DNA from: an uncultured Acidobacteriota bacterium
GTDB lineage: Bacteria > Acidobacteriota > Blastocatellia > RBC074
Direction: 5' to 3'
DNA: 64,000 nt
NCBI GenBank assembly: GCA_963796275.1
Contig: CAWCKY010000006.1
Span: 1,856,001-1,920,000 of the forward strand
Position numbers and translations under genes: made by a program
Shown: positions 1-64,000 of the stretch, piece after piece
Position numbering within the stretch: position 1 is the first letter of the stretch
Layout of the letters: every line of letters begins with the position of its first letter
Notes under the pieces: model-generated
Told to the model about the DNA's origin: nothing
Database searches by the model: none
The model's input: only the letters and a program-made list of their open reading frames with translations

Positions 1-2526
1 AGAAGATTGCAGTTTATATCCCTGCGTGCCCACATAACTCATCTCGAATACCGTCTTCCACCCGAGTTGACGCTGGAAGCCGAATGAAAAGCTGTGAACA
101 TATGGTATTTCAAAATTGGGATTGGAGTAACTGATGCTTTGTCCCAGAGATGTCTCCAGCCCACGGCTGGTCCCTGGAGGAATGAGAACTCCGTTCGGGA
201 AGAAACGGTTCAAATCGGCGATCGGCGTGCGACCCCCGTCTGTTGAAGCCACCAGCGGAGTCGTTATGCTGAAGCCCGCGCCGTGACCCTGGGGCGTAGG
301 GTTGAGATAAAAACGGCCGATTCCCCCGCGCACGACCGTCTTCTCGGTAAGACTGAATGCAAATCCGATACGCGGTTGGAAATTGTTCGTATCGAACTTC
401 CATGCCGTACCCGGGCTGTCATCGAGATTGAGGAACCGTAGACCTCCGTTGAGCTGGGTGTAGGTAGGGAATGTGGCTCCATCGATTCGCTGCGAGACGG
501 GATTTATTTGTGACGGATCGAAGATGTAGCTCCGCCTGTCGAACCGCTCCTTTACCGGAGTATTGAAATCCCACCGCGCGCCCAAATTGATGGTCAATCG
601 CGGATTAACCTTCCAATCAAACTGCGTCCAAGGCGCATAGTATTTCCACATATAGATCGGAGCGGCGTTGTAAACGATACTGCCGCCTGCAACCGCTCCG
701 AGCAGAAACGATGCGACCGTATGCCCGGTGGGATCATTGCCGTCGTTATAAATTCTTCTGGTGAAGTTACGGTTGAAATTTAGGCTGATGACATCTCCGC
801 TATTGTTGTTGCCATACTGCGTATATCTCATGTCCAAACCCGACCTGATAGTCAGGTTGCCGCGCATCCAGATGACGTTGGGCTGGAATGTGAAGCCATT
901 GGTCGGTTCAACGACAAATTGGCCGCGCCCCAATCGAACGTAACCGCTGCCGAGCTCGATTCTGGGAAATATTTTTGCCGGGGCTTGGTCCGCCAGAGAT
1001 TGGGGAAAGCCGAGCTCAGTCAGATTGAAATTCAGTCCGGCGCCCGTCGACGCGTCTTCGACAAAGCGATTGGCCGACGCGCGCATGTTGAGGACCAGAC
1101 TCGTATTGAATGTGTGTACCCAATCCACTACGCTGCTATGGTTGATGCGAATCAAGGGAAGCTGGCCATATTGCGCCGGTCCATCGGTAATGCCATTCTG
1201 GTGGCGCATCTCCGTGCGCTTGTTGTGACCATAACGGAAATAAACCTTATCGTTCTCGCTAATACGGCGATCGATCTTGAACGCCCAGTTGGTGAAATCG
1301 TCACGGGCCATATTCGGGATATCCGAGTAATTGTTGCGCCAGGGTTCCCCGCTTTTTGCATTCTGATTTGATTTGGGGTAGTAGAGCATCAATTTTTTGG
1401 CGAGAGGATGGATCATGTAATCCGGAATTATGTTGTTCTCGAACTGATCGCGCACCCACTGAGTCCCGACCATATGTGTCGTATACGGATTATATATCGG
1501 GATCAGGGCTCCAGTTGCGTCCGTCAGATTCCTGAAATCGCCGCGCAGGAACTCGTCGGTCGGAACGGTCCTGACCTCGGGGTTGGGTGATTGTTCGTTG
1601 TAATCTTCGAAGCTGAAGAGAAAAAAGGTCTTGTTACGTCCATTGTAGAGCTTGGGGATCCAAATGGGGCCGTTAATCTGAAATCCGTACTGGTCGAGCA
1701 GATGCGGTGCATCCGATAGCGTGCCGTCGATGTTTTGAAATTGACCGGCCGGTATGCCTCTGTAATTCGATACCAGGTAATTGGCATCCATAAAATTACG
1801 CCGGGCGAATTCGTAAACAGACCCATGAAACGAATTGCTGCCCGATTTGAGAGAGACGTTGATAACGCCGCCCGAAGTCCTTCCGTATTGAGCATCGTAG
1901 GCATTGGTTACAATCTTGAATTCCTGAACGGCATCGACCGGCGGCACCATACCGATGTTGTTTCCGCCACCGACCATTGCATTGTTGGGTGCGCCATCCA
2001 ACATAAACTCGTTATTCCGGCTGGGGGTTCCATTGAATGAGAATGTACCTACAGCACCGTTATCAAACGGACGCTGGTAGATATTGTCTCCATCGAAAGT
2101 AACGCCGGGCGTGAGGGCGGCCAGCATGAACGGGTTGCGGGCGTTGAGCGGTAATTCTGTGATAATGCTGTTGTCGATCACCGTCCCGCGATCGGCATTG
2201 CCCTGTTCCAGCAGGGGATCTTCCGCTGTAATATTGATGGTCTCATTCGCAGCGCCCAATTCAAGCTCTATATTGATAGTCGCAGTCTGCCCGACCTGCA
2301 GCCCCTGTTTGGAGCGCGTATATTTCTTGAATCCTATAGCTTCGACTGTAATCGAATAGGAGCCGGGATTGAGGAATGGCACAGTGTAGTTACCTGCGGT
2401 ATCGGTCCTTACTCTCACCACTTCATTCGTCCCTAGATTCGTTACCATTACCACTGCACCGGGAATCACGGCTTTATCAGGGTCAGTAACTTTACCATTG
2501 ACTACGGCGCGAAATTCCTGTGCGAA
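1..2526 (-). CDS. TonB-dependent receptor, Oar-like, with N-terminal carboxypeptidase-regulatory-like domain; 3' end runs off the window
   Basis: Hand translation from ATG 2526 (SD AGGAGG): signal peptide MKHLQLIVTCLLVYLIAQVAFAQ, then GKVTDPDKAVIPGA...GNYTVPFLNPGSYSITVEAIGF, ELPLNARNPF, DAVQEFKIVTNAYDAQYGRTSGGVINVSLKSGSNSFHGSVYEF. Missing from the ORF track because it has no stop in the window. Confidence 0.92.
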
Positions 2527-3130
2527 GGCGACTTGAGCGATTAAATAGACAAGTAGACATGTGACTATGAGTTGCAGGTGCTTCATTGGGTGATCCTCCT
2601 GATTCTTACATCAGAAACTATGACAATGCTGACCCTGATTGAACGCGGATAGTTGCTATGATTTGTTGAGCTCGTCTTGATGCCTACCGATTTGGGATAC
2701 GGCTATCGGCAAAGCTTGAGCTAACGCAATGGTGCGTACGAAGATTGGTAAAGCTCGAGCGCCTTCTACTCATGCAAGTAGAAACGCTGTAGATTTTTAA
2801 ATAGAAGCTGTGTGGGGTTTCATCCGGTAATTGATACGGCTATCTCCGGAAGTCGGCGGCATATTAGTCATTACTGAAAACAAAGTCAATCGGAAGATGC
2901 GTCATGGCGGTGAAATAGTTTACGACTCGCGCACTACGTCTTGTTTTACAGCTGATAATTTCAAGGTAAAACATCTACGAACCACCGGATGGGGAGCTTA
3001 GATGTATCCATGGAACACGCGACCGAGAAGCGATAAGCCCTGTAATATAGCAGTCGGCGCCACTGTTGAGCGTACGAGTCGTGGGGCGACGACGTCATTG
3101 AAAAAAAAGATACAACGATGGATTGCTGCT

Positions 3131-3174
3131 AATACCACCGACGGCAGTCAGCGGATCGTTAATTCCGACCTACA
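3131..3174 (+). repeat. REP-like palindrome (CCACCGACGGCAGTC.GYGG family), left copy
   Basis: aataccaccgacggcagtcagcggatcgttaa matches the reverse complement of 4014-4056 at 28 of the first 32 nt. Confidence 0.75.
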
Positions 3175-3314
3175 CCCTTACCCAGTCCTGTCCCATTGAA
3201 TATCCGCTGAAAACAGGCCAGTTATTTGAAGGGTGTGCAAATAAAATATATGGAATCAGTCGAGTGGAATTCAAAGGGCGAGTGCGTAAGTCTCATTCAC
3301 CGCAAAAGCGCGCA

Positions 3315-3743
3315 TTATGGCGCAACATCACCGTTACCGGGCCGAGCTGTGAGATATTTGTCGAAGACGTAGCATACGCCGATGCTGCAGGCAAACGCGA
3401 CGACGTCGTAGAGATCGAAGCGCCCTGCAAACACGCCTCCCGGCCAATAACGCTGGCTCACCTCAGTCAATGCACCCGCGAGGAATATCACGAGAGCCGC
3501 AGTCTCCGGGCGCGAACCAATTGTGCGATTGAGTACCGAAGCCCGGCCTGACCCAGGAAGATCGCGGGCAATTATGTAGAGCCACCCAGGTTGCGTGAGG
3601 TCGGCGCCATAGTTTGTGACGAAGCCCCCGCGAACCCGGTTCATCACTAAGGCGGCACATCCCAACCAAGCGGCAAGCAGCGCCCAGGAGGCGATCCGCC
3701 AGATGCGGGCATGTCGTTCGGGCTCAGCTATAGCTCGTTGCAT
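3315..3743 (-). CDS. hypothetical membrane protein with 3-4 hydrophobic segments
   Basis: 142-aa ORF with SD-like GAGGGA; hydrophobic helices and a GRFDLYDVVAF motif. Confidence 0.65.
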   Translation of the reverse strand: MQRAIAEPERHARIWRIASWALLAAWLGCAALVMNRVRGGFVTNYGADLTQPGWLYIIARDLPGSGRASVLNRTIGSRPETAALVIFLAGALTEVSQRYWPGGVFAGRFDLYDVVAFACSIGVCYVFDKYLTARPGNGDVAP

Positions 3744-3896
3744 TGATAGGTCCCTCTGTCAGAGGGGCGATAAAAAAACAACCGACCATATTTATAGCGC
3801 CCCCAAACTTTTCAAACTGAACTTTCAGCAATCGGGAAGGCAGATAACCTACGATCAACCCGGCGCTGAGCATCTTCTCATTCTATATCAGACCAC

Positions 3897-4016
3897 ATAG
3901 AGATTGGGACAATGGACCACGGATTTTCGCGGATGCGACGGATTAAACGCGGCTTTTTCCGCGGCGATCCGTTGCATCCGTATGTTCCGTGGTCGATCCT
4001 GGTGTCCCAAAGCTAT
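3897..4016. repeat. REP-like doublet (CCACGGATT...ATCCGT..CCGTGG) inside short inverted repeats
   Basis: Internal palindrome gaccacgga...tccgtggtc; outer ttgggaca/tgtcccaa. Confidence 0.65.
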
Positions 4017-4056
4017 GTTGGACCTTAACGATCCACCGACTGCCGTCGATGGGATT
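4014..4056 (-). repeat. REP-like palindrome, right copy inverted relative to 3131-3174
   Basis: ttaacgatccaccgactgccgtcgatgggatt. Confidence 0.75.
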
Positions 4057-4147
4057 TAGGAGTTGCATCTATAATTTAAAGACACATCGCTAGAGGTCTG
4101 GCAAAATTTTAAGGACCTCTTATTGGACTCATCAGATAGGGTCGCGG

Positions 4148-6218
4148 TTATTCGCATCTCAGAACGATCATCGGATCCACTTTCATTGCCCGTCGCGCTG
4201 GTATCCAGCAAGCCAGAAGAGTGATCAATACCAGCAATAACGCAACCAGGGTTATCGTCAGAGGGTCGGTCACGCTTACGCCAAACAACAGCGGTTTCAT
4301 CAGCTGCATCAGCGCTAGCGCCCCGCCCAACCCAATAAAAATACCGGCTAGCGCCAGCCCTAGTCCCTGTCCCACCACCAGCCTCAACACATCGCCGGGT
4401 TGCGCGCCCAACGCCATCCGAATACCGATCTCGTTCATACGCTGACTGATCGCATATGAAACCACACCATAAAGACCTACTGCAGCGAGCGTCAGTGCGA
4501 CGGCGGCAAAAATACTCAGCAGATACATCGTGAACCGCCGCTGGTTCAGTACTCCTCCAAGCACCTCATCCATGGTTCGGATGTTATATATCAAAGGCTC
4601 TCGGTCGAGTCTTCTAACTTCACTTCGTACTGCCGAAACCATGCTCATCGGGTTATCCTGAGCACGCACAAGGAGGGCCATCGAAGGCCAGGTGTGGGGC
4701 ACATAGATCGTTGGGTAACTCTCTTTTTCCATTGCCTCATGCTTGACGTCGGCGACCACACCAGCAATGGTCATCCAGGGCGTGAACGGACTCTGCGGGA
4801 GGCCCAAAGATATCTGCTGGCCGATCGGATATTGATCGCGGAAATATTGCCGCGCCAGCGATTGATTGATTAGCACCGCCTTCGGGTTGTCCTGCCTATC
4901 TTGTTCAGTGAGTGGCCGGCCGAGCACAAGTGGGATACCCATTGTCTCAATGTATCGGTCGCCAACATACAATATATTGGCATCCACTACCATCTCCGGT
5001 GGTGGCGCCGGACGCCCGGCGATATTGAAAACAATAGCACCGCGCCCACCGCTAAGCGGCAAATGACTGACCGCCGTGACTGATACGACCCCTGGCAGCC
5101 CGCGAACGTTCTCAATGAGTTGCTGGTAAAATAGTCACCAGGTGGTTGGCATCATATTTCGTTTGCGGCAGCGCGATTTGCAGCGTCAGCAAATTCTCCC
5201 GGTTGAACCCGGAATCAAGATTCATCAGCTGATGCAGGCTTTTGATGGTCAGGGCTGCACCGACCAGCAGGATCAAAGAGAGTGCCACTTCAGCCACCAC
5301 CAGGGCACGACGTAGTCGGAACCGCCCGCTACTCGCTCCACCAACGCGGTACCCTGATTTTAGAACTTCGTTCAGGTCGAGTCTCGAAAACTGGAGTGCT
5401 GGCACAAGACCGAAGAACACACCAGTCGCTAACGAGAGCAAAGCGGTAAAACCTAATACGCGTCCGTCAACGCCGATCTCGCTCAAGCGGGGAATGTCAT
5501 CCGGCCCGAGTCTCACAATTACATCAGTTCCCAAAAGTGCAAGCAGCCCTCCCGCTATACCACCCAACAATGCCAGAATAATACTTTCAGTAAGGAATTG
5601 ACGTATTAGTTGCGTCGCTGCCAGAGGCCGTAGCTGAGAATGGCAACACGCAGAGCGCCTCGACGCTCATCCTCTGGCAAGAAACCGCGTCCGAGGATGG
5701 GCCGAATACGCAGTGCAGTAAAGAAATCAGAGGTGACGGCAGCACCAGTCAGCAGTTCTGGTTCTTCCCCACTGGTGTAGCTGAAGCTTCGCCCGGTAGT
5801 TGCGGTTATTTGCTCAAAGCTCCGACTTTGATCTCGCCAGTCTACCAAGTCCGGGAGCGAAACCTCTTCGCGACCGATCTGTGGATGGGTACCCCGAATA
5901 ACGACTAGCCGGTCGGGGATCTTCATACGGGAGTGGACGAAACAGCACAGCATTGGCGACACTGAAGATCGTCGTATTCGCACCAATTCCGAGCGCAAGT
6001 ATTATCATCGAGACAACTGTGAACCCGGGATTATTTAATAACATTCTCACGCTATAGCGGAGGTCCAGCCACAAAGTGTCCAACCAACTGCCCCTCACCT
6101 CAAAGCCCTGTTCTTTAGCAGGCTTATCAATTTGGAACTGCGCTTCATCCGTTTGGTGAATCAGCCCGGTGCGTACAAGGTTGTGTACCCGATGGAACAA
6201 GCTCTTCAGCCATCTCAT
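4148..6218 (-). pseudogene. ADOP/MacB-FtsX-type duplicated ABC permease, frameshifted and internally deleted
   Basis: Four ORF fragments carry [26 protein letters not shown], ..YGLWQRR, ..LVVAEVALS.. and ..PARRAMKVDPMIVLRCE. Frameshifts near 5925 and 5130. Sequence jumps at about 5610 from WQRR directly to LIRQFLTES, so the region containing the ACANVANL motif is missing. Confidence 0.85.
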
Positions 6219-6404
6219 GATCAAAGCCCCCTTACGATCGTTTGCATTGCCTTGTTGATGACAAGCGCGCATCATTGCCAGCCATCTTCTTACCTATAGG
6301 TCGTACAAAGACTCACGGTTCTATTGAAAATCGGTTTTCGAGATCGATGATATCAGCATTGCGAGCGTACGCGATGAGAGTCCCAACAATTTCAAAAAAG
6401 CGGT

Positions 6405-6827
6405 TTATTGACATTCAGTAGGGTCATTTAAGCCCATGCCGAATTGCAGCGTGGCGGCAGGGATGAGTCTAATCCGGCGTTTCAACGCCGGCACCGGTAT
6501 CCATCCTCGCGTAGCGACGGCGTGAATGTAGCCGTGGGTTTCAACCTGGTTTCAACCCACGGTAGACACGTGAGATTGTCCCGCGTCGCGTCAGCGACGC
6601 TTGACTCAACCGTCGCTGACGCGACGCGGAGCGTTTTACTGGCTTTCCGTGCGTTAAAACGCACGGCTACATTCACGCCGTCGCTACGCGACGAAGAAGG
6701 TGGACATTTCGTGCGAAAGTTTGGGCAATGACAAGGCTTTGAAATGCCAGGCTAAATCCATAGCGTCGCGACGCGGCGGAAGCGAAAGAGGCAATCTTTG
6801 TAAAACCGATTGCCTGAAGCTCAATAG
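6405..6827 (-). mobile_element. MITE/REPIN-like element, copy 1
   Basis: Ends ttattgacattcag and ctgaagctcaatag; internal GTAGCCGTGGGTTTCAAC and CGTCGCGTAGCGACG palindromes; colinear reverse complement of 8647-9173. Confidence 0.7.
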
Positions 6828-6838
6828 TATTTTCATAT

Positions 6839-6932
6839 AATGGTCATCACACCCCTTCACGGTTCGTCGGACTAACTTTCGGGCTACCAGAGGTTACGCT
6901 TCGCACCACCTGGCAATTATCTGATGACCATT
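6839..6932. repeat. single REP-like hairpin bounded by perfect 11-bp inverted repeats
   Basis: aatggtcatca (6839-6849) and tgatgaccatt (6922-6932) around ccagaggttacgcttcgcaccacctgg. Confidence 0.55.
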
Positions 6933-6972
6933 TACAAGACGCCTTTTAAAACTCGTTCTCAGGGAAGTTTGG

Positions 6973-7728
6973 TTATAACCTTATGCCAAAGTGCTCGCGT
7001 AGCATCTCCGCAAACTCTTCTTCATCGGTCAATAATCGCTCTTGTCGTTCGCCATGTGTGGTTGTGATAAAGCGCAACTCCCTCAACGTCACGCGACCAT
7101 CAGGCGTGGCTATCGAACAAAGCCGCCCCTGCGTGAAATGTGATAGGGGTGATGTCTGGTGAAAGCGGCACATCTCTTCGTAATCTGAATACTTATATGG
7201 CTGCAAACCGAAACGATATTGAGTCTTCCATTCACTCTCCGCTCTATCGTCGCGCCATATCAGATTCAGGTATGTCCCATCCGGGTCGATTCGATAAATG
7301 CGGTCGCCCTGCCGATGCTCACCTTTTTTATCGAGCGATAGCGGCTCAAGGAATGAATCTCCGAACCCGACATCAACGAGCCAGCGCTCGTCCAGTGTGA
7401 TCATCAACGCCATATGATCGAAATCCGGTCCGAATCCTCCTTCTGCTCTCGTAACTCTGGCTGAAAGCAAATTAACATTGAACCCGAGCGCGCGCAGGAG
7501 CGCGGCGAACAGACCGTTTGCTTCATAACAGAAACCGCCACGACGATGCACGACGATTTTCTCGAACAGAGCGTCATCATCGAGCACGATCGGTTGCCTG
7601 GCATGAATGCTAAGATTCTCGAAGGGGACGGCCAAAAGGTGCGCAACTTGTAAATCCCGCAATGTCTCGGCTGTGGGAGTGAAAGAGCCATGATAGTTGA
7701 TGCGGTCAAGATAAGCCTTGATATTCAT
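6973..7728 (-). CDS. arylamine N-acetyltransferase family protein
   Basis: VPFENL, RRGGFCYE (catalytic Cys), DHMAL and LVDVGFG (His and Asp of the triad), SHF motifs. Confidence 0.95.
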   Translation of the reverse strand: MNIKAYLDRINYHGSFTPTAETLRDLQVAHLLAVPFENLSIHARQPIVLDDDALFEKIVVHRRGGFCYEANGLFAALLRALGFNVNLLSARVTRAEGGFGPDFDHMALMITLDERWLVDVGFGDSFLEPLSLDKKGEHRQGDRIYRIDPDGTYLNLIWRDDRAESEWKTQYRFGLQPYKYSDYEEMCRFHQTSPLSHFTQGRLCSIATPDGRVTLRELRFITTTHGERQERLLTDEEEFAEMLREHFGIRL

Positions 7729-7788
7729 ATGGACGCTCTTCTTAGACTGGTTATCTCAGCGGTTTTCAGATGAAACTGCATTACTAAT

Positions 7789-8427
7789 CTACTTATTATT
7801 ATGCGAGCCGGTCAAAGCGGTCATCGTGCCGAGCCCGAAATAAACGCTTCCAGCGAAATAGCGTTGAATTCGGAAGAACCTGGGATTACCGCGCAGCAGA
7901 TTTCCGATGCTTCCGGCCAGGAGCGCGTAAGTCGAATCGCTCAAGGTTCCCAATACGATCAATATTGCGCCCAGAAACAGGATCTGTCCCACCATCGAAC
8001 CGCGCTTCACATCGATAAATTGCGGCAGAAAAGCGAAGAAGAATAACGCGCTCTTCGGATTTAAAACATGAACCAAAATACCTTGATAAAAAGTGCGGCT
8101 TAAACTTTTCTCCTCGACCTTTTCTTTCTTTACAATCTCTTCCCGCGTCAACAACGTTTTAATACCGAGATAGACGAGATAGGCTGCGCCCACGTATTTC
8201 ACGATGTTAAAAGCCAGAGCCGATGATAAAAGTAACGCCGACACGCCGAAAGCGGCTGCGGCGATATGGAACAGCGTGCCTACTTGAATCCCCAGGCTCG
8301 ATACGATTCCAGCTTTGCGTCCCTGTTGAACGCTGCGGGTAATGATGTAGAGGGTGTTCGGCCCCGGCATTAACACTAAAATCAAGGCTGCGGTAATGAA
8401 TAGGGATAGCATCGACCAGTCCGGCAT
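7789..8427 (-). CDS. LysE/RhtB family amino-acid exporter
   Basis: PGPN near the N-terminus, GAAYLVYLG and LNPK motifs; ATG 8427 has SD TAAGGA. Confidence 0.93.
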   Translation of the reverse strand: MPDWSMLSLFITAALILVLMPGPNTLYIITRSVQQGRKAGIVSSLGIQVGTLFHIAAAAFGVSALLLSSALAFNIVKYVGAAYLVYLGIKTLLTREEIVKKEKVEEKSLSRTFYQGILVHVLNPKSALFFFAFLPQFIDVKRGSMVGQILFLGAILIVLGTLSDSTYALLAGSIGNLLRGNPRFFRIQRYFAGSVYFGLGTMTALTGSHNNK

Positions 8428-8646
8428 GTTTATTTCCTTATCTAATTTTAGAAGATTCACCACGTAAACTCCGAAAGATTACCAAGCAAAAAGAAACTGT
8501 AACACTCATATACCGTGAGACGCATCGATTCGCGTAGTGACGGTCGATTCACGATTGCTCAACCGTCGCTACGCGACTTGGGAAGTCATGAAATGCCGAC
8601 CCGCCCTTAATGGTCTTGAAAAAATAACCTGATGGTCCCTCTCCAC

Positions 8647-9173
8647 CTATTGAGCTTCAGGCGATAAAGTTTCACAAAGATTGCCTGCTTCGCTTTCGCC
8701 CGCGTAGCGGCGCTAAGAATGTAGCCCGTTTCAACGCCTTGTTATGCCCAAACTTTGGCACGAATTGCACACCTCCTCGTCGCGTAGCGACGGCGTGAAT
8801 GTAGCCGTGCGTTTTAACGCACGGAAAGCCAGTAAAAGGCTCCGCGTCGCGTCAGCGACGGTTGAATCAAGCGTCGCTGACGCGACGCGGGGACAATCTC
8901 ACGTGTCTACCGTGGGTTGAAACACGGCTACAATCAGCCGCCGCTAACGCGGCGAGGAAATGTGGCTTCCGTGAAAAGATATGGGTAACGACAGGTATTT
9001 ATCTCACGGAAAGACAGCCATTGGTTGAAACTGTTGAACCCCACGGCTACATTCACGCCGTCGCTACGCGACGCTGGATGGCGGTGCCGGCGTTGAAGCG
9101 CCGGATTAGACTCACCCTTGCCGCTACGCGGTAATTCGGGCTGGGCGTTAAACGACCAACTGAAGCTCGATAG
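8647..9173 (+). mobile_element. MITE/REPIN-like element, copy 2 (longer, nested)
   Basis: 14-bp terminal inverted repeats CTATTGAGCTTCAG and CTGAAGCTCGATAG (13/14); several GTAG-type REP palindromes; about 105 bp extra relative to copy 1. Confidence 0.72.
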
Positions 9174-9203
9174 ATGCCAGTAAAGTAGTGAATTTTCTAT
9201 TCT

Positions 9204-9674
9204 TTATTCATGTTGAATGGAGCCAGGCTGGTAATCACCAGGCAACACCCGGAAACCGATGCACAGGCGGTTCCATCCATTGATGGTGATGATGGCGACC
9301 GTCAGATTGACCAGCTCTTCTTCGCTGAAACGTTGAATAACTTCATTGTAAACCTCGTCCGGCACATGATCCTCGCTGACCATCGTGATCGATTCGGTCC
9401 AGGCCAGCGCGGCTCGTTCCCGGTCGCTGTAGAAAGGCGACTCCCGCCAGGCGCTCAGACAGTAAAGTCGTTGCTCAGTCTCGCCTGCCGCCCGCGCATC
9501 CTTGGTATGCATATCGAGGCAGAATGCGCAACCGTTGATCTGCGAAGCGCGCAATCGCACCAGTTCCAGCAGAGGTAGTTCGAGACGGGACGATTTTCTC
9601 ACATAACCCTCCAACGCCGACATCGCCCGGTACGCCCCCGGCGCAACTTTCATCGCATCAATTCGTTTCTGCAT
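9204..9674 (-). CDS. carboxymuconolactone decarboxylase/AhpD family protein
   Basis: ELVRLRASQINGCAFCLDMH, RERAALAWTE and INGWNR motifs. Confidence 0.93.
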   Translation of the reverse strand: MQKRIDAMKVAPGAYRAMSALEGYVRKSSRLELPLLELVRLRASQINGCAFCLDMHTKDARAAGETEQRLYCLSAWRESPFYSDRERAALAWTESITMVSEDHVPDEVYNEVIQRFSEEELVNLTVAIITINGWNRLCIGFRVLPGDYQPGSIQHE

Positions 9675-9753
9675 TTTCATCTCCTTCATTGAGCTTCTCA
9701 TTTTTATTTACGGCGCTTGCCGTTTCTTCGTGCCGGATACATCATAGCGATTT

Positions 9754-9800
9754 AGTGGACTTGCTGACAGCTCCATAATTTGTATGTTGACTGGTCCACT
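9754..9800. promoter_or_regulatory. putative MocR operator (inverted repeat AGTGGAC...GTCCACT)
   Basis: Perfect 7-bp inverted repeat in the gap between the divergent ahpD-like and mocR-like genes. Confidence 0.5.
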
Positions 9801-9809
9801 TTAGAAGGG

Positions 9810-11321
9810 ATGGCATTAGACAATTTGGGCAAAAAAGAGAGTTTTCAGGATCTGTCGCTGATGCAGCCACAGGATGGCAAAGAGAAATGGCGCTGGCTCT
9901 ATCGCGAATTGCGAACAGCCATCCTCGATGGCAGGCTCAAGCCGGGGAGCCGCATGCCATCGACGCGAAACCTGGCGGAGCAATACGATATCTCGCGCGG
10001 GACGGTGGTCGTCGCATTCGATCATCTGCGGAGCGAAGGTTATCTCGAGACCCAGGTCGGTGCGGGAACATTTGTTGCCTCGAACCTGCCCGACGACTCG
10101 CTGTCAGCGAAGCGGAGCAGGGAACGACTTTCCGATCGGAGCTCAAGGGCGAAACTTTCCAGACGCGGGAGGCTTGCCGGTGAAAATGTACCTGTGGCTC
10201 CGGTCTTTCACACCGTCGGAAGGGCCTTCCGCTCGTACGAGCCGGCCCTCGACCTCTTTCCAGTTGCCCTCTGGTCCCGTGTTGCCGGCAGGGTTCTACG
10301 GAATGCGCCGCGGAACCTTTACGGAAATGGAGATATCAAGGGATACCTGCCGCTCCGAAGAGCCATTGCTGAATATGTCGGAGCTGTGCGTGGGGTACGT
10401 TGCGATCCTGATCAGGTGATCATAACAACGGGGACTCAACCGGCGCTGGATCTCATCGCACGCATGGTTCTGGATCCCGGCGATTGTACTTGGATGGAGG
10501 ACCCGGGCTATCCGGGAACTGTCTACGCATTTCGCGGTGCCGGAGCGAAGCTCGTTCCTGTTCCGGTAGATCAAGAGGGGCTCGATGTGGAATGGGCGAA
10601 GCGGAGAGCGCCCGGGGCAAAATTAGCCTACGTAACGCCATCCAACCAGTTTCCGCTCGGAGTTTCGATGTCGCTCGCGCGGCGGCGAGCGCTGCTGGAC
10701 TGGGCGGAAGCGCGAGCGGCCTGGATCGTGGAAGATGACTTCGACTCTGAATACCGTTACTCGGGCCGCCCGCTCGCCGCGCTTCAAAGTCTGGACCAAT
10801 CCGGTTCCGTGATTTATGTCAGCACATTCACCAAGATACTCTTCAACGCGTTGAGGCTGGGGTTTATGGTGCTTCCGCCGCGGCTGGTCGAGCCTTTCGC
10901 CGCCGCCAGGAACTGCATCGATCGGCATCCCCCGACTCTCGATCAGGCAATACTCGCTGAATTTATCCTGGAAGGACACTTCGGTCATCACATTCGCCGC
11001 ATGCGTCAGGTCTATACGGAGCGCATGGCCGTGCTCGCCGAGGCTGCGGAGCACCGGCTGGGCGGACTGCTAGAAGTGGTGAAGGCGGTGACGGGTATGA
11101 GAACAGTAGCATGGCTGCAGACCGGAGAGGATGACCAGAGCGCACATGCGAGGGCGAGCGCGCAAGGTTTGGAACTCGCCGCGCTTTCATCATTCACTCT
11201 CCGCCATCCCGTGCGAAACGGGTTGATACTCGGGTTCGCCGGCTCCAGCCCGTCTGAACTGCGACGAGGTGTAAATGTCCTTGCGGCAGTGCTGGAACGC
11301 GGGAGGAAACTTCGCCCTTAA
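9810..11321 (+). CDS. MocR/GabR family regulator (GntR HTH plus PLP aminotransferase-like domain)
   Basis: LKPGSRMPSTRNLAEQYDISRGTV HTH; EDPGY, YVTPSNQFPLG, EDDFDSEY and STFTK motifs; start uncertain. Confidence 0.95.
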   Translation: MALDNLGKKESFQDLSLMQPQDGKEKWRWLYRELRTAILDGRLKPGSRMPSTRNLAEQYDISRGTVVVAFDHLRSEGYLETQVGAGTFVASNLPDDSLSAKRSRERLSDRSSRAKLSRRGRLAGENVPVAPVFHTVGRAFRSYEPALDLFPVALWSRVAGRVLRNAPRNLYGNGDIKGYLPLRRAIAEYVGAVRGVRCDPDQVIITTGTQPALDLIARMVLDPGDCTWMEDPGYPGTVYAFRGAGAKLVPVPVDQEGLDVEWAKRRAPGAKLAYVTPSNQFPLGVSMSLARRRALLDWAEARAAWIVEDDFDSEYRYSGRPLAALQSLDQSGSVIYVSTFTKILFNALRLGFMVLPPRLVEPFAAARNCIDRHPPTLDQAILAEFILEGHFGHHIRRMRQVYTERMAVLAEAAEHRLGGLLEVVKAVTGMRTVAWLQTGEDDQSAHARASAQGLELAALSSFTLRHPVRNGLILGFAGSSPSELRRGVNVLAAVLERGRKLRP

Positions 11322-11384
11322 GGAAACGGCATATTCACCGCTCAATGATTCGCTTCATTTATTTTGAGGACATTTAGGTTCAGT

Positions 11385-12646
11385 TCAGTGGCTTTGAACC
11401 TCGCGCAGGCGGCGCTCGAGATATCTGCGCTCGCTCTCATTGGTGACCAGCGCCAGCGCTCGTTTGTAGCTTTTCGCTGCTTCTCCCAAAGACCCGGCGC
11501 GGCGCAACAGATCAGCGCGTGCGGCGTGCAGCAGGTGATAATCGTCCAGATCGCCGCTGGCGGCCAGCGCATCGATGAGGGTCGAGCCCACTCTTTGGGC
11601 CGTCGACCATGGCGACAGCCACAGCCCGGTTGAGCGATACGATAGGAGAGGGCTGCAGACGTTCGAGGATGTTGTAGAGCCCGACGATTTGGGGCCAGTC
11701 GGTGTCTTCTGCGCGTGCCGCCTGGCAATGCAGCGCCGCGATTGCCGCCTGCAACGCATATGGACCGGGTCCGTCGCGAAAAGCCTCCTCGACCAACGGC
11801 AGCGCCTCGGCAATCTGCTGCCCGTTCCAACGGCGGCGATCCTGATCTTCGAGCACGACGAGATCGCCGGCTTCATCGAGACGGGCCTCGCGCCGCGAAT
11901 CGTGAAGCAGCATGAGCGCGAGGAGCGCCGTCGCTTCAGCTGGCGGTTGCGGCGCCATCAACATCCGCACCAGTCGGCCGAGCCGAATAGCCTCCGCGCA
12001 GAGATCAGCCCTCAACAGCGGCCCGCCCCGGGTCGCCACATAGCCTTCATTGAAGATGAGATAGATCACCGTCAGAACAGCGTCGAGCGCGCTCGGGCAT
12101 ATCGTTCGTGTCGGGCATCGAATATGGAATGCCCGCGTCGCGAATCTTCCGCTTGGCGCGTACGAGCCGCTGCGCCATCGTCGCGGTGGGCACAAGAAAC
12201 GCGCGTGCGATCTCTTCCGTCTCAAGGCCGCCCAGCGTGCGGAGCGTCAGCGCTACCTGAGCTTCGAGCGTCAGCGCCGGGTGGCAGCACGTGAAGATCA
12301 GCCGAAGTCGATCGTCCGGTATTTCGTCAGTATCATAATTCGGCTCCTCCATCGTCCGGATCAGCCCGGACTCAACGTACGATTCAATTTTTTCCGCAAA
12401 CCGCGTACGGCGACGGATGCGGTCGATGGCCTTGTGCCGGGCAGTCTGGATGATCCACGCGCGGGGGAACTCAGGGACGCCGGTGGCCGGCCACTGGTCG
12501 ACCGCGGCCGCGAAGGCTTCCTGCGCCACCTCTTCGGCGAGGTCGAAGTCGCCCACGAGCCTGATCAGAGTTGCGACGATCATCCCCCAGTCGGAGCGAT
12601 AGACCGAGTCTATGGTTGAGTTAGCTGAATTTGCATTGTGGAGCAT
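11385..12646 (-). CDS. ECF42-type RNA polymerase sigma factor with C-terminal extension; two +1 frameshifts
   Basis: LAEEVAQEAF, DDRLRLIFTCCHPAL, QRLVRAK, YLIFNEGY, QDRRRW, GPYALQAAIAALH, SPIVSLNRAVA and ARADLLRR spread over three frames; shifts near 12090 and 11595. Confidence 0.88.
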
Positions 12647-12675
12647 TCCTAATTATAGAAAAATTAGTGGTGTAG

Positions 12676-12701
12676 TGTCGATTCGCGCCCTCCCCGTTCG
12701 A
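12676..12701 (+). promoter_or_regulatory. ECF42-like promoter TGTCGATT-N11-CGTTCGA
   Basis: Upstream of the VOC gene at 12786; the same motif and spacing recur three more times in the window. Confidence 0.75.
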
Positions 12702-12785
12702 CTATATATTAAAGAAGCGAATAGTCGGGCCTATTTGGCACCGGGGAAGGCGTTTAGTTCATATTTTAGGTGAAGGAGGGAGAAA

Positions 12786-13163
12786 ATGTTCAAAGATACC
12801 AAAGCATTTAGCGGTTTTTCCGTAGACGATTTGCAGAAGGCTCAGAAATTTTACGGGCAGACTCTCGGCCTGGAGGTTACCAAAGACGATGACCTCTTGT
12901 TTCTTAATATCGCCGGGGGAGTAAAGATCGTTATATACCCTAAGCCGAACCATGTGCCGGCGACCTTTACGATCCTAAACTTTCCCGTAGAGGATGTTGA
13001 AGGAGCCGTAGATGAACTTACCAGTCGCGGTGTGAAGTTCGAACGCTACGATCAGAAGGAGCTGAAGACCGATGAAAAAGGCATCCATCGCTCCGGAGGA
13101 ATGTCGATCGCATGGTTCAGGGACACGGCCGGTAATATTCTGTCTGTGCTTGAGGAAAAGTAA
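12786..13163 (+). CDS. VOC/glyoxalase family protein
   Basis: [37 protein letters not shown]; SD GGAGG. Confidence 0.92.
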
Positions 13164-13170
13164 TAACTTA

Positions 13171-13220
13171 TAACCGGAAGCAACCGGAAGTAACCGGAAG
13201 CAACCGGAAGTAACCGGAAA
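13171..13220 (+). repeat. 10-bp tandem repeat (YAACCGGAAG) x5
   Basis: taaccggaag caaccggaag taaccggaag caaccggaag taaccggaaa. Confidence 0.95.
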
Positions 13221-13449
13221 TATACCTTTCAGGGAAAGATGGGGTTGAGTTTCATACCTGCTTGGTATTCGTGTGTCGGGGGGGGCTTTACCTGATTCGC
13301 CCTGCATTTGTTACGAAGTCGTTCATACACGTGCGACTTGATGAAAGGTTGAAATGGAAGGACTTACCGATTTTTCTCAAAATGTCATCAAATCTATGAA
13401 AACCTGGTAAATCATATATATTTCTTATCTATGTCATGGAGTTAAAAAG

Positions 13450-15913
13450 ATGATCCTGGGCTTGTTCCTCCGCGATTTGAGAATCGCCCTCCGGTCGCTC
13501 ACCCGCGCCAAAGGGCTTACGATTACGGTGGTGCTCACGCTTGCGCTCGGCATCGGCGCCAACGCTGCTATTTTCAGTGTGGTGCGCGGCGTGTTGCTGC
13601 GGCCGCTCGTCAATCGCGACGAGAACACGTTGATCTATATCCGCCAGAGCGCCCGGGGCATAGACGCCGACAACGTAACGTTCTCCGTTCCGGAAATTCA
13701 AGATTTACGCGAACGGCGTTAAAACGCTAAGTGCATTCGGCGATTTCTCGACTATCGGTTTCACCATGGTCGGACTCGGTGAGCCGCGCGAAGTTCGTGC
13801 GGGGGTCGTTGGCGGATCGTATTTTGAGGTGATGGGGTTGCGACCTGTACTCGGCCGGCTGCTTGGGCCGGGAGATGACGGCCCTAATGCTGCCGGCGCT
13901 GCGGTGCTTACTCATCGCTTTTGGACGACTGTGTTCAATAACGATCCGAGCGTGGTCGGCAAAACCGTGAGACTCGGCGAACGCTCGGCCGTCATCGTGG
14001 GCGTATTGGAACCATCGGTACCATACCCTGCCGAGACCGAGATCATTGCTAACGTCGTAACGAGCCCGCACCATCTGTCGGCGACAATGGTGACCGGACG
14101 GGTCCACCGGATGACGGAGCTGTTCGGCCGCTTGGCCCCCGGAGTAGACCTCGAGACGGCGCGCGCCGAGTTGCGCCTCGCCCATGGGGCGATTTTAAAA
14201 GAACATCCCGAGGCATATTCGGCGAAAGCGGACTACCGGATTGAAGCCGTGCGGTTGCGCGACCAGATCACTTCGCGTGCCAAGACTGTTCTGTTGGTTT
14301 TGCTGGCGGCGTCGGCGCTCGTTTTCGTCATCGCGTGCTCGAATGTCGCCAACCTGATCCTGGCTCGGACGGTTCGGCGCGAAGGCGAGCTGTCGATCCG
14401 CGCGGCGCTCGGTGCAAGCACCGGCGCGCTGCGGCGAATGCTGCTGGCGGAAACCATCCTTCTATGCGGCGCCGGCGCTGCGCTCGGCGTAATGAGCGCG
14501 CGGCCGATGGTGTCCATCCTGGCCCGCTATACTTCCCGTTTCTCAGTGCGCGCGCTCGATATGACAGTCGACTCAAGCATGCTCTGGATCGGCGCAGCGC
14601 TGGCTGTCATCGCAGCCGTGCTTTTGGCGTTTGTCCCGCGCCTGCCGGAAGCCAATACGTCGCAGGGTTTCGGCCTGTCGAGCGGCAGCCTGCGTATAAC
14701 CGGCAGCACAAGCCGCCGGCTGCGGATCTTCGCCATGACGCAGATCGCCGCATCCTTCGTGTTGTTGGCCGGCGCCGGCATGTTGCTCAAGACGCTGCTC
14801 GCGCTTCAAGCCGCGCCGACTGGCTTAGATATACGTAAAGTGCTTGCTATGAACGTACCCGTGATGTCGTATGGAAAAACGCCCGACCAGATTGTGGCAT
14901 TTTACAAGGAAACGATCAGACGCATAACAGAGCTCCCGGGTGTAAATAGCGTTGCGGTCGGTACTGTCATTCCCTGGCGTGACGCGGGCATCTTCGGCCC
15001 GGGTTTGGAGTTCACGGCGGATGGATTCGTCCGCGCGCCGGGAGAAGAGTTTCCGCGCGCGCGCTTCCGAACCGTCTCGCCCGGGTTTTTCGCCGCGCTC
15101 GGCGTTCCTCTCATAGCCGGACGCGATTTCAACGATTCCGATCGCCGGGGCGGTGAGCCGGTCGTAATCGTGAGCCAGAGCCTGGCGCAGCGTATGTTTC
15201 CGAATCAAGATGCGGTCAACCGCCACATCATGTGGAACGATCCGGTGATTAAGTTCATCGACGTCAGCTCGGCGCCTCGGCGCATTATCGGCGTAGCCCT
15301 CGATGTCGACGATGAGAATGTCGTGCCGGGGCCGGCGCTGAGCGTCTATCACCCCTTCGAGCAGCAGGATATCTGGGGCGGTCGCCTGTTCGTTCATACG
15401 TTTGCTAATCCGTATGCGCTGGTAACGCCGATCAAGCGTATTATCCGCGATCTCGCCAATGATCAACCGGTCGAAGGCGCGGCGACGCTAGAAGACATAC
15501 GCGCGGAGGTGTTGACTCCCGATCGGCTTAACACGGTGGTATTCGGCGGATTCGCTACCCTCGCTCTTGCCATCTCTGTCGTCGGAATTGCCGGCGTGCT
15601 CGCCTTTTCGGTCAGCGGTCGAACGCGCGAGTTCGGAGTCCGCCTGGCGCTGGGCGCACAACCGCGCGGGATTCTCGCAAACGTGATCGTTGAAGGTATT
15701 GTGATTGCAATGATCGGCGTTGCGGCGGGCGCGTTATTAGGCTTCGCGTTCTCGCGGCTGATCGGTAGTTACTTTCAAAATATGGAGTTGCCCGGTCTGA
15801 TGCCGTTGATTGGAGCGGCCATCGTTATCCTGGTTGCCACGATAATCGCGTCCGTACTTCCGGCAGCGCGCGCCGCCCGCGTCGACGTGATGCAATCGCT
15901 GAGATCGGAGTGA
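13450..15913 (+). CDS. ADOP-type duplicated ABC permease; one +1 frameshift near 13715
   Basis: RDLRIALRSL..LGIGANAAIFS (13450-13722) continues into the 715-aa ORF with ACSNVANL and PAARAARVD; gaacggcgtt has one extra G. Confidence 0.88.
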
Positions 15914-15930
15914 GGTTCTTGATGATCGAC

Positions 15931-16017
15931 GAATCAGTACCGCGAGCGGTAGCGAGCGTGTCTCAATCAAACAACTGGTTCGGGTACAACGCTCGCTACC
16001 GCTCGCGGTACTGATTC
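15931..16017. repeat. REP doublet (GAATCAGTACCGCGAGCGGTAGCGAGCG and its inverse)
   Basis: Near-perfect inverted repeat of about 29 bp between convergent genes; a single related copy at 62771-62798. Confidence 0.85.
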
Positions 16018-16062
16018 ACTTAAAACATCAAATAATTTAGATTTAGTTTACCGAGTGTTTAT

Positions 16063-16368
16063 TTATGCCATTTCTCTCTTTTTTGCCTTTTTTGTTTCTG
16101 CTCCCTCCTCGACCGAATCGCCAGTGCGCGCGTGCAGCAATATTCGATAGAAATAGATGATAGCAATTGCCGAAGTTATTGAGAGTATCCAACCGGCATC
16201 ATTTTGCGGGCCGAGGACAAGATAAGCGATGAATGTTCCGGCCGCTGAGCCGGCCAACCCGATGAGGGCCGTCACGATGACTCCACCTCGCTCATCCCCG
16301 GGCATAACCAGCTTAGCAACTGTGCCTACGATCAATCCGACAAATATTTGCCCGGCCAGTTGAAACAT
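16063..16368 (-). CDS. GlsB/YeaQ/YmgE (transglycosylase-associated) small membrane protein
   Basis: GLIVGTVAKLVMPG...LIGLAGS..G pattern; SD AGGAGG. Confidence 0.85.
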   Translation of the reverse strand: MFQLAGQIFVGLIVGTVAKLVMPGDERGGVIVTALIGLAGSAAGTFIAYLVLGPQNDAGWILSITSAIAIIYFYRILLHARTGDSVEEGAETKKAKKREMA

Positions 16369-16392
16369 GCCTCCTCCTTCTGTCTTTTATGG

Positions 16393-16438
16393 GCCGGCAG
16401 TCGATAAAACAATTATTCGCATTCCATCGACTGCCGGC
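16393..16438. other. intergenic stem-loop with a 13-bp perfect stem
   Basis: GCCGGCAGTCGAT and ATCGACTGCCGGC; no clear U-tract on the minus strand. Confidence 0.6.
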
Positions 16439-16455
16439 AGACTTCTGTGCGCGTC

Positions 16456-16911
16456 CTACTGCTTCGTTTTGGATTTTTTACTTGTGCCTGTAGAGCTCGG
16501 AGAGCTCGATTCAGCTTTCTCCACCGAAATGTTGTTTACGACCTGTTTGGCGCCACAAGATTTGGCTATGGAATTGACCCCGCTTTTACTGTTCGAGTTC
16601 TTGGTTGTGCCCGTGAAAGTAGCAACACCATTGTTCATTGATAGGTTGAAACCCTGATTCTTGAGCTTTTGGTCACTGCCCATCTTTGACTCAATGCAAG
16701 ATTGTATATCGGAGTCGCGCTTCGTCGCGGTCATGTGCTTTGCCGTTTTGGTCGATTGCGAAAGGCTGTAACCGGTTGGCGCGTTCTTCTTGGCCGCAGA
16801 TTTTTGCCCCGACTGCCCCGATTGCCCCGTTTGTCCCGTTTGTCCGAGCGCGCTCATAACTAGAACAGCAGAGAGCGCCAAATTGCTTAAGACGATAGTA
16901 GCTTTTTTCAT
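16456..16911 (-). CDS. secreted BON-domain protein with GQT/GQS low-complexity linker
   Basis: Signal peptide; DSDIQSCIESK..NNGVATFTG..GAKQVVNNISV. Confidence 0.8.
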   Translation of the reverse strand: MKKATIVLSNLALSAVLVMSALGQTGQTGQSGQSGQKSAAKKNAPTGYSLSQSTKTAKHMTATKRDSDIQSCIESKMGSDQKLKNQGFNLSMNNGVATFTGTTKNSNSKSGVNSIAKSCGAKQVVNNISVEKAESSSPSSTGTSKKSKTKQ

Positions 16912-17173
16912 AAGGCTTCCTTCCTGTTTTGATCTTCAGGTATTCGGCGGCGAGGACTGATCGATTCGCTCAATCGCTCGCGCCACAAGAGTGCGACCAC
17001 GGGACACACGGGGAAACTCAGAGTGGATTGCCCCGTGTCCCTCCGTGGTTTCTCGCTCGCTTGCTGCCTGGGGAATGCCGGTTTTCCAATCTCCCGTTCC
17101 GGCTGCAGCGCGATGCTCGACCAGGCGTCTCGCTTGAACCTGATCTAACATTCCCAGAGCGCACACGATTGAG

Positions 17174-17189
17174 TGCAATCCCGATGCCG
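17174..17189 (-). promoter_or_regulatory. sigma54 -24/-12 promoter for the BON gene
   Basis: CGGCATCGGGATTGCA fits GG-N10-GC; lies next to the sigma54 two-component system. Confidence 0.55.
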
Positions 17190-17455
17190 CGATTGAGCAA
17201 ATTGAATCGTAGCGACAGGGCGGCTGATTGATGGCCGCCGAGATTGAATGGGTCAATGATATTAAGCAGATCAGGAGTTCGGTTTATCCGTTCGATCCTG
17301 CCATGCGCGTTCTGCGGAGCGGGGCGGTTTTGCGTGTAGCGAGGCAGTTTTGCTTACTGGCAATCGCGAGAGCGGCGATGTTCAGGCATTCAGGGTACTC
17401 GTCGAATGTCACATAGATTGACGGGATGTTCGCCGTGAGGGAATCAGTAAAAGTA

Positions 17456-17471
17456 TGGCACCGCGTATGCA
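17456..17471 (+). promoter_or_regulatory. sigma54-like -24/-12 element upstream of the kinase
   Basis: TGGCACCGCGTATGCA fits GG-N10-GC. Confidence 0.45.
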
Positions 17472-17508
17472 GTACTATCCGAATGGATATCTTTGTTACG
17501 ATAGGGGC

Positions 17509-19074
17509 ATGCGACCATTGAAACTGCATCTTAAAACCACGCTGCTTGTCTCGGCGATCACGCTTGCGGTGATGATCGCCTTGCTGATGGTCATAAGCGC
17601 GCGGCTGATGGACGCAATCCGCGCGGACGAAAAGGCATTGGCAGAAATCGAGGCTGCTCGTCTGGCCGAGCATATCGGGAGTCTCGCCTCTGCGCCAGAG
17701 TTCGTTGATCTGGAACGCGCGTCATCGCTCGTTCGCGGTACCAGACTGGATTCCGTCGTGGTCCGCCTCTGGGATCGTGTGGGCGATAATTTCAAGGCAA
17801 GCCTGGCTACTCCTGCGAACGACCCACCTGAGGAAGTGCCGCACGAAATTGCCGAAACGTTACTTCTCAACCAGGTCGCGAGGGTTGAAAGTAGCGGAGG
17901 TTTTGCAATAGGGGATTCACTCTATCGCGTTTTCGCGCCGATAACACGAAAGAAGCAAGTCGTCGGCGCTGTCGAAATAAGCGATCATCTGGACAATCTG
18001 CCTGTCATATTGCGGCGGACGGCCGGAACGGCGTTCTGGCTGGCGATACTTGCAGTCGGACTGATTGCGTTGGCGACGTTTATTCTGTTTCGTGACCTGG
18101 TCTACGGCCCGCTCTCACATCTGTTGACGGTGATTGAAAGAGCCGGATCCGGAGAACTCGACCTGCAGGTCCCCGAGCGCAGGCAGGATGAACTGGGCTT
18201 ACTGGCGAGGGCGTTCAACCGGATGCTCAAGCAGCTTCACGAGATGACTGCTGAGCGCGAAAGGCAGCGCGAACTTCTGCGCGAACGAGTGCGCGAAGCG
18301 ACGGCGCAGTTGGAACAGCGCAATACCCAGCTCGAAACAACCAATCTCGAACTATGGCGTACGACGCGGCGGCTGACGCAGCTTGAGCGGCTGGCGGCCG
18401 CGGGGCAGACGGCTGCTCAATTCGCACACGAAGTCGGCACGCCGCTCAATCTCATAAGCTGTCACGCGCAGTTGATACAGGTCGCGAAGGAATCAAGTCC
18501 GGATGCCATTCGCGACCGCGCAGGCATTATCGTTGAACAGACCGATCGCATCGAGCGCATTGTGCGCCGCATGCTGGATCGCACTCGCTCCGAAACGCCC
18601 GAGCTCGAATCGGTCGATCTGAACGCCGTCATCATCAATATCACGGAAGCCACTGCTCCCTTGCTGGCAGAGCGTAAGGTCGAACTCGAATTATCACTCG
18701 CGGAGATGCTGCCGCACATTGCCGGCGACCCAGACAGGCTGCAACAGGTCTTCATCAATCTCATGGGCAATGCCGTCGACGCCATGCCCGATGGCGGGAA
18801 ACTGAAGATCGTTACGGGAATAGAGAAGGCGGAGAACGCCGGCCTTGCTCGTGTGATCGCGACGCTGGCCGACACGGGCTATGGAATGATGCCCGAGGTG
18901 CGGACACATATTTTCGATCCGCTTTATACGACGAAGGAGCGCGGAAAGGGTACCGGTCTGGGATTGTTCGTGGTCAGTCAGGTTATGCGGGAACACGGCG
19001 GCGGCGTCTCGGTCGAGAGCGAGCCGGGACGAGGCTCGGTTTTCCGCCTGACTTTCCCTGCTTCAGGAAGTTAG
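17509..19074 (+). CDS. HAMP-domain sensor histidine kinase (NtrB-like)
   Basis: Two TM segments, DELGLLARAFNRM, FAHEVGTPL H-box, QVFINLMGNAVDAM, DTGYG, GTGLGL. Confidence 0.95.
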   Translation: MRPLKLHLKTTLLVSAITLAVMIALLMVISARLMDAIRADEKALAEIEAARLAEHIGSLASAPEFVDLERASSLVRGTRLDSVVVRLWDRVGDNFKASLATPANDPPEEVPHEIAETLLLNQVARVESSGGFAIGDSLYRVFAPITRKKQVVGAVEISDHLDNLPVILRRTAGTAFWLAILAVGLIALATFILFRDLVYGPLSHLLTVIERAGSGELDLQVPERRQDELGLLARAFNRMLKQLHEMTAERERQRELLRERVREATAQLEQRNTQLETTNLELWRTTRRLTQLERLAAAGQTAAQFAHEVGTPLNLISCHAQLIQVAKESSPDAIRDRAGIIVEQTDRIERIVRRMLDRTRSETPELESVDLNAVIINITEATAPLLAERKVELELSLAEMLPHIAGDPDRLQQVFINLMGNAVDAMPDGGKLKIVTGIEKAENAGLARVIATLADTGYGMMPEVRTHIFDPLYTTKERGKGTGLGLFVVSQVMREHGGGVSVESEPGRGSVFRLTFPASGS

Positions 19075-19254
19075 CTGGGAACCTTCAGGAGGGGGTTAGT
19101 TGGGAGTTCCGCCTTGCGGCGGTCAGAAAAAAATGCGAAGAGAGAAGACCGCGTAAACGCGGAACTCCAAACGCGAGCACAAACGCGATCTCGGACCTAG
19201 ACTCGACCCGCCTGCAGGCGCCTGAGGCGGAACTCCCAGCGGAACTCCCAGCTA
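19073..19254. repeat. REP-like cluster (TGGGAGTTCCGCCT..GGCGG family)
   Basis: tgggagttccgcc, gcggaactcca and tandem gcggaactcccagc copies between the kinase and regulator genes. Confidence 0.7.
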
Positions 19255-19273
19255 TTTTCAGAGGGGTGAACGT

Positions 19274-20641
19274 ATGAAAAGAATTCTGGTTGTGGATGAT
19301 GATGCGGCCTCGTGCAAACTTCTGCTCGATCTGTTCGGCGCGCAGGGATGGGGCGCTGAATCCGCGCTGACCCCGGAAGATGCCCTGGAATTGGCTGCGC
19401 GGGAGAAATTCGATCTGCTTGTGAGCGACATCAATCTTGAAGCGAAACAATCCGGTATAGATCTGCTGCGCCAATTGCACGATCGGTGTCCGGTGATTCT
19501 GGTGACCGGCTTCGGCACGCTCGATACGACGGTAACCGCCTCGCGCGAAGGCGCCTGGGACATCATATCGAAGCCTTTCAAGGTCCAGGAACTCATCGGG
19601 ACTGTGCGACGGGCGCTGGAACGCGAGATGCCCGGTACTGAACGGGCAGTGTCCGACGCGCTGTCGACTCAGTATGAGGGCGCCGGCCTGATGGGACGGT
19701 CTCCCGCGATGTTGGATCTATACAAAGAGATCGCGCGAGTTGCCCCGGCTCGTTCGACCGTGCTCATCGTGGGCGAATCGGGGACGGGCAAGGAGCTTGT
19801 CGCACAGGCGATTCACCAGCACAGCGCGCGCGCATCCGGGCCGTTCGTGCCGATTAATTGTGGAGCGCTTGCGGAAACGCTTCTGGAAGCCGAACTCTTC
19901 GGCCACATCAAGGGATCGTTCACCGGCGCAACTGCCGATCGCCGCGGATTGTGGGAAGAAGCCGGAAGCGGCACGCTCTTTCTCGATGAGATCGGTGAAA
20001 CCTCTCACGCGATGCAGGTCAAGTTGCTCCGCGCCCTGCAGGAGAGGGAAATCCGCCGAGTCGGCGCGACCAGGAACACCAGGGTAGATGCGCGGGTGAT
20101 CGCCGCGACCAACCGCGATCTGGAAGCCGAGGTTAAGGTGGGACGCTTCCGCGAAGATCTCTTTTACCGCATAAGTTTCGTCACGTTGAAAGTGCCGACC
20201 CTTCGCGAACGCCGTAGCGATATTCCATTGCTCGCTGAAAAGTTTGTGCGAAGCGCTTCGGAGAACGCCGGACGCACGTCACTTCGATTTAAGGAAGAGA
20301 CGTTGAAGATTCTGATGGCTTACAACTGGCCGGGAAATGTGCGGGAACTCGAGGCAGCAGTCGAATATGCCGCGCTGCACGTGCATGGCTCGGATATCGC
20401 GCCGGAAGATCTGCCTACGAAACTTCAGACAGTCGATCTGCGCGAGGGGGCTGGCCATTCACCTCTAGCGGCGATCTACGACGATCTCCCTACGCTGGAT
20501 GAACTCGAACGCCGTTACCTGATCCACGTGCTGAAAAAAGTGGGCGGCAATCGAACCCGCGCAGCCGAATTGATGGGGATCGATCGCCGCACGCTGTATC
20601 GAATGGCGGAACGCTTCGGTATCAGAACAGATGAACAGTGA
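19274..20641 (+). CDS. sigma54-dependent response regulator (NtrC family)
   Basis: Receiver domain, GESGTGKE, GSFTGA, LFLDEIGE, WPGNVRELE, Fis-type HTH. Confidence 0.97.
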   Translation: MKRILVVDDDAASCKLLLDLFGAQGWGAESALTPEDALELAAREKFDLLVSDINLEAKQSGIDLLRQLHDRCPVILVTGFGTLDTTVTASREGAWDIISKPFKVQELIGTVRRALEREMPGTERAVSDALSTQYEGAGLMGRSPAMLDLYKEIARVAPARSTVLIVGESGTGKELVAQAIHQHSARASGPFVPINCGALAETLLEAELFGHIKGSFTGATADRRGLWEEAGSGTLFLDEIGETSHAMQVKLLRALQEREIRRVGATRNTRVDARVIAATNRDLEAEVKVGRFREDLFYRISFVTLKVPTLRERRSDIPLLAEKFVRSASENAGRTSLRFKEETLKILMAYNWPGNVRELEAAVEYAALHVHGSDIAPEDLPTKLQTVDLREGAGHSPLAAIYDDLPTLDELERRYLIHVLKKVGGNRTRAAELMGIDRRTLYRMAERFGIRTDEQ

Positions 20642-20736
20642 AGCGGCGGCCAATGTTATTCAGCTTCGCCAATCACTCGCGCGGCTTCTTTTCGGAGCCC
20701 TCATTCTTAATAAACGTGAAAGTCTTGGCGTTCTCT

Positions 20737-20950
20737 CTAGCTCCGGTCAACTTCATAGTAGTAATCGAGTTTAAAATCAAACTTAATATTTCCGCGCACA
20801 TTCGCCGGCTCACCTTCTATCACCGCAGGTTAAAAGGGAATCGTTTGCATAGCATTATCAACCTGATCCTGGGCTGGGAGATCGATTGAGGACATCCGGC
20901 ATCTTCAAATTGACCGTCACTGCACCGTCCTTGCATTGCAGAATCGATCT
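20737..20950 (-). pseudogene. remnant resembling a TonB C-terminal domain
   Basis: Frame reads QVDNAMQTIPF*PAVIEGEPANVRGNIKFDFKL (F-x-PA..G-x-P..V..I.F.L pattern) with an internal stop. Confidence 0.45.
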
Positions 20951-21199
20951 CCAGCCCATTATCGAGAATGGCAATCGATGTTCCACAAACGACTGGAGAC
21001 TCCCTCGTCTGAAAGTGCCGTCCGGAAAATGAGATATAGAAATGGGCGGTAGACGGCTGAACGGTTTTTGAGTAATAACCGGGACATTCTTGACTCGCAT
21101 CGCAAATCTGCCCCAGCCGAAACGAAAGACCCCCCGATAAGGAGATCGCACGCGCGGCGAAAAATTTAAACATCGAAAAGTAGAAAAATTATTTTGAAG

Positions 21200-21225
21200 T
21201 GTCGATTCGAGCGCTTGCAATTCGA
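21200..21225 (+). promoter_or_regulatory. ECF42-like promoter TGTCGATT-N11-AATTCGA
   Basis: Same motif and upstream A-tract (agaaaaatta) as the 12676 site. Confidence 0.7.
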
Positions 21226-21394
21226 CTAACTGGTGGAGGTGGAGATGGCTGGCAGCAGCAGCCAGAAAGGGAAACAAAAAGGCGAAAAAAGCAGAGAGAG
21301 TGTTTGTCTAGAGTTCCATTTTGTCTTCTTGGTTCTTTTGCCTTTTTGTTTCCACCTCCTCTTTCAAAAACATAAATCAAGGGAGATAAGCGGC

Positions 21395-22204
21395 ATGAAG
21401 ACAAGAGAGAAAGCGACGCAAAAAAATAAGATAGTATCGCGGGCAGAATGGCTGGTGGCGCGCAAGGCGCACCTGGAAAAGGAAAAAGAGCTCACGCGCC
21501 AGCGCGATGAACTTAGCCGTGAGCGGCGCGAACTGCCCTGGGTCAAAGTAGATAAGAATTACGTATTCGACGGTCCGAATGGGAAGGAGACGCTCGCCGA
21601 TCTCTTTGCGGGACGGAGCCAGCTGATTATCTATCACTTTATGTTCGGTCCGAACTGGGAAGAGGGTTGTCCGAGCTGTTCCTTTCTGTCAGATCATATA
21701 GATGGCGCTCTCGTGCATCTAAACGCGCGGGACGTTTCGCTGGTGGTAGTTTCGCGAGCCCCGCAGCCTCAGATCGAAGCATTCAAGAAGCGGATGGCAT
21801 GGCGCTTTAAATGGGTATCGTCGTACGCGAACGATTTCAACTACGACTATCACGTGTCGTTCACCAAAGAGGAATTGGCGAAGGGCAAGGTTTATTACAA
21901 CTATGCATTGCAGGAATTCGGGGCCGAGGAAGCACCCGGCGCCAGCGTGTTCTTCAAGGATAGTTCGGGTGATGTCTTCCATACTTATTCCGAATATGCG
22001 CGGGGCGGTGACATATTGCTGGGCGCGTACAACTACCTCGACCTAACGCCGAAGGGGCGCGACGAGGATGGTCTGGCCTTTACGATGGCGTGGGTTCGCC
22101 ATCACGATCGGTATGGCGATGATTACCAAGTCGATCCGTCGGCGAACTATTCGCCGCCGAAGGGCTCGATCTGCTCGAATTGTGCAGGGGAGGAGCATTT
22201 ATGA
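21395..22204 (+). CDS. DUF899 thioredoxin-like protein
   Basis: EWLVARKAHLEKEKELTR, RRELPWV, LFAGRSQLIIYHFMF, GCPSCS, LDLTPKGR, WVRHHD. Confidence 0.92.
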   Translation: MKTREKATQKNKIVSRAEWLVARKAHLEKEKELTRQRDELSRERRELPWVKVDKNYVFDGPNGKETLADLFAGRSQLIIYHFMFGPNWEEGCPSCSFLSDHIDGALVHLNARDVSLVVVSRAPQPQIEAFKKRMAWRFKWVSSYANDFNYDYHVSFTKEELAKGKVYYNYALQEFGAEEAPGASVFFKDSSGDVFHTYSEYARGGDILLGAYNYLDLTPKGRDEDGLAFTMAWVRHHDRYGDDYQVDPSANYSPPKGSICSNCAGEEHL

Positions 22205-22539
22205 GTACTCATCGCTGTTGCCAGGCTGCGGGCATCGCGCAGATCGGCCCGCGCCAACCAACCGCAATTGTTCGCGCATCGCTGAGGCGGACGCTCGCTT
22301 GCCGCCTGCCGGACTTTGCCGGATGGGCGATTGGCGGCGCAATACTCGCACTTTTGCCCAAGTGCCCCGCGTGTCTGGCAGCCTACGTTGCAATTGGAAC
22401 GGGAATCGGGATTTCGATGTCGTCCGCGGCAATTCTGCGGACGCTGCTGGTTACCCTGTGCGTGGCATCATTTGTGTATCTGGCAATCAGGTTAGTATAC
22501 AAGTTTTGTCATAGTCTGGAATCAGGAGCTCGAATCTAA
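22201..22539 (+). CDS. small Cys-rich membrane protein coupled to DUF899
   Basis: ATGA overlap with the upstream stop; LLPKCPACLAAY motif. Confidence 0.75.
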   Translation: MSTHRCCQAAGIAQIGPRQPTAIVRASLRRTLACRLPDFAGWAIGGAILALLPKCPACLAAYVAIGTGIGISMSSAAILRTLLVTLCVASFVYLAIRLVYKFCHSLESGARI

Positions 22540-22564
22540 ATCGAAACAACGAACAATACTGCAG

Positions 22565-22625
22565 TGCGTAAGCGAATTGTGTCTTGATGAATTTACATTC
22601 CCGAATGCACAGGTCGCTTACGCTC
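22565..22625. repeat. degenerate REP doublet (GCGTAAGCGA and TCGCTTACGC)
   Basis: 10-bp perfect inverted repeat core downstream of a gene. Confidence 0.5.
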
Positions 22626-22857
22626 CCAACTCTGCACCGGCATGTTTCCCGATGTTGTCCGGTTGATTTAGTAATTCCAATTTACAGTATTGGGAGGCAG
22701 AACATTTATTGAGGAATGAATATTCTTCGCACCCTGGAGTTCTATTTTTATTGATCGGGCCATTCTGCTGTATTTATTGGGTGAATCTGTTAAACCGCCG
22801 ACCTCAAGCGAACAGCCGGTTGACTGTGCTGCCATCCGGCTCGTAGGATAACGATAT

Positions 22858-22985
22858 CCCAAAGGGGGAGTAAGTCGCCTGCGTCGTCGGGTCTGGTGAG
22901 ATCGTCAAGACGATTGCCGTTCAACGCGGCAATCCGGCTCATCGGGAAGAGCGAATCAAAAGCTCAAGGACTGAGACCTTTTGCG
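22858..22985 (+). ncRNA. yybP-ykoY (Mn2+-sensing) riboswitch
   Basis: AAAGGGGGAGTA 5' motif, CGTCAAGAC loop, GATTGCCG/CGGCAATC stem, GAGACCTTTT 3' motif; directly upstream of a TerC gene. Confidence 0.85.
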
Positions 22986-23015
22986 GCTTTATGAGCGCGC
23001 AAAAGGTTTTTTTTT
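22976..23015 (+). terminator. intrinsic terminator (riboswitch expression platform)
   Basis: accttttgcg...cgcaaaaggt stem followed by a long T-run; overlaps the aptamer 3' strand. Confidence 0.8.
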
Positions 23016-23045
23016 GCGTTGAATTCGAGCATAAAGGAACTGCGT

Positions 23046-24071
23046 ATGGATGTTGAGCTTTTCCCGTTTGGCCAGTACTGGTGGGCCTATCTTTCGTTTA
23101 CCGGATTCGTTCTGTTATTGCTGGCAGTCGATCTGGGAGTTTTTCACCGAAAGCCGCACGAAGTATCATTTCGCGAAGCGGCCGCCTGGAGCGCCGCCTG
23201 GGTCGCGCTATCGCTCACCTTCAATTTTCTGCTCTATCATTATGCGCTCTGGAAGTTTGCCCAGGATCCGAGATTGCTATCGCTGCCCGACTTCGACCCG
23301 CATGCGGCGGCGTGGCAGACGGCGCTCGAATTTTTGACCGGCTACGTCATAGAGTATTCCCTTTCGGTGGACAATATTTTCGTTTTCGTGGTGGTCCTCA
23401 CTTATTTTAACGTCCCCGCCAGATATCAGCACCGCGTGCTTTTCTACGGCATCCTGGGAGCTCTGGTCTTTCGTGCGGCCTTCATCGCGATGGGGGCGGT
23501 TCTGATGAAGTACCACGCGGTCATCCTCATATTCGGCGGGTTTTTAATATTCACCGGTTTAAAAATGATGTTCGGTCCAGAAACGTCGGTAGATCCGGAA
23601 AGGAACCTCATCATACGCGTCTTTCGCCGATTCATGCCGGTCACATCAGAGATGCACGGGCCGCGATTCTTTGTGCGATTGAATAGCTCGTGGAGCGCTA
23701 CACCGTTGTTTATTGCCCTGCTTTTCCTCGAATTGACCGACATCATCTTTGCTATCGATTCAGTTCCGGCGATCTTCGCATTGACCAAAGAACCGCTGAT
23801 CGTCTTCACGTCGAACATCTTCGCCATCCTGGGATTGCGCTCGATGTATTTCATGCTGGCCGGGGCGATAGACAGGTTTCATCTACTCAAGTATGGGCTG
23901 GCGATCGTTTTGATCTTCGTCGGTCTGAAAATGGTCTGGCTGGATGATATGTTCGGAGGTAAGTTCCCGATCACCTACTCACTGGGTTTCATCGGCATCG
24001 TTCTGATTATTGCAATTCTCGTGTCGGTGCTTTTCACGAAAAAAACCGGTGAGTCGCCCGCTATAAAGTAA
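23046..24071 (+). CDS. TerC/Alx family membrane protein (probable Mn exporter)
   Basis: EYSLSVDNIFVF, QHRVLFYGILGA, DIIFAIDSVPA, TSNIFAILGLR. Confidence 0.95.
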   Translation: MDVELFPFGQYWWAYLSFTGFVLLLLAVDLGVFHRKPHEVSFREAAAWSAAWVALSLTFNFLLYHYALWKFAQDPRLLSLPDFDPHAAAWQTALEFLTGYVIEYSLSVDNIFVFVVVLTYFNVPARYQHRVLFYGILGALVFRAAFIAMGAVLMKYHAVILIFGGFLIFTGLKMMFGPETSVDPERNLIIRVFRRFMPVTSEMHGPRFFVRLNSSWSATPLFIALLFLELTDIIFAIDSVPAIFALTKEPLIVFTSNIFAILGLRSMYFMLAGAIDRFHLLKYGLAIVLIFVGLKMVWLDDMFGGKFPITYSLGFIGIVLIIAILVSVLFTKKTGESPAIK

Positions 24072-24194
24072 TAAATATAGATAGAACCGGTTGGTGTCTT
24101 TCCCAATTTTCAATTGACTTGCGATGCCTTGTGTCGTAGTTTTGCCCCGCATTATCTTTCTCACATTGAAGAACTCGCTAAGGAGGGCCCGTTC

Positions 24195-25217
24195 ATGTCG
24201 CAAACCGGAAGTTCCATTGGGGTATTATCCGTGGCATTGGCGTTGATCATCCTCGCAGTCGTATTTTCTCCTTTCTCCATGCTGGCTCAGAGCAATAACG
24301 GCTTCGGCTTAGGGTCGAGTGTGCTCATCGATCCGCAAGGCACAGCGTACATATCGAACCAAGAAGGTGCGATTGCGGCAATCAAGCTCGATTCAGGCAC
24401 ACAACTCTGGACGACGCCGAAAGGGAAGGCGTATCGGCCGCTAGCGATCTCCGGCAAATTTCTGGCGGCGATGCAGGAAGGCGGGGGACCGAAAGCAGGT
24501 AAGCATCTGGGCGTCGCGTTACTGCAATTGCTCGACGGCAGCGAACATATGGTTAACTGGGTCGAGGTTCCACCCGCGGCCTGGGCATCGGTCAAGAACG
24601 GTCTCGGCTCATCGCTCCGGACGAGCGCCGCAATTGGAGCCGATGGCAAAGTGACACTTTCCTGGATCTCGGAATGGCAGCGTGAGATGCGCGGCGCCGC
24701 TCCCGATGATGATGAAACGCCGGGAGGTGCGAGGTTGGCGGCCGCGAAGGTCGAGGCGCACAGCGGTTCGGTCGAGATCGATTCGAGCGGGCGCATCGTG
24801 CCGCTGAGCCAGGCGGTAAACTCAGCGCAGGCATTTCAAACAGCCCGGCAGGACCTGCCCGAAGATCAGCGGTTGAAAGGGCTTCCCGAAACGCAATATA
24901 TTTCAGCGGACGGCAGGCATATCCTCGTGAGCGAGATTACGGGCAATGATAACGATCTGAACAAGTATCGATGGACGATCTATCCAATCGCATCGAAGGA
25001 ACCCGTCGGGGTGATCGCCGCAACATTTCCAACCGCGCCCTTCTTCGTTTCAGGCGCGGCAATCATCTACCAGCTGCGGCCGTACATGGCCCGCGATCAA
25101 GGCGACAGGCTTGCACGGTCACCGCTAAAGTTGACCGCCATCGACCTCAGATCCGGCGGTAAGCTCTGGGAGCATGCGATTCTGGACACCGAGTATTACG
25201 GTCCTTTTCCGCCGTAA
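24195..25217 (+). CDS. secreted PQQ-like beta-propeller repeat protein
   Basis: N-terminal hydrophobic signal; AIKLDSGTQLW and AIDLRSGGKLW repeats; SD AAGGAG. Confidence 0.65.
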   Translation: MSQTGSSIGVLSVALALIILAVVFSPFSMLAQSNNGFGLGSSVLIDPQGTAYISNQEGAIAAIKLDSGTQLWTTPKGKAYRPLAISGKFLAAMQEGGGPKAGKHLGVALLQLLDGSEHMVNWVEVPPAAWASVKNGLGSSLRTSAAIGADGKVTLSWISEWQREMRGAAPDDDETPGGARLAAAKVEAHSGSVEIDSSGRIVPLSQAVNSAQAFQTARQDLPEDQRLKGLPETQYISADGRHILVSEITGNDNDLNKYRWTIYPIASKEPVGVIAATFPTAPFFVSGAAIIYQLRPYMARDQGDRLARSPLKLTAIDLRSGGKLWEHAILDTEYYGPFPP

Positions 25218-25379
25218 TTACCTTTCAGTAGGGTCCGGATTTCTCCGTTAGTTAGTAGTACGGTTCGGCGAGCCTCTGCCGTGAACCTGCTAACGTCTAT
25301 CGAAACGTAATCAATTCATACCGTAAAACAAGCCATGAAAACTTTGGGTCAAGTAGTATCCAATCTGAAGGAGATATCA

Positions 25380-28274
25380 ATGTTCACCCGGTTGGACTCG
25401 CCTATTCGCATGTTTCTCACCCTCTGCACTTTGGGCATCATATTTGCCGCGCCGGCAAGCGCGCAAGAACCGCGGCTGGAACAGGAACCCCGTGAGGGGA
25501 ACGGCGCGATGACGCGGGCGCCTAAAATCGAACCACCCATCCTGGGAGGAACGTGGCGGCCATTCGGGCCGGCCCCGAAAGTGAACGGTCAATCGGAGAA
25601 CGCGCAGCCCAATAACGGTGTGGGGGGAGCCGTTCACACTCTGGCGCCTCATCCGACTGATGCCAATCTCCTATATATCGGTACAGTCAACGGCGGAATC
25701 TGGAAAACGACGAATGCCGCTTCGGCCAGCCCGAGCTGGGTGCAGCAGACCGACCCGCAGACATCGCTCTCGATAGGAGCACTTGAGTTCGACCCCACCG
25801 ATTCCACCCGCCAGACCCTGGTTGCGGGAATAGGAAGGTTCAGCAGTTTCGCCAGCCGGGGCGGGCAGCGGCTGGGATTGCTGCGCACGATGGACGGCGG
25901 CACCCGCTGGACGAGTATCGACGGCGGCGGCGTGCTGGTTGGCAAGAACATCTCCGGCGTCGCGCCCCGCGGTCCGATTATAGTCGTCTCGGTCAATACG
26001 GCTGACAGTAATACATTTCCGCAAATCGGCATCTTTCGCAGCACTGATTTCGGCGCAACGTTCACACAGATTTCCAACGGCAATGGTTCGGCGACGGGGT
26101 TGCCCGGCGGCGTGTCGAACGATCTGGTGGGAGATCCAACCAATCCCGCCCGCTTATTCACATCGGTGGTCTTTGCAACCACAGTGGGCGGGCTCAACGG
26201 GATCTATAGAAGCACCAATACCGGCGCAAACTGGACCAAGGTGAGCAACGCGGCAATGGACTCGCTGATCATCAGCGGCACTACCAACAATATCGAAATG
26301 GCGGTTGGCCGAGATAACAACGTCTACGCGGCGATCGTCAATTCGGGCCGTCTGGCCGGCCTTTTTCGTTCAGGCGATGGGGGAGAAACCTGGGTGGCGC
26401 TCGACGTGCCGAACACGCATCCCGGCGGCCAGGGTGGCATCCACCTTTCGATCGTGGCCGATCCCGGAAATTCGAACATCGTTTACATCGGAGGAGACCG
26501 CGCCGATATCGGCGTCTTCGGTGCGCGTGATTTTTCGGGCAGACTCTTTCGCTGCGATGCAACAGCGGCAGCGGGCAGCCAGTGCGTGCATCTGACTCAT
26601 TCGAGTACGTCAGGACCTGCGGGCGGGGGGACGCTCAGCATGAGTTCGCCGCACGCCGACTCGCGCGAGCTGGCGTTCGATGCCACTGGAAATCTTCTCG
26701 AATCCGACGATGGAGGAGTGTTCCGGCGAACGAGTCCGAGAAACAATCAGGGCGACTGGTTCTCTATTACCAATAATATCCAGGCGTTCGAGCTTCACAG
26801 CATCGCGTACGACTCCAACGCCAAGATCGTCATTGGCGGATCACAGGACAACGGGACGGGGAGTCAGAATTCGCCGGGCTCAACGCTGTGGGATAACGTC
26901 AGCGGGGGAGACGGAGGCGATGTCGCGGTTGATGCCACCAGCACACCAGGTTTATCGAGCCGTTACTCGAGCAGCCAAAATCTGGGCAACTTCAGACGGC
27001 GCATCTACAGTGCGAATAACGTCCTGCAGCGCACGGTGGCTCCCGCTCGGCAGTTGGTCGGAGGTGGCGCGTCTCTGCAGCCAACCTTCGTAACTCCGAT
27101 CAGGCTCAACGCGGTCAACCCTTTGCGCCTGATCATCGCCGGGGCGAACGCCGTATATGAATCGTTCGATCAGGGCGAGACGATTCGGCAGCTTCTACCG
27201 GCGGTGCCGGTCAATTCGCTCGGCAGTCACCCGATCGCCTATGGCGCCGCAGGCAATCCGGACATTTTATATATCAGCTCGGGAGACCGAGTCTTCGTAA
27301 GAACAGATCCTCCGCCCGCGGGTCTCGTGCAGTCGACCACTTTCCCGGGCACCGGATCCGGGCGAGCCGTCGTAAATCTCGCGGGCGACCCATTGAATCC
27401 GATGACAGCAGGTGTGATCGACATTATCACCGTTTACCTCACGCGCAACGCGGGCAGTACCTGGACCAATATCACGGGAAACCTGCAGACGCTCAACCCC
27501 GGACAGCTTAGATCGATCGCGTTTGTATCGAATGCATCGGGGGATGCTATTGTCGTGGGAGCCAACAATGGAGTGTTTGTATCTCTGCCGGGATCAGGTT
27601 TCACGTTGTGGGACCGCCTCGGGAGCGGGTTCCCGAATGCTCAGGTCTACCATCTGGACTATAATAGCCTGGACGACATTCTTATTGCGGGAACGCTGGG
27701 TAGAGGCGCGTGGGCGCTGAACCATCCGGCATTCAGTGCGACTCTGTTTGCATCGACATTCGATGCATTGCCCGATGGATTCAAATTCCTCGCCGATGCC
27801 TTCGGAACCAATCAACCCGCATATGCCTCGGGCGGCCGCGTGAACGAGAGCGGATTTGGCGGCGGAGGTTTACGCGTGGTAGTGGGCGGGATCGACAATA
27901 ATGAAGTGCTCAATATGTCCGGCGGATGGCGGCGGTCGTTCTATCTCAGCTCCCCGCAGTCCGTGAGTGTGGGCTTCGATTTCAAAATGACGCAGACCCC
28001 GGATTACGAAACCGACGAATTCAGCGAGACGGTGGTTCGGTTCGATAATCAGGCGATCATCGAAGTCGCAAAAATCGCGGGTGACGGTAATGGGGGAGGA
28101 CCGATAACTACCGGTCCGACTTCTCGCGTAATAGACCTGGGATGTCTGCCTGCGGGTACGCGCACGGTCACCATCGGGTTGCGAAACAATAAGAAGACGC
28201 GAACCAGCCAATCAACGGAACTGCTGTTGGACAACGTCACTCTGAAGGCCAATGGCTCATGCGTGACGCCATAG
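25380..28274 (+). CDS. large secreted BNR/Asp-box beta-propeller protein (GH74/sialidase-like) with C-terminal beta-sandwich domain
   Basis: Signal peptide; repeated (S/T)xDGGxxW boxes (TMDGGTRW, STDFGATF, SGDGGETW, TRNAGSTW), PHADSR, QDNG, GGDGG, GTLGRGAW. Confidence 0.8.
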   Translation: MFTRLDSPIRMFLTLCTLGIIFAAPASAQEPRLEQEPREGNGAMTRAPKIEPPILGGTWRPFGPAPKVNGQSENAQPNNGVGGAVHTLAPHPTDANLLYIGTVNGGIWKTTNAASASPSWVQQTDPQTSLSIGALEFDPTDSTRQTLVAGIGRFSSFASRGGQRLGLLRTMDGGTRWTSIDGGGVLVGKNISGVAPRGPIIVVSVNTADSNTFPQIGIFRSTDFGATFTQISNGNGSATGLPGGVSNDLVGDPTNPARLFTSVVFATTVGGLNGIYRSTNTGANWTKVSNAAMDSLIISGTTNNIEMAVGRDNNVYAAIVNSGRLAGLFRSGDGGETWVALDVPNTHPGGQGGIHLSIVADPGNSNIVYIGGDRADIGVFGARDFSGRLFRCDATAAAGSQCVHLTHSSTSGPAGGGTLSMSSPHADSRELAFDATGNLLESDDGGVFRRTSPRNNQGDWFSITNNIQAFELHSIAYDSNAKIVIGGSQDNGTGSQNSPGSTLWDNVSGGDGGDVAVDATSTPGLSSRYSSSQNLGNFRRRIYSANNVLQRTVAPARQLVGGGASLQPTFVTPIRLNAVNPLRLIIAGANAVYESFDQGETIRQLLPAVPVNSLGSHPIAYGAAGNPDILYISSGDRVFVRTDPPPAGLVQSTTFPGTGSGRAVVNLAGDPLNPMTAGVIDIITVYLTRNAGSTWTNITGNLQTLNPGQLRSIAFVSNASGDAIVVGANNGVFVSLPGSGFTLWDRLGSGFPNAQVYHLDYNSLDDILIAGTLGRGAWALNHPAFSATLFASTFDALPDGFKFLADAFGTNQPAYASGGRVNESGFGGGGLRVVVGGIDNNEVLNMSGGWRRSFYLSSPQSVSVGFDFKMTQTPDYETDEFSETVVRFDNQAIIEVAKIAGDGNGGGPITTGPTSRVIDLGCLPAGTRTVTIGLRNNKKTRTSQSTELLLDNVTLKANGSCVTP

Positions 28275-28317
28275 TGGATCGTAACTGAGCTCAGACAGCG
28301 GTTTCTGCAGAGCGTCG

Positions 28318-28592
28318 GGATGGGCTGAGTTTTTGGAGTGCGGTAGCTTGCTTGCTACCGCTTTGGTAGTCCATTCCTCGACTTATGCTGTCGCTTAAAC
28401 TCACCCAGTGGCCTGCCACACAAACCGAGGATTGAGAATTGCTCGGTTGTCCATGAGACAGCCAATAAAGCAATGGACTACCAAAGCGGTACCAAGCTTG
28501 GGATACTAATGGCTACATTCCGCCGCGCCTCCGGCGCCAGAGAGTTTGCCAGTAGTATCTCAAGCTACCGCACTAAAAAGCCTTAGCCATCC
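28318..28592. repeat. REP doublet (TTGGAGTGCGGTAGC..GCTACCGCTTTGG) with a nested 64-bp insertion at 28499-28562
   Basis: Inverted arms taccgctttggtagtccatt and aatggactaccaaagcggta; right arm split by an inverted-repeat-bounded insert flanked by AGCT. Confidence 0.7.
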
Positions 28593-28691
28593 TCTGAATA
28601 TCAGTGGAACTTGTCTCGATTTCCCAAGAAATCGTGGAGTTTTGTGACACCGTTCTGCCATTTCGTTGCTGCCTGTCATATCGCATACGAC

Positions 28692-29084
28692 TCAGTCGGT
28701 AGTTTTGAACTGTTGATCTACTTCGACTTCATAGCCGCTCGCCAGGCGGTTGGTTTCATTGGCCATACCGACGACCGCCATCATTTCGCCAAACATGGCG
28801 TCGGTCAATCCTAACTCGCGGGCGGCCGCGATGTGTGATGCGATGCAATAGGCGCAGCCGTTCGTGGCGCTCACCGCGATATACAACATCTGTTTCGTGA
28901 GGGGATCCAGAATGCCGGGCCCCATTACCTGTTTGATACTCTCCCAGGTCCGCTTTAACGTCACCGGATCGTTCGCGAGAGCCTTCCAGAAATTATTGAC
29001 ACGGTCTGTCTTCCGCACAGCCATGATGTCGTCGTAAACGGCGCGCACCTCGGGGTTGGCGTCGGCATAATCAATCATTTTCAT
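28692..29084 (-). CDS. carboxymuconolactone decarboxylase/AhpD family protein
   Basis: NNFWKALA, LYIAVSATNGCAYCIASH. Confidence 0.9.
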   Translation of the reverse strand: MKMIDYADANPEVRAVYDDIMAVRKTDRVNNFWKALANDPVTLKRTWESIKQVMGPGILDPLTKQMLYIAVSATNGCAYCIASHIAAARELGLTDAMFGEMMAVVGMANETNRLASGYEVEVDQQFKTTD

Positions 29085-29275
29085 TTGTTAAATAAAGCCT
29101 CCTTTGTTTTGATCGGCCAGCTTCGGCGTCGTCCATCCTAGCATGACTTGTGCGCGGAGCGTCTTTCTCTGAGTTTGTCTTCTTCCCGGCTTCTTGGTTA
29201 TATCGTATTGAATCGTATATTATCGATCTGGTACTTTCGTGTAAATTTATAAACAACAGTATAGGAGCGCTCATT

Positions 29276-29677
29276 ATGGAACTGCTCAGATTGCATGAGG
29301 CTGCGCGGCTGGCGGGCGTCAGTTATCCGACGCTCAAGCAATGGATTTACAGGGGCAAGATCAAATCGGTGAAGACGGCTGGCGGTCATCACCGCATCCC
29401 GAGGAGCGAGATCGAGCGCCTGGCCGGGACAAATAAGGGTAAGGGTAAGCGGGAGAAGCCGATGGGACTGGACGCGATCAGCGGGCGCAACAAACTTTTG
29501 GGAAAAATCACGGAGATGCGGTTCGATGGGCTGCTAGCCCAGGTCAGCATCGATCTGGGCGGTCAGGTCATCACCTCGATCATTACGAGCGACGCGGCGC
29601 GCGAGTTGAGATTGAAGGAAGGCGTCTCCGTATATGCGCTCGTCAAGGCGACCGAGGTGATGATCATCAGAGGCTGA
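29276..29677 (+). CDS. excisionase-like HTH plus TOBE/Mop molybdate regulator
   Basis: AARLAGVSYPTLKQWI..KTAGGHHRIP; ISGRNKLLG..SIIT..ALVKATEV; first gene of the mod operon. Confidence 0.9.
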   Translation: MELLRLHEAARLAGVSYPTLKQWIYRGKIKSVKTAGGHHRIPRSEIERLAGTNKGKGKREKPMGLDAISGRNKLLGKITEMRFDGLLAQVSIDLGGQVITSIITSDAARELRLKEGVSVYALVKATEVMIIRG

Positions 29678-29731
29678 TCGCTTAATAAAACAATGGCAGT
29701 CGAACACATTTCATAATTGAGGCGCGTGATA

Positions 29732-30517
29732 ATGACGAGAAGATACCGTGCAGAACTGTTGCTGCTGAGCGTTTTTATGACCGCATGCGTTGGATTCGCG
29801 TGCCGTCATTCAGGCGATCCCGGGCCGGCTCGTGAGATTACAGTTTCCGCCGCGGTGAGTCTTAAAGATGCCTTTCGAGAGCTAAGCCGGCAGCATGCGG
29901 AGCGTGCCGGGACAAACGTCGTTTTTAATTTCGGCGCGTCGGGCGCACTGCAGAAACAGATTGAGTCCGGTGCGCCGGTCGATCTCTTCGCCAGCGCCGG
30001 TCGTCCGCAGATGGATGCGCTGGCGAAGCAAGAGTTGATCATACGGGAGACACAACGAGACTTCGCGCGCAACGAGCTGGTGCTGGTGGCGCCTGCCGAC
30101 CGTACGCCGGTTATTGCGTCCTTTGCCGCCCTGGGCGATACAAGGATCATGCGACTCGCGGTAGGAAACCCCAAGACCGTCCCCGCCGGGCAATATGCGG
30201 AGCAATCGCTCACTCGCCTCGGCCTGTGGCCGCAGCTGCAACCGCGGTTGATTCTGGCGGAAGATGTTCGGCAGGTGCTCGATTATGTCGCGCGCGGCGA
30301 GGTAGATGCCGGCATCGTCTACACCTCGGACGTTCGCGCCGCGGCGGATAGAGTACGGACCATTGCAACCGCGCCGGAAGATTCACATGATCCCATCCTG
30401 TATCCTATCGCCGTTGTGCGGGCGAGCAATTACCAGGATGCTGCGCGAGCCTTCATAGATACGGTAATGAGCGACGATGGCCAGCGCATCCTCGAGAAGT
30501 ACGGTTTTGCCCGGTGA
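29732..30517 (+). CDS. modA: molybdate ABC transporter substrate-binding protein
   Basis: SAAVSL, GASGAL..QIESGAPVDLFASA, VPAGQYA, DAGIVY. Confidence 0.95.
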   Translation: MTRRYRAELLLLSVFMTACVGFACRHSGDPGPAREITVSAAVSLKDAFRELSRQHAERAGTNVVFNFGASGALQKQIESGAPVDLFASAGRPQMDALAKQELIIRETQRDFARNELVLVAPADRTPVIASFAALGDTRIMRLAVGNPKTVPAGQYAEQSLTRLGLWPQLQPRLILAEDVRQVLDYVARGEVDAGIVYTSDVRAAADRVRTIATAPEDSHDPILYPIAVVRASNYQDAARAFIDTVMSDDGQRILEKYGFAR

Positions 30518-30521
30518 CTCG

Positions 30522-31187
30522 ATGATCTGGTCAGCATTCAAGCTTTCACTCTTAGTCTCGATAATCGCGACGATAATCGTGGTTTTGCTCGGTACATCCG
30601 TCGCGTTCGTTCTCGCCAAACGGAAGTTTCGCGGGCGCGAACTGTTCGATGCGATCGTGACTCTGCCGCTCGTCCTGCCGCCGACTGTAACGGGTTATTA
30701 TTTGATCGTACTGCTCGGCCGGCACGGCCTGATCGGAAAATACCTCTATGATCTCACGGGCTGGTCGGTAACCTTCACCTGGGCGGGAGCGGTGATCGCA
30801 GCGTCGGTGATGGCCCTGCCGTTGATGGTCAAGTCCGCGCGGGCGGCCATTGAAAGCGTCAATCCCATGTACGAAGTGGCGTCATATACGCTCGGAAAAA
30901 GCGAGTTGGAGACCTTCTTCCGCATCACGCTGCCGCTCGCGCGTCGCGGCATGTTAGCCGGCGTTGTGTTAAGTTTTGCGCGCGCTCTCGGTGAATTCGG
31001 CGCAACGCTGATGCTGGCCGGAAACATACCGGGGAAAACGCAGACGATGCCTCTCGCGATCTATGAGACCGTCGTTGCGGGGGAAAACCGCCAGGCGCAG
31101 ATGCTGGCCTTCATTTTGACCGCGTTATCTGTCGCCGCTATCTATTTGACCAACAAGTTGACGGGCGGCCGTACGCGTGAGATGTAA
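30522..31187 (+). CDS. modB: molybdate ABC transporter permease
   Basis: LPLVLPPTVTGY, FARALGEFGAT, AGNIPGKT. Confidence 0.95.
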   Translation: MIWSAFKLSLLVSIIATIIVVLLGTSVAFVLAKRKFRGRELFDAIVTLPLVLPPTVTGYYLIVLLGRHGLIGKYLYDLTGWSVTFTWAGAVIAASVMALPLMVKSARAAIESVNPMYEVASYTLGKSELETFFRITLPLARRGMLAGVVLSFARALGEFGATLMLAGNIPGKTQTMPLAIYETVVAGENRQAQMLAFILTALSVAAIYLTNKLTGGRTREM

Positions 31188-31197
31188 CTGAATATAG

Positions 31198-31941
31198 ATG
31201 CTGTACGTCTCGATCAGAAAAAGATACGGAAATAACGGGCGAAACGGGCGCGAGGATCGCGGCCGAAGCGCTGAACGGACATTCACCCTCGATCTCGAGT
31301 TTGCAGCGCCTGAGGGAGTTACGATACTCTTCGGTCCTTCCGGATCGGGGAAGACCACCTGCCTGCGCTCCGTTGCCGGCATCGTACGGCCAGATGAAGG
31401 GCGCATCTCGGTGGGCGAACGAGTTTACTTCGACTCGGCATCGGGCGCAGACCTCGCGATTCAGCAGCGCCGGGTCGGGTTAGTGTTCCAGGATTACCTG
31501 CTTTTCCCTCACCTCACGGCGGAGCAGAATGTAGCGTACGGTGTGCGTTCAGGGGCTGCTGAAGGCAGCATCAGCAAGGCTGATAAGCAGAGACGAGCGC
31601 TGGAGTTGCTTTCTATCCTGGGCATCGAGTACACGGCCGGCCAATACCCGCGCGAGCTGTCGGGCGGCGAGAGCCAGCGCGTCGCACTGGCGCGTGCCCT
31701 CGCGAGCGATCCGGAGCTGGTCTTGCTCGACGAGCCGCTCTCGGCCGTCGATGTATCGACCCGCACGCGCCTGTTGGCGGAGATAGACGCGACGCAACGA
31801 AGAACGGGTATTCCGTTTCTCTACGTGACACACAATGTGTCAGAGGCAATCGAGATAGGAGATTATGTTGTAGTGCTAAATGATGGCCGGGTAGTACAGC
31901 ATGGATACCCGCGAGAAGTGATGCTCATCCAGAGTGAATAG
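31198..31941 (+). CDS. modC: molybdate ABC transporter ATP-binding protein (short; no C-terminal TOBE)
   Basis: GPSGSGKT, LSGGESQRVALARAL, LLDEP, YVTH. Confidence 0.9.
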   Translation: MLYVSIRKRYGNNGRNGREDRGRSAERTFTLDLEFAAPEGVTILFGPSGSGKTTCLRSVAGIVRPDEGRISVGERVYFDSASGADLAIQQRRVGLVFQDYLLFPHLTAEQNVAYGVRSGAAEGSISKADKQRRALELLSILGIEYTAGQYPRELSGGESQRVALARALASDPELVLLDEPLSAVDVSTRTRLLAEIDATQRRTGIPFLYVTHNVSEAIEIGDYVVVLNDGRVVQHGYPREVMLIQSE

Positions 31942-32049
31942 ACATCGAGGCCGGAACAATAGAAATCAAAAGTCAAATCTCAATAAAGGAGGCCGGCACT
32001 TTATCTTTCCTCGAGTTAGCTGACAAAATGCAAAAACATGCTCTGAAAT

Positions 32050-33510
32050 ATGAAGAAGAATCTACTTATCTATTTAGTCGTACTGGTTATATCCGGCGCG
32101 TGTATTTATCTCATATTGTTATCCGGATCGCATTTGGAATCAGGCTCGCCGGCCCTTCGGGAATACCAAGGACATTCCGATACAGCCGGATCCCAATCTC
32201 GGCAAAAGGAAAATACCATAACCAGCATCGGCGAGGTTTTGCACGAGCATCTGCGCGAGCCTATCAGCATCCTGCTTCTGCAGGTAATTGTTATCCTCAT
32301 TGTATCCAGGGCAGTCAGTCTTTTATTCCATAAAATCGGCCAGCCCTCCGTCATCGGAGAAATGGTTGCAGGGCTACTCCTTGGGCCATCCCTGCTTGGG
32401 ATGCTATTCCCCAATGTCATGTCGTTCCTGTTCCCCGCGTCATCAATGGGCACATTGAGATCGCTCAGCCAGATTGGCGTGATACTATTCATGTTTATCG
32501 TCGGGACGGAAATAAACGTGCGACACCTGAAGGAGAAGGCGCGGGCTGCCGTGATCATCAGTCACACCAGCATCATCGTGCCCTTCATACTGGGCGTCAC
32601 CGCCTCGCTCCTCATTTATCGCAGCTTCTCGCCTTCCACCATTTCGTTCACATCATTTGCTTTGTTTATGGGAGTCGCAATGAGCGTCACGGCTTTCCCG
32701 GTGCTGGCCCGCATTATCGACGAGCGGGGAATGTCAAACTCATACCTGGGAAGTACTGCCATCGCTTGCGCGGCGGTAGATGATGTTACGGCCTGGTGCA
32801 TACTGGCGACCGTGATCGCGGTCGTGAAAATGAACGGTATCTGGCCCTCCGCGCTGACTATTTTCTTGGCTCTCGCATTTACCGCGTTTATGCTCTATGT
32901 GCTCAAGCCGCGACTTAACCGTGTTATTGGAGAGGGTGTTGAGATAGGGAAAAACGGCAGTGGGATTCTGGTCTTCGCTCTGGTGTTGGCATTTATCTCC
33001 GCATACTTCACGGAGGTGATCGGCATCCACGCGCTTTTCGGCGCCTTTCTGGCTGGAGCGGTGATGCCGGCCACAAGTACGGTTAGCTCGTTCTTAAGAG
33101 ACAAGATCGCGGCTTTCAGCTCGACCGCCTTGCTCCCTCTCTTCTTCGCGTTCACGGGATTGCGAACTCAGATTTCTCTGCTTGACGATTGGCAAAGCTG
33201 GCTGGTGTGCGCCGGCATAATCGCTGTGGCGATCGTTGGAAAACTGGGTGGCGGTATGCTGGCTGCCCGCTGGGCCGGGATGAGCTGGTTCGATTCGATC
33301 TCGATCGGTGTTCTGATGAACACGCGCGGCCTGATGGAACTGGTCGTACTCAATATTGGGTATGATCTGGGAATTCTGTCGGGGCGAATCTTTGCCATAA
33401 TGGTCCTGATGGCTCTGGTAACAACCTGTATGACGGGGCCGCTACTGTCGCTCCTCGCATTGACAGAACGGAAGGAGATCGTAAAAGAACAACCCGCGAC
33501 AATCGCCTGA
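32050..33510 (+). CDS. cation:proton antiporter (CPA2/KefB-like)
   Basis: [39 protein letters not shown]. Confidence 0.93.
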
Positions 33511-33664
33511 TGAACAGATGTACCTTCATCGCGCCGGCACAGATGTTGCCAGGAGGATAACCGAGGCCGATTATCCTCCGGCAACCGCAGCAATCTCCGT
33601 TCGCTCGCGGTGAATCAGATACCCTGGGACGCATTGCGAACTTCGCCAGCCGTTACCTCGCCAT

Positions 33665-34072
33665 TCAGCCTTGAGCTATTGCGCTCGGATCCATGTAGAA
33701 GACCTCCCAAATGTGGCCATCAGGGTCCTGAAACCCGTGTGAGTACATAAATCCGTGGTCTTGTGCTTTGTTGTAAGTTGTTCCGCCCGCGGCGACTGCC
33801 TTGCTCACGAGTTCGTCGACTTTCGCTCTACTGTCGATTGATAGAGCCACCAGAACTTCTGTGCTCTTAGTCGCGTCGCAAATTTCTTTGGGAGTGAAAG
33901 TTTTGAATTTCTCGTGAGTCAACAACATGACGAATATGTCTTCCGTCACAATCATGCACGTGGCAGTATCGTCCGTGAATTGGGAATTAAACGTAAAACC
34001 GAGTTTTGTAAAAAACTCAATCGACTTTTTGAGATTTTTTACGGGTAGGTTCACAAAAATTTTAGTAGCCAT
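33665..34072 (-). CDS. VOC/glyoxalase family protein
   Basis: IFVNLPVKNL, FQDPDGHIWEV. Confidence 0.92.
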   Translation of the reverse strand: MATKIFVNLPVKNLKKSIEFFTKLGFTFNSQFTDDTATCMIVTEDIFVMLLTHEKFKTFTPKEICDATKSTEVLVALSIDSRAKVDELVSKAVAAGGTTYNKAQDHGFMYSHGFQDPDGHIWEVFYMDPSAIAQG

Positions 34073-34111
34073 CTCTATCTCCTTTTTTCTTTAACTTTAT
34101 TCACAAGTAAA

Positions 34112-34137
34112 TCGAACGGCGTGAGCCCGAATCGACA
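34112..34137 (-). promoter_or_regulatory. ECF42-like promoter TGTCGATT-N11-CGTTCGA
   Basis: Exact motif 40 bp upstream of the VOC start. Confidence 0.75.
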
Positions 34138-34145
34138 TAACCGGA

Positions 34146-35232
34146 TTATTTAACAATATTTTTATTATCGGTGCCCATCGAGACGGGGAGGCAGAGAAAT
34201 TCTCCATACTGGCGCGCAGCAGCGGTCACGGTTCGGCTCTCGGCTTTCGTCAATCGCTTGAAAGTATTTGTTTCAATCACAACGGCAGCTCTTTTCAGCG
34301 TTCGTTTCCAGGTTCCCATCAACCTGCCATTGATGAAGATCAGATGACTGAAGACCAACTGGCTGGCACGATCCGCGTCAAAGAAGGCGCTGCGGTCACG
34401 ATAGCCGATCCCGTATTCGTCATAATTCGGTAACAGGTATGCTTTCTGAAAAACGTCGCCTGTTAATGAGATGTTCGGAGAAAACCAATATGTCTGGCCA
34501 TTATATGTCGCATTCTCCAGCAAAGGCCTGGCTGCTTCGACCCCTCGTTTGGCATCGGCCATAGTCAATCCAGACCACCAAACAAAATCCCGGAGGGTTG
34601 CCGGACCGCGACTCGCGAAATATCTTCGGATTAACTCGTACAGTGCTTCATCGCGTTCCATTTGCTTCGCCCGCGGTGCACGCTCTTCCAGTAATGCATA
34701 TGTGAATTGTCGGCCGCGTCGCGCGCCGCTGCAGACGATGCCATCCAGTTCGGCATTCGCCATCAGATACGCCATGCGTAACTCGCCATCTGTGGGGATG
34801 CCGGCTTTCGCAAAGGCGGCGCGCAACTCCGCGCGCGTGAGCTGATGGCCATCCTGCAATGCCTTGGTCAGGACCTTCCGGCTGCGTTGAAATGTGTGTG
34901 GATCGAGTTCGCACTTACGATAGTACGGAGCGTTCAGCGCGTGGACGCGCGGCGCAGTCAGGGCCAGCATCCAGCGAATATCGGCGGGAGCTACGAAATG
35001 CCATGTCGGCCGTAAAACATGCGCGCGTAAAAATAGATCCATCCGTAAAGGCGCGCTCTACCTGTTCGTCGGTTGAACCCGGTAAGCGCACACCCAATGC
35101 CCATTTGGCGCCGACATAATCCTGCGCCTGGATGGCGCCAAGCCAACGCACTATTTCGGCGGGTTTCTTGAACCGAGAGCCGGTGAGGTGCTGGTTCTGC
35201 TGTCGCTTCTGTATGATCTCTAAATTCGTCAT
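34146..35232 (-). CDS. AlkZ/YcaQ-like winged-helix (HTH_42) DNA glycosylase; one +1 frameshift near 35032
   Basis: GAIQAQD (QxQ), LRPTWH, GPATLRDFVWWSGL, LLPNYDEY; extra T in a T5 run. Confidence 0.85.
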
Positions 35233-35598
35233 CTGCGATAATTCTTACTCGCACCGTGATGCTTTGTCGGCCGGGATATCCATAAATAAGTGCGTCGAGG
35301 CGAACCTGGTCCGATCGATGGTTAAATCCGGTTGAAAAAGCAGAGAAAAAAGACGGGGATGATATAGAAATCTGATCACACCTCATGCAAGGCGAGTATG
35401 GGAACCCACAAGGTATGGCTGCGATTGGCGGGCATAAAGACGTTGCCGCCTTTATGCTCGCGTCAGGTGCCCGGGAATAACGAACCCTCTCTCCGTTCGA
35501 TTCGATTATGCGATGATACGGAAGTATCTAATGGGAACGATATCCTGCGATGGGCGCATGGCCGAAACCCCGTAATGCTTTCTCAGGCGTCCGATTCC

Positions 35599-35997
35599 TT
35601 AGCTTTTCAGCGGAAGGAACGAGCGCAGCCTGTCATCGCGCAAGAAAAGCCCGACCCAGACCAGCGCGCCGATAATGATCGGCATGAAATATGGATCGCC
35701 AACGCGCACATGGGTTGCAGTTGCCCCACCGAGATACCCCGTCAATAAGATCGCCCCGAGTACGGCTGTGCGCGGAATAGCATAAAGGATCGCACATGCA
35801 ATCTCGGCTATTCCGATCCCGAGTATTACGTTCCCGGGATATCCGAGCCGTGTGAATTCATCAACCACCTGAACCGGTTTGAACAATTTCCCGATGCCGC
35901 TGAACAGCAGCATCAATACCAGCAGGCCACTGATGACGCGTCCTGCCCAGATCAGCTTATTTGAAACAGGAGCAGAATGAGTAGTAACCGATTGCAT
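35599..35997 (-). CDS. DoxX family membrane protein
   Basis: LYAIPRTAVLGAILLTGYLGGATATH. Confidence 0.9.
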   Translation of the reverse strand: MQSVTTHSAPVSNKLIWAGRVISGLLVLMLLFSGIGKLFKPVQVVDEFTRLGYPGNVILGIGIAEIACAILYAIPRTAVLGAILLTGYLGGATATHVRVGDPYFMPIIIGALVWVGLFLRDDRLRSFLPLKS

Positions 35998-36027
35998 CAA
36001 TTTTCCTCCGGAGCTTACCCAGCTCCA

Positions 36028-36384
36028 TTATTCAGCGGGTAATCCCGCGATCTCCATCACCGGCCGGATTTCGACGGTGCCCACGCGCGCGCCCGGAATT
36101 TGTGCGGCGATGCTGATCGCCTCATCGAGATCTCTGGCGTCGACCATGAAGTATCCGCCCAATTGTTCGCGCGTCTCTGCAAACGGACCATCGGTCACGA
36201 AACGTTTGCCCTCACGCATACGGACGCTGGTCGCTGTTGCTGTCGGATGCAACGGGTTGGCGCCCAGATATTGCCCGCTCGCCTTCAATTGGTTAGAGAG
36301 CTGTGTGGACTCCGCATAACAATGCTCCCGTTCAGCATCGCTCAATACCTGTTCATCAAGATAAATGAGCAACATGTATTTCAT
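36028..36384 (-). CDS. YciI/DGPF family protein
   Basis: MKYMLLIY, TDGPFAETREQLGGY, EIRP. Confidence 0.93.
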   Translation of the reverse strand: MKYMLLIYLDEQVLSDAEREHCYAESTQLSNQLKASGQYLGANPLHPTATATSVRMREGKRFVTDGPFAETREQLGGYFMVDARDLDEAISIAAQIPGARVGTVEIRPVMEIAGLPAE

Positions 36385-36405
36385 TTGTATACCTCCATCC
36401 ATTAA

Positions 36406-36431
36406 TCGAACGCTGAGTGCCGGAATCGACA
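36406..36431 (-). promoter_or_regulatory. ECF42-like promoter TGTCGATT-N11-CGTTCGA
   Basis: Exact motif immediately upstream of the DGPF gene. Confidence 0.8.
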
Positions 36432-36577
36432 TCTAATCGAAATTTATTTTAGTCAAGCACGCAATTTAGAATAGTCGATTCACCACAAAATTCACAAATA
36501 TTCAACAAACTAAAATAAATGAGGGCGCGCGGCTCTCAGACATCGACTTTTAATTAGCGGGCGCGATGAGGACGATG

Positions 36578-36722
36578 TCATTCATACTTCAACGCTACTA
36601 TCGGTTCCGTCCTGGCCGCCCGTCGGGCCAGGGAGGTAGCAGGCGAGGAGCGCCACCGCCGCCAACAGCGATGCCACCCCGGCGTATGTCAGCGGATCGG
36701 TAGCCGTCACGCCGAAAAGCTG
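36578..36722 (-). pseudogene. ADOP permease C-terminal remnant
   Basis: QLFGVTATDPLTYAGVASLLAAVALLACYLP/ARRAARTEPIVALKYE* with no upstream gene body. Confidence 0.85.
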
Positions 36723-36983
36723 GTGGCGATAAAACGGCTTCTTTTATCGGTAGAGATTTGAGTTCCTGGTGCCAGCCGTCCAGCACTCGTTGAGGCAGTT
36801 AATCGAAGAGGTGAAAACATACGTGTTGTGTTACGCCTTCGCCTTCGAAATGCGGGAAATAGCCGCGCGAATACCAGCTATCGCGCGATTCCTCTTTGGA
36901 CACAACCAATCTATAGTTGAAAAACGTTGGCAACGGGTTCTATCCTGGTGTCTAAGCTTCCAGACATGCCGGCTTCTCTGTGA

Positions 36984-37319
36984 TCAGGCGTCGCGCAGGA
37001 TCAGCTCGACTGCTCCCGAGAACCTCTTCCAGGTCTCCAACTCCTCGTCGAGCTTCTTCTTCCCGGCTGCGGTCAGTTTATAGAATTTGGCGCGCCGGTT
37101 ATTCTCCGACGCTCCCCACTCAGCGGCGACCAGTCCCCGCGCCTCCATCCGGTGCAGGGCAGGATAGAGCGATCCTGGGATGACGGTAAATACATCGCCC
37201 GAGACGAGTTGTATGCGCAGCATTATGTCCCAGCCGTTTAAGGGGCCGTGCCGTAGCACGCGCAAGATGAGCAGGTCCAGCATTCCCTGCAACATGTCCG
37301 TTTTCTTTTTCTTTGTCAT
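36984..37319 (-). CDS. PadR family regulator (acidobacterial type)
   Basis: LQGMLDLLIL, GSLYPALHRME, WGASENNRRAKFY. Confidence 0.93.
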   Translation of the reverse strand: MTKKKKTDMLQGMLDLLILRVLRHGPLNGWDIMLRIQLVSGDVFTVIPGSLYPALHRMEARGLVAAEWGASENNRRAKFYKLTAAGKKKLDEELETWKRFSGAVELILRDA

Positions 37320-37438
37320 GGAATTCCTCAGAAAATAGTTTCAGCCTCGATCACTATGGAAGCTTTCAGTCCCCGATCGAAACACCTGACTAAGAACCGA
37401 ATTCATTCATTTATTCTTAATTGGAGTCATATCTGGCT

Positions 37439-37494
37439 CCTCTCGGTTCTCGATAGGCCGAAGCTTAAAGATTTACCAATCGAGTGTCAATAGG
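37439..37494. promoter_or_regulatory. paired putative PadR operators, one overlapping TTGACA
   Basis: cctctcggttctcgatagg (37439-37457) and ccaatcgagtgtcaatagg (37476-37494), 19-bp imperfect palindromes. Confidence 0.5.
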
Positions 37495-37934
37495 TAGGTA
37501 TGCTGAGGACCTGCGTGTTGAACATTTATCGAAGGGCAAACTTACATTCGATATCCTGCCCGGTCAGAGAAGAGGCGGCCCCTGATTCACCTTATGTCCG
37601 GGAGTGAGGATGAGGTGGTCTCTCCTTCACTTAAAAATATCTTATGCATCTAGTAGAATGGCTGGTCGATTGATGAAGCAAGGATAGGTACGCCCACGCC
37701 AGCCTTGTTTAATTCTTGGGACAAAAAACAGACACCTCCGTCTAATTCATTGATTGTCCAAAGACGCAAGTTAATCCTCCCTGAATAATCAAATACAAGA
37801 GAAAGTGTGCGTGACGTGCAGCAATGAAGGCTGCAGCGTTCGAGTAAATGATCGATCTTCACCGTGGGCTAGCGACCTACTCGGGGTGAATCAAAAGACT
37901 CGTTTTCTTGAATGTAATAAAAAGAGGAGAAACA

Positions 37935-40680
<2,746 letters not shown>

Positions 40681-40686
40681 TTCGGT

Positions 40687-40764
40687 GATTGATAGTTGAT
40701 AATTGATAATTGATAATTCGTATACGTGGTGGTCACAGCGTATACGAATAATCAATTATCAATT
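40687..40764. repeat. 7-bp TTGATAA tandem repeat with inverted partner
   Basis: ttgatagttgataattgataattgataatt ... aatcaattatcaatt. Confidence 0.7.
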
Positions 40765-40924
40765 TCGCTCATCCGCTATTCAAACCTTAATAACGGCGGG
40801 GAATCTACTTTTTATGGCTCTCCTTGAAAGAGCTGCGGTCCTGCAAAAAGAAGTCTCGATCTTCATGGCGAATTCTGTCGGGTACCTATGGACAATACAA
40901 TGGAAGAAGGGTATCTTCTTTGAC

Positions 40925-41287
40925 ATGTCCAAGGGAAAAAATGCAAATTCGGAGAAGTCTGAAGTCCTCCAGGGGACGCTGGATCTAATGGTGCTGAAAG
41001 TTCTCGAGGCGCTGGGGCCACAACATGGGTATGGCATCGCCAGGCGGATCGAGCAGGTGAGCGAGCAGGTTCTACAATTGAATGAAGGAACAGTCTATAC
41101 CTCGCTCCTGCGGCTGCAGCAACGGGGATGGATCACTGCAGATTGGGGGGCATCGGAGAACAATCGTAAGGCCAAGTATTATTCGATCACCAAAAGCGGC
41201 AGAAAACAGCTTACGAGAGAGACGGAGAGTTGGGAGCGGATGGCCGATGTTATCGGGCGCCTGTTGAAACTGGGGAGCCAGGGCTAG
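40925..41287 (+). CDS. PadR family regulator
   Basis: VLQGTLDLMVLK, HGYGIARRIEQ, WGASENNRKAKYY. Confidence 0.92.
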   Translation: MSKGKNANSEKSEVLQGTLDLMVLKVLEALGPQHGYGIARRIEQVSEQVLQLNEGTVYTSLLRLQQRGWITADWGASENNRKAKYYSITKSGRKQLTRETESWERMADVIGRLLKLGSQG

Positions 41288-41291
41288 ATCG

Positions 41292-41402
41292 GAATTCACC
41301 ATGAAAATCACAATATGTACAAAACACTAACTGAAGAATGAAGAAATAGTGCGTCCTTCAGCCTCAATCCTTTTGTGCTTGTTTGTAGTTTTTGTGGTGA
41401 AT
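41292..41402. repeat. REP-like doublet of the CACCACAAAA..CACAAA family
   Basis: attcaccatgaaaatcacaa ... ttttgtggtgaat; relatives at about 36478, 45157-45385 and 21265-21355. Confidence 0.6.
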
Positions 41403-41538
41403 GGCCGGACCTGTCTTGAAGAATCTCTGCCGGAATAGGCCATCTTCTCATTACTTATGTCGATCGGCAGGCGATCCGGGTAATTGTGCATCATCAATTG
41501 TAACGCCTCTCGCCCTCATCTATAATCCGCATTCGCCC

Positions 41539-42030
41539 ATGAACCTCTTCAGCATCGGTCACAGCAATGTGGGGATCGACGCCTTCATCGACTTACTTCG
41601 GCTTCACCAGATAACCGCGCTTGTTGATGCGCGCAGCCGGCCTTACAGCCGCTACAACCAGCATTTCAGCCGCGAGCATTTGAAACAGTCTCTCGCAGAA
41701 GCCGGGATTGAATACACATATCTTGGGAAAGAGATAGGCGGGCGCCCTGAAGATCCGGCGCTCTATTTTCAAAACGGCAAGGTTGATTATGAGCTAGTAG
41801 CGCGATCGCCATCTTTCCTGGCTGGGATAGAGCGGTTGCTGGCGCTGGCATCGGAGCACCGTGTGGCTTTCATGTGTGCCGAGGCCAATTACAAAAACTG
41901 CCACCGCTACTGGCTAATTACGCGTACTCTGTTGGGATGCGGGATCGAAGTTCGACACATCCTGCATTCGGGCGAAGCGGTCGTTTCGGAAGCATCGGAG
42001 TTCGAACCGGACCAGCCGAGCTTGTTCTGA
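41539..42030 (+). CDS. DUF488 family protein
   Basis: SIGHSN, VDARSRPYS, IGGRP, MCAE...CHR. Confidence 0.9.
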   Translation: MNLFSIGHSNVGIDAFIDLLRLHQITALVDARSRPYSRYNQHFSREHLKQSLAEAGIEYTYLGKEIGGRPEDPALYFQNGKVDYELVARSPSFLAGIERLLALASEHRVAFMCAEANYKNCHRYWLITRTLLGCGIEVRHILHSGEAVVSEASEFEPDQPSLF

Positions 42031-42119
42031 CGGGAGACTGACGACTTTACCAACACGGCGATCGCAACATGCGATCGCGCGATTGCCGGACTCCACGTCG
42101 CTCGCCTCTTAACCCCACC

Positions 42120-42171
42120 GGTGTTGACTACCTACAGAACATGGTTTAGTCTCCTGCTGTTCGCCGACAGG
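42120..42171 (+). promoter_or_regulatory. PadR promoter with two operator-like palindromes
   Basis: tgttgactacctacagaacatgg...ctgctgttcgccgacaggagg, closely similar to 53247-53301. Confidence 0.6.
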
Positions 42172-42178
42172 AGGAAAA

Positions 42179-42526
42179 ATGGAACAGAATAAGAATCAGG
42201 TGCTTCCCGGGACGCTCAATCTGATGATCCTCAAAACCCTGGAGACTCTCGGGCCGCTGCACGGCTATGGGATTGCCCGGCGCATCGAACAGATCAGCGC
42301 CGACCGCTTTCAGCTCAATCAAGGGACGATGTATCCGGCTCTTTTGCATCTGGAGCAGATGGGCTGGATCACCTCCAAGTGGGGCGTTTCGGAGAACAAC
42401 CGGCGGGCCAAGTTTTACGCGATCACGCGTACCGGGCGGAAGCAGCTAGCAGCTGAGGAAGAGAATTGGCGGCAGATATCAGATATTCTGACCCGATTCC
42501 TCGAGCCTTCGGGAGAGAGCCTATGA
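42179..42526 (+). CDS. PadR family regulator
   Basis: VLPGTLNLMILK, HGYGIARRIEQ, GTMYPAL, SENNRRAKFY. Confidence 0.93.
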   Translation: MEQNKNQVLPGTLNLMILKTLETLGPLHGYGIARRIEQISADRFQLNQGTMYPALLHLEQMGWITSKWGVSENNRRAKFYAITRTGRKQLAAEEENWRQISDILTRFLEPSGESL

Positions 42527-42857
42527 TCCCATTGCGGGTCTTCGTTCAGCGTTTACGCAGGCTATTTTTAAGCGGAGGCTCGAGCGGGAATCGGAGAGCG
42601 AGGCGTGTCGGTCCAGGGGCACGCTGCGTGTCGATTGTGGTGTAGATCCTATGAGAGCGCTGGTCTCTGCCAACTCACTGGGAGCGGAGGCGCTTGGGAT
42701 GGCCGATCAAATCGGTTCGATCGCGCCCGGCCTGCATGCGGACATCATCGCGCTCAATGGGGATCCGTTGAAGGAGATCACAGCCGTTCGGAGCGTAGTA
42801 TTCGTGATGAAGGGCGGGGTTGTTTACAAGAACGTCGCGCATCGCGTGACACAATAG
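42523..42857 (+). pseudogene. fused remnants: ADOP N-terminus and amidohydrolase C-terminus
   Basis: MIPLRVFVQRLRRLF overlaps the padR stop (compare MTWLRVFIHRLRGL at 53421); 42651-42857 reads AEALGM..IGSIAPGLHADIIA..GDPL..FVMKGG. Confidence 0.75.
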
Positions 42858-42867
42858 ACTCTCCATC

Positions 42868-45120
42868 CTACCACCTGATCAATCTGATCAAGCTGGCATA
42901 GTCGTCTGTCCACACGGTGCTCCGTGTGCCGCGTATTTCCGAGGTGATATTTTCCCATTTCAGCAAATGCTTGAGGCTCTCCAGAGAGTTGGTGCGTGGC
43001 ACCAGCACGACCCACTCGGACGCGTCGTCACCCCGGGCAGGAGAAATGCCCGAGTCCTGTCGCCAGAGGCATTCTGCGCCTGCTTCGTCCGCTGCTGTCG
43101 CGAGCACGGGTCGCAGATCGACGCTCCGATTGGATACGTGAAAAACCAGGAGCCCGTTTTTGCTCAGCTTCGAGAGGTATAGCCCGATCGCCTCTCTCGT
43201 CAGCAGGTGAGTGGGTATGACGTTGGAGTTGAAGGCGTCCAATACTATCAGGCCGTAACTGCTATCGAGTGCTTCGCTCAATTTGAGCCGTGCATCCCCG
43301 GTGACGATCCTGACATCCACCTGGGCGCAGTCACTGAGATAGGTGAAATAGTCTTTATTCCTTGCTATTTTTATTATCTCCGGATTGAGTTCGTAGAAAG
43401 TCCAATCGTGGCCCGGCCGCGCGTAAGACGCCATTGTCCCAACACCGAGGCCTATCACGGCGACCGATTTTGCAGTCGGGCTGACCTCGAATGCCTTTAT
43501 GATGTCGCCGACCGGTCCTTCCGGATAATAATGGGAAATGGGATCGCACCTGCGATCCGCATCGGTGAACTGTTTACCGTGAACGGAATTGCCATGAATT
43601 AAGCTGTTCAACTCCAGATGCGGTGTCGAAGTCACGCGCAACGCGCCGAAGAAATTACGGCTGGAGTACAGGGTTCCAGTCATTGTCTCCGATGTCAGAG
43701 CGCCGGCGATGATAGTGGCGCCGATGGCAAGCGCGAATCTCAGCGGGTAGTTCCTGAAAAGGTGATTGACCAATACCAGAGGTATCCCGAAGATCAGCGC
43801 CACTCTGGCCACGTCTTCCAGACTGAGAAAAGCAGCGAACCGGGCGAGCACCAACATTAGCGCGCCTACGCACAGCGCATAAACAACATCTTGTAGAATG
43901 GGCCAGGGGGCCAGCCTTCTCTTATCCCACGTACATGCTATGCAGGCGAGAATTATCACGAGCGGATATTCCAAGAATTTGTCGAATATCTGTGGCGCAA
44001 GAAACATGTTAAACGCGCCGCCCAGCCATCCACCGGCCGCAATCATAAAATAGTATTCCGGTAACCTTCCAACCGACGGCTTGGCAGCAGCCAACTCATA
44101 AGTTGTAGCCGCGGTGAGTATAAAAAATGCCGCCAGGTGTAGCAGAGCAAGAGCCCAGGCTGGCTGCGTGGCCTCAGCCACGATGGTCAGCGTTAAAAGA
44201 AGTGCCATACCAGGCACTAACGACTCCGGCCTGAATTTCCAGCGGCGAGACCTCGAAGAGAAGGCCAGTATAAAAGCCAGCAGATATAAGGATAAAGGCG
44301 CCAGCCAGAGTAAGGGGGTCGGTGCGATGGTTGAAGTGACATAGTTCGTCACCCCTAGCAATAAGCTGGTGGGGATGGCGCTCAGCAATAACCACTTCCA
44401 CCTGCTCCCGGCAGGCGCCTCAGTCTCATTGCCGGGCTCGTCCGCGGAAACGGAGATGTTATGGTCTTTCAGCCTTGCTTCGTTTCCCCTCCACCAGACC
44501 ATACCGGCGCTTGCTGTAACGGCCAGGAGATATGCCAGATAGATGCCGGTCCAAACATCAGCCTGGTGGTTGAGTGACAGCGCGGGCTCTACCAGGAAAG
44601 GGTAACCCAGGGTTGCAGCCAGGCTTCCGGCATTACTGACGGCGTAAAGCGAATAGACTGACTGGCCGAAGCCGGGATATATCTGGGCTATCCATGCCTG
44701 CAGGAGCGGGCTCAAGGCGGCGAGCGCAAATGCGGGTAGACCCAACTTGACTACCAATTCGGTGAGCACCGAGAGGATGGGTGAGTAGTTGTAAAGCCAG
44801 TCGGATTCCCTATCACCCAGGTTCAGGGGAAGCGCAATGAAAGCAGTCAGGGTTAAAAGAGCGACATGGATTAGGACCTGTCGTCGGAGGTCGAATAGCT
44901 TGTTTAAGAGGATCACATAGCCGTAGGCCGCTACAATGATCGTCTGAAAGAATAATACGCACCCTCCCCATACCTCAGGCACGCCACCGAAAGAGGGTAG
45001 GAGCGCTTTGGCGATGAGCGGTTGTACCCAAAATAGCAAAATCGAGCTGGTAAACAGTGCTACAGCGAATATCCATGGTGTAGCGCGAGATGGCTCTCTG
45101 AGTGTGGCTATCGTGACCAT
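42868..45120 (-). CDS. fused multi-TM / spermidine-synthase-like SAM methyltransferase
   Basis: LYAVSNAGS, RNFFG, HGKQ, VIGLGVGT, YELNP, GDAR, LDAFNS..PTHLLTREA, HVSNR, WTDD. Confidence 0.9.
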   Translation of the reverse strand: MVTIATLREPSRATPWIFAVALFTSSILLFWVQPLIAKALLPSFGGVPEVWGGCVLFFQTIIVAAYGYVILLNKLFDLRRQVLIHVALLTLTAFIALPLNLGDRESDWLYNYSPILSVLTELVVKLGLPAFALAALSPLLQAWIAQIYPGFGQSVYSLYAVSNAGSLAATLGYPFLVEPALSLNHQADVWTGIYLAYLLAVTASAGMVWWRGNEARLKDHNISVSADEPGNETEAPAGSRWKWLLLSAIPTSLLLGVTNYVTSTIAPTPLLWLAPLSLYLLAFILAFSSRSRRWKFRPESLVPGMALLLTLTIVAEATQPAWALALLHLAAFFILTAATTYELAAAKPSVGRLPEYYFMIAAGGWLGGAFNMFLAPQIFDKFLEYPLVIILACIACTWDKRRLAPWPILQDVVYALCVGALMLVLARFAAFLSLEDVARVALIFGIPLVLVNHLFRNYPLRFALAIGATIIAGALTSETMTGTLYSSRNFFGALRVTSTPHLELNSLIHGNSVHGKQFTDADRRCDPISHYYPEGPVGDIIKAFEVSPTAKSVAVIGLGVGTMASYARPGHDWTFYELNPEIIKIARNKDYFTYLSDCAQVDVRIVTGDARLKLSEALDSSYGLIVLDAFNSNVIPTHLLTREAIGLYLSKLSKNGLLVFHVSNRSVDLRPVLATAADEAGAECLWRQDSGISPARGDDASEWVVLVPRTNSLESLKHLLKWENITSEIRGTRSTVWTDDYASLIRLIRW

Positions 45121-45156
45121 AATGTAGATATGCGACCGGTGCTGTTCGAAAAAAAT

Positions 45157-45385
45157 CTACCACAAAATGCACAAAGAGGACACAAAAGGCACAAAAGAGT
45201 CCGCTTCTTCTTCTTGCCTTTTATGACCTCTTCGTGATTTTTGAGTTTAATCTACTACTTCGCGGCCATATCCATTGTCGAAACCGGGCAGGGAATTCAC
45301 CACAAAAGTAAGAAAAGTGACCAGGAAAAACGCAAATATCCCTTTTGTGCTTTTGTGTCTTCCTTGTGATTTTTGTGGTGAATCT
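45157..45385. repeat. two adjacent CCACAAAA/CACAAAAG-family REP-like doublets
   Basis: ccacaaaatgcacaaagaggacacaaaaggcacaaaag and attcaccacaaaa...ttttgtggtgaat. Confidence 0.7.
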
Positions 45386-45403
45386 TCCTTACCATCGGTC
45401 CAA

Positions 45404-47834
45404 TTATTCGCACCTCAGCGCCACCATTGGATCAACCTTCGTCGCCCGCCGCGCCGGGATGTAACAGGCCAGCAAAGAGACGAGAGTGAGCAGTAGCGGA
45501 ACCAGAGTGAATATCAGCGGATCGAACGGGCTGAAACCGAACATAAGTCCCACCAGCATCATTCCCAACCCCAGCGCGGCAGCAATTCCAATCAGAATTC
45601 CTATCAGAACCAGCATCATCCCCTGTCTGATCACCAGCTTCACCACGTCAAGGGATTCCGCACCCAATGCCATCCGCACGCCGATCTCGTGCGTACGCTG
45701 CTTGACGATATAGCTCATCACACCGTAGATACCCAGCGACGACAGAATCAGACCGGCCAGCGCGAATGCGCCCAACGACAGCATCGCGAAGCGCAGTTTC
45801 GCTGTTGCCTCCGCGACAATCTGAGACATCGTCTTGATGTTGAAGATCGGCAGGTCCGGATCGCATTGGCGCACAGCTTCCCGCACAGAAGCAGTCAGCG
45901 AAGCGGGTTCAAGCGAAGTCCTGATCGCGAGCCGCAACGCGCCGCTCGGCCGTTGTCGGAGCGGCAGGTAAAACTCCTGGTCAGTATTGCCGCCGAGCCC
46001 CCAGAAATAACGGTCGCCGACGACGCCGACGACCTCGTACTGCACATCTCTCCTGGCAGGAAAAGTTAAGAGTTTTCCGATCGGGTTTTCATTCGGGAAT
46101 GCCATCCTGGCCAGCGATTCGTTTAAAATTATCACCTTGGGCGACTGCGCGACGTCGCGCCCGTCAAAGAAACGGCCGGCGCGCAATGGAATGTTGAGCG
46201 CGCGAAAGTAATCATCGGATGCGGTGCGCTGTATCCCACCGATCGTATAATCGAAATCACCGCCACGTACCACTACCTTCAGCGGCATAAGCATCGACCC
46301 GGTTGAACTTATCGACAAAGGCAGGTGATTGCTGGCGCCGGCAGTCTGCACGCCGGGAAGGGCGGAGACCCGTTCGAGGATTTTCTGATAGAGCGCGTCG
46401 AGTTGCATTTTGCCGGGGGAGGGCGACAGCTCCAGCGTCAAGACATGTTCGGCTTGAAACCCCGCGCGCAATTCCAGCATCCGCCAGAAGCTTTTGATCA
46501 GCAATCCCGCGCCGATGAGCAGCGCCAGCGTCAAAGAGACCTCGCCTATCAACAATATTTTCCGCAGCCGAGGCGCGCCGCCGCCGCTGAATTGCTTGCC
46601 CTCTTTGAGCGCAGTCGTTAAATCAGGGCGTGAGAACTGCCAGGCTGGCGCGCTGCCGAACAACATGCCGGTCAGTAATGTAATCGCAAGCGTGAACAGA
46701 AGAGCCCGCGTGTCGATGCCCGGCGCCCCGAGTTTGGTGAGCGGTTCGGGGTAGATGGCCGTCAAAGCGTCGATTATCCATGCCGCCATCAACAACCCGG
46801 CGGCGCCGCCGATCAGCGCAAGCAACAAGCTTTCGGTCAGCCATTGCCGTATCAAGCGCGAGCGGCTGGCGCCCAGAGCTGCACGCACGGCGACCTCCGA
46901 ACTGCGTGTCAGAGCGCGCGCCACATGGTTCGCTACGTTGGCGCAGGCGATCAAAAGAACGCACGCCACGGCGCCGAGCAATACCAGCAGGGGCTGCCGG
47001 AGATCACCGACAAAAAGATCGAGCAATGATTGCAATTCGATCTCAATGGATCCGCTAAACCTTTTTTCGGGATTTCGCGCTGCCTCATCTTGCCCGGCTT
47101 TCGTCAGCCGTTGGCCGATCACGTTCAGTTCCTTCTGCGCGCTCGCTTACGTGCCCCCATCCTTCAAACGGCCGATGACATGTGGGAATAACCCCTCCTT
47201 CGCCAGAAGATAATCGTCGGGCGAATACGGGATGAAGGCTTCCGGCTTCCGGCCATAGACCTGATAGTTGAACCAACTCGGTAAGACGCCGATCACCGTA
47301 AAACTCACTCCGTTCAATCGCACCGGCTTGCCCGGCAAGTTCTCATCGCCGCCGAAGCTTCTCCGCCATAACCCATGGCTGAGCACCAACAATCGCGTCT
47401 CCCCTCGTCGCACCTCATCGTCGCTGAACGACCGGCCAAGTGAAGGCTGGACGCGCAACAGCGGAAAGAAACCGGGCGTGACCTGCAAAATCTGAATGCG
47501 TTCCGGAGAAGCTTCGTCGCGCAGATTCACGCTGCCCGTATCAAACACCGCAACCGATTCGAACACATTGACCGGCTCGCGCCATTCCATGAATTTGCCG
47601 CCATTTTCCATGGGAAAAAGATTGAGCAGGTAGCCAGCGCCGTTGTTGATATACATCAACTGCTCCGGCTTCTCGAAGGGAAGTGGATGAAAGAGGGCCG
47701 CATCGATCACGCTGAAGATCGCCGTGTTCGCGCCGATTCCCAGAGCCAGCGTCAAAATCGCGATCGCTGTGAAGCCGGGTTTTTTCAACAACATTCGCGC
47801 GCCGTAGCGCAAATCCGCAAGCAGAGAACTTCAT
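45404..47834 (-). pseudogene. ADOP permease with a +1 insertion after the ATG and an in-frame TAA at 47147-47149
   Basis: SD GAGGAGG, atg-a-agt-tct-ctg-ctt-gcg-gat-ttg-cgc ([13 protein letters not shown] once corrected); the two large ORFs share one frame separated by a stop. Confidence 0.8.
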
Positions 47835-47904
47835 GGTCTCGCCTCCTCAGAAAATGGTGTTCCCCTGGTACGTTGATAAGCTGGATTGCTAACCAAGTAC
47901 TGTA

Positions 47905-50409
47905 TTATTCGGATTTCAGGGCGATCATCGGATCCACTTTCGTCGCTCGCCGTGCCGGTATCCAGCACGCCAGTAAAGCGACGAACATCAGCAGTAATGC
48001 CACCGCGGCAAACGTCATGAGGTCGGTGGGGTTCACACCGTAAAGCATAGCGGAGATCGCGTGAGCTAAGGCGAAGGCTCCCGCCAATCCGAGAGCGACA
48101 CCCGCGAGTGCCAATCTCAAGCCTCCTCCGATGATCAGGCGAAACACGTCGCGGTTTTCCGCGCCGAGAGAAATGCGAATCGCCAACTCGCGCCTGCGCT
48201 CGGCGACCGTGTAAGCCATCACGCCATATATGCCCATTACGGCGAGTGTTAGCGCGACGGCGGCGAAGGCGGCGAAGATCACCAGGCTGAAGCGCGGCCG
48301 GTCCAGTGAGGACGAGAAGATTTGTTGGAGCGTGCGGAAGTTGACTGGGAGTTCCGAGTTGAGTGACTGGACTGTCTGGCGCACTGCGGGTGTGAGCGTC
48401 GCCGTGTCGGCCTGCGTTCGCACGACGATCGAGAGCGCCGAATACGGCGGGCGTTGGAGCGCGTTGGCATAAACTGTTGGCTCCACGTCCTGCTCCAGGC
48501 CCATGCCGCGCACGTCGCTGACGACGCCGACGATGTGCAGCAGACGCAGGTCGACGTCCATATTCCCGAACTGAATGCGCTTTCCTATCGGGTCTTCGTT
48601 CGGCCAATATTTCCGCGCGAGCGATTGGCTGATGACAGCCGAGTGCGGCGCATCAGGCCCGTCGCTCTCATCGAAAACGCGCCCTCTCAAAAGCGGGATG
48701 CCCATCGCGGCGAAGTAGCCGGCACTAGCAACGCGATAATCGGCGTATCCCGTATTTTGGTGGTTACCGTCAATCAGGAAAATGCCGTATCCGCGCTTGC
48801 CGTCCATCGGAACGCCGTTTACCCCACCGACCTCGAGGACTCCCGGTAACTGCCTGATGCCGTCGAGCAGTTGTCGGTATAACAGCCATTGCCGTTTCCT
48901 GAACTCTTCATATTCGGCCGGCTCGGAGATGGGGTCCGGCGCGAGACCTCGCATCATTCGGTCAAAAGCTTGCATGAATTGCGGCGTGCGGTCCGGGCCT
49001 GTGTACTCCGGCAATGATAAGTCCGCCATGAAGGCGCTCTCAGCGCGAAAGCCGGGATCAACCTGAAGCAGGCGATAAAAACTCTTGCCGAGCAACCCGG
49101 CTCCCGTGAGCAGGATGAGGGTCAATGCCATCTGCGCAACCACGAGTGTGCCACGCAACCGGGTGCTTATTGAATGTCCCAATTGACCGCGCCCGCCATC
49201 CTTCAGGTCGTCGTGCAAATCATTTTGCGAGAGCTGCGTGAGCGGCGACAGGCCGAGCATGACTGCTACGATCAGCGTCAAGCCGAGCGTGAAGCCCATT
49301 GCCCGCGCGTCCACACCGATCTCATCGGCTCGTGGCAGACTTCCGGGATTCAAACTGATCAACAGGTCTATCCCCCAGAGGGCGAAGACCACGCCGAGCA
49401 CTCCGGCAATCAAGGCCAGCAGAACGTTCTCCGTCACGAACTGCATCGCAAGTTTAGCCCGCGTCGCCCCGAGCGCTGCGCGCACGGCGAACTCTTTCTG
49501 CCGTACGGTGGCCTGCGCGATCACCAGATTGGCCACATTGGCACACGCCACCATCAGCAAAAAGCCAACGGCGGCGATGACGGTCAGCAGTACGTTCTTC
49601 GCGTCGCTCACCAAAAACTCTTGCAGCGGGATCGCTGCAATATCGACGGCATCCGCGGCAACCGTGGCATCCGCGTGATTGCCGTAGTCCTGTCTGATCT
49701 GCCCGGCGATAGCGCTCAGGTCGGCGAGCGCCTGTGCGAGCGTAACGTCCTCTTTGAGCCGTGCGATCACGTTCCAGTTGTGAGCAGAGCGGGAAGTCTC
49801 CGGCGGGAAAATCTCGCGCGGTATCCACACGTCGAACTCCTGCGGATAGCTGAAGCCCGGCGGCATCACGCCGACCACATCGAAACTCAGATCGCCGCTT
49901 CGCAGTTTCAGGTTGCCAAGGCCGGTGCGCCCACCGAACGCTCGCTGCCAGAAGCCATAGCTGATGACAGCGACAGGCTGGCCGCCGTCCCTGGCGTCAT
50001 CGGGCAGGAACGCGCGACCGGCGAGCGGCGTGACCCCTAATACGCGGAAGAAATCATTGGTGGCCGCGAGCATTCGGACGCGCAGCGGCTCGATGCCTCC
50101 TGTTACCGTCTGCGTACCCCCGCTGTACGCGGCGACCGCTTCGAGGGTGCGGGTGCTGTCGCGCACGTCGCGGAAGTTGGGATCAGTGAAGGCCATCCTT
50201 TCGCCATTTCCGTTCACCTCGCGCAGTTGCACGATCCGCTCGCTCTCAGGATATGGCAGCGAGCGCAGCAGCACGGCATCCACGATGCTGAAGATAGCCG
50301 TGCAGGCGCCGATGCCCAACGACAATGTCATCACGGCGATCAAGGTGAAGCCGGGTTTTTTTAATAGCATTCGCGCGCCGTAGCGCAAATCTTGAATCAG
50401 GGTTTGCAT
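47905..50409 (-). CDS. ADOP-type duplicated ABC permease
   Basis: [39 protein letters not shown]. Confidence 0.95.
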   Translation of the reverse strand: MQTLIQDLRYGARMLLKKPGFTLIAVMTLSLGIGACTAIFSIVDAVLLRSLPYPESERIVQLREVNGNGERMAFTDPNFRDVRDSTRTLEAVAAYSGGTQTVTGGIEPLRVRMLAATNDFFRVLGVTPLAGRAFLPDDARDGGQPVAVISYGFWQRAFGGRTGLGNLKLRSGDLSFDVVGVMPPGFSYPQEFDVWIPREIFPPETSRSAHNWNVIARLKEDVTLAQALADLSAIAGQIRQDYGNHADATVAADAVDIAAIPLQEFLVSDAKNVLLTVIAAVGFLLMVACANVANLVIAQATVRQKEFAVRAALGATRAKLAMQFVTENVLLALIAGVLGVVFALWGIDLLISLNPGSLPRADEIGVDARAMGFTLGLTLIVAVMLGLSPLTQLSQNDLHDDLKDGGRGQLGHSISTRLRGTLVVAQMALTLILLTGAGLLGKSFYRLLQVDPGFRAESAFMADLSLPEYTGPDRTPQFMQAFDRMMRGLAPDPISEPAEYEEFRKRQWLLYRQLLDGIRQLPGVLEVGGVNGVPMDGKRGYGIFLIDGNHQNTGYADYRVASAGYFAAMGIPLLRGRVFDESDGPDAPHSAVISQSLARKYWPNEDPIGKRIQFGNMDVDLRLLHIVGVVSDVRGMGLEQDVEPTVYANALQRPPYSALSIVVRTQADTATLTPAVRQTVQSLNSELPVNFRTLQQIFSSSLDRPRFSLVIFAAFAAVALTLAVMGIYGVMAYTVAERRRELAIRISLGAENRDVFRLIIGGGLRLALAGVALGLAGAFALAHAISAMLYGVNPTDLMTFAAVALLLMFVALLACWIPARRATKVDPMIALKSE

Positions 50410-50505
50410 AATTCCTCAGAAAATGACCTGTTTTTACGATATTTATCAGGATCTGGCGGATCGAAATATATCTTGAAAAGCCCTGTAAATCGCGTCTGAA
50501 TGCAG

Positions 50506-52923
50506 CTATTCGCATCGCAGGGCGACCATCGGGTCCAGCTTCGATGCGCGGCGAGCCGGGACGTAGCAAGCCAACAACGCGACCAGCGCCAACAGCGCCG
50601 CCACGCCGACATACGTCACGGGATCGGTCGCACTCACGTTGAAGAGCAATCCGCGGATAAGCCTGGTCAACGCGAGGGCCGACGCCAGCCCGATCCCCAC
50701 GCCCGCCAATACGAGAACCATTCCCTGTGTAATAACCATCCGCAACACATCTCTGTTCTGCGCTCCAATAGCTACGCGAATGCCGATCTCATGCGTCTGC
50801 TGCGCGACGGCGTAAGACATCACGCCGTAAATGCCCGCTGTCGCCAACAGCAGCGCGAGCGCCGAAAAGAGTCCCAGCAGCAAAAGCGTGAATCGTTCCT
50901 GCCCGATCGATTGGGTCGTAATCTCGTCCATCGGACTGATGTTCGAGATAGCCAGGTCTTTATCAATCGCGGCGATCGCGCCCCGCAGCGCCTGACTCAG
51001 GCTCAACGGGTTGGCCGCAGTGCGGGCGACGATGACCATTCGTCGCGACGGTTGCTGGCGGTCGGGAAAGAACATTGAAACGCGGGCGTCCTGGTTCAGG
51101 CCGAAATGTTTGACGTCAGCCGTCAGGCCGACGATCTCGCGCCAGCCGTCGGGACGCCCGTTGCCGATGCGTTTGCCGATCAGCTCTCCATTTGGGAAGT
51201 GACGGCGCGCCGCGGCCTCGCTAATGATGACGACTTTGGGTGCATTCTCGTTGTCGCGTTCAGTGAACTCGCGCCCCGCGATGAGCCGCATGCCCATTGT
51301 GCCGAAATAACCGGGGCTCGCGGAGCTGATCCAGGCAACCGGGCGTTGATTGGGCGGCGGTTCGGGACGCCCTTCGATCACGAATCCGGCGTCTGAGTCG
51401 AAGCCCGCGAGCGGAAGCGACGAAACCACAGCGGCCGATTGCACGCCGGGCAGCGTCCTGACGCGCTCCAAAAGCTGGCTGTAAAAAGGTGCGATTTGAT
51501 CGCGTCCGGGGTAGACCGCCTGCGGCAATGTCACGACGGCGGTCAAAACGTTGCGCGGGTTGAAGCCCGGATCGACTCGTTGAAGCTGGATGAAGCTCCT
51601 GATCAGCAATCCCGCGCCGACGAGCAGCATCAGCGCCAATGCGATCTCGGCCACCACCAATGTGCTGAGCGCGCGGCGTCCGCTTCGGACACCCTGCGCT
51701 CCTTTGCCGCTATCGCGGAGGGATTGATTGAGATCGGCCTTGAAAAGCTGCCAGACAGGCGCGGCGCCGAACATCAATCCCGTCAATACCGTGGTCGCCA
51801 TCGTGTAACCCAATGCGCGCCAATCGATCCCGATCTCATCAATGCGCGGCGTTCCCTGCGGGCTGAAACTGACCAGCAGATAGACCAGCCAGTACGATAG
51901 CAACAATCCGACTGCTCCGCCGATCACAGCCAGCAATAGACTCTCCGACAACAGCTGCCTCGCGATGCGCCACTGGCCTGCCCCCAGCGAGGCACGGATA
52001 GCGATCTCCTTCTCGCGCACGGCCGACCGCGCCAGCAGGAGGTTCGCCACATTGGCGCACGCGATCAGCAGCACAAATGCGACGGCGACTAACAGCGCCA
52101 GCATCTGCGTCTTCACCGGTCCGACCAGAAATTCCTGGAGCGGAACGAGCGTAGCGCCGATCTTCGTGTTCGTATCGGGAAACTGCTGTTCGATGCGCGC
52201 GGCAATGGCGTTCAACTCGGTGCGCGCTTGCGCCTCGTTCGCTTCCGGTTTCAATCGCGCCATCACGCGGATTGTGATGCATCCGCGCTGGCATCCCGAA
52301 TTGAGGACAGGCTGGATCGGACGCCAGATATCGGCGTCGGCGATGATCGGAAACTTGAAGCCCGCCGGCATGACGCCGATAACCACGCGGCTCTCGCCGT
52401 TGAGCGAAATCCTGCGGCCTACCAGCGATGGATCCGCGCCGAAACTCTTCCGCCACAATCCGTGGCTGATAATGACAACGCTCTCAGCTCCTCGCTGATC
52501 TTCCTCCGGGCGAAACGAGCGACCCAGCGCAGGCGCGACGCCGAGCATCGCGAATGCGTCGTGCGAAACCTGAGCGCCGGCTAACCGCTCCGGCTCGCCC
52601 TGTCCGGTCAGAGTCGGCTGCCAGTTCTGAAACGCCACGACGTGATCGAACGAATTCGCTTGTTCGCGCCAGTCTTCAAAACCCGGAGGCGAAGTCCATT
52701 CATCCACCGGCCCGTTGCGCGCGCGATGGTCTTCCCAGATAGTCATCAGCCGATCGGCGTTCGGAAAAGGCAGCGGGCGCAGCAGCACTGAATTGACGAC
52801 GCTGAAGATCGCCGTATTCGCGCCGATGCCCAGCGCCAGCGTCAGGAGGGCAACCAACGTGAAGCCGGGCCTCTTCATCAATATTCGTGCGCCGTAGCGC
52901 AAGTCCTGCCAAACCATACCCAT
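50506..52923 (-). CDS. ADOP-type duplicated ABC permease
   Basis: Same motif set; intact 805 aa. Confidence 0.95.
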   Translation of the reverse strand: MGMVWQDLRYGARILMKRPGFTLVALLTLALGIGANTAIFSVVNSVLLRPLPFPNADRLMTIWEDHRARNGPVDEWTSPPGFEDWREQANSFDHVVAFQNWQPTLTGQGEPERLAGAQVSHDAFAMLGVAPALGRSFRPEEDQRGAESVVIISHGLWRKSFGADPSLVGRRISLNGESRVVIGVMPAGFKFPIIADADIWRPIQPVLNSGCQRGCITIRVMARLKPEANEAQARTELNAIAARIEQQFPDTNTKIGATLVPLQEFLVGPVKTQMLALLVAVAFVLLIACANVANLLLARSAVREKEIAIRASLGAGQWRIARQLLSESLLLAVIGGAVGLLLSYWLVYLLVSFSPQGTPRIDEIGIDWRALGYTMATTVLTGLMFGAAPVWQLFKADLNQSLRDSGKGAQGVRSGRRALSTLVVAEIALALMLLVGAGLLIRSFIQLQRVDPGFNPRNVLTAVVTLPQAVYPGRDQIAPFYSQLLERVRTLPGVQSAAVVSSLPLAGFDSDAGFVIEGRPEPPPNQRPVAWISSASPGYFGTMGMRLIAGREFTERDNENAPKVVIISEAAARRHFPNGELIGKRIGNGRPDGWREIVGLTADVKHFGLNQDARVSMFFPDRQQPSRRMVIVARTAANPLSLSQALRGAIAAIDKDLAISNISPMDEITTQSIGQERFTLLLLGLFSALALLLATAGIYGVMSYAVAQQTHEIGIRVAIGAQNRDVLRMVITQGMVLVLAGVGIGLASALALTRLIRGLLFNVSATDPVTYVGVAALLALVALLACYVPARRASKLDPMVALRCE

Positions 52924-53052
52924 GCGGTCTCCATCTTTGAAGTAGCTAGAATTCGTATCGCTGACTACACCGTTTTGGGAAACGACCTTACACTACCGCC
53001 CGTGATTCCATTGTTAAATGGACTGGGAGCGCTCACACTCCCAGCTGTTCTC

Positions 53053-53169
53053 AGCCAAATTGTGTGCCAGTAGACAGGCCGAGTTAAATATCTGATTTAA
53101 TTGAGTATATATTTATTCTGGGCGATCCTGAGTGTCCGTTTATGGGATGACTGATTCCCAAAACCGATT
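53053..53169 (-). promoter_or_regulatory. sigma54-like promoter with IHF site and tandem enhancer boxes
   Basis: TGGCACACAATTTGG, AATCAGATATTTA (WATCAR-N4-TTR), gtccgtttatggga and ttcccaaaaccga; same layout at 58665 and 62588. Confidence 0.55.
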
Positions 53170-53303
53170 TGCCCGAGATCAGGCGCCCAGTCCTGAACCC
53201 TGATCGCTCAACGCTCTACACATAGTTGATGGATCTTTGCTTCTCCTATGTTGACTATCTACAGGACATGGCTTAAATTGCTGTTGTTCATCAACAGGAG
53301 GCA

Positions 53304-53420
53304 TTGGAACCTATAAGTAAAGATGTCCTGCCCGGCACGCTCAACCTGATGGTTCTTAAGACCCTGTGCAGCTCGGGCCTCATTGCTTGTTCCGGTTTAT
53401 TGAATTATGGGGGGGAACAC
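53304..53420 (+). pseudogene. PadR N-terminal remnant, in frame with the downstream permease
   Basis: MEPISKDVLPGTLNLMVLKTL matches the start of the 42179 PadR; the promoter block is also conserved. Confidence 0.8.
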
Positions 53421-56081
53421 ATGACCTGGTTACGAGTCTTCATCCATCGGCTGCGCGGGTTGATCTTGAAGAGAAAATTGGAGCAGGAGCTGGAGGACGA
53501 AATCCGCGCTCATCTCGATATGCAGATTGAGGAGAACCTGCGGCAGGGGATGAGTCCGGACGAGGCGCGATATCAGGCCCTGCGAAAATTCGGTGGTGTC
53601 GAGCAGGTGAAAGAAAGTTACCGGGATCGCCGCGGTCTGGCGGTAGTGGATTCAACACTTCGGGATTTACGCTACGCGTTGCGTATGCTGAGTCGTAGTC
53701 CAGGCTTCACTGCCGTGGCCGTGCTGACGCTCGCGCTGGGCATTGGAGCAAACACGGCTATCTTCAGCATGTTGGAGGGCGTTGTGTTGGCGCCGCTGCC
53801 CTATAGGGAGGCTGAACGTCTGGTCGTAGTGTGGCATAGCGATTCACGCGCTCCACGTATATTTCCTTCCGTGCCGGACTTCCATGACTGGCAACGCAAT
53901 GCCCGCTCATTTGAGCACATGGTTGCAATCGGATTCACGGCGCGTGATCTGACCAGTCCTGGGGCTCCCACGCATCTTGATGGAAGAGAAATCTCTCCCG
54001 CCTTTTTTAGTACGCTTGGCGTAAATCTAAGCCTCGGCCGCGAGTTTTCGTCCCAAGAAGACCAGCCTGGCGGAAATCGAGTGGTCATAATCAGCCACCG
54101 TCTCTGGCAAGATCGGTTCGGTGGAAGCCGGGATGTGCTGGGCCGATCGGTGATGCTGAACGGGATTGATCATACCATTGTCGGTGTTCTCCCATCCGGC
54201 TTTGAATTCGGAGGTGGTAGGGAAGCGGATGTTTTTACGCCATTTGGGCAGGGTAATCCTAAAGCTATCAACGATCGCGGTATCCATCCTGGATTCCTCT
54301 GTGTTGCGCGCCTGAAGCCCGGCGTCACTATCGCTCAGGCAAAGTTTGAGATGGCTACGATCCAGAATTCGCTAAGTCAGCTATATCCTTCAACAAGTCG
54401 AGGTTTAAGCGCAAATGTCGTGCCACTCAAGCAGGTAATCGTGGGGGACGCCGATGAAACACTCCTTCTTTTGATGGGAGCGGTGGGACTGGTTTTGCTG
54501 ATCGCCTGTGCAAACATAGCGAATCTTCTGCTGGCACGCGCAGAGGCGCGTTCGGCCGAGTTTGCCATCCGCATCTCTCTGGGGGCGAGCCGAAAGCATC
54601 TCGCTTCTCAATTGATTACCGAAAGCCTGCTGCTCACGGTTGGGGGAGGAGTCCTCGGGTTGGCGATGGCAAAATGGGCGGTAATTCCCTCTCTGGCTGC
54701 TGTGCCGATGAACCTACCACGGAGTGCAAACATCGGTGTGAACATATCAGTCCTCCTTTTCACCTTCGGACTGACAATCGTGGTTGGAATACTGTTCGGT
54801 CTGGCGCCGCTAGTGAAGAGTTCGAACCCGGACCTCCAAGGCTCATTGAAGGAAGGAGGTCGTGGCGTCTCGAAAGGCCAGCATAATGTTCAAAGGAGCC
54901 TGGTGATCGTCCAGATGGCGTTGACTCTGGTTTTACTGACGGGGGCTATGCTTTTGTTTCGGACGGTCCGCCACTTATGGGCGGTCGACCCTGGATTTAA
55001 TAGCCAGCGCATTATCACCTTCAGAGTGGGTATTTCGCCTGCACTGACAAAGACGGCTTTAAGTTGGCGAACTGCCTATCAGCAATTAACCGAGCGCATT
55101 CAGCATATTCCAGGAGTGCAAGCTGCAGCTTTTACCATGCTGGTGCCCCTAACATGGCAGGCCAACACCGCGCCTTTCTGGATTGGCCCAAAAGAAACTA
55201 CCTCCAGAGCAGAGGCGCCGCATCTACACTTGCAATGGACAGGGCCTGAGTACATCAAGACGATGGAGATACCGCTGCTTCGTGGGCGCTTATTGACAAT
55301 GGATGATACCTTGCAGTCTGAACCTGTTATTGTAATCGACAGCATTCTTGCGCAGACCTATTTCCCCGATAAGGATCCCGTGGGCCAGACCATTACATTT
55401 CCAATTTGGGGCACCGTCCGGATTGTGGGAGTAGTCGGGCATGTCAGACTGGCCGACGACGAAAATCGTACCCGGAATCAGGCTTACGCTTCCGTCTACC
55501 AGCTTCCGGATGATTGGGTGCCGGTATTCTACCCGGGGTTGACAATGGTAGTTCGAACGCAAGTCGATGGCGCAACCTTGCTGCCTGCGATGAGGGACAT
55601 AGTTTATGGAGCGGGGAACGACCAGCCCATCTATGATATTCGTACTATGCAGGAGATTATGTCAGAGTCGATCGCCCCGCGGCGTTTTCCCATGCTTTTA
55701 CTTGGAGCATTTGCTCTGCTGGCCCTGTTACTGGCGGCTGTGGGAATCTACGGCGTGATCACCTACATGACGATCGAGCGCACACACGAGATCGGGGTTC
55801 GCATGGCGCTCGGGGCCAACCGAGGGTGCATTTTGCGAATGATAGTCGGAGGAGGGCTCCGATTGGCTCTTATCGGCGTTGCAATTGGAGTGTCAGCCGC
55901 ATTGATTTTCGGCCGCATTATGTCGAGTTTCTCGCGTTTACTGTACGGGGTTCAGCCCTGGGATCCATTGACGCTGGTTGCCATCTCTCTGGTATTGATA
56001 TGCACGACCCTTTTGGCCTGTTACCTTCCTGCGCGCCGTGCCGCCGGCGTGGATCCGATGATTGCGTTACGGCACGAATGA
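53421..56081 (+). CDS. ADOP-type duplicated ABC permease with N-terminal prefix domain
   Basis: LEQELEDEIRAHL..EARYQALRKFGG prefix, RDLRYALR, ACANIANL, PARRAAGVDP. Confidence 0.95.
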   Translation: MTWLRVFIHRLRGLILKRKLEQELEDEIRAHLDMQIEENLRQGMSPDEARYQALRKFGGVEQVKESYRDRRGLAVVDSTLRDLRYALRMLSRSPGFTAVAVLTLALGIGANTAIFSMLEGVVLAPLPYREAERLVVVWHSDSRAPRIFPSVPDFHDWQRNARSFEHMVAIGFTARDLTSPGAPTHLDGREISPAFFSTLGVNLSLGREFSSQEDQPGGNRVVIISHRLWQDRFGGSRDVLGRSVMLNGIDHTIVGVLPSGFEFGGGREADVFTPFGQGNPKAINDRGIHPGFLCVARLKPGVTIAQAKFEMATIQNSLSQLYPSTSRGLSANVVPLKQVIVGDADETLLLLMGAVGLVLLIACANIANLLLARAEARSAEFAIRISLGASRKHLASQLITESLLLTVGGGVLGLAMAKWAVIPSLAAVPMNLPRSANIGVNISVLLFTFGLTIVVGILFGLAPLVKSSNPDLQGSLKEGGRGVSKGQHNVQRSLVIVQMALTLVLLTGAMLLFRTVRHLWAVDPGFNSQRIITFRVGISPALTKTALSWRTAYQQLTERIQHIPGVQAAAFTMLVPLTWQANTAPFWIGPKETTSRAEAPHLHLQWTGPEYIKTMEIPLLRGRLLTMDDTLQSEPVIVIDSILAQTYFPDKDPVGQTITFPIWGTVRIVGVVGHVRLADDENRTRNQAYASVYQLPDDWVPVFYPGLTMVVRTQVDGATLLPAMRDIVYGAGNDQPIYDIRTMQEIMSESIAPRRFPMLLLGAFALLALLLAAVGIYGVITYMTIERTHEIGVRMALGANRGCILRMIVGGGLRLALIGVAIGVSAALIFGRIMSSFSRLLYGVQPWDPLTLVAISLVLICTTLLACYLPARRAAGVDPMIALRHE

Positions 56082-56195
56082 TCGCGGTCGCGGATAAGGC
56101 TAGTGTTGATTACACTGGGATCGTCCTATCGCAGTTACTACCAACCCAATCCAGTCCAATAGTCCTTTCACCATTTGATGGACCCGAAAGTATAC

Positions 56196-56372
56196 GACTG
56201 CGAGATGCATGTGAAATTCGCGAATTTCCTCTATTCCCATTTCCTTTGGATGCCTCACCTTGCGAAAAATGTGAAACGTTTAATCCCCTGGACATAGGTT
56301 TGCTCCGTGGCTAAACTTAAGTGGTGCAGCCGCATCAGCTCAAAGTTAATCAAGAGGTTTTGGTTTGGCCAG
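56196..56372 (-). pseudogene. intI: integron integrase N-terminal (SAM-like) domain remnant
   Basis: Across frameshifts reads KPKPLD*L/ELMRLHHLSLATEQTYVQGIKRFTFF/KVRHPKEMGIEEIREFHMHLAV, following the IntI N-terminal pattern LLDQ.R..R..HYS..TE..Y..WI.RF..FH..RHP.EMG..E...FL.HLA; catalytic domain absent. Confidence 0.8.
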
Positions 56373-56512
56373 GATATTCTCCGTCAAATTGTTATCAGGT
56401 AGGGGGTTGGCCGTACCGGCATTTCGGTATCACACTTTCTGCTACACAGGAAGAATTGTTTTACTGAGTTGGGGCTATGAGTATTCTGCGGCGCTCTGCC
56501 CGTCTATCAACT

Positions 56513-56544
56513 AAATGGGCAGATGGGCAAATGGGCAAATGGGC
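56513..56544 (+). repeat. 8-bp tandem repeat (ARATGGGC) x4
   Basis: aaatgggc agatgggc aaatgggc aaatgggc. Confidence 0.9.
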
Positions 56545-56682
56545 TATTGATGAGGCCAATGCCAGGCCCAAACAGGAAACTCCTCCAAAATGAACCGGTG
56601 TATACGCTGCCTCTCGAACGGTGGTGTCTAGGCGCAGCGGTCGTGGCCACGGTCGTGGCCGTTCTAATATCTGGAGGAACAA

Positions 56683-57618
56683 ATGGACAAACCTCGCATA
56701 TTCCTAGGCTCGTCAGGAAAACAGGAGAAGCTGCTCCAGGCACTGACGCGTGGTCTCGAAGACGTCGCGCACGTAAAGCCCTGGACGACATCCTTCAATC
56801 CCGGGACCACCACACTTGAACGCCTCCTCGAGCTCACCCGTGAAGTCGACTTCGCGGTCTTCGTGTTCGCTCAGGACGACTGGACGACTAACAGCCCGAA
56901 CAGCCCGCCGGAATCGCCTCAACCGGGGTCCGGTCAGGCTTCTCCGCGAGATAATGTCGTCTTCGAAGCCGGCCTTTTTGGCGGAGTCCTCGGAATGCGC
57001 CGAACCTTCATCCTCCATGCGAGCGGCTCGAAGCTTCCAAGCGATCTCCTCGGCCTCACGTCAGTCCGGTACGGCGGAGCCACCCCGGCAGAAATAAGAA
57101 TTATCAACCAGAAGCTCCGCAAGGCGATCGAGAACGAGGGCCGCGTGGCCCGTATCGATGGACTGTGGTGGCAATTTGCCCTGACGGAGCGCACCGCGAG
57201 GGAGCCTTCCGTCTTGAGCCTTATGAGGTTTTCGCGGGACCGCGACGGCGTGCTGGAGGTGGCCGGCCGTGCATGGCGAGAGGATGGCCGCCTGTCAGCG
57301 AGATACTGGAGCGAGGCGGTCAAGGAGAAGAAGGAGACTTCGTGCATCTTCTGGTATTGGAAGGGAGAACGGCCGCTGGACCCGGACGCGCCGCAGTTGG
57401 ACGGGACGGGAGAGATCCGGATGGAATCGGCTGAGCGCGGGTCCGGGTACTTCACGACTCATGCGGACACGCACCCGGGTGTGAAGACGCGGACGGCCGG
57501 TGTCTACTGGCGGGCCGATGCAGAGGACATGATCATCATGGACGGACGCGACGAGCAGAAGCGCGCGGAGCTGATCGCAGAGCGGCTGAGGCATTGGAAG
57601 TCGATCAAGGACACTTGA
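56683..57618 (+). CDS. Cap12/Pycsar-type TIR-like domain protein with Trp-rich beta-strand C-terminal domain
   Basis: KPRIFLGSS, PW...F..G..TLE.L, DFAVFVFAQDD, PRDNVVFEAGLFGG.LG..RTF, KLPSDLLG; SD GGAGG. Confidence 0.85.
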   Translation: MDKPRIFLGSSGKQEKLLQALTRGLEDVAHVKPWTTSFNPGTTTLERLLELTREVDFAVFVFAQDDWTTNSPNSPPESPQPGSGQASPRDNVVFEAGLFGGVLGMRRTFILHASGSKLPSDLLGLTSVRYGGATPAEIRIINQKLRKAIENEGRVARIDGLWWQFALTERTAREPSVLSLMRFSRDRDGVLEVAGRAWREDGRLSARYWSEAVKEKKETSCIFWYWKGERPLDPDAPQLDGTGEIRMESAERGSGYFTTHADTHPGVKTRTAGVYWRADAEDMIIMDGRDEQKRAELIAERLRHWKSIKDT

Positions 57619-57999
57619 GATCAGCGCAGGGAAGGAGCCTGGAATTATGGTCACACGTGCGCCAGACCGTATATCCACGGTGAGCCTAACTCGAAAAAAC
57701 GCCGCATCTACGTTGGATAAATAGGGAATACGACCGCCGGCGGCCACCTACGATCTGGCGCGGTCCGTTTGCCGGTGCGCTGAGCGACGTAAGTATCTCG
57801 TAGCCGCCACCCGATTATTGGTCAAACTTTGAAGGAAGGTGGCGGCCGGGTGAACTCCCTGTTTGAAGGCATAGAGACTTGCCGAACGCCATAGTTTCTC
57901 CCAATGCCACCAATGCTCCCTTGCCCCATTTCCCCACGGCGATGCTGCTTTTCGCGCATCGAATTTGCGCCGATCAATTACATCCCCGTCCTGAGGCTA

Positions 58000-58479
58000 T
58001 CACTGCTGCTGTGTGACCGATCTTTTCGGATGGCTCTGCCAGATGATGTTGACGATCATCCATTTGCCATCGAATTTCGCCAGGTGCATGTAATCGATAC
58101 CCCACTCGGCCACCAGCTTTGCCGTCGCAGTCTGATCCAGCACATCGTAGACAGTGATCTCTTTCGGCGCGTCTTTCGGCAGATTGCCTTCTTTGTTGAA
58201 GTTCTTGGCGATCTCGATCAGACGCTCGAATGTCATCGATGCGCCTGGGCGGTACACCACGTCTGCCGCCGGGCGATAGAACCCGAGTTTAGCGAGTTTG
58301 GGATGCACGCTGCGCTCGATTCGCGATGGGTCAACGTTGTAGATGCCTTCGACATAATCGAGCGCCGCCTGCCGCACGGCTTCCCGGTCGAGATTATTTG
58401 CGGACCCTGTTTGCGCCTGCGCCGAACAGAACGGCAGAACGAACAACGTAGCGAGAGCCAGCAAAAATGATCTTTTCAT
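58000..58479 (-). CDS. secreted NTF2-like (putative lumazine-binding) protein
   Basis: Signal peptide; DYVEG, HPKLAK, ATAKL...WGIDYMHLAK.DGKWMIVNIIW. Confidence 0.85.
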   Translation of the reverse strand: MKRSFLLALATLFVLPFCSAQAQTGSANNLDREAVRQAALDYVEGIYNVDPSRIERSVHPKLAKLGFYRPAADVVYRPGASMTFERLIEIAKNFNKEGNLPKDAPKEITVYDVLDQTATAKLVAEWGIDYMHLAKFDGKWMIVNIIWQSHPKRSVTQQQ

Positions 58480-58664
58480 ACTAAACCTCCATTGGATCGG
58501 AATTATTAAGAATGGGACCTTAACGCCACCTACGAATCCACCTTCGTTGCCCGCGGCGCCGGACCAAAAAACTGTTGTAAACGTAAGAGGCCGGACGCAC
58601 AGCTTCCGCGGGTGATCTCATCAGAGAATCGGTTCGCGGAGACACGCGTTCACATGCATCGAAT

Positions 58665-58796
58665 AATCAAACGCCGCGCCATAATTACCGAAAAACTAAA
58701 TTGCTATATTGCTTGGCTTAGAAGTTAGCTCGTTAGTCTAGGTCACCTCTATCGTGCGCTTCCGGGATTGCGGTGTCTCGATAATGGGAAATTCTG
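58665..58796 (-). promoter_or_regulatory. sigma54-like promoter/enhancer block homologous to 62588-62722
   Basis: aatcaaacgccgcgcca-N14-ctaaat ... gtgcgcttccgggattgcggtgtctcgataatgggaaa. Confidence 0.6.
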
Positions 58797-59061
58797 AAGG
58801 ACTTAAATCAAGATGACTCCATTTTGATTCCCCGCTGCCTGGCGAAGTGTAGACCGGCGCTACGCAAAGCTCTCACTCCGTGCTAAATTCATTCCCTCGC
58901 TTAAAGCAGGAGATTACTTTGGCCTTATTGGAAATTTATGGTGATGGAAGGTTGGGGAGATATTCTACGACACTCTGAAAAGCAATCCCGTAAAACGAGG
59001 CTTCACTCCAGCCGCATCTTTACAAAAGCGAATATGATCAGTTCTATCAGGGGGTGGGTTT

Positions 59062-60033
59062 GTGAAAGCACGAACAGCTGACCCGCCTTCACTCTCTACG
59101 CAAAAAGGAATCTGGCCGAAGCTGCTTTTTATCGCGGGGCTGGTTTTCGTCCTCACCCCATGGTCGTCGCCGCCGCTCGCCCTCACGCTCGGGTTGGTCT
59201 TCGGACTAACGATTACGCATCCGTACCACTCTTTTTCTCAGTCATTGTCCAAAATCCTGCTCCAAGTCTGTGTCGTGGGGCTGGGGTTTGGGATAAATCT
59301 GTACGATGTGTTGGAGGTTGGGCGGTCCGGCTTTCTTTACACCTTTATAAGCATCTGCTTCGTGCTAGCAGCGGGCTGGGCACTCGGCAGGCTCTTGAAA
59401 GTCGATCCTGCCAGCAGCTATCTCATTGCTGTTGGTACGGCGATTTGCGGCGGCAGCGCGATTGCGGCAGTGGGGCCGGTCATTGAAGCCACGGACGAAG
59501 AGATGTCTGTGTCGCTCGGCACCGTCTTCATTCTCAACTCAGTCGCGTTGTTAGTGTTCCCTGCGATCGGGAGATATGTTGGACTGACGCCCGAGCAGTT
59601 CGGCCTCTGGGCGGCGCTGGCGATCCACGACACCAGTTCGGTCGTCGGGGCTGGCATCAAATACGGAGCATCCGCGCTCTCTGTAGCGACAACGGTCAAA
59701 CTCGCACGCGCTTTGTGGATCGCGCCGGTGGCTCTGGCGACCGCCGCCTGCAAGCGGAGCGGCGCACAGATCAAATGGCCGTGGTTCATCATCCTTTTTA
59801 TCGCGGCCTCCGTGGTCAACACCTATTTACCGAGGGGTTCATCACTTTACAGTCAGATTACTATGTTGTCGAAGATAGGGTTGATCGTCACTCTCTATCT
59901 GATCGGCAGCAACATTTCTCGTTTGACTCTGCAAGTTGTCGGCGTGCGCCCGTTTTTGCAGGGCACTCTTTTATGGGTCCTCGTAAGCGTGCTATCGCTC
60001 GTCCTCGTTTATCTGGGCATCATCATTCTCTGA
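59062..60033 (+). CDS. YeiH/UPF0324 (putative sulfate exporter) family membrane protein
   Basis: GTAICGGSAIAA, FGLWAALAIHDTSSVVGA, TVKLARALWI; start uncertain. Confidence 0.9.
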   Translation: MKARTADPPSLSTQKGIWPKLLFIAGLVFVLTPWSSPPLALTLGLVFGLTITHPYHSFSQSLSKILLQVCVVGLGFGINLYDVLEVGRSGFLYTFISICFVLAAGWALGRLLKVDPASSYLIAVGTAICGGSAIAAVGPVIEATDEEMSVSLGTVFILNSVALLVFPAIGRYVGLTPEQFGLWAALAIHDTSSVVGAGIKYGASALSVATTVKLARALWIAPVALATAACKRSGAQIKWPWFIILFIAASVVNTYLPRGSSLYSQITMLSKIGLIVTLYLIGSNISRLTLQVVGVRPFLQGTLLWVLVSVLSLVLVYLGIIIL

Positions 60034-60064
60034 TTATATAGTCCGGCGTGCGCGCGAAGGCGGT

Positions 60065-62503
60065 TTAGTCTATCCGGAGCGCAATCATCGGATCGACATT
60101 TGTCGCCCGCCGCGCCGGAATGTAACACGCCAGTAATGCCACCGACGCCAGCAACAATGACACGAGCGCGAATGTCAGCGGGTCGGTAGCGCTCACGCCG
60201 AACAAAAGGTCCTGCATCAAGCGCGTCAACGTCAGCGCACAGCCCAATCCGATCAGGACGCCGCATAACACCATCTTCATCCCCAGCCCGACGACCAGCT
60301 TCAACACGTCGCTCGACTGCGCTCCTAGAGCCATGCGGATGCCGATCTCCCTTTCTCTCTGATTGACGGCATACGAGATGACACCATAGATGCCGATAAC
60401 GGCCAGCAGTAAGGCCACGGCAGCGAAGCATCCCAACAAAGAGAGATTCAGTCGCTCGGGCGCAAGGGATATTGCTCGCCTCTCGGTCATCGTCCTCACG
60501 AAAAAGAGAGGTAACTCAGGGTCGAGCGCGAGGGCCTCCCGGCGCGCCGCGGCCATCATCGTTTCCGGCTCCAATGTCGTTTTGATCGCCACGGCGACGC
60601 CGTTGACCGGCATTTGCAGCAAGGGGACGTACGCTTGTACCAGTCCCTCCCGCTCGCCGAGCCGTTCCACTTTCACACGCGCTACCACGCCTACAACTGT
60701 AATTCCTGAGACTCGTTTGCCGATCGGATCTTCGTTCGGCCAATGCCGACGTGCGAACTCCTCGTCTACGATAATGGCGTTTACAGCGACATCCGAATGC
60801 TCGTCTGCGGTGCCGCCGGCGAATTCCGGATTGCGCAGATGGTCGAGATTGTCTTGTTCGGTGAAATAACGGCCGCGCAGGAGGGGAATGCCAAGCGCGC
60901 GAAAATAGTTGGGGCCGACCATGGACAATTCCATTGAAGGCGGGTGCCGTTCTCTCGGCTGACCATCGATATGAAACGATATCCGCATGCTTCTTCCAGC
61001 CAGGGGGAGCTGTGATGCGAAGGCGACATCCTCGGCGCCCGGCAATCCGCGCAGTTTTTCATGCAGACTGTGATAAAAGGCGAGTCGCTTCTCCATCGCG
61101 TCATACTTCCGCTCGGGAAGATCGATCCGGAAAGTCAGCACGCGTTCAGGTACGAAACCGGCATCGAGCTGCTGCAAGCGATAAAAGCTGCGCAGCAACA
61201 GGCCGGCTCCTATCAGCAGCACGAGCGTCAAAGCGACCTCCATCACGATCAGCGCCTGGCGCAGCACGCTGCGACCGGCCGTCGTGTTCCGGGTTGTATC
61301 CTTGAGCGCGCTCTGCACATCGACTCCGCTCGCCTGCCAGGCCGGCGTCATACCGAAGAGAATGCCGGTCAGCAAGGCTACCACGGCCGTGAAGACCAAT
61401 ACGCCTGTATCGAGACTGATCTCACTGACGCGCGGAATGACGCCCTGGGCGATGTTCAGAATCAGCGGCAGACCCCATAACGCTATCAACCATCCGAGCG
61501 CGCCGCCCGCCAGCGCGAGCAAGACGCTTTCGGTTAGCAATTGTCGTACGACCCGCCATCTTCCCGCGCCCAGGGCAATGCGCACGGCCATCTCTCTCTG
61601 TCGCGTCGCGGCGCGCGCCAGCAGCAGATTGGCGACGTTCGCGCACGCGATCAACAAGACCAGCCCGACCGCGCCCAGCAAGGTCCATAACGCAGTGCCT
61701 TTATCACCAACTGTGTTGTCGAGCAGCATCTCGATCTTTACACGGTCATCTCGTTCGTCGTTAGGCTGCTGGTCCAACCCACTGTAGATCGCATTCATCT
61801 CGGCCCGCGCCTGCTCAGTTGTAATGCCGGGATTGAGCCGGCCGATGCCGAACACCTGGTGGTTGCCGCGGTGTTGCCAATCGTCTGAGTTCGAAAGCGG
61901 TCCCACCGGCAACCATAAGTCAACGTTGCTATGCAGAGGAAAGGTGAAGTCGGCAGGCATCACGCCTACTACCGAGTGAGCGCGCCCGCTAAGCGTGATG
62001 AGCTGACCGATTATGCCGCTATCGCCTTCAAACCGGCCTCGCCATAGCCTGTGGCTCAGCACTACGACGGGCGGCGCGCCCGGCCTGTCTTCGTCGTTGT
62101 TGAAGACCCTCCCGATAGCGGCCGGCACACGCAGCGCGGGGAAGATATCAGCCGATATATGCCTGCAATTCAGGCGCAGCGGTTCGTCCCAGCCTGTCAG
62201 GTTGTAGCTTCGCCCGATATGTACGCCGATATTCTCGAAGACCTTCTGCTGTGCCCGCCAGTCGGTGAAGTTGCGGTAGGAGATCAACTCCACTCCGAAA
62301 TTTGTCCGGTGCTCCATCATCCATACCAATCGCCCGGATTCCGGATAGGGCAGCGGGCGTAGCAGCACCGCATTGACGACGCTGAAGATCGCTGTATTGG
62401 CACCGATTCCCAGCGCCAACATAAGTACGGCAATCAATGTAAAGCCGGGGTTCTTCCGTAGCATACGCACGCCGTAGCGCAGGTCTTGCCATAGGGTTTG
62501 CAT
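60065..62503 (-). CDS. ADOP-type duplicated ABC permease
   Basis: [38 protein letters not shown]. Confidence 0.95.
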
Positions 62504-62587
62504 AATTCCTCTTGAAGAGTAATGACGCGTTTCAGTGAAAATGTCATTTAATGAATACTTCAGGGAGAACGAGTTCCCTGTCTTTTA

Positions 62588-62722
62588 AATCAAATGCCGC
62601 GCCATCATCGCTGCCAGTCTAAATGGTTGAAATGTTTAGCTTAGGAAAATGAGCCCAGAATGGTTCAACCCTTATGGCGTGCGCTTTTGGGATTGCATCG
62701 TCCCAATAACGGGAAACTTCTG
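62588..62722 (-). promoter_or_regulatory. sigma54-like promoter/enhancer block
   Basis: aatcaaatgccgcgcca-N14-ctaaatggttgaaa ... gtgcgcttttgggattgcatcgtcccaataacgggaaa. Confidence 0.6.
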
Positions 62723-62832
62723 CATGATTTCAAATTTGATTGGAGCCGGGAAGCCGGCGATACTGCCGGCGAATCGGTACCGCAAGCAGTAGCGAGCGCC
62801 CACGAGGGCTAACAGGCGGCAGATGAGTGGCT

Positions 62833-63456
62833 TCAGGTCTGCACCAAGTAGGCCACGTCTCCGATAGCCTTGATCTTGCATTCGCCGATCAGATTCCGAA
62901 GCCGTTCCGGAGTGAAATGCTCGGAGATAAGGCCACCGCTGGTGAGGATATGTTCATTCGTAATCTCGATCACTTCGTGGCCGAAGTTCGCGTACCACTG
63001 GCGGCGATGTTCAACGGAGGTCGAAGCAAAGACCGAGATCAGTCGCGTACCAGCCTCGGGAGCCAGCCGTCTCATCTCGCCCAGTACCGCAAGCTTATCG
63101 CTCATCGTGCCCCAGGTGTTAGTGAGGCAGACCGCCGCATCAAACTGTGAGTCCAACGGCACACGCGTGGCATCTGCAACCAGAAAATAGAGCGGCCCGC
63201 CGGGCTTCAACCGGTTGGCCTCCGCAATATATGTCCATTCGTAGTCGATTCCGATGCCTAAGGAGATGGCGTCGAGCAACCCGATGAGATGACGGCCCGT
63301 CCCGCAGCCGAAGTCGATGACTCGCCCTCCACTAGGGAGGGACTCTCGAACAAGCTCTGCTTCGGCACGCATAAAAGCGCGGATGGCCTCCGGTTGTGTT
63401 ACAGGATCGAGTGCCTTATTCAGCAGACCGGTGGAATATACCTCATCGTTTGTCAT
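62833..63456 (-). CDS. class I SAM-dependent methyltransferase
   Basis: VIDFGCGTGRH, GID, VADA, FDAAVC motifs; SD GGAGG. Confidence 0.88.
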   Translation of the reverse strand: MTNDEVYSTGLLNKALDPVTQPEAIRAFMRAEAELVRESLPSGGRVIDFGCGTGRHLIGLLDAISLGIGIDYEWTYIAEANRLKPGGPLYFLVADATRVPLDSQFDAAVCLTNTWGTMSDKLAVLGEMRRLAPEAGTRLISVFASTSVEHRRQWYANFGHEVIEITNEHILTSGGLISEHFTPERLRNLIGECKIKAIGDVAYLVQT

Positions 63457-63555
63457 ATAAACCCTCCGGCAAATCATACCTAAGGAGTCGCAGTATTCTA
63501 ATGCCTATTTACCATTGTTTGTGTGTCTAAGATATCAAATCTCAAATTTGATATC

Positions 63556-64000
63556 TCAGAACTCGGAGCGCAGCGCTACCAATGGGTCAACCTTCGTTGC
63601 GCGTCGTGCCGGTATCCAGCAGGCCAGTAACGCCACAGCCAGTAGTAAAACAGCGATCACCACAAACGTCGAGGGATCATTGGCGATCACACCGAACAGC
63701 AAATTTTTCATCAACCGCGTCAACATGAATGAAGCCGTCAGGCCGAGGACAAGGCCAATCGCAACCAGGCGCATGCCCTGTTTAATGACCAGCTTAAGGA
63801 TGTCGGCTCTCTGCGCGCCCACCGCCATACGAATTCCGAACTCGCCCGTGCGTTGGGCGACGGAAACGGCGAGCACTCCGTAAACCCCGATCGCGGCCAT
63901 CAGCAGCGCGAGACCGGATAGCCAGTTCAGCAGTATGGCGCTGAAACGCGGTTGAGCCAGGTTCGCCGCAACCAGTTGATCCATCGTGGCGACGCGGGTC
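63556..64000 (-). CDS. ADOP-type ABC permease, 3' part; 5' end outside the window
   Basis: [28 protein letters not shown]. Confidence 0.9.

Follow-up and report, generated by a model that had tools for sequence, protein, structure and literature searches.

Does a short interval of an acidobacterial chromosome, in which a broken integrase fragment lies back to back with an intact TIR gene, represent the remains of an integron whose surviving cassette encodes a defence-type effector? We addressed this question on a 64-kb stretch of DNA (the window), and the features that bear on it are collected in Table 1. After the checks described below, the decayed-integron reading is the best supported one. 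Since the relic adjoins an intact TIR gene whose orthologues lie in cassette arrays of some other soil bacteria, the locus probably belongs to a known class, that of decayed integrons, and does not constitute a novel kind of system. That it is specifically the stump of an integron with one immobilised cassette-derived gene is, in our estimation, somewhat better than an even bet.

Judging from its relatives, the TIR gene would have been captured at the former attI, where it became the first cassette. The cassette's own attC would then have been lost, and the gene would now be fixed in place because that site is gone. Chromosomal integrons are known in Acidobacteria, as reported in PMC8352920, and phage defence can be encoded by cassettes, according to bioRxiv 10.1101/2024.07.02.601719. 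With decayed integrons, Acidobacteria integrons, and defence cassettes all described already, the locus is ordinary as an integron fossil; it provides a concrete example of how a cassette-borne defence gene may become a fixed chromosomal gene after decay of the platform.

Table 1. Features of the relic and TIR interval (positions in the window; residues for protein domains)
Feature	Position	Strand	Description	Source
Relic and TIR interval			Bounded by an ADOP permease gene and a lumazine-binding-like gene	
Integrase relic, second frame	56196..56270	(-)	About residues 38-62 of integron integrases	
Relic frameshift	~56262-56272		Between first- and second-frame pieces	
Integrase relic, first frame	56264..56341	(-)	About residues 14-39 of integron integrases, N-terminal SAM-like domain	
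In-frame TGA	56384..56386	(-)	Just upstream of the recognisable relic	Frame translation
Spacer, relic to cassette boundary	56422..56560		Presumed former place of attI; holds four tandem 8-mers (56513-56547)	
Degenerate core site GCCAGGC	56561..56567	(+)	Homology start of the TIR unit	Alignment A7
Conserved 5' leader	56561..56682	(+)	Travels with the TIR gene	
TIR gene	56683..57618	(+)	Intact ORF, 311 aa, PF10137	
TIR domain, Cap12/PycTIR-type	Residues ~1-150 of the TIR gene product		Motif PRDNVVFEAG with E95	Pfam, PADLOC, PDB search
C-terminal barrel	Residues ~155-311		8-stranded up-and-down beta-barrel plus two helices	AF2, Foldseek
3' tail	57619..57693	(+)	Common to loci L008 and L003 (72-75 nt); ends at GCCTAAC (57684-57690), RYYYAAC-type	

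Edges of the TIR unit and att sites

At the 5' edge, the homology shared by the window and two orthologue loci, L003 and L004, begins exactly at the end of an L003 site (5824-5882) with an attC-like fold and a terminal GTTAGTC. In the alignment, GCCAGGC of the window faces this GTTAGTC, the R' of the L003 attC, and GTTAGGC of L004. The TIR leader starts exactly at these cores, so that a GTTRRRY-core edge is present in both loci; the window counterpart is mutated and is not a valid GTTRRRY. Right of the boundary, the window and L003 match at 33 of 45 positions (shuffles, 23.5 +/- 2.2, maximum 30), and left of it at 23 of 45, which is chance level. Against L004, the 27 of 45 matches on the right are not significant (shuffles, 23.9 +/- 2.3). 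Between the boundary at 56561 and the 5' end of the relic there are 140-180 nt, and the relic points away from the TIR gene in the divergent orientation typical of integrons.

The preliminary description had supported the integron with att sites of its own, and these did not survive closer analysis. Its attI core, GTTGGGG at 56469, breaks the GTTRRRY consensus with a G at the seventh base and lies about 93 nt off the homology boundary; it was rejected. The proposed attC pair at 57684..57718 was discarded too: with a length of 35 nt, it reached 5.3 bits when 2.1 kb were searched (R boxes only, E 1.9), and it showed no fold (z +0.13). As for the hairpin placed after the gene, its 9-bp stem (57803-57811/57838-57846) does exist, but as a piece of attC it fails, given that the region folds at shuffle level: for 57650-57870, z is -0.18 and 85 of 200 shuffles fold as well or better. 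The nested repeats I3 and I4, like the hairpin (57803-57846), were dropped, both as attC and as features of any note. With up to 2 mismatches allowed, the 13-mer occurs five times (2.2 expected), and six of 100 shuffles reach five. On the plus strand we counted 42 RYYYAAC and 53 GTTRRRY heptamers, with about 55 and about 54 in shuffles. These att pieces are no more than chance.

A covariance search for attC found none window-wide. Model R1, built from 13 class-1 sites, recovered three of three held-out attC; run with filters off, it and models R2 and R3 found no attC in the 64-kb window and nothing in 56-58 kb, the best score being 14.9-16.5 bits at 11972-12033. Past the TIR gene the window has no attC, and the tail ends in a RYYYAAC heptamer only. 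Because the models were trained on sites of proteobacterial mobile integrons and a few loci found here, a divergent or decayed attC could escape them. For the lineage-specific model, R3, RNAalifold gave a poor structure of 5 pairs, and in the window this model returned nothing but noise. Rfam gave no relevant family between 55000 and 59500 at E<=10.

Orthologues in other genomes provide the positive evidence for a cassette. We examined the best 80 of 452 genome loci and looked for attC within 6 kb. Six loci carry attC-type sites (five matched by R1 at E<0.05 and the sixth, L003, by an iterated model), and three of them are clear cassette arrays with the TIR gene inside. L004 has, on the strand of the TIR gene, a series of five ORF-attC units whose end lies 174 nt upstream of the TIR start codon. 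In L003 the array occupies one strand, and the boundary site resembles both arms of the L003 attC at 182-312 (93-96%). In L058 the TIR gene is flanked on either side by attC sites scoring 40-76 bits, whereas L030, L016, and L006 have one or two attC-type matches each. Since the arrays of L003, L004, and L058 are all on the TIR strand, a reversed TIR cassette starting at GTTAGGC on the minus strand was ruled out. TIR homologues occur in cassette context in the three arrays, but 74 of 80 loci have no attC-type site within 6 kb, and an attC directly 3' of the TIR gene was found in none of the 80. Two candidates for a degenerate attC after the tail, L003 6995-7071 (z +0.94) and L008 6990-7039 (z -1.26), were unsupported, and a tRNA gene suspected next to the L008 copy was not borne out.

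The main alternative is that the relic and the TIR gene are coincidental neighbours: the relic would be an empty In0-like platform, or what is left of a long-gone array, and the gene would have arrived separately by a non-integron route. The many loci devoid of attC and the missing 3' site fit this view, as do the invalid core of the window and the absence of any integrase among the neighbour ORFs (0 of 231 representatives across the 80 loci, and 0 of 45 ORFs in L003, L004, and L058). Leader and tail lengths also vary among loci. The copies in L005, L010, and L054 lie in non-integron contexts and share only 52-74 nt of leader, and a second leader type, with a TTGACA box, occurs among the copies; the TIR gene therefore also moves by other routes. 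Coincidence leaves unexplained, however, that homology with L003 starts at an attC R' and drops to chance level on its left, that this boundary falls so near the relic in an integron-like orientation, and that three orthologues sit in clear arrays. We regard it as a serious competitor that is nevertheless rather unlikely.

Under the favoured reading of a decayed integron, the leader would be the start of the former cassette. No sigma-70-like promoter was found in it by the promoter scan (56561-56682); promoters are rare in cassettes according to PMC4889954.

Identity of the integrase relic

The preliminary description had proposed a hidden, frameshifted IntI N-terminus on the minus strand, and the presence of an integrase relic was confirmed: two colinear frames match the same Pfam family and contiguous residues of an integron integrase. 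Piece A (56258-56383) matches PF13495 (Phage_int_SAM_4) at profile positions 7-33 with E 0.0039, and piece B (56103-56279, in the other frame) at positions 32-55 with E 0.013. The sole NCBIfam match of piece A was TIGR02249, 'integron integrase' (E 0.047, 13 bits vs a cut-off of 265), and all Pfam and NCBIfam matches of the relic are far under the curated cut-offs. As a control, six of 34 other intergenic pieces gave a Pfam match at E<=1, the best with E 0.0039 and the families all unrelated; each lone profile match of the relic is at noise level. We accepted the relic because both pieces match one family colinearly, in a library of 24,736 families, and not for the strength of any single match.

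Pairwise comparisons agree. By BLASTP against the annotated integron integrase L081, which has a full-length identity of 49.5% to IntI1, piece A aligns with residues 14-39 (46% identity, E 6e-7) and piece B with residues 38-62 (56% identity, E 4e-7). Piece A also matches residues 22-47 of IntI1 (E 3e-5), and piece B gave no BLASTP alignment to IntI1. In a tblastn against plasmids, integron integrases were the best matches. The best plasmid match of piece A lies 300 nt from dfrA1 and divergent from it, the place that intI2 occupies in class 2 integrons, and for piece B an integron integrase or IntI2 is annotated in 7 of the 15 rows listed. Other searches of the pieces yielded no homologue (word-indexed searches at 'longer' lengths, each piece), no match (PHROGs), or spurious matches only (phmmer against PDB). 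The pseudogenised integron-type integrase remnant at 56196-56341 is real.

Little of the gene is left. About 50 N-terminal codons are recognisable and nothing past about residue 62; similarity stops at 56196, the start coordinate first given for the relic, and the remaining ~260 codons are missing. The convergently transcribed permease gene has its stop at 56081, about 115 nt away from this point. The catalytic domain of tyrosine recombinases, PF00589, was absent from all frames of 56082-56690 (stop-to-stop pieces of >=22 aa). With the in-frame TGA upstream of the relic and an ATG further up at ~56420-56422 in the frame translation, the original start codon cannot be fixed. The hallmark of IntI is, according to PMC4889954, an insertion near patch III, captured by the intI_Cterm profile; this C-terminal part is gone from the window, so membership in IntI is beyond proof. 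The surviving SAM-like domain is closest to known IntI by the colinear PF13495 frames, BLASTP, and tblastn, with profile matches below curated cut-offs.

The relic could instead derive from a non-integron tyrosine recombinase with the same SAM-like domain, in which case a decayed integrative island or prophage would have delivered the TIR gene. PF13495 also occurs outside IntI, the N-terminus is all that survives for comparison, and the 13 bits of TIGR02249 would agree with such an origin. However, the named recombinases among the tblastn matches listed are integron integrases or IntI2 only; no other island or phage genes and no direct-repeat att sites were found around the TIR gene, and no tRNA gene in the window; and the orthologues show arrays and, among the neighbour ORFs scanned, no island integrase. 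We consider this origin improbable. Still further down, a chance resemblance in non-coding DNA is very hard to credit: lone Pfam matches of E 0.004-0.05 arise among the control pieces and the word-indexed searches were empty, but adjacent pieces match one family in the right order at contiguous profile positions and align at low pairwise E to contiguous residues of a real IntI.

The decayed integron thus remains our preferred reading, and a cassette-borne effector within it stands on the relic, the arrays of L003, L004, and L058, and the shared boundary, although not on the att sites first put forward. The locus resembles chromosomal integrons and their decay products (In0, CALIN, and intI pseudogenes, as treated by Cury et al. 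2016, PMC4889954) in a pseudogenised integrase divergent from the captured gene, an edge of that gene that falls opposite a GTTRRRY core when array-borne orthologues are aligned, and a host phylum that carries integrons (PMC8352920). It differs from them in the lack of attC, the few recognisable integrase codons, and the mutated core, and by the IntegronFinder definitions it would count as neither a complete integron, an In0, nor a CALIN. With the phage-defence cassettes described in bioRxiv 10.1101/2024.07.02.601719 it shares a defence-type gene in cassette position beside an integrase; unlike them, its cassette is immobilised, the TIR unit (~1.1 kb) is large for a cassette and also widespread outside integrons, and its defence role is suggested by homology.

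The TIR protein and its predicted function

The more useful by-product of this analysis is the TIR gene itself, which encodes a predicted effector with a new sensor-like beta-barrel and no partner gene. Its product shows the TIR fold and the conserved Glu motif of the CAP12/PycTIR TIR family (PF10137; 86.5 bits vs a cut-off of 24.7, E 1.7e-24). E95 of the PRDNVVFEAG motif, which we take to be the catalytic Glu, is conserved at >=90% in alignment A1. PADLOC matched PycTIR (2e-23), a PDB sequence search found Cap12 (E 1e-14), and Foldseek matched the TIR of TIR-STING (E 1.6e-9). The AF2 model reaches a pLDDT of 83.6 over the entire protein; the C-terminal part has 89.5, and the barrel model a pTM of 0.85. 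Residues 150-311 had no Pfam, PADLOC, or PDB sequence match, and the best Foldseek matches of the barrel are 8-stranded barrels that bind small molecules.

In architecture the protein resembles Cap12 (TIR-STING) of CBASS (PDB 7un8 and 9lmq), with which it shares an N-terminal PF10137 TIR (28-34% identical in the Foldseek alignment), the PRDNVVFE motif, overall length, and domain order. However, its C-terminus is a beta-barrel and not STING, no CD-NTase (nucleotidyltransferase) was found among the window genes, and the NCBIfam Cap12 models reach 72 and 36 bits vs a cut-off of 450, NF050172 with its 72 bits covering residues 3-150 only. The STING cyclic-dinucleotide receptor domain and adjacent CD-NTase of a CBASS Cap12 are thus both lacking. 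PycTIR of Pycsar (PDB 8jsj) has the same TIR family (E 5.5e-8), but there the TIR is C-terminal (residues 154-285) and not N-terminal, and the window has no adjacent cyclase gene. Cap15, a beta-barrel cyclic-nucleotide receptor (PF18153), would offer a similar design of a small barrel, possibly a nucleotide receptor, fused to an effector. This language-model lead stays a lead only: its atlas score of 0.77 is within the range of shuffled proteins, and the barrel had no Pfam or PADLOC match and no PDB match among the 50 Foldseek matches listed.

By homology, the gene product is most likely a ligand-gated NADase, a defence-type effector of the Cap12 (TIR-STING)/PycTIR kind. The lipocalin-like C-terminal barrel would bind a small-molecule signal, ligand binding would lead to oligomerisation of the TIR domains, and the active site with E95 would then deplete NAD+ and abort phage infection. 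As no cyclase or other partner gene is encoded near the TIR gene, another cellular source or the phage would have to supply the activating signal. Knowing the ligand of the barrel would show how a lone, predicted TIR NADase switches on.

Composition and spread of the TIR gene

The TIR gene was where the preliminary description had placed it and is GC-richer than its surroundings, as stated there: its GC is 0.619 vs 0.552 for the window and 0.546/0.55 for neighbouring genes. Relatives of the protein are abundant, with more than 8000 clusters at 90% identity scored, of which the 120 listed are 80-92% identical, and 452 species genomes carry a relative of the gene. The best 80 of these loci span at least 10 phyla at 69-85% amino acid identity, and none of the orthologue loci compared shows synteny with the window outside the TIR unit. 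The dS to copies in Nitrospiraceae, Rokubacteria, Gammaproteobacteria, and Gemmatimonadaceae is 0.28-0.39. Given this divergence from copies of other phyla and the GC of 0.62 vs 0.55 in the window, sequence comparison marks the gene as foreign and horizontally acquired.

Identity is 69-92% across many phyla, with synonymous divergence that low between phyla. In a wider reading, which we consider less likely than not, the TIR-beta-barrel protein would be a self-contained immune protein that combines sensor and effector in one gene, or else an orphan receptor for a signal made elsewhere, with a previously undescribed lipocalin-like ligand-sensing domain. It would have swept recently through at least 10 soil phyla with integron cassettes as one vehicle, and the window would record how an acidobacterial integron captured and fixed it.

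Across loci, the GC of the TIR coding sequence stays at 0.626 +/- 0.029 while that of the flanks ranges from 0.44 to 0.73, and the dN/dS of the gene is 0.22-0.34. Elsewhere in the window, the segment 50506-52923 is as GC-rich as the TIR gene.

The integrase relic and its setting

At the level of gene content, the window looks like an acidobacterial chromosome, with nine MacB/FtsX-type permease paralogues, four PadR regulators, and ordinary metabolic genes, and neither an intact integrase nor a tRNA was found within it. Positions 110-6731 hold mostly short ORFs without Pfam families and a truncated-looking permease ORF.

The integrase relic consists of two stop-to-stop pieces, A and B, in different reading frames. 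As a control, we scanned 34 other stop-to-stop pieces of the two intergenic regions against Pfam: six matched at E ≤ 1, all to unrelated families, with a best E of 0.0039. Since controls reach this value, a single Pfam match of the relic's strength means nothing. We accept the relic because the adjacent pieces both match one and the same family among 24,736, in the correct order and with contiguous profile coordinates, and on this colinearity it is judged to be real.

Features of the relic/TIR interval and its surroundings (window coordinates unless a locus is named)
Feature	Position	Strand	Remark
Permease gene	53304-56081	+	left neighbour of the interval
Piece B	56103-56279	-	sole Pfam match PF13495, profile 32-55, E 0.013
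Piece A	56258-56383	-	sole Pfam match PF13495 (Phage_int_SAM_4), profile 7-33, E 0.0039
Inverted partner of the 8-mers	56495-56506		12 nt
Four tandem 8-mers	56513-56547		AAATGGGC-like; the aligned cassette boundary follows after 14 nt
TIR gene	56683-57618	+	311 aa
Tail-end heptamer	57684-57690; L008 6990-6996; L003 6995-7001		RYYYAAC (GCCTAAC or GCCCAAC)
Lumazine-binding-like gene	58000-58479	-	right neighbour of the interval

The preliminary description had proposed a frameshifted N-terminus of an integron integrase (IntI) here, and the profile and tblastn searches it called for agree with this. By BLASTP, the pieces fall on contiguous residues of a protein annotated as integron integrase on a Kovacikia plasmid (A on 14-39, 46% identity, E 6e-7; B on 38-62, 56% identity, E 4e-7); along its entire length, this protein shares 49.5% identity with IntI1. 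Against IntI1 itself, piece A aligned with residues 22-47 (E 3e-5) and piece B gave no alignment. Piece A matched the NCBIfam model TIGR02249 'integron integrase' at only 13 bits. In tblastn against plasmids, piece B matched 236 records, and 7 of the 15 matches listed are annotated as integron integrase or IntI2; the best match of piece A, unannotated in the table of its Proteus record, lies divergent from dfrA1 and 300 nt from it, which is where intI2 sits in class 2 integrons. Word-indexed homologue searches with either piece gave no match.

The relic has an in-frame TGA (56384-56386) and a frameshift near 56262-56272, and its similarity is absent beyond 56196. About 260 codons are gone, and with them the catalytic domain and the IntI-specific insertion, the feature that defines the family (PMC4889954). 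Because both are missing, integron-type is only the best reading of this N-terminus, and IntI membership is beyond proof.

Two promoter-like sites were found against 1.6 expected, that is, at chance level: 56510-56483 (minus strand), directed at the relic, and 56289-56317 (plus strand), inside the relic and directed at the TIR gene, the position occupied by Pc in class 1 integrons.

Boundaries of the TIR unit

The leaders of the window copy and of two orthologue loci, L003 and L004, align from the G of the R' core onward (GCCAGGC, GTTAGTC, and GTTAGGC). To the right of this boundary, the window and L003 are identical at 33 of 45 positions (shuffles 23.5 ± 2.2, maximum 30) and L003 and L004 at 30 of 45, while the window and L004 share a non-significant 27 of 45, the L004 anchor being one base off. 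To the left, the first two pairs drop to chance level (23/45 and 22/45). A shared segment that starts at the R' core of the attC (cassette recombination site) before it is what marks a cassette boundary. The window has this boundary at 56561, and 140-180 nt separate it from the 5' end of the divergent relic, which puts it at the expected position of a first cassette. The tandem 8-mers could be leftover integrase-binding repeats of attI or simple slippage.

A promoter scan of the window leader gave no sigma-70-like site, as expected for cassettes (PMC4889954). The leader carries the direct repeat CGGTCGTGGCC twice (56638-56660), forming a GGCCACG..CGTGGCC palindrome found at the same place in L003, L005, L010, and L054, and a block, CGGCCACG.GCGCGGCCGATCT, conserved in group-A copies across phyla. 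Palindrome and block may serve as an operator or fold into a hairpin of the 5' UTR; neither matched Rfam.

At the 3' end, the TIR gene is not immediately followed by an attC in any copy. The three most similar tails (window, L008, and L003) are homologous for 72-75 nt, up to the tail-end heptamer, and then diverge abruptly, which normal cassette recombination, with its crossover in R', does not explain. The heptamer could be what is left of an attC, namely its R'' box.

The att sites of the preliminary description found no support. Its attI-like core GTTGGGG is off the GTTRRRY consensus, its 35-nt attC pair (57684-57718) does not fold (z +0.13), and the region 57650-57870, which contains its hairpin, folds like shuffles (z -0.18). 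Core-type heptamers numbered 42 and 53, against about 55 and 54 in shuffles, at or below chance. We built an attC covariance model (R1) from 13 sites of class 1 plasmid arrays, which found three held-out sites (55, 32.4, and 21.6 bits) and further untrained ones. Over the whole window, filters off, R1 gave nothing above 14.9 bits (E 0.23, 11972-12033), and its best match within 56000-58100 was the 57684-57718 pair at 5.3 bits, with the R boxes alone aligned. An iterated model (R2) and a lineage model of poor structure (R3) added no window sites. The match at 11972-12033 (plus strand; 14.9-16.5 bits, E 0.1-0.23, partial model coverage) is probably noise.

Orthologues in cassette arrays and beyond

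For the 80 best orthologue loci, R1 matched at five (E < 0.05), and R2 with filters off added L003; the other 74 had no attC within 6 kb. The preliminary description had asked whether TIR homologues are flanked by attC, and these relatives (NEVERTHELESS) support a cassette origin of the TIR gene. In L058, from a Xanthomonadaceae MAG, the gene is flanked on both sides by attC sites that score 40-76 bits and lie on the TIR strand. The array of L004, from a Pyrinomonadaceae MAG, comprises five sites of 13-25 bits, each 1-205 nt after a plus-strand ORF; three are paralogues of about 130 nt, and 174 nt separate the end of the array from the TIR start. In L003, the genes form an array on a single strand, and several ORFs are followed by a site. 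The L003 site at 5824-5882 matches both arms of the L003 attC at 182-312 at 93-96%, folds with paired R boxes and single-base bulges, and terminates in GTTAGTC. No integrase was found among the 45 ORFs of these three loci or among 231 neighbour ORFs (the two nearest per side of each locus, one per blastp cluster).

Bona fide arrays span L004 2596-5276 and L058 1-8394 (60-nt attC sites, 40-79 bits), with Fic/DOC, glyoxalase, FRG, and many ORFs without family as contents.

With slightly better than even confidence, we read the locus as the stump of an integron that retains a single TIR effector gene, derived from a cassette and now immobilised. The relic, the array-borne orthologues, and the core-aligned boundary speak for the decayed integron with a surviving cassette proposed earlier; the lack of an attC after the gene and the 74 loci without attC do not fit it. 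The main rival, that relic and TIR gene are neighbours by coincidence, seems to us rather unlikely. Decayed integrons, In0, CALIN elements, and intI pseudogenes are already described (PMC4889954), as are isolated cassettes and insertion outside att sites (bioRxiv 10.1101/2022.09.11.507474) and acidobacterial chromosomal attC models (PMC8352920 and PMC9176274); defence genes in cassettes are reported in 10.1101/2024.07.02.601719.

The TIR gene is, by its sequence and distribution, foreign and very mobile. At least 8000 scored candidates match its protein at E ≤ 0.001, the best 120 clusters being 80-92% identical over the full length. Relatives occur in 452 stretches (one genome per species), and the best 80 (69-85% identity) are hosted by Acidobacteriota, Alpha- and Gammaproteobacteria, Nitrospiraceae, Rokubacteria, Gemmatimonadota, Actinomycetota, Chloroflexota, Planctomycetota, Myxococcota, and others. 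Against copies from other phyla, nucleotide identity of the CDS is 85-87% and dS 0.28-0.39; overall dN/dS is 0.22-0.34, with lower values for the TIR domain (0.11-0.22) than for the barrel (0.27-0.51). GC of the orthologue CDS is 0.626 ± 0.029 in flanks of 0.44 to 0.73, and the gene, earlier called visibly GC-richer, indeed has 0.619 vs. 0.552 for the window. Other copies share shorter leaders in ordinary contexts, and a second, unrelated leader type about 105 nt upstream of the TIR start, with a conserved TTGACA box, is common to Alphaproteobacteria and Arthrobacter (L015, L057, L028, L045, L018, L039, and L042); thus, the gene spreads outside integrons too.

The TIR gene product

The gene product is a more interesting object than the integron stump. 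PF10137 (CAP12/Pycsar TIR) covers residues 5-130 (E 1.7e-24), and PADLOC matched the N-terminal half to the CBASS TIR effector (3e-30) and PycTIR (2e-23), with no match for residues 150-311. Sequence matches in the PDB are Cap12 (7un8, E 1e-14; 9lmq) and PycTIR (8jsj). The protein shares the PRDNVVFE motif with Cap12, and E95 is conserved at ≥ 90% in a 23-sequence alignment. In a structure search, the AF2 model of the whole protein (pLDDT 83.6) aligned with TIR-STING over the TIR domain of the latter (E 1.6e-9, 28-34% identity, about 156 columns).

A separate model of the C-terminal part (pLDDT 89.5, pTM 0.85) predicts an up-and-down barrel of eight strands, with two helices after it. Among known structures, this part matches lipocalins, nitrobindins, and designed barrels that bind ligands best (E 6e-4 to 1e-2, TM about 0.5), and a Cap15-receptor lead in a protein atlas scored only 0.77. 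A narrow search of the literature, centred on PF10137, turned up no account of a TIR domain joined to such a barrel.

The window encodes neither a cyclase nor any other partner, and across loci no neighbour is conserved outside a few genera. In L002 and, by clustering, L009 (7055-11637), the TIR gene is followed by a defence-type pair, SIR2-TIR and an nSTAND1 NTPase; in L003, a defence-type gene for an nSTAND-type NTPase follows (7117-8559). At two of the 80 loci (L023 4411-5994 and L033 4318-5763), a nicotinate/nicotinamide phosphoribosyltransferase gene of NAD salvage lies directly upstream, which is suggestive for an NAD-consuming enzyme but may be chance.
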